Virus record (IMG/VR): IMGVR_UViG_3300042568_000222
DNA: 20,000 nucleotides
Origin: an uncultured virus (IMG/VR IMGVR_UViG_3300042568_000222)
Lineage: Duplodnaviria; Heunggongvirae; Uroviricota; Caudoviricetes; Crassvirales
Direction: 5' to 3' (one strand)
Shown here in pieces: positions 1 through 20,000 of this stretch (position 1 is its first letter; each line of letters opens with the position of its first letter). The position numbers and the translations under genes were made by a program. The notes under the pieces are model-generated. The model did no database searches and was not told the origin of the DNA. It worked only from the letters and a program-made list of their open reading frames with translations.

Positions 1-1
1 T

Positions 2-3000
2 AACAGACCTGTATCGATCTCCTCATTTGGAGTTAGCAAGAACGGAACTCCCATAGATGGAGATATGTACCTCGATGGTCAGACCGTTGTAGTGGACGAT
101 GGAAATACCATTTACGAACTTGGTAGTGCGGCAGAGATCTTGGACAAGCCAGCCAGTGAATTGGGCGTTACGTCCCAAAAGTCTGAAGTGACGATCACCC
201 CTGACGGGAGGTTTAACATAGAGGGGAAGAACTACGTATCGCAACTTGACCTCCCTACATATGGGATTGAATATGACGATGCGGGAAGACCGTTTAGGGT
301 GTCGCTGAAAGAAGCAGATGGGGAGCAGAGAATGATGATAGAGGGACAGAAAGCAGTTGATGCCGCCTACCAGATCCTTTTGCAGCAGGCTCAATCCCCT
401 CAACAAGCAGAACGTGTAAATCAAGCATTAGAACAAAATGAAGAATTCCAACGAGACTATGCAGCAGCAGCAGCAACAAGAGACACAGACAGGCTTGCAA
501 AACCTAGAAAAGTTGTTCCTGTTGCCCAAAGAAAAGCAAATCCAGTATCTAAGACAGGCGCTTCAGCAGCAACCGCAAGCAGAAATGTAAGGCGGTCGTT
601 TAAGAAGGTCACTCAAGATCTGCTTACGGCATCTACGCCACAGCAAACGGCGAAAGCCTTGAGCGACTACGACTTCCTCATCAACAATAACCTTACCCCT
701 ACCAGACAGGCACAGAAGGTCTACGATGAAGTCAAGAAACAATTTGAGGGTCAGGGATACACATACAACGATGGCATCTCTATAGGGGCGGAATACACGC
801 CTGAGATGGCAGCAGATATTACAGAACTGCCTTCAAACAATATCCCTGTAGGGAAGACGGTTGTCAGCGGCATCGTGGAGCCATCAGTTACGCAGAACGG
901 GGAGGTCGTGCAAAAGGCCAAGGTGGTTGCACATACGGGTGTAGGAAAGAAGAAGGGCGGCAAGAAGGCTATGAAGGAAGAGGATGGTGTGTTCATAGCG
1001 CAGAACAAGAAGCAGATGCAAGAGCTGCTGATCAACTTGTTTGGCCTTCCACCAGATCAAGCCAAGGCAGCAGCTGATGTCATGCACAACATGATTACGG
1101 TGAAGGCGAAGAGAGACGGGATATCCGTAGAGGATATGTACAACAAGATCGGTTGGACGCAGAGAGAAGACAAGCTCAACGCAAACATCAACGACAACGT
1201 ACCCCTGTTCCAGCCAGACCTCAAGCTGCCCAGCGGCATAAGCATCAGGTACAACAAGAACAAAGAGGCTTTTGAAATTCTTGAGCAAGACGGGTTTATC
1301 ACCAGAGACAAATCAATAACCGATTTCGATGGTTTTATGGCTGTCCACCAGCCAGACGATATGGGGGCCTTGGAGATTGCGGATGAAGAAGATAACGTAA
1401 TCGTCAAGGGCAAGGGTGGTATGTTCTGGGCTGTGTTGAATCATGGGCTGGGACACGTATGGGCTGCTGGAAACAAGAAGGCGGCTAACTCATTTGCCAA
1501 GTTGATCAATGACGCAGCCAGCAAGACTCCTGGCGGTCATGCACGTTTGGCACTAACCTCTGGTGGTAAGAGCAAGAACCTGTCGAATTACCTGTCGGCT
1601 CTGGGGATTGTAGACACAATCATATACTGGTCAAATAGCGACAAGTTTAACGTGTCGAAAGACAAGGTTAGAATACTGCTGAACGAAGCTACCTTGATGT
1701 TTGAGGACAAGCTCCTCAAGAAGATCAATGACCCAAAGGTTGATGAAGCCGAAAAGGCTGATATGCGTGCAACGCTTGATCTTTTGATTAAAGCCAATGT
1801 AAACCCAAACACACCCATAGAGCAGACACGTGCATTGCTTGTAGAGGCACTTCGTCCGCCTCTTTCGTTTGGCGACAGAAGGTTGTTTGTGGATGCTGTA
1901 TTTAGAGGGATCAACAATTCCATTGCAGACATAGAATCTGTAAATCAGATCATTGGGTTCTTCAGAGATGGTATGGAAAACCCATACTTCAAAACCAAGT
2001 ACCAGAAAGAAGGGAAGGAATCCTACTCAGTTCCTTTGGCTGCATTGGAAGATGGGTTCTCATGGATGCTTGCAGAACCGTACATCAGAGACATTTCTAG
2101 AAACAACAAAGGGACTGGTTATGTGTACGCTGTTGTAGAAGTAGAGAGACCCAACGGCATGAGTCCAACTGAGCCACTTGTACGTGCAAGAAGAGACGAC
2201 TCACACGAAGCTTACCCATACCTGATTGAAACGGTTAACAATGACATCAACGTCAAGTTGCATATCCTAAAGGACAATATGCACTGGCAAGAGATATTTG
2301 GGAATCCTGCAACGAATGACCTGCTTTATAGCCAAGACGATCCATATAACGCAGCTGAACTCGCTGAACTGAACACAATAGACAAACTGTTTAAGGATAA
2401 AAAATCAAAGCGAGGTCTTACTAAAGCACAGAAGGCCAGACAGGAGTACTTGAAAACTGCTTCGAGACTGTTCCCACCCACGTCTGGGGTGAGTATGGCT
2501 CCACTCCCGATTGTCGAGTCAGTTCGTCAAAAGGCTATAGCGGCAGCCCAAGGTAACCCTGTAGAGTCTACTCCGATCAAACCAAACTACAGCGCAACAC
2601 AGACAGACAACAGGGCTGAGGTAGTAGACGTTAACGGCAATCCCGTTTACTTTCAGAACCGCAGAGCAGCAGTACTTATCCAAGAAAACAAGTACACCAT
2701 CTTCGCCCTCACCAATCCAGACGTGTCCTCTCCTATCCACGAGATGGCACACATCTTCGAGGATTCGTTGACGGCTGATGAGAGAAACAGCGTACTGACT
2801 TGGGCGGGCCATTCAGAATGGACGGTAGAGACCAGCGAGATGTTTGCTTCTGGAGCAGAGAAGTTCATCCACGAAGGAGTCTCCGCTGATCCGAAGGTCA
2901 AGAAAGTCTTCCAGAAGTTCGTTGACTGGTTGGAGACAATCTACATGGGTATCAAGGGTAGCCCACTTGAGTTGCAGTTGAACGATGATATGCGTGCTAT

Positions 3001-5782
3001 CTACGAGCGCATCTTCAATCCCAGCAACTTAGACAACGTAACCCACGAGTACGGAGAAGAGTCTGGTGCTATGCAAGACAGGACGCTAAACCAAGGTCCT
3101 GTGAACTCCAGCGAATGGGTTCCTCGCAACCTTAGTTACTTCCAAGAAAGTGTCATCAGCTTTAGGAAGTTCTGGCAATCAAGCATGGCTAGACTTCTGG
3201 ATGTACAGGATCGTATTGTTTCGTCTCAAGGCGATCTCGTTCCTATAGAACAGGACTTCAGATTGCGTAGAGACCTCATGCCTCAGAGGGTAGCATACAG
3301 GCAGGAGGCTGTGTTTGAAAGACTCAACCAATACGCTGAGATGCTGAAGGCTGCAAAGCTTACTAACGAAGATGTACACGCCTATCTCATGCTTGCCCAC
3401 GCAGACGAACGCGATGCCCTCGTGTTGTCTAGAGACGGTATAGAGTTTGGGTCTGGATTAACGCCAGATAGAAGGGTTGAAATGATTGAGCAAATTGCAG
3501 GTAAGGAGGAGGCGATAAAGCCAATCGCAGATATGCTGTATAAGGAGATCAAGATTGCACAGTCTCATCTTGTTGATTATCAGCTTGAAAGCCAAAGCAC
3601 CATTGATGCTTGGAACCAGATGTTCTCTAACTACGTTCCTCTTGATGGTATTGCCGCAGACGAAAGCAGCACGGTTGAGTCGCTGTACCCCAGAGGCGGA
3701 ACTGGTCTTGCTGTTAAAGGCAAGATGTTCAAGAGAATTAAGGGTAGAAAAACGGAGGTAAGCAATATCCCTGCAAACATCTTCAACCTGTCAGCTCAGG
3801 TCATTGCCAAGGGCGAGAAGAACAATGTGATGCAGTCTTTGGCTGCTTTGGTAAACAACAACAAAGCGCCAGAGTTCTGGGAAATCATCTCTAAACCAGA
3901 GTACGAGAACAAGTTGAGCAAGGATGACAAGAAGAAGGCTGTAGAGTTTCGTTACAAGGGGAAGCAGTTCTATGTCTCCTTCAAGGGCAGGTATGGAGAA
4001 AGTCTTTCTAGATCACTCCAGAATATGGATGTTGTGAAGGTGGATAAGTTCTCAAAGCTTATGTCTCAACTGTTTATCAGCGTCATACGTAAGACTACAA
4101 CTACAGCTTCTCCTACGTTCTTTATCCCAAACAGCATCAGGGACTTTGAGCAAGCAATCATCTTTGCGATCAACGAGAGTGAAATCGAAGGAGGCTACAT
4201 CTTTGGTACTGAGTTTGGCACAGGAGACTTTATAAAAGCTACAGCCCAAACTGCTTTTGAACTCTTCACGACAATGAAGAAGGGTAGCATGAAGCAGGAG
4301 TACAGAGATCGGTATGAGGAGTATGTTTCTTTAGGCGGAAAGACAGGCTTTTCTCAAGCAAACAATCTGCAAGATGTAATAGAAAAGATTGATGACCTTT
4401 TGGCTACTGGAACTGCTGCGGACATAAAGAAAATGGGGGCTAAGGTGTACGAGTACACCATCGGGGTAATTGAGAACATAAACGAAAGGTTTGAAGATTC
4501 TATCAGGCTTGCAACTTATATCGCTGCTGTTCGGGCTGGAGCAGACAAGGAGCGAGCGGCTCAACTAGCTAAGAACGTCACGGTTAACTTCAACGAGTCT
4601 GGTGACTTCACCCATACTATGGGTTCTCACTATATCTTCTTTAACGCTGGCGTGCAAGGCGTTCGCAACTCATTCAGACTTCTGACGAAACTCAAGCCGC
4701 CAGTAAAAAGGAACGGTGAATCACGTGAGTGGTATGAGCGGATTAGCCCTGGACAAAAGTCGTTGGCTTCTTTCGCTGCGTTGGGTCTCATGATAACGAT
4801 GTACAACCTGTCCATGTCTGATGAAGACGAGTCTGGCACAGAGGAGTACGCTCAGATTGATGACTTCTACAAGCAGAGATCGATCATACTTATGGGCGGG
4901 GAGAATAGAATTCAAGTCCCTCTGTCTTATGGACTTAGCCCCTATTACAACCTTGGGGTTATTATGGCTGAATCTGCCGCTGGATTGAGGAATCCGTGGG
5001 AAGCCACTGCGTTTATGGCTGAATCAATCATAACTGGCTTCTCTCCCATGTCCATTGCCACAAACTCAGAGACGCTCGAAGGGAAGATTTTCCGCACCGT
5101 TGTTCCATCCTACATCAAGGCGGGTATAGAGAATGCTTTGAACGAGAACTACAAAGGGGAGAAGTTCTTGCGTGAACGTATGCCAGGCGAAACCACCCCA
5201 AGTTCACAGCTCTCAAAGAATGCCCCCGATTGGATGAGGGAGGTGTTTAAGGATATAAATGAACTGACTGGTGGAAGTGTTGAACGATCTGGAGCCATTG
5301 ACGCAAACCCAGACTACATCTGGCACTGGATGGAATCTTACTACGGTGGGCTTGGAAACACCATTGGCAAGACAGCAAAGACTGGAAGGGCTTTGTTTGA
5401 GGGCGCTCCTGTGTCCCCGTATGATGTCCCGTTGATGTCAACTGTGTACAAGGAGAAGTCCCGTACATACCACCCAAGATTGTACAGGGAGCGTAAGCTT
5501 GAGGTACAACAACTGTACGACGAGTACAACAACCCAGAAGCTAGACAGCCAGATCCTACGAAGCAGTTGTATAGAGGTGTCGGAACCTTGAACAACGAAA
5601 TCAAGCAGGTAGAGAAGACGATGAAGGAACTGCGTAGACAAGAGCGTCTGGTGAGAAACTCTATGACGATGGACTATGCAGAGAAGCAGAACCGACTGAC
5701 AGATATAAGAGACGCGCAGTTTAGAGTGTACTTACTATTTAACAAGATGTACAATGAAACGAGAGGGCAGGAAGAAAATTAA
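2..5782 (+). CDS. Giant phage polyvalent / internal virion (ejection) protein, 5'-truncated; GrpE-like segment, HExxH zincin motif, C-terminal LPD38-like domain
   Basis: The frame is open from base 2 (NRPVSISSFG...) with no stop before the ATG at 65, so the true start is probably upstream of the window. NPDVSSPIHEMAHIF (HEMAH at 2738-2752) followed by EMFASGAEKFIHEG resembles the metallopeptidase-like domain of polyvalent proteins. AAQLAKNVTVNFNESG..YIFFNAGVQG, IQVPLSYG and IENALNENYKGEKF resemble LPD38-containing phage proteins. Confidence 0.75.
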   Translation, partial: NRPVSISSFGVSKNGTPIDGDMYLDGQTVVVDDGNTIYELGSAAEILDKPASELGVTSQKSEVTITPDGRFNIEGKNYVSQLDLPTYGIEYDDAGRPFRVSLKEADGEQRMMIEGQKAVDAAYQILLQQAQSPQQAERVNQALEQNEEFQRDYAAAAATRDTDRLAKPRKVVPVAQRKANPVSKTGASAATASRNVRRSFKKVTQDLLTASTPQQTAKALSDYDFLINNNLTPTRQAQKVYDEVKKQFEGQGYTYNDGISIGAEYTPEMAADITELPSNNIPVGKTVVSGIVEPSVTQNGEVVQKAKVVAHTGVGKKKGGKKAMKEEDGVFIAQNKKQMQELLINLFGLPPDQAKAAADVMHNMITVKAKRDGISVEDMYNKIGWTQREDKLNANINDNVPLFQPDLKLPSGISIRYNKNKEAFEILEQDGFITRDKSITDFDGFMAVHQPDDMGALEIADEEDNVIVKGKGGMFWAVLNHGLGHVWAAGNKKAANSFAKLINDAASKTPGGHARLALTSGGKSKNLSNYLSALGIVDTIIYWSNSDKFNVSKDKVRILLNEATLMFEDKLLKKINDPKVDEAEKADMRATLDLLIKANVNPNTPIEQTRALLVEALRPPLSFGDRRLFVDAVFRGINNSIADIESVNQIIGFFRDGMENPYFKTKYQKEGKESYSVPLAALEDGFSWMLAEPYIRDISRNNKGTGYVYAVVEVERPNGMSPTEPLVRARRDDSHEAYPYLIETVNNDINVKLHILKDNMHWQEIFGNPATNDLLYSQDDPYNAAELAELNTIDKLFKDKKSKRGLTKAQKARQEYLKTASRLFPPTSGVSMAPLPIVESVRQKAIAAAQGNPVESTPIKPNYSATQTDNRAEVVDVNGNPVYFQNRRAAVLIQENKYTIFALTNPDVSSPIHEMAHIFEDSLTADERNSVLTWAGHSEWTVETSEMFASGAEKFIHEGVSADPKVKKVFQKFVDWLETIYMGIKGSPLELQLNDDMRAIYERIFNPSNLDNVTHEYGEESGAMQDRTLNQGPVNSSEWVPRNLSYFQESVISFRKFWQSSMARLLDVQDRIVSSQGDLVPIEQDFRLRRDLMPQRVAYRQEAVFERLNQYAEMLKAAKLTNEDVHAYLMLAHADERDALVLSRDGIEFGSGLTPDRRVEMIEQIAGKEEAIKPIADMLYKEIKIAQSHLVDYQLESQSTIDAWNQMFSNYVPLDGIAADESSTVESLYPRGGTGLAVKGKMFKRIKGRKTEVSNIPANIFNLSAQVIAKGEKNNVMQSLAALVNNNKAPEFWEIISKPEYENKLSKDDKKKAVEFRYKGKQFYVSFKGRYGESLSRSLQNMDVVKVDKFSKLMSQLFISVIRKTTTTASPTFFIPNSIRDFEQAIIFAINESEIEGGYIFGTEFGTGDFIKATAQTAFELFTTMKKGSMKQEYRDRYEEYVSLGGKTGFSQANNLQDVIEKIDDLLATGTAADIKKMGAKVYEYTIGVIENINERFEDSIRLATYIAAVRAGADKERAAQLAKNVTVNFNESGDFTHTMGSHYIFFNAGVQGVRNSFRLLTKLKPPVKRNGESREWYERISPGQKSLASFAALGLMITMYNLSMSDEDESGTEEYAQIDDFYKQRSIILMGGENRIQVPLSYGLSPYYNLGVIMAESAAGLRNPWEATAFMAESIITGFSPMSIATNSETLEGKIFRTVVPSYIKAGIENALNENYKGEKFLRERMPGETTPSSQLSKNAPDWMREVFKDINELTGGSVERSGAIDANPDYIWHWMESYYGGLGNTIGKTAKTGRALFEGAPVSPYDVPLMSTVYKEKSRTYHPRLYRERKLEVQQLYDEYNNPEARQPDPTKQLYRGVGTLNNEIKQVEKTMKELRRQERLVRNSMTMDYAEKQNRLTDIRDAQFRVYLLFNKMYNETRGQEEN

Positions 5783-6218
5783 AGATACCAAGGTGGGAAC
5801 TTGGTTGAAGGAAAAGGCTCCTGGGGTTCTTGATACTGTAGGTGACCTTCTCCCCGACAACGGGGCATTGGGGGTGGTCAAGCGGCTCATTGATCTTGAA
5901 CCAAATATGACGGCTCAAGAGAAAATGGAGTTTGAGAAGATGCTGCTTGATTATGAGGCCAATGCACAGGATAACGTGACTGAAAGATGGAAGGCAGACA
6001 TGATGTCTGACTCATGGCTTTCTAAGAACATCAGACCCATGATGTTGGTGTTCCTTGTTTTATCATTTACTATATTTGCTTTGTTTGACAGCATAGACAA
6101 AATAAACTTTAGCGTTAAGGATGTCTATGTTGACACGATGGGTATACTTATGACTACAGCCTTTACAGCATACTTTGCTGGAAGGTCTTATGAAAAGGTT
6201 CAAATTAAACGAAGATGA
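5754..6218 (+). CDS. Putative holin (GTA_holin_3TM-like)
   Basis: NVTERWKADMMSDSWLSKNIRP followed by two hydrophobic helices and AYFAGRSYEK, the pattern of this holin family. Basic C-terminus. Confidence 0.75.
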   Translation: MKREGRKKIKDTKVGTWLKEKAPGVLDTVGDLLPDNGALGVVKRLIDLEPNMTAQEKMEFEKMLLDYEANAQDNVTERWKADMMSDSWLSKNIRPMMLVFLVLSFTIFALFDSIDKINFSVKDVYVDTMGILMTTAFTAYFAGRSYEKVQIKRR

Positions 6219-7366
6219 TACGGTTCTTTCTCTTGTCGGCGCTCATCACTCTCGCGCAAGTGCTTCCAGCACAAGAAGAGTGTTTTGTGATGGGGCCACA
6301 GGAGGATGTACTTCCAAAGAACCATGCGAAGAATAGAACTGCCTATTCTCAAAAACAAATCAAGTGCGTTGTGCATATCCTTTGGGATACAGCCTTCGCC
6401 AACAGCATGATTCCAGAGGATGTCATTGTTGATGCTATGGATCAACTTAATGTAGACTTCGATGGGACAGACATCTCGTTTACGTTAGAAGACATTGACT
6501 ACACGAACCTGAACAACTTCACGTGGGCATCTTCATACAGAGCAAGTAACGGCGTTTGCTTCCCTCAGTATGGGACGCAGATGGCTCAGTGGACCAATAT
6601 GGTTAGATGGAATACGGCAGAGTACTGCAACATCTACGTTGCCCCAGACCTCTGCTCATCGATCCTTGGTTTTGCATGGGTCACATACCTTCCGTATAGC
6701 GTGTTGGATGGGGTGTGGGTGGAGACGGAGGTGATGGGGACATACGGGCCTCACCTCACATTCAGGTTTGAGAATGAAACTCTTACTCACGAGGTTGGTC
6801 ACTACTGTGGACTGCATCATGTGTTTAAGAACGGCGCAAGCGCCATCTCTAACTGCGGTCAATACCTAGGCCCTTGCGAACACAGCGGAGACTACGTGTG
6901 CGACACGCCTCCTACAAAGGTTAGCCAAGGCTGTCCAGATGTTCCAGGGTATCATTGCCCATTGATGAATTACGGAGGGGTGCAGTTCTACCCCAACAAT
7001 CATATGGACTACTGCCCAGAAGAATGCAGAGACGTGTTTACGGACGGACAGATAGAGCGTATGCACGCCATGCTTGAATACCAGAGGTCTGAATTGTTTT
7101 CTGATGATGTATTCTGTTTTGGTGATCTGAATGGAGATTGCCACGTAGGTACAAACGACCTTCTGGTAATTTTATCAAATATAGGCTGTGAATTCTGTAC
7201 CGAAGGGGACATTGATTTAGACCACATGGTCACGTCAAATGACATACTATATTTATTGAATGTATATGGTCAGCAGTGCAATTGTGACCAGATAATGACT
7301 CCAGAGCTAGTAGGCACAAAGCCAGAGAATATACACGAACTACTTGAAAAACTGAATAGACAATGA
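6215..7366 (+). CDS. Secreted M43 (pappalysin/ulilysin-like) zinc metalloprotease with C-terminal dockerin-like Ca-binding repeats
   Basis: N-terminal signal-like MIRFFLLSALITLAQVLPAQ. Metzincin motif HEVGHYCGLHH (6788-6820), GDYVCDTPP and Met-turn NNHMDY. C-terminal GDLNGDCHVGTNDLL / GDIDLDHMVTSNDIL repeats. ATGA overlaps with both neighbours. Confidence 0.88.
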   Translation: MIRFFLLSALITLAQVLPAQEECFVMGPQEDVLPKNHAKNRTAYSQKQIKCVVHILWDTAFANSMIPEDVIVDAMDQLNVDFDGTDISFTLEDIDYTNLNNFTWASSYRASNGVCFPQYGTQMAQWTNMVRWNTAEYCNIYVAPDLCSSILGFAWVTYLPYSVLDGVWVETEVMGTYGPHLTFRFENETLTHEVGHYCGLHHVFKNGASAISNCGQYLGPCEHSGDYVCDTPPTKVSQGCPDVPGYHCPLMNYGGVQFYPNNHMDYCPEECRDVFTDGQIERMHAMLEYQRSELFSDDVFCFGDLNGDCHVGTNDLLVILSNIGCEFCTEGDIDLDHMVTSNDILYLLNVYGQQCNCDQIMTPELVGTKPENIHELLEKLNRQ

Positions 7367-10300
7367 GACCAAGGAAGCGGTATAAGGTTGGTTATAACGA
7401 GCAGATTAAGGACAACGCCAAGAGCGCATATCTTATTAAAGAATCCCTGAACAAGGGTACGCTGAAGCCGCCATCCGACGCGATGGTCGATCCGTCTGGC
7501 AACCCGTACGTCTTTGCCCTTCCTGCCGCTATTGTTGGGGAGGAGTACACGCGTGACGAACAGGGTAGAATTACATTCTCGTCTCCCCTGCAAAGGAGCA
7601 ACTACTTCTACAACAGGAACCTTGGGGAAGAGGGGATTAGCCAGGCCAGGGAGATGGAGGCATCGGTACGAGAGGGGACTACCAATGCCGTTCAAGGTGC
7701 ATTGCAAGCTTATGCTGCCTTCTCTGAGCCTCTGGGCTATTTGCAGAAGGCGCTGGTTACAGCGCCATTGGCGCAAGCTATGGGCAAGCTGGATGAAGTG
7801 AATCTTAATCCTGTGGCTATGCTTTCTGGGCAAGACCCAGGTATCTCATCACCTTCAGAAGCACTGGGCATTGAGAATCCTATCGGGGCGTTTGCTGTAG
7901 ACGCTCTTACAGACCCATTGAACTTTGCAGGTGCAGGTCTATTATCTGCAATCAGGAAGCAGCGAATGAAGGGCGCTGACATCCCGTTCGATCTGCCAGA
8001 AGGAGTTGGGGGAGGTGGCCCACCTCGAAACCTGCCTAGCGGGGATGGAGGAACCCCGAAGAAGAAGCCAAACAGATACCTCCCAGCACCGCTTGGAGAT
8101 AACGCATTTGTACCTAAGTCATTGATGGATCAGGGTATTTTGGCAAAACAAGCTAGGCCAGACGGAACATTGCCAGCAAGCGCTTTCGCAAACACCATGA
8201 ACAGCGATAACCTATCTGCTGGGGACAAAACATATATCAGGAGAGCTTTAGAGTTAACGCCAGAAGCAGTTAACAATAAGGGAGATGTAAATCTTGATCT
8301 TTTGAGGGTAGCGGTTCACAACCTATATAACCCAAAAGTAACCACAACTGAAAAATTTGCTAATTATAACATAGAAGCTATTAGATCGCCAGAAAGAGGA
8401 TCGATAACATTTGATGGGCTTGAAGCCGTTGACACGAATGATGCGGACCAAGTGCTTGTTGAACTAAAAAACTCTGGCATAAACATAGACGAAGATGTTT
8501 ATGACAATGTAGTTTATCCGCTTACCAGATGGGGAAATAAAAATCTTGTGTTTGGAGATGATTTAACTGGAAACAAGCTGAAACCATTGTCAGATTATAT
8601 CGATCCGTTTTCATTGGTTGAAAAAACGACAAGTCACATGATGGAATCGGTATTTAGCAAGCCATTAACCGATAAAAATGGAAGAAAATTACCAGATAAT
8701 TTGCAAACAACGCTAGGTCCATTCATAAAGTTTGAATATGGAGAATTTGTACCAAATTTTTCTGGTAACTACGAAAGCGAAATATTTCCAATTCTTAGTG
8801 AAGTAGCTGATCATGAACAGAAGAAAGTGATAATAAACGAGTTTGCCAAGTCGGCTAACGACATGAGCTACATTACAGAAAGGATAAGCGAATATGATCC
8901 TGAAGAATTTAGTCAAGTTATTTCTCAATTAGACGAAGATTTATTTTCTCCAGAAAATTCTCAATCGCTTAAAGAAGCTGTAATTGAAAGTCACCCAATT
9001 TTAAGCATTACAGAAAATTTAGACTTTGATTTTGATAATGCGTTTCTTGGAAGGTTGATTTTAAAAAAACTTGAAGACATTGACAATCCAGGGTCTAGGG
9101 CAAACTTTAGAAAACTATTTGACGACGATGATATAAACTATGAGGACATACCAAATGCGTATTTAAAAGAAGAAAGCTATAATTTTGGAAATTTTTTGAA
9201 TTTTTTAATGGATGATCAATCAGATAGTAAGGAAACAAAAGTTTTTAACGCTAAACAAAACGCCATTAATTCGTCTCGGTCTAGATTAGAAACTGCAATT
9301 AGTCGTTTAAATGATTACTATTATGGCTTAGATCATATACAAAAATTAAGAACCGAATTAGGCCGCCAAGTAGAAGGGCTGTCTACTAATGCGTATTTGC
9401 CAGGAGGTGTTAAAAAAGAAATAATTTCGTTTCTTTTAGGAACGTCTAGCAATCCATTCGATCAAGATAATTTGATCACACTTGATATTAATTCAGAACA
9501 AATTAAATATTATGAAAATCCACTTGCATATTTTACTTTAGAAAAAAGGCCAATTGAACACATTGCAGAATATCTAACAGCAAGAAATGGCCGAAATATA
9601 ATGAACGATAATGATGTATACAGCTTTATAGATTTCCTGTCTAAACTGGGGCTTAAAATTCCAGATGGATTAGAGGACCTTCATTTTCAAATAGCTAACG
9701 AGGTTAAAAATGTTGCTATTACGCTTAGCAACATTGAAAGATATTTTGAGAATTCTATGTTAGGTTTAAATGAATTATTTCTTGCCTCTTCAAATAATTC
9801 ATTCTTAAATGCTGAAGTTTCACCTACTAAGCTATCTAAATCGTTAAATTACATAACATATATGTCGGAGACAGCGAAAGCCCTTAAAAATGTAAAACAA
9901 CGCAAGCTGTCACAAAGAAATAAAGCCTTACAAAGCCTTGTTGAGAAGGGCAAAGACCCATCAAAAATAAATGTTGGCAGAACTGTGTTCTTACTTTCAG
10001 CAAATTCGATGTTGACTGAAAGTGGTTTTAGAGGTCCAAAACAATCCGACGTTTTTAACGATGAATTGCAGATGTTTATGCACGAAGGTACGCACTGGAA
10101 AGGCACTGAATCTCCAGAAGCGTGGGGTCACATTAGGGTGAATGTAGACTTAGAATATCCAGAAGTACTTCAAGTGCATGAATCTCAATCTGATTTGTTT
10201 CAAACTGGCAAAAGGTATGTTGAAATGGGGATCAATAGGCCAAGAAGTGAGTTTAATGAGTTTGAGGCCCCGTTTTTAAAGCAATTAAAAGATGTAGAGA

Positions 10301-10755
10301 CATACCAAAGAACACAGCTTTACAAATCTATTCAAATAGCTATAAATAATGGTCAAACACAAATTGCTTATCCCACTAAAGAAACGGCTACCATTATTCA
10401 GGGATACAAAACTCAAGAAGATTGGCGCGATGAACTCGACTTTGACGAAAGAATAAGAAAGGCTTCTACCCCAGTATATCACCTAAAAAGCAAAGACAAT
10501 ACGTTTGATGAAGTAGAAAGCGCCTCTCGTGAAAACATAAGAGAGCGTTATGAAACTCAAGCTAGATTTGCTGCTAAAGAATTAAATGTCACGTTAAGGA
10601 AAGAAAGAATGAGGGGGTACTACTATTACGTATTTGACATCCCAGAGAAATTCTTGAAGAGAGAAGCTGAGATGCCTACGTTTGAAAAGGGTGGTAAGTT
10701 TAAAATAAATAAGATTGTACCCAAGAAGTTCCTTAGGGCCATGAAGAAAAAATAA
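7363..10755 (+). CDS. Large hypothetical phage protein, probably virion/ejected; mosaic composition
   Basis: 1130-aa ORF coupled by ATGA to the protease. GGGGPP linker near residue 216. The C-terminal H...GHIRV...LQVHESQSDLFQ.G motif resembles the 'E.QSD' domain recalled from large phage virion proteins. Ends with FEKGG and a basic tail. Confidence 0.65.
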   Translation: MRPRKRYKVGYNEQIKDNAKSAYLIKESLNKGTLKPPSDAMVDPSGNPYVFALPAAIVGEEYTRDEQGRITFSSPLQRSNYFYNRNLGEEGISQAREMEASVREGTTNAVQGALQAYAAFSEPLGYLQKALVTAPLAQAMGKLDEVNLNPVAMLSGQDPGISSPSEALGIENPIGAFAVDALTDPLNFAGAGLLSAIRKQRMKGADIPFDLPEGVGGGGPPRNLPSGDGGTPKKKPNRYLPAPLGDNAFVPKSLMDQGILAKQARPDGTLPASAFANTMNSDNLSAGDKTYIRRALELTPEAVNNKGDVNLDLLRVAVHNLYNPKVTTTEKFANYNIEAIRSPERGSITFDGLEAVDTNDADQVLVELKNSGINIDEDVYDNVVYPLTRWGNKNLVFGDDLTGNKLKPLSDYIDPFSLVEKTTSHMMESVFSKPLTDKNGRKLPDNLQTTLGPFIKFEYGEFVPNFSGNYESEIFPILSEVADHEQKKVIINEFAKSANDMSYITERISEYDPEEFSQVISQLDEDLFSPENSQSLKEAVIESHPILSITENLDFDFDNAFLGRLILKKLEDIDNPGSRANFRKLFDDDDINYEDIPNAYLKEESYNFGNFLNFLMDDQSDSKETKVFNAKQNAINSSRSRLETAISRLNDYYYGLDHIQKLRTELGRQVEGLSTNAYLPGGVKKEIISFLLGTSSNPFDQDNLITLDINSEQIKYYENPLAYFTLEKRPIEHIAEYLTARNGRNIMNDNDVYSFIDFLSKLGLKIPDGLEDLHFQIANEVKNVAITLSNIERYFENSMLGLNELFLASSNNSFLNAEVSPTKLSKSLNYITYMSETAKALKNVKQRKLSQRNKALQSLVEKGKDPSKINVGRTVFLLSANSMLTESGFRGPKQSDVFNDELQMFMHEGTHWKGTESPEAWGHIRVNVDLEYPEVLQVHESQSDLFQTGKRYVEMGINRPRSEFNEFEAPFLKQLKDVETYQRTQLYKSIQIAINNGQTQIAYPTKETATIIQGYKTQEDWRDELDFDERIRKASTPVYHLKSKDNTFDEVESASRENIRERYETQARFAAKELNVTLRKERMRGYYYYVFDIPEKFLKREAEMPTFEKGGKFKINKIVPKKFLRAMKKK

Positions 10756-10780
10756 AGGGGAGCCGCCGTTGCGGCCCCCC
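10747..10780 (-). terminator. Rho-independent terminator (minus strand)
   Basis: Minus strand reads GGGGGGCCGC-AACG-GCGGCTCCCC-TTTATTTTTT: a 10-bp stem with one G-U pair, then a U tract. On + the same pair is an A-C mismatch, which favours the minus orientation. Confidence 0.8.
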
Positions 10781-10825
10781 TCCTTTGATATCAACAAACA
10801 ACAAACTAGAACGCTATCGTCTAGC
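10750..10825 (-). ncRNA. Candidate ~75-nt phage small RNA
   Basis: Lies between a consensus Bacteroidota promoter (10830-10860, minus) and a minus-strand terminator, and contains no ATG. Ends are approximate. Confidence 0.55.
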
Positions 10826-10829
10826 GATA

Positions 10830-10860
10830 CAAAGATACAGAACACTAACCGCTGCACAAA
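10830..10860 (-). promoter_or_regulatory. Bacteroidota primary-sigma promoter (-33/-7)
   Basis: Minus strand TTTG-tgcagcggttagtgttctg(19 nt)-TATCTTTG, an exact match to TTTG-N19-21-TAnnTTTG. Confidence 0.75.
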
Positions 10861-10879
10861 CCGTTTTATCCACATAAAT

Positions 10880-11029
10880 ATGAAGCTGATCAAGAGAAAG
10901 GATGGGTCGTACTCCAAGAGGGGCCTGTGGGACAACATACGAGCCAACAGAGGATCTGGGAAGGAACCTACGGCAGCGATGCTCAAGCAGGAGCGTAAGA
11001 TCAAGAAGGCAGAAAAGAAAAGGGGCTAA
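10880..11029 (+). CDS. Small basic phage protein (49 aa, GLWDNIRA motif)
   Basis: ATG at 10880 in an A-rich context (cacataaatATG) is a better start than the TTG at 10769, which lies within the hairpin. Sequence MKLIKRKDGSYSKRGLWDNIRANRGSGKEPTAAMLKQERKIKKAEKKRG. Confidence 0.7.
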   Translation: MKLIKRKDGSYSKRGLWDNIRANRGSGKEPTAAMLKQERKIKKAEKKRG

Positions 11030-11037
11030 CGCCCCTT
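11011..11037 (-). terminator. Rho-independent terminator downstream of nrdJ (possibly bidirectional)
   Basis: Minus strand AAGGGGC-GTTA-GCCCCTT-TTCTTTTCT; overlaps the stop of the convergent 49-aa gene. Confidence 0.7.
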
Positions 11038-11082
11038 CTCCAAAGTGATATAGCTGGCTTACCCAGCATTCTGATATCGGCT

Positions 11083-12978
11083 TCATCTCACTGGACAAGC
11101 GCCTGAGTCACAATCTGTGATGTCAACATCGTCGAATTTGATACCATCAATTGATACCAACGGACTTACCATCTCAGACATCCTGTTGTATTCTTCTTCC
11201 GTGATTTCTTCCAACGGGGCCTGATCGAACCCATGGTCGTTATGAAGCAAGAAGGAAACTGTCTTGACGTTGGGGTAGTTGTTAACCAGCCACGCCTTGA
11301 TTTCATCCAACTCTTCCAGTCTGTAGTAGATGGTTACAGACACTGCGTTATCTGACCACTCTTTCTGCAAACGCTTGATAACCTCAAGCTGATCCACAGC
11401 GGTCATGTCCTTTGCCAGCTTGGTCCCATCTGGGAACTTACATGGGAAGCTTACTACCTCTGTGCTGTGGTCCTCCGTGCCGTCGAAGTTGCGTACAAAC
11501 TCTACTGGATAACCAGCGTCCTTTGCTGCTCTAACAAGAGGGCTATTTGAGGCCATCCTAACTCTTCTGATGTAGAATTGGCTATAGGCAGGATGTGCGC
11601 CTGGTGTAACGCCAGCGAGAAGACTAAGTGTTCCAGATGGCTTAACCGTGGTGAGCTTAATGCTTCTATTGAATCCAATAATGTTAGAGTATTCTTCATC
11701 GTATGCTCTGATGTATACATAGCAATCGCTCAACCATGAACGCTGCTCTTCTGTGGCCTGAAGATAACCAGTAACCCCAATGCCCATGCGCATATTCTCA
11801 TGCACAATCTGCTCTGTTTCTTCTACGGCACATTTGATTGCCAGGCTGTGCTTGTTGATTCGGTACAGGTATCTGACTACCTTCTTCAGTTCTGCGTATG
11901 ATGTGATGTTCGGGAGGTATACCTCTGCGAGGCAGCACGTCTCAAAGTTTGCAAGGCTCTGCTCTGCACACGGGTTAAACCCTTGAACGTCTTGGTCAGG
12001 GTATTGGGTCTCACCTGTACGCCCCATCCGACGCGCGGCATCCAAGTTAATCAACCCATATGGCTCTCCGTTGCCCTTGTAGCCCTCCCAGAACTCTTCT
12101 GGCAGGTCATTGATGTTGGAGCACACTACGCTGTTGTTAGACATGGCTCTCCAGTTCGGGATGTTGCCAAGGTCCCAACGCTTTGCACGCAGGTAATCGA
12201 TGTCGTCAGCATCTCCGATAGCAATCTGTGCAGAGCGCCTTACGTTACCAGCCACCACGATTCTGCCAATGATGTTCATGATGTCTAGGCAGTCTGTAGG
12301 AGTCAGGTACTCACCATTCTTTCCGTTCAGCAGCTTGTTAATTTCCATCATGCCCCACACGAGGTCCTCTGGGCCACTGGCCACACCCCCGAATCCTTTG
12401 ATAGGAGAGCCTTTAGAGCGAATCAAATGCGTAGCGAAGGTGAACCCCTTACCAGTAACAAACGAAGCCTCCAGCACCTTCTTAAGCAGCTGAACCCACC
12501 CTTCTCTGCTGTCGGGGACAATGAAGTCAGCATCGTTTTGATCTACACGCTTAATCTCTACGTTCTCGTATGGGTTTGCCAAGTATTTTACGTTGTGTCT
12601 CTGGATGTTGAATCCAACCCCACTACCCAGCATAAGCATCTCAAATGCCCACGTAAAAGGACGGATCTCTTCGTCTACCACTACGAAGGCGCAGTTCTGC
12701 AAGGAAGGGAGTCCAAGCTTGTCTACGGTCTCTGTGCCAAGCTGCCACAGGAACCTCCCAGCTACAGTTCCTTTGAGGCTGAGCATGATGTCACGAACAT
12801 CTTGCTTCTCTGCTTCATTGAAATCACATCCAAGCTGATCGTTGCAAGCATTTACCACGCGTTCAACGGTCTCATGCCATTCTTCTGTTCTGTTGTCAAT
12901 GGCTCTGGCGTAGGTTCTTTTGAAGACGGGGTAACCTACTTCCCCCCACGGAATCGTGGACGAATTAACAGTGTTCAT
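11083..12978 (-). CDS. nrdJ: Class II (adenosylcobalamin-dependent) ribonucleotide reductase, monomeric RTPR type
   Basis: AGRFLW, LQNCAF, VAGNVRRSA, catalytic GFNPCAE, CCLAE, TTVKPSGTLS and C-terminal redox pair CDSGACPVR. Confidence 0.95.
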   Translation of the reverse strand: MNTVNSSTIPWGEVGYPVFKRTYARAIDNRTEEWHETVERVVNACNDQLGCDFNEAEKQDVRDIMLSLKGTVAGRFLWQLGTETVDKLGLPSLQNCAFVVVDEEIRPFTWAFEMLMLGSGVGFNIQRHNVKYLANPYENVEIKRVDQNDADFIVPDSREGWVQLLKKVLEASFVTGKGFTFATHLIRSKGSPIKGFGGVASGPEDLVWGMMEINKLLNGKNGEYLTPTDCLDIMNIIGRIVVAGNVRRSAQIAIGDADDIDYLRAKRWDLGNIPNWRAMSNNSVVCSNINDLPEEFWEGYKGNGEPYGLINLDAARRMGRTGETQYPDQDVQGFNPCAEQSLANFETCCLAEVYLPNITSYAELKKVVRYLYRINKHSLAIKCAVEETEQIVHENMRMGIGVTGYLQATEEQRSWLSDCYVYIRAYDEEYSNIIGFNRSIKLTTVKPSGTLSLLAGVTPGAHPAYSQFYIRRVRMASNSPLVRAAKDAGYPVEFVRNFDGTEDHSTEVVSFPCKFPDGTKLAKDMTAVDQLEVIKRLQKEWSDNAVSVTIYYRLEELDEIKAWLVNNYPNVKTVSFLLHNDHGFDQAPLEEITEEEYNRMSEMVSPLVSIDGIKFDDVDITDCDSGACPVR

Positions 12979-13003
12979 AAGTAATTTATTTTTGGAAAGA
13001 CCG

Positions 13004-13011
13004 CGAAGATA
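13004..13011 (-). promoter_or_regulatory. Possible -7 promoter element for nrdJ
   Basis: TATCTTCG (one mismatch to TAnnTTTG), 25 nt upstream of the ATG and followed by an A-rich leader. The nearest upstream TTTG is 23 nt away, which is non-optimal. Confidence 0.45.
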
Positions 13012-13012
13012 A

Positions 13013-13513
13013 TCAGAAATCTACAGCGTATCCCCAAACTCTGAAGGTTTCTAAACCCCTCAAATCGTGTAAGTTGATGTAAGAGATTACATCCTTCCTA
13101 CCAGACCTAGTGTACTTTTTCTTGTACGCGTCATCTCTTTTCTGAACGAATACATCCTGTACGTTATTTAGGCTGTATTCTAGCAGGTCGAGTCGGTCTA
13201 CTATGGCGAAGCCACATAGTTCTGGGATGTCTATGGCAATGATCTTTGCATCCCCATAAATCCATCCCTTATTGCCAATCACGTTGGTGAATTCAACCCA
13301 TATGAGGTTGACGTTCATGTTTTCCTTCACATCCACTCCCCAAGGGCCTTTGCCTTGGTAGGTGATCCAAACGTCAATGTGTCGATTAACATCATCCTGT
13401 ATGCTTGCTGGGAGTGTCTCAAACCCCAATGCAAGACAACTGTTTATGAATCGGTTTTGGCTTGCGAAAGACCTATTATACCCCTGCTTTACCTTGTGTC
13501 TCCAGGTACTCAT
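13013..13513 (-). CDS. Putative PD-(D/E)XK-fold nuclease
   Basis: DDVNRHID...GVDVK and IWVEF.NV.G.KGW.YG motifs, a pattern common in aquatic phage restriction-fold proteins. Confidence 0.55.
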   Translation of the reverse strand: MSTWRHKVKQGYNRSFASQNRFINSCLALGFETLPASIQDDVNRHIDVWITYQGKGPWGVDVKENMNVNLIWVEFTNVIGNKGWIYGDAKIIAIDIPELCGFAIVDRLDLLEYSLNNVQDVFVQKRDDAYKKKYTRSGRKDVISYINLHDLRGLETFRVWGYAVDF

Positions 13514-13706
13514 TCAGGGCTTCTTTAATTAAATCAGTTTCTATAGCCACAGAGGACTTGAACCTCTTGACGCTTTCAAGAACCTTGTCCTTTTCAATAT
13601 TTGCGCTCCCGTTTATTTCATGAAGTTTCTCGTATAGTTCCTCCGCTTCATCGCAGATCCTAGACGTAGACAAGAAATACATACTAGATAACCTAAATCT
13701 GTCCAT
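13476..13706 (-). CDS. Hypothetical protein (76 aa)
   Basis: Fills the gap between the two nuclease genes with short overlaps; helical, protein-like composition. Confidence 0.65.
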   Translation of the reverse strand: MDRFRLSSMYFLSTSRICDEAEELYEKLHEINGSANIEKDKVLESVKRFKSSVAIETDLIKEALNEYLETQGKAGV

Positions 13707-14181
13707 TTTTAATCAAATCCTTTATAATATTCAAACACTCGTCTACTTGAAACTTATTCTTTGGGATAAATAACGCTGGAAGCGGTTTGTTTTCTTTGTA
13801 AAGGTAATTTAAGAACAGCTTCCATCTAAGTGGAAACGTGTGCTGTGAAGGTGTATACCCTTTGGTTTCAATGATCCAGTTGTGGTCCCTTCCTACAAAG
13901 TCTGGGGTATACTTAATCGGCAAGACCGCATTCCCAGTTTTGTTAAGCAGTTCCTTCCCCTTGGGGGTCATCTTCCAGTATTCACCCTCGTAATTGAACC
14001 CTTCTTGAAGCGTAAACTCTGCTTCCTCGTAGGCAAAACTTATCCCCAATTCAGACAACCTGTCAGCGCAGTATTTCTCTAGGGAGGATTTGTATCTGCC
14101 GAGTTCTCTTTTGCGTGCTGTCGCTCGTGCTGGGGTTTGGGACCCCGCACGTTGCTTCGCACGATTGCTGTGCCTTGGCAT
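13693..14181 (-). CDS. T7 endonuclease I-like Holliday junction resolvase
   Basis: YKSSLE...L..LGI.F.YE, YTPDF and IIETKG motifs. Confidence 0.8.
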   Translation of the reverse strand: MPRHSNRAKQRAGSQTPARATARKRELGRYKSSLEKYCADRLSELGISFAYEEAEFTLQEGFNYEGEYWKMTPKGKELLNKTGNAVLPIKYTPDFVGRDHNWIIETKGYTPSQHTFPLRWKLFLNYLYKENKPLPALFIPKNKFQVDECLNIIKDLIKNGQI

Positions 14182-14185
14182 TGGG

Positions 14186-14217
14186 CAAAGTTACAGACTT
14201 TTTCGTTGAAAGTCAAA
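14186..14217 (-). promoter_or_regulatory. Bacteroidota primary-sigma promoter, probably leaderless transcript
   Basis: TTTG-actttcaacgaaaaagtctg(20 nt)-TAACTTTG-ccca-ATG; fills the whole intergenic gap. Confidence 0.75.
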
Positions 14218-16002
14218 TTATATATTTCTGTCGAACTCACGATACACATCGAACTGATTTGTAATGGGTTGGAATAGTCCACCTAAAGTATTGCTTGAGG
14301 CAAAACCAGTCATTGTGGAGTTTATGTGGAACAATAGCGGCTCATCGATGGGTGTAGGCTGTCCTCCAGTTTTCACTTCACGCACCTTACGTACATGAAT
14401 CTCAGTGCTTTTGCGTATCGCAGGGTCGGGAGATTGGATCTTTCTGTGAATGGTCAGGAACCCGTCTGCACGGTTAACAAACTTTCCACCACCCTCTGTG
14501 TCTTCTGCGTAAGGAGCTACAGGAAGGCCGTCATCTCCCTTCCTACGTTGGGCTTCTGTAACAGCGTGCATATTGAGCCATACAGCCACGTTGTGGGCCT
14601 TGCTGAACGTAAGAAACTCAGAAGCAGCTTCGTAGTGGTAGTCGTGAACCCCGATGCTGTTTGATTTCATAGAAATCTTCAAGCTATTGTAGGGATCAAT
14701 AAAAACTGCATCCACCTTGTCGTAGCGCATAGTCTTCTCCATGAACATGATCAAGTCGCCATAGGAGTACGTCTCGTTGTTCTTGATGATAGTGAAATGC
14801 TCGTTGACGTACTTGTAGGCAGTCTTCCTTTGGTCGTAGTTCATGTCAATCAGTTTCCGCTGCGTACAGAACTCCATCAGCGTCCCCTTGAGTGACCACG
14901 TGCTGTTCTCGCTGCTGTACACGAGCCACTTCCAATTGTGACGGATGGCAGCGTTCACCATCAGGTATAATACCATCGTAGTCTTACCTACGTTGCTGTG
15001 ACCATTGAAGATGACGAACTCGTTCTTGTACCTGAAGTACTCGTCCATCCTGATATCACCTGTATCCAATCCAATTTTAATCTTCCCCTCTGCAAACTCA
15101 TTGATCAGGTGGAAGTCGTTGTTGTCGCTACTGATGAATGACATATCCCCATCGTTGATTCGCATCTCACGTTCAATAGAACGCTCGTCGCTAACCAATT
15201 CGTGGATCGGTGTAGTCCTGCCATATTCGATGCCTTGGCGTATCGTGTCAAGGGCTGTGCTTTCAGAATCTACATCCCGTTTCTGTATCTCACGGAACAA
15301 GACCCTGACCACCTCGTCTTCTTCCATCCTCCCCACGCCTACGTAACCGCCACATAGCTTGGCTGCCTTTAATAGCGTGTGGTGCTTCTGCCCATCTTCT
15401 GCCTGGCGGATCATCTTCGCTGCCAGGTTCAGCTTCATGTAGTCGGTGTATATCTCCGTAGAGGTAACCGCCTGTTCTGTTACGGAACCAGCAAGACCAC
15501 CATACAAAGTACTTCCTTCGTTGATGACGATGTTTGGGTCGTACGATTCAAAGCAAGCCCGTGATTCATTGATCCCAGTCTCGTCTACGTACAACCCGTA
15601 AGTCACATCGAAATACTTCTTCAATGACCTGAAGTGATCCCTGTGGCGCTCTGGGTTGGTAATCTTCACCAGCACCTTGAGTCCATTGCCCGAAGGGGAT
15701 ACCCAACACGAATAGACGTACTGATCCGTAGCTAGGATGTCCTTGGATTGGGACACGTCAATCTTGTCAAAGTCAAGTACGATGTATCCGCTGTGTTCCA
15801 CCATGGCATCGTCTTCACGAGAAGTAAATTCTCCGCTAAACAATACCACTGGGAGCAGCATCTTATCGTTCTTCTCACCTTCACGCACCCTCTCCACCGT
15901 CTCCCTGCTCGTACCATCCTTGATACGCTTCAGGGCAGTCTCCATCCATATGGTATGGGGCTGCGAGGTGGAGTAGATGTTCTTGAATATCGTGACCTTC
16001 AT
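14218..16002 (-). CDS. Primase-helicase: BT4734/VirE_N-like AEP primase, PriCT-like linker and SF4 (DnaB-like) helicase
   Basis: LPVVLFSGEF..R, HSGYIVLDFD, WVSPSGNGLK and SRACFESYDP (BT4734-like). Walker A GHSNVGKT and Walker B VFIDPYN. Start placed at the ATG at 16002 (ATGA overlap with the upstream gene). Confidence 0.85.
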   Translation of the reverse strand: MKVTIFKNIYSTSQPHTIWMETALKRIKDGTSRETVERVREGEKNDKMLLPVVLFSGEFTSREDDAMVEHSGYIVLDFDKIDVSQSKDILATDQYVYSCWVSPSGNGLKVLVKITNPERHRDHFRSLKKYFDVTYGLYVDETGINESRACFESYDPNIVINEGSTLYGGLAGSVTEQAVTSTEIYTDYMKLNLAAKMIRQAEDGQKHHTLLKAAKLCGGYVGVGRMEEDEVVRVLFREIQKRDVDSESTALDTIRQGIEYGRTTPIHELVSDERSIEREMRINDGDMSFISSDNNDFHLINEFAEGKIKIGLDTGDIRMDEYFRYKNEFVIFNGHSNVGKTTMVLYLMVNAAIRHNWKWLVYSSENSTWSLKGTLMEFCTQRKLIDMNYDQRKTAYKYVNEHFTIIKNNETYSYGDLIMFMEKTMRYDKVDAVFIDPYNSLKISMKSNSIGVHDYHYEAASEFLTFSKAHNVAVWLNMHAVTEAQRRKGDDGLPVAPYAEDTEGGGKFVNRADGFLTIHRKIQSPDPAIRKSTEIHVRKVREVKTGGQPTPIDEPLLFHINSTMTGFASSNTLGGLFQPITNQFDVYREFDRNI

Positions 16003-16229
16003 TTCCTGTACTTTTTTGCCATGTCTAAATACCACTTAGCCTTTTCAAGATCCCTTTCTACAGGCTCGTTCGGCTTGCTTCCCAAACGGATCTTGTACTT
16101 GAATGCATTCATCTCACAGAATGCCACAAACTTCTCTTCCCCCCATATGTCAAGCATCATCTCCCACGCTTCCTTGGAGAAGTCGTTGTAGTGATCTGGG
16201 CTGTTTACGTATTCGTAGGTTTTTTCCAT
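15999..16229 (-). CDS. DUF3310 family protein
   Basis: VNSPDHY...FCEMNAFKY..R.G.K....DLEKAKWYL signature. Confidence 0.9.
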   Translation of the reverse strand: MEKTYEYVNSPDHYNDFSKEAWEMMLDIWGEEKFVAFCEMNAFKYKIRLGSKPNEPVERDLEKAKWYLDMAKKYRK

Positions 16230-16462
16230 AACAGTTTGCTGTTTACGATATCATTGATAATCAGTTTCTTCTCTCCTTTGTGTGTCTTTGGATAGCATTG
16301 CGAAAGCATCCTTGACATAGCCAATGGGTCATCTAGGATGTCCAAGATGTCGTTTGAACGCGAAACGCACCACACCTCCTTCTTGGAGTATTGTCCCTTG
16401 GCCGATCTCTTGTACGAAACTATTAGTTCGTTGTAGTAGAGTGTGGTTGCTCGATCCTCCAT
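16205..16462 (-). CDS. Hypothetical protein (85 aa)
   Basis: Tiles the operon with short overlaps; no recognisable motif. Confidence 0.6.
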   Translation of the reverse strand: MEDRATTLYYNELIVSYKRSAKGQYSKKEVWCVSRSNDILDILDDPLAMSRMLSQCYPKTHKGEKKLIINDIVNSKLLWKKPTNT

Positions 16463-16764
16463 TTCCTTTTGATTAAAGGTGCTAGTTCCTCAAATGTCAT
16501 GGTCTTGCCACGGCAATCGTTTCCAAGCATCAAGACGCAGTTGTCTCCGCTTTTGTTCGGTATGAATACGATGTAGTATTCTTCTTCGCTGTCGGGGATG
16601 TCAAGAGAGTAGTTGTTGTGATCCTGTCCATGAACGTAGAAGGTCATCTTCTTCCCGTCCTTCCCCACCCGAAACGAATGGGGGCCAAGGAACTCTATGT
16701 CCCTCAACCCCCACTCCAATACAGCGTATAGACCGAAGAACTTAGAAAGGGAGGTCTGATTCAC
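16423..16764 (-). CDS. Hypothetical protein (113 aa)
   Basis: Tiles the operon; protein-like composition; no recognisable motif. Confidence 0.6.
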   Translation of the reverse strand: MNQTSLSKFFGLYAVLEWGLRDIEFLGPHSFRVGKDGKKMTFYVHGQDHNNYSLDIPDSEEEYYIVFIPNKSGDNCVLMLGNDCRGKTMTFEELAPLIKRKWRIEQPHSTTTN

Positions 16765-17041
16765 CCTTCTTCTTCTCTACTCGTGCCTTCGATTCAGCCG
16801 CACCTGCGCTGCTGGGATTGTAGACCGAGCAGTACGGCTTGCCGTTCTTGCTGATTCGCATGGTGAGGAAGACGTTTCCGCCCTTACCATCCGCTTGTTT
16901 CGCGGTAACATAGGAGTCAAGGATTTCCTTGATCTCGTGATCTTTGAATCGCACTTTCCACGATTCGATTTGGCCTTCAGCATTAAACCTAGGCTCTTCT
17001 GCGTACCCCATGAGGACGCTGTCGTACTTCTTGTCAGACAT
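16742..17041 (-). CDS. Putative single-stranded DNA-binding protein
   Basis: Small beta-rich protein with a flexible tail ending ESDLPF (Bacteroidota-style SSB tail), next to the exonuclease and ERF genes. Confidence 0.55.
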   Translation of the reverse strand: MSDKKYDSVLMGYAEEPRFNAEGQIESWKVRFKDHEIKEILDSYVTAKQADGKGGNVFLTMRISKNGKPYCSVYNPSSAGAAESKARVEKKKGESDLPF

Positions 17042-17043
17042 GA

Positions 17044-17118
17044 TTAAAAATTAAAGAGGAAGTAATGAATTGCTACGAGTACGATCCCTGCTACAAGGAT
17101 CAGGTATTGGATTTTCAT
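17044..17118 (-). CDS. Unannotated 24-aa hydrophobic microprotein
   Basis: MKIQYLILVAGIVLVAIHYFLFNF*. The ATG overlaps the exonuclease stop (ATGA) and the stop lies 2 nt before the SSB-like start. Confidence 0.6.
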   Translation of the reverse strand: MKIQYLILVAGIVLVAIHYFLFNF

Positions 17119-17900
17119 ACGCGGTAGACGAGGTAGTCGTCGTTAAATGATTTCTCTTCGGACAGGTACTTCTTGATACGTGCTACGGCATCTCTGAACT
17201 TTACCTCGCCTCGGAAGATGGTGTCTTCTGTGCATTCTACGAGTGCAGGAAGGTATGGGTATGTCTTCTCTTGTGCAACCCAGTAGAACCTTTCGATGCC
17301 AGTCATGGCTGTGTAGAGATAGGCTTGGATGTCGTAGCCAAAGCTATTCACATCCCAACGGAATCCGTCTACGCTGCGTGTGCTTTTGCTGTCTACGATG
17401 TGGTGTTTGCACAAGCAGTCAAGCACCCCCTTAACCAATACGCCATCTAAGATTTCCTTAGTCATCATGACCTGGTACTGCCCGTTCATGTATTCAGATA
17501 CCAGCTTGCAATCGTTCAGGCGGTCGATCATTTCGTTCGCCATCTGCCAGTCTTCAGGAGAGCAAATCACCTTCCCTTCCGCTGCGTATTCGTCTACTAG
17601 TGCTGCCTTTGCCTCCTTGTATTCGTTGGTAGCTGATGGGCTTTTCATAGACTTTGTCTTGTCAGAGCATCGCTCCAAGATGACATCGTTATTTAGTACA
17701 ACGTACGTGTTGAATGCTTTGTCCCGTTCAAACAGAAGCATATCGTACATCGTGCCAAAGCGGAGTGCATCTGATTCCTTCTGCAAACTTCCGCTCATGT
17801 ACAAATCAAACAGCTTCATGTCCTTCAGGGCATTCTTTACGCTGCTGTATGAGAGGTGTGGCTTGTTGTACTTCTCCTGAAGTACCTCGTGCAGAATCAT
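17115..17900 (-). CDS. RecE/DUF3799-like PD-(D/E)XK exonuclease
   Basis: HLSYSSVK, ALRFGT, KGVLD...IVDSKST, YDIQAYLY and F.WVAQEKTYPY motifs. Confidence 0.85.
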   Translation of the reverse strand: MILHEVLQEKYNKPHLSYSSVKNALKDMKLFDLYMSGSLQKESDALRFGTMYDMLLFERDKAFNTYVVLNNDVILERCSDKTKSMKSPSATNEYKEAKAALVDEYAAEGKVICSPEDWQMANEMIDRLNDCKLVSEYMNGQYQVMMTKEILDGVLVKGVLDCLCKHHIVDSKSTRSVDGFRWDVNSFGYDIQAYLYTAMTGIERFYWVAQEKTYPYLPALVECTEDTIFRGEVKFRDAVARIKKYLSEEKSFNDDYLVYRV

Positions 17901-18475
17901 CGTACGAACTTTTTAAGGGATGCCTTCTGCGCGTCAGTCAACTTCTCACCATAGTGCTTCATAACTGATTCGTATGCCTCCTGACGATCACGTGCGGCCT
18001 TCAGGTAGTTTACGGCTTTGTCCATGATTGACTCTTCCTTCGCTGGTGCGGGTGCAGGGGCAGCCTTGACTTCGGGTTCCTTCCCGTGCGTGTTGGTGCT
18101 GTCACTGTCCTTTGTGTCGTCGATCAAGAACAATCCATTGAGTGCGTACTTGCGTGCATACGACGATGCAGCACCTGTAATTTGGCTTGCGTCCATGCCC
18201 TTCTTGGTTTCCTCCTCGCGGGCAAACGCTTCTGTGTACACCCCTTCGCTCTCTTCGTTGGCGAGGTACGCTGTGGCTTTGACGTAGATACGTCCACCCA
18301 CCTCTTGCACGGAATCGCTGAGTGACAGGGTGAGTCCGTGTTCAGCAAGCAGGGGCTTAACTGATTCGAGGATGTCCTCGCATGAGCGATACTTGTAATT
18401 CCCGAAGTTGTTGAACTGACCTTTGGGGGCCTTGAGTTGTGCTTGCACGGCAAGCAGTTGAGAATGAATCTTCAT
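17897..18475 (-). CDS. erf: ERF family single-strand annealing protein
   Basis: LKAPKGQFNNFGNYKYRSCEDI, AFAREEE.KKGMD.SQITGAASSYARKYALNGLF.IDD.KD.D. Confidence 0.92.
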   Translation of the reverse strand: MKIHSQLLAVQAQLKAPKGQFNNFGNYKYRSCEDILESVKPLLAEHGLTLSLSDSVQEVGGRIYVKATAYLANEESEGVYTEAFAREEETKKGMDASQITGAASSYARKYALNGLFLIDDTKDSDSTNTHGKEPEVKAAPAPAPAKEESIMDKAVNYLKAARDRQEAYESVMKHYGEKLTDAQKASLKKFVR

Positions 18476-18542
18476 TGAAATGAATTAAAATGACGCTGCA
18501 AGTTGCAGCAGTTGTTTGTTGTATGAAAGTCTTTAACCTTTT

Positions 18543-18701
18543 TTAGGCTTCAAGCAGTTCTTCTAGTTCCTCTAAAGTAAAGGTGGCCTCGGCAACGGCC
18601 ATGCGCACTGAATCGTCTGTACGAGTGAAGGCAAGATGGTAAGATGGGGTGATGTACTCGACACCCCCGCGAGAATAGTAAAAGACCAATTCCTGTTCCA
18701 T
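18543..18701 (-). CDS. Hypothetical protein (52 aa)
   Basis: Likely start MEQELVFYY at 18701 after A-rich aaataaaATG, rather than the longer ORF call. Confidence 0.6.
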   Translation of the reverse strand: MEQELVFYYSRGGVEYITPSYHLAFTRTDDSVRMAVAEATFTLEELEELLEA

Positions 18702-18702
18702 T

Positions 18703-18798
18703 TTATTTATCTTTAGATTCCTTGAATTTCTCTGCAAGCCATACGGCAAGAGCCAAGGTAAGCATGAGTGTCAACTCATTCTTTAACAAAGACTCCAT
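18703..18798 (-). CDS. Unannotated 31-aa microprotein
   Basis: MESLLKNELTLMLTLALAVWLAEKFKESKDK*; bridges the gap between the MazG-like gene and the 52-aa gene. Alternative start at the internal Met. Confidence 0.4.
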   Translation of the reverse strand: MESLLKNELTLMLTLALAVWLAEKFKESKDK

Positions 18799-19111
18799 TT
18801 ATTGTGACTCCTTTTCTGTCCTTGATGGTTTTGTATGCTTCTGCCAAGCACTCTTCAGGATTGAGTCCTAGCTGATAGGAAAGGATGATGATAGTGACAA
18901 GCACGTCACCAATGGAGTCGATGGTGTCGTCCTTTTTGTTCTTGTTGATGGCTCTGCACAATTCGCCGAGTTCTTCCATCACCTTCATCGTCTGCCCCTG
19001 AATGTTGTTCTTGTTGATCAGGTTCCTGCTCACTGCCCAGTCAAACACAGCCCGATCCAAATCCCCCCAAGTCATATTCGATTCCATTTGCTTTTTATTC
19101 TTCGTCCACAT
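18776..19111 (-). CDS. MazG-like nucleotide pyrophosphohydrolase
   Basis: WA..RNL....Q.MKVMEELGEL...DSIGDVLVT...ECLAEAY..IKDRKG..INGVFVKE. The start may be 19087. Confidence 0.88.
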   Translation of the reverse strand: MWTKNKKQMESNMTWGDLDRAVFDWAVSRNLINKNNIQGQTMKVMEELGELCRAINKNKKDDTIDSIGDVLVTIIILSYQLGLNPEECLAEAYKTIKDRKGVTINGVFVKE

Positions 19112-19124
19112 TGTGAATCAATTA

Positions 19125-19155
19125 CAAAGATAATGATTAATCGTTGTCGTACAAA
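19125..19155 (-). promoter_or_regulatory. Bacteroidota primary-sigma promoter
   Basis: TTTG-tacgacaacgattaatcat(19 nt)-TATCTTTG upstream of the MazG-like gene. Confidence 0.75.
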
Positions 19156-19370
19156 AATGATATGCCGTATTCATACAACATATTATTTATTTTCTCACGT
19201 GTGTACAGGCATTCTTCTCGTGCATCGTCAGACAGATCTTCTTTGTGCTTGTATCTCACCCGCAGTCCCTCTACCAGGTCGTGAAGCATCAACGCCATTT
19301 TGGCTCCGTTCACTGCACGATTGAACTCAGATTCATGTTCAGGCAGTTCAAATTCCATTGTTACTTTCAT
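19137..19370 (-). CDS. Hypothetical phage protein (77 aa)
   Basis: MKVTMEFELPE...EF..A.NG start resembles a common small aquatic-phage family; A-rich start context. Confidence 0.7.
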   Translation of the reverse strand: MKVTMEFELPEHESEFNRAVNGAKMALMLHDLVEGLRVRYKHKEDLSDDAREECLYTREKINNMLYEYGISFLYDND

Positions 19371-19433
19371 GTTTGTATCTGCTTGTTAATTAGTTAGTTA
19401 TTTCCACAGAAGGAAACGCATTTCCCTCTGTCG

Positions 19434-19488
19434 AATAGTCACCAGCCAGAGTCGCAATAGTCACCAGCTAGAGTTAATAGTCACCAGC
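19434..19488. repeat. Three direct 13-bp repeats AATAGTCACCAGC
   Basis: Identical copies at 19434, 19456 and 19476 (periods 22 and 20 bp). Confidence 0.95.
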
Positions 19489-19494
19489 CTCTTT

Positions 19495-19588
19495 AGGTAG
19501 ACCATCAAGCCATACGTTCAGTAGTTCAACCAATCCGTTGAAGGTAGACCATCAAGCCATACGTTCAGTAGTTCAACCAATCCGTTGA
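19495..19588. repeat. Perfect 47-bp tandem duplication
   Basis: AGGTAGACCATCAAGCCATACGTTCAGTAGTTCAACCAATCCGTTGA at 19495-19541 and 19542-19588. Confidence 0.97.
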
Positions 19589-19703
19589 CATCGTCGTCTA
19601 CGATGGAGCCAATGATTTTCCCATCCACAAAGACATTGTAACCATAGGTATCGCAGCACCCATCGTCGCAAGTGTAGTGGTATTCCTCAATGGTTATTTT
19701 CAT
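19518..19703 (-). CDS. Hypothetical protein (61 aa) with YxCxDGCC motif; C-terminus altered by the duplication
   Basis: MKITIEEYHYTCDDGCCDTYG...; overlaps the upstream ORF by a few codons. Confidence 0.7.
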   Translation of the reverse strand: MKITIEEYHYTCDDGCCDTYGYNVFVDGKIIGSIVDDDVNGLVELLNVWLDGLPSTDWLNY

Positions 19704-19869
19704 TTCTCGTTTTGTTGTTACAGCAATCTTTCTCTTTTACCACAAGGTAATCGCAGTCAGCGCACCACATATAGGTAGGGTCGTAATCCTTGCGTAGGAT
19801 AGCCATAGCTTCGTTGGCTTTCTCGTCGTTGCCTGTCTCGGCAAGCGAAATCAGTTGCTGTTCGTTCAT
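19687..19869 (-). CDS. Hypothetical protein (60 aa) with CxxC...CC motif
   Basis: WCADCD...DCC could bind metal; start lies 2 nt after the upstream stop. Confidence 0.65.
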   Translation of the reverse strand: MNEQQLISLAETGNDEKANEAMAILRKDYDPTYMWCADCDYLVVKEKDCCNNKTRNENNH

Positions 19870-19871
19870 TG

Positions 19872-20000
19872 TTATTTCTCTTTGGTGTCTACTTTTATAA
19901 TCCTATCCAAGAGTTCTGCAAGTTCTGCTGCGTTGTCAATAGACCAGCCAGTGGTTCGTAATACGAAGAACCCATGATGAAGATCAAACGGATTCTGATA
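19872..20000 (-). CDS. Hypothetical protein, 3' end only
   Basis: Open frame from the window edge: YQNPFDLHHGFFVLRTTGWSIDNAAELAELLDRIIKVDTKEK*. Confidence 0.6.
   Translation of the reverse strand, partial: YQNPFDLHHGFFVLRTTGWSIDNAAELAELLDRIIKVDTKEK

Follow-up and report, generated by a model that had tools for sequence, protein, structure and literature searches.

Small regulatory RNAs of phages are, to our knowledge, known almost solely from phages of Proteobacteria. A literature search for a small RNA of a Bacteroidota phage found none among the papers listed, which is not proof of absence. The OOP RNA of phage lambda, about 77 nt in size, comes from a short self-contained unit (pO-oop-tO) that has a promoter for the host polymerase and ends in a hairpin terminator; it lies opposite to a phage operon and overlaps the 3' end of a gene together with the spacer that follows it. 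Likewise, the sar RNA of phage P22 is a small antisense RNA transcribed from a promoter within an intercistronic region; it is complementary to the spacer before the next gene and covers the ribosome-binding site of ant. In phage T4, RegA and RegB recognise a short motif common to the start regions of many early messages and turn these messages off. For lambda OOP, the hybrid has been proposed to be cleaved in an RNase III-dependent manner (PMC5869508). In Bacteroides, an own start site and an intrinsic terminator are described as the hallmark of validated intergenic small RNAs, and the conserved single-stranded seed of the GibS type pairs with start regions devoid of Shine-Dalgarno (SD) motifs (PMC7366714). 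According to the same source, Bacteroidota start translation without SD pairing and have no Hfq, and the ways in which RNAs of this phylum control translation are still under study.

Here, we analysed a stretch of 20,000 nt from an uncultured Crassvirales virus (IMGVR_UViG_3300042568_000222), hereafter the window, which carries a candidate for such an RNA gene on its minus strand (Table 1). Judging from the sequence, a discrete RNA is probably made from this unit, and we see about an even chance that the stretch is a small non-coding RNA gene acting by base pairing. The unit is placed at what looks like the junction of the early and late arms of a lake-water phage with Bacteroidota-type hosts, and it lies at the convergence point of both arms in a complete 69-kb relative, too. 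Only 1 of the 21 genes in the window has an SD-like word. This near-absence agrees with the SD-less translation setting assumed at the outset and fits a Bacteroidota-type host as portrayed in PMC7366714.

The original prediction of a self-contained promoter-to-terminator unit without an ORF is supported, and direct reading of the minus strand from 10860 to 10747 bore out an exact promoter, a hairpin with a U tract and no ATG (none in 10826-10747). After the -7 box, the minus strand reads UAUC-GCUAGACGAUAGCGUUCUAG-UUUGUUGUUUGUUG-AUAUCAAA, then GGAGGGGGGCCGC-AACG-GCGGCUCCCCUUU (10783-10754), and then AUUUUUU. There are only two frames through the unit, a TTG-started antisense ORF at 10594-11004 and a TTG-started plus-strand frame at 10769-11029; the former is long and crosses the terminator, and the latter contains the 49-aa ORF discussed below. 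By the definition of canonical intergenic small RNAs in PMC7366714, the unit shares with GibS and its kind a primary-sigma promoter (at the sequence level only), a same-strand intrinsic terminator (13-bp stem and U tract, strand-specific and covarying) and the lack of coding potential. It differs from them in being phage-encoded and much shorter and in having a G/U-only low-complexity run as a seed; this run is predicted to be unpaired, and its targets are only predicted. Homology to a described family was not found in Rfam: the whole window gave 0 matches at the gathering score in the search called for originally (Rfam 15), and the five sub-threshold rows for 10700-11100 (E between 0.18 and 8.9) are noise, with no similarity to CRISPR repeats that would indicate mimicry. 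The GibS model (RF04182) scored 17 bits against a gathering score of 115 (E = 5.8), so the unit is not a GibS member.

Table 1. Features of the candidate RNA unit, its neighbours and possible pairing sites (window coordinates; L007 and L011, close lineage; L064, second lineage)
Feature	Position	Strand	Remark
-33 box TTTG	10857..10860	-	4/4 identical in L007 and L011; GTTG in L064
Promoter spacer, 19 nt	10838..10856	-	15/19 identical in L007 and L011
-7 box TATCTTTG (consensus TAnnTTTG)	10830..10837	-	8/8 identical in L007 and L011
Predicted transcription start	10825..10826	-	inferred from the motif centred at -7 as described in PMC7366714
5'-terminal hairpin CUAGACG-AUAG-CG(U)UCUAG	10806..10824	-	from folds and relatives
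G/U-only run UUUGUUGUUUGUUG, candidate pairing module	10792..10805	-	unpaired in the consensus fold
Linker AUAUCAAA	10784..10791	-	10784-10789: 6/6 identical in L007 and L011
Terminator stem-loop, 13 pairs, loop AACG	10754..10783	-	from the terminator listing of the window
U tract UUUAUUUUUU, predicted 3' end	10747..10756	-	complement contains the stop codon of the 1130-aa gene
First early-direction terminator, directly 3' of the reductase gene	11018..11038	-	covarying stems kept in relatives
1130-aa late-arm gene	7363..10755	+	stop codon 10753-10755
49-aa basic ORF, last late-arm gene	10880..11029	+	between the unit and the reductase gene
Candidate trans site ACAACAAACAAC, erf leader, 35 nt before ATG	18511..18522	-	a lead only
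Candidate trans site, -25..-4 of ORF 15999-16229	16233..16254	-	a lead only

The candidate promoter TTTG-N19-TATCTTTG was read directly on the minus strand at 10860-10830 and is an exact match to the Bacteroides primary-sigma promoter, for which PMC7366714 gives the consensus TAnnTTTG plus TTTG. When we counted the full pattern (TTTG-N17-21-TAnnTTTG) on both strands of the window, that is, in 40 kb, there were three matches against 0.37 expected, a number reached by 2 of 200 shuffles. The remaining two matches, at 14217-14186 and 19155-19125, lie immediately 5' of minus-strand early genes. The -7 octamer alone is not enriched in the window (14 observed, 13.5 expected), and the pattern search found no plus-strand promoter in the gap between the 1130-aa gene and the 49-aa ORF. 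In the close lineage, comprising L007 and L011, substitutions occur in the promoter spacer with the boxes untouched. The -7 box is TATATTAG in the distant, second lineage (clade B, comprising L064 and L167), which means a degenerate promoter; this relaxed variant has four occurrences in the 69-kb genome of the second lineage with no apparent link to genes, and independent transcription of the unit there is doubtful. The proposed host-type early promoter holds up in its match to the two gene-proximal early-arm promoters, but not in the second lineage.

No other terminator-like site in the window is as strong as the hairpin at 10783-10754, which has 9 G-C pairs among its 13. Across four sequences, all 52 cells of the 13 pairs are paired, with three pairs changed on both sides and five on one side via G-U wobbles; on the plus strand, three pairs break to A-C or C-A across the relatives. 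In its plus-strand version, the hairpin contains an A-C mismatch, and UCCUUUGAUAUC follows it instead of a U tract. Both hairpins scored as terminator-like on the minus strand only, and the site at 10783-10754 is not a bidirectional intrinsic terminator, as a U tract with an intact hairpin exists on the minus strand only. A further terminator that would shield the unit from reductase read-through had been predicted and is indeed present at 11038-11018, behind a gene for a class II ribonucleotide reductase. This terminator of the reductase gene is located 235 nt upstream of that of the unit, and a second one-way terminator after it is best explained by a promoter between the two.

The 80-nt RNA folds with -33.6 kcal/mol (z = -4.2), and none of 200 shuffles folded as well. 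RNAalifold independently produced the same fold, in which the G/U run is unpaired. The minus strand is favoured over the plus strand in both the single-sequence fold energy (-33.6 vs -24.3 kcal/mol) and the consensus fold energy (-31.1 vs -20.2 kcal/mol), and because of the G-U wobbles both helices work on the minus strand only. The suggested check for covariation among related phages found the unit conserved with compensatory changes: 97.5% of 80 cells are paired and six pairs are changed on both sides, which none of 500 shuffles equalled, and slid positions, used as a control, gave 49-56% paired cells. The inner C-G pair of the 5' hairpin is U-A in the close lineage, a compensatory change, and clade B has another 7-bp hairpin, AAGCUAA/UUAGCUU, in its place. 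The 4-bp hairpin GCUA/UAGC originally drawn at the 5' end is in the wrong register, as the relatives keep CUAGACG/CG(U)UCUAG. The G/U run is 15/15 identical in the close lineage, and (GUUU)n stands there in clade B. Runs of at least 14 nt consisting only of A/C or only of G/T occur just twice on the minus strand of the window, and the G/U run is one of them.

The unit is kept in four other records from two independent lineages, making five records in all. Boxes, start zone, G/U run, linker and U tail are unchanged in the close lineage (46/46 nt), and the terminator is identical at 30/30 positions in L007 and 28/30 in L011; besides the promoter spacer (Table 1), the regions used for comparison show 133/150 identities for the 49-aa ORF and 95-96/116 for the end of the neighbouring gene. 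The second lineage retains a start-proximal hairpin of other sequence, the (GUUU)n run and the terminator, with the promoter as the least conserved part. Of the 80 closest reductase loci, 77 lack the unit, and so do 78 of the 80 loci compared for the 49-aa ORF, which indicates that the unit is dispensable for most relatives; those with only the first terminator have no back-up terminator. In L019, where both the promoter and the 5' hairpin are missing, a G/U-rich stretch and a similar terminator are found behind the reductase gene and a tRNA-like stretch recognised by eye (32.5 bits, E = 0.003). From this arrangement, the G/U run together with the terminator may be an older terminator module.

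A search of 170 sources with model R1 returned the five known records and weak terminator-like matches of 21-33 bits. An exact 26-mer and two degenerate patterns retrieved only contigs already known among viral contigs, and scanning one metagenome added L167. The genome collection gave 0 matches to the unit and no relative of the primase-helicase gene, which served as a host clue. When profiles of the C- and N-terminal parts of the 1130-aa protein were searched, the sole addition was L179, a record without the unit, and blastn of 10400-11400 against deposited phages gave no match. In contigs from two lake runs the unit was free of variants. Scattered near-identical pieces came from two wastewater runs that are labelled RNA-Seq but are probably DNA, among them one 178-nt contig on 10848-11022 and none on 10747-10826; nothing was inferred from them.

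The original description of the unit overlooked the 49-aa plus-strand ORF that shares its gap, and hence the cis-antisense geometry. A relative of this ORF is encoded in 294 of 320 matched viral stretches, and the ORF is kept in 7/7 aligned loci. No Pfam or PHROG family matched it or the 1130-aa gene; the clade-B genome has a homologue of the latter with 32-35% identity. The unit co-occurs with the 1130-aa gene, and relatives without the gene are also without the unit. The gap between the stop of the 1130-aa gene and the 49-aa ORF is 124 nt, 20 nt separate the -33 box from the ATG of the ORF, and the 5' end of the RNA would be ~55 nt upstream of that ATG. Since the ORF adjoins the unit, the RNA would be perfectly antisense to the spacer before the last late-arm gene. 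In relatives without the unit, the 49-aa ORF is packed directly behind another late ORF and hence belongs to the late operon. Terminator and promoter scans and the layout of the relatives suggest that the late transcript reads through the spacer.

By this geometry the unit is of the OOP type, with its own promoter and terminator opposite to the operon it overlaps. It has no sequence or Rfam relation to lambda OOP, belongs to another host phylum and promoter type, overlaps the upstream coding region by at most about 9 nt, and would mostly face a late-arm intercistronic spacer, not a lysis-lysogeny regulator. It can be likened to P22 sar as a candidate RNA antisense to the spacer before the next gene, from which it differs in the distance of its 5' end from the following ATG.

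We propose that the host RNA polymerase would start at ~10825 from a consensus primary-sigma promoter like those of early genes, giving a transcript of ~78 nt with a short protective hairpin, an unpaired G/U run and a strand-specific intrinsic terminator near 10747. The RNA would pair via its open G/U run. Its only certain complement is the late-arm transcript, in the spacer between the 1130-aa and 49-aa genes. A late transcript that reaches the 49-aa gene would form a long duplex with the RNA, and this duplex would be expected to bring about cleavage of the late message at its tail, or to change how stable that tail is or how well it is translated, much as lambda OOP is arranged to do. A second action, not exclusive of the first, may be trans pairing with (CAAAC)n-like early leaders. 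We consider base pairing in cis possible but tentative, and base pairing in trans slightly more tentative, the two overlapping. A point against the proposal is that cis-antisense action alone would have no need for a conserved G/U run.

The G/U run is complementary to the (CAAAC)n-like leaders of several early phage genes, and (CAAA)n words are the most enriched hexamers before the early genes of the complete relative. In both lineages, erf and a 286/293-aa early gene have leaders that contain perfect complements of the seed, 10-12 nt long, and a AACAAACAAC or CAAACAAAC word is kept before erf in G003 and G002. The site at 16233-16254 forms the best non-self duplex in the window (-21.5 kcal/mol), which 13 of 1000 shuffled seeds reach. 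As a conserved target this site was rejected: clade B lacks it, and in L169 and L170 a U-to-C change weakens the pairing. The shuffled-seed controls were weak (13/1000, 12/1000, 51/1000 and 29/400). Early start regions pairing at -12 kcal/mol or better numbered 5 of 27 vs 2.1 for shuffled seeds (29/400), and mean pairing over all early start regions did not differ from that of shuffled seeds (112/400). Seed-leader pairs taken across lineages bind as well as own pairs, so there is no seed-target co-variation, and no site stands out among the best duplexes of the clade-B seed with its own genome. The predicted action of a G/U seed on A/C-rich leaders is therefore suggestive, favoured by the (CAAA)n enrichment and the 10-12-nt complements, but not by the shuffled-seed controls and the mean.

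An extended form of this proposal, to which we assign a rather low probability, is an 'anti-leader' RNA, complementary through its G/U run to the (CAAAC)n word in the short leaders and start regions of several early genes, including erf and the conserved 286/293-aa gene. Transcribed from a host-type promoter where the early arm ends and stabilised by its two hairpins, it would accumulate, shut off early translation and, acting in cis, also trim the late transcript at its tail. The analogy with T4 RegA and RegB concerns this extended form only; these are proteins, whereas the candidate agent would be an RNA, entirely inferred, complementary to the (CAAAC)n word.

The main rival explanation is that the hairpin at 10783-10754 serves as a fail-safe second terminator of the early arm, keeping early transcription out of the late genes, with a promoter that is idle, vestigial or very weak and a G/U run that is merely terminator surroundings. 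Tandem terminators would be sensible at a convergent junction. The degenerate promoter of clade B next to its retained run and terminator, the promoterless arrangement in L019, and the many relatives that do without the unit are all in line with this explanation. Chance is unlikely to have put a perfect promoter pattern into a gap of only 124 nt, however, and the boxes remained unchanged in the close lineage while the spacer took four changes. The 5' hairpin, kept by a compensatory change and replaced by another hairpin in clade B, is not needed by a plain terminator, and relatives with only the first terminator manage without a back-up. We regard the fail-safe terminator as a possibility to be taken seriously, though clearly a minority one. 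Alternatively, a strong host-type promoter could itself be the functional part and the RNA a by-product, acting as a roadblock or by collision with the late arm and thereby limiting read-through into early-gene antisense, or tuning the 49-aa gene by transcriptional interference. The promoter does face the oncoming late arm at close distance to the ATG of the 49-aa ORF, and with neither hairpin terminator-like on the plus strand late transcription has no obvious stop. We consider this explanation unlikely, as it leaves the conserved sequence and structure of the 5' hairpin, G/U run and terminator unexplained, and in clade B it is the promoter that is least conserved.

Less probable again is a function on the plus strand, where the spacer would act as leader to the 49-aa gene, the A/C-rich run and the hairpins in it would serve translation, processing or stability of the late message, and the minus-strand features would be incidental. 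Like the early leaders of these phages, the spacer is A/C-rich and G-poor, and since the 49-aa ORF lacks a promoter, a transcript running across the spacer must supply its message. The G-U wobbles in three records become A-C mismatches on the plus strand, as reflected in the consensus energies, and the U tract follows the hairpin on the minus strand only; furthermore, the A/C run, 73 nt before the ATG, is too distant for a start-region motif, and the promoter is left unexplained. A DNA-level element at the arm junction, such as a site for replication, packaging or protein binding, seems very improbable. Its location at the point of arm convergence in the complete 69-kb relative and the inverted recurrence of the GATATC-plus-AAACA(A/G)CAAAC word at 16233-16253 would suit such an element, but the wobble-compatible one-sided changes indicate RNA, not duplex DNA. 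The second copy of the word is not conserved, and there are no iterons here, the tandem repeats of the window being at 19434-19588.

An RNA acting by base pairing thus remains our preferred reading of the locus. If the 'anti-leader' form of this reading were true, the early shut-off that proteins bring about in T4 would have a counterpart carried out by an RNA, in a phylum without SD pairing. The narrow distribution of the unit, five records, limits the case. With a simple G/U module, a cis partner that is guaranteed and a few phage leaders as candidate targets, the compact conserved unit would lend itself to small, inexpensive tests of RNA-based control in Bacteroidota and their phages.

The window covers part of a phage in which two gene arms converge at 10756-11082, and the candidate small-RNA unit occupies 10860..10747 on the minus strand at this junction. 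All of the elements listed in the original prediction, namely the promoter, the absence of ATG downstream of it within the unit, the hairpin with its U tract, and the second terminator, were confirmed where that prediction places them.

Features of the two arms and of the junction (window coordinates unless marked otherwise)
Feature	Position	Strand	Remark
Polyvalent protein, ~1,900 aa		+	late-type; LPD38 domain
Holin		+	late-type
M43-like peptidase		+	late-type
1130-aa protein	7363-10755	+	late-type; no family
Terminator hairpin, then UUUAUUUUUU	10783-10754	minus	13 pairs, 9 G-C
Promoter TTTG-N19-TATCTTTG	10860-10830	minus	read directly
49-aa basic ORF, start MKLIKRKDGSYSKRGLWDNIRAN	10880-11029	+	between unit and reductase gene
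Second terminator	11038-11018	minus	behind reductase gene
Class II ribonucleotide reductase	11083-12978	minus	
Primase-helicase		minus	BT4734-like domain
MazG, Erf, exonuclease, resolvase-like protein		minus	replication and nucleotide genes
Cassette sites of relative G002 (L172-L175)	946-963, 1989-1999, 4564-4572, 67106-67114, 68371-68381		G002 coordinates

The full Bacteroidota primary-sigma pattern is enriched in the window (3 observed versus 0.37 expected). Since the two matches outside the unit lie 4 and 13 nt ahead of minus-strand start codons, the pattern appears to mark working promoters in this phage; the + strand of the gap between the arms carries none. An SD-like word precedes the start in 1 of the 21 window genes. 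Because this promoter consensus and SD-less start regions are both described for Bacteroidota in PMC7366714, a Bacteroidota-type host is likely. The DNA is found in lake-water metagenomes, and 18 DNA data sets contain at least half of the sampled words. The promoter of the resolvase-like gene (14186-14217, minus strand) ends 4 nt ahead of the ATG, so that its message is probably leaderless, and the TGTAACTTTGCC(C/A)AATG arrangement is kept in distant relatives (homologues in L001, L007, L011 and L064). Near the start of the early, minus-strand arm, tandem repeats at 19434-19588 comprise three ~19-nt copies (AATAGTCACCAGCCAGAGT-like) with two perfect 47-nt copies immediately behind them; these repeats could be iterons or operator sites.

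A search of viral contigs gave 329 relatives of the reductase, and the unit was found at 3 of the closest 80 loci, which were examined (L007, L011, L064); the L001 locus is uninformative, as its sequence stops 111 nt past the reductase gene. One metagenome scan added L167, close to L064. Together with the window's own phage (G001), the unit is thus present in 5 records, which fall into lineage A (window, L007 and L011; ~88% identity across the gap) and lineage B (L064 and L167). Lineage B includes a complete genome of 69 kb, in which the unit likewise sits exactly at the junction of the 15-kb early arm with the opposite-strand 53-kb arm. The Rfam search proposed in the original prediction gave no match to the candidate RNA in Rfam 15, and no counterpart was among the papers listed by the literature search.

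The predicted fold of the 80-nt RNA (-33.6 kcal/mol, z = -4.2) has a hairpin at the 5' end, an unpaired middle part and the terminator; no other terminator-like site of the window is as strong as this terminator. On the + strand, neither hairpin is terminator-like. With the window as reference, L007 and L011 are identical in the -33 box (4/4), the -7 box (8/8), the start zone (4/4), the G/U run (15/15), the linker (6/6) and the U tail (9/9), and the terminator is identical at 30/30 positions in L007 and 28/30 in L011, where one of the two changes is C-G to U-G. Identity is 15/19 in the promoter spacer, 133/150 in the 49-aa ORF, 95-96/116 at the end of the 1130-aa gene, and 18/21 in the 5' hairpin, whose three changes are one in the loop and the two that exchange a pair (C-G to U-A). 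In L007 and L011, the GCUA/UAGC pairing originally predicted for this hairpin is one pair short, and CUAGACG/CG(U)UCUAG is the register that is conserved. In lineage B, the predicted start is immediately followed by a different 7-bp hairpin, which leads into (GUUU)n and the terminator; in this terminator, both partners of two pairs are replaced and three further changes give wobbles. In the four-sequence alignment, 97.5% of 80 cells are paired and 6 pairs have both sides changed, a pairing matched by 0/500 shuffles (slid controls pair 49-56%). RNAalifold gives a consensus of the same shape in which the G/U run stays open, at -31.1 kcal/mol with a covariation term of -3; the reverse strand reaches -20.2 kcal/mol with a term of -0.75 and has three broken terminator pairs. 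Coming from two lineages, this covariation among related phages is modest but consistent.

The unit co-occurs with the 1130-aa gene, and relatives without that gene also lack the unit. This gene, detected only in unit-carrying phages, is 57-77% identical within lineage A and 32-35% to the lineage B homologue, with conserved ends and a variable middle, and its stop codon lies within the complement of the U tract. Of 320 matched viral stretches, 294 encode a relative of the 49-aa ORF, either as a stand-alone gene of 44-68 aa or as a module in ~130 to ~970-aa proteins of other phages. The ORF matched neither a Pfam nor a PHROG family, and it has the look of a widespread phage domain that is so far undescribed. 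A 178-nt contig from a wastewater run labelled RNA-Seq, but judged probably DNA, matches window 10848-11022 with 1 mismatch and spans only this ORF and the 32 nt ahead of it; its origin is too uncertain for a reading. Because the ORF is packed tightly behind another late ORF in relatives without the unit, we regard it as the late arm's final gene. A late transcript reaching it must span 10747-10860, since the gap has neither a + strand promoter nor a + strand terminator-like hairpin, and the candidate RNA is the perfect antisense of any late transcript crossing this interval.

Since cis-antisense action alone leaves the conservation of the G/U run across lineages unexplained, an A/C-rich target was tested. 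The best non-self duplex of the G/U seed in the window lies at -25..-4 of ORF 15999-16229 (-21.5 kcal/mol; background -10.9 +/- 2.8) and was equalled by 13/1000 shuffled seeds; the site is weakened by a U-to-C change in L169 and L170 and absent in lineage B. In the 30 nt ahead of the 27 early-arm ORFs of the complete lineage B genome, the hexamers with the highest enrichment (6-9 fold) are CAAACA, AAACAA, AACAAA and ACAAAC, which exactly complement (GUUU)n; the opposite arm prefers A runs before starts. In the complete relative G002, a promoter-leader cassette, TCTTTG-TCTCA-(CAAAC)n-ATG, is common to several early genes. In both lineages, 9-12-nt seed complements lie in the leaders of erf and of an early gene of 286/293 aa that is conserved, with own-pair energies equalled by 12/1000 and 51/1000 shuffled seeds. 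Of the 27 early start regions, five bind at -12 kcal/mol or better, versus 2.1 with shuffled seeds (29/400). Averaged over all 27, the energy does not differ from that of shuffled seeds (112/400), and binding is no weaker in cross-lineage pairs than in own pairs. These controls are weak, and the proposed silencing of A/C-rich leaders by the seed is kept here as a speculative reading, the most novel one that fits the evidence, and not as a result. Judged from such complementarity, the candidate RNA possibly acts on early (CAAAC)n-like leaders.

The main rival explanation is a fail-safe terminator accompanied by an idle promoter. In lineage B, the promoter of the unit reads GTTG-N19-TATATTAG; an xTTG -33 box is normal there (CTTG at the resolvase-gene promoter), but a -7 box with TTAG occurs 4 times in that genome without being tied to genes, which favours the rival. 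So does the reductase locus L019, where the gene is followed by a stretch rich in G and U and by a comparable terminator, with neither promoter nor 5' hairpin. Both observations suggest that the promoter may be younger than the run and the terminator. A tRNA-like stretch, recognized by eye, lies between the L019 reductase gene and this module (3199-3300).

The observation behind the small-RNA reading is confirmed, and its interpretation is supported in part. The likeliest reading, at about even odds, is that the phage encodes here a genuine small RNA acting by base pairing, which would be a new and small family (5 records) of a known kind. By its position, the candidate RNA would certainly be antisense to the late-arm spacer, and, if made, it would meet a perfectly complementary late transcript. 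Lambda OOP is arranged in this way: its pO-oop-tO unit overlaps the cII end, and cleavage that depends on RNase III has been proposed for it (PMC5869508).
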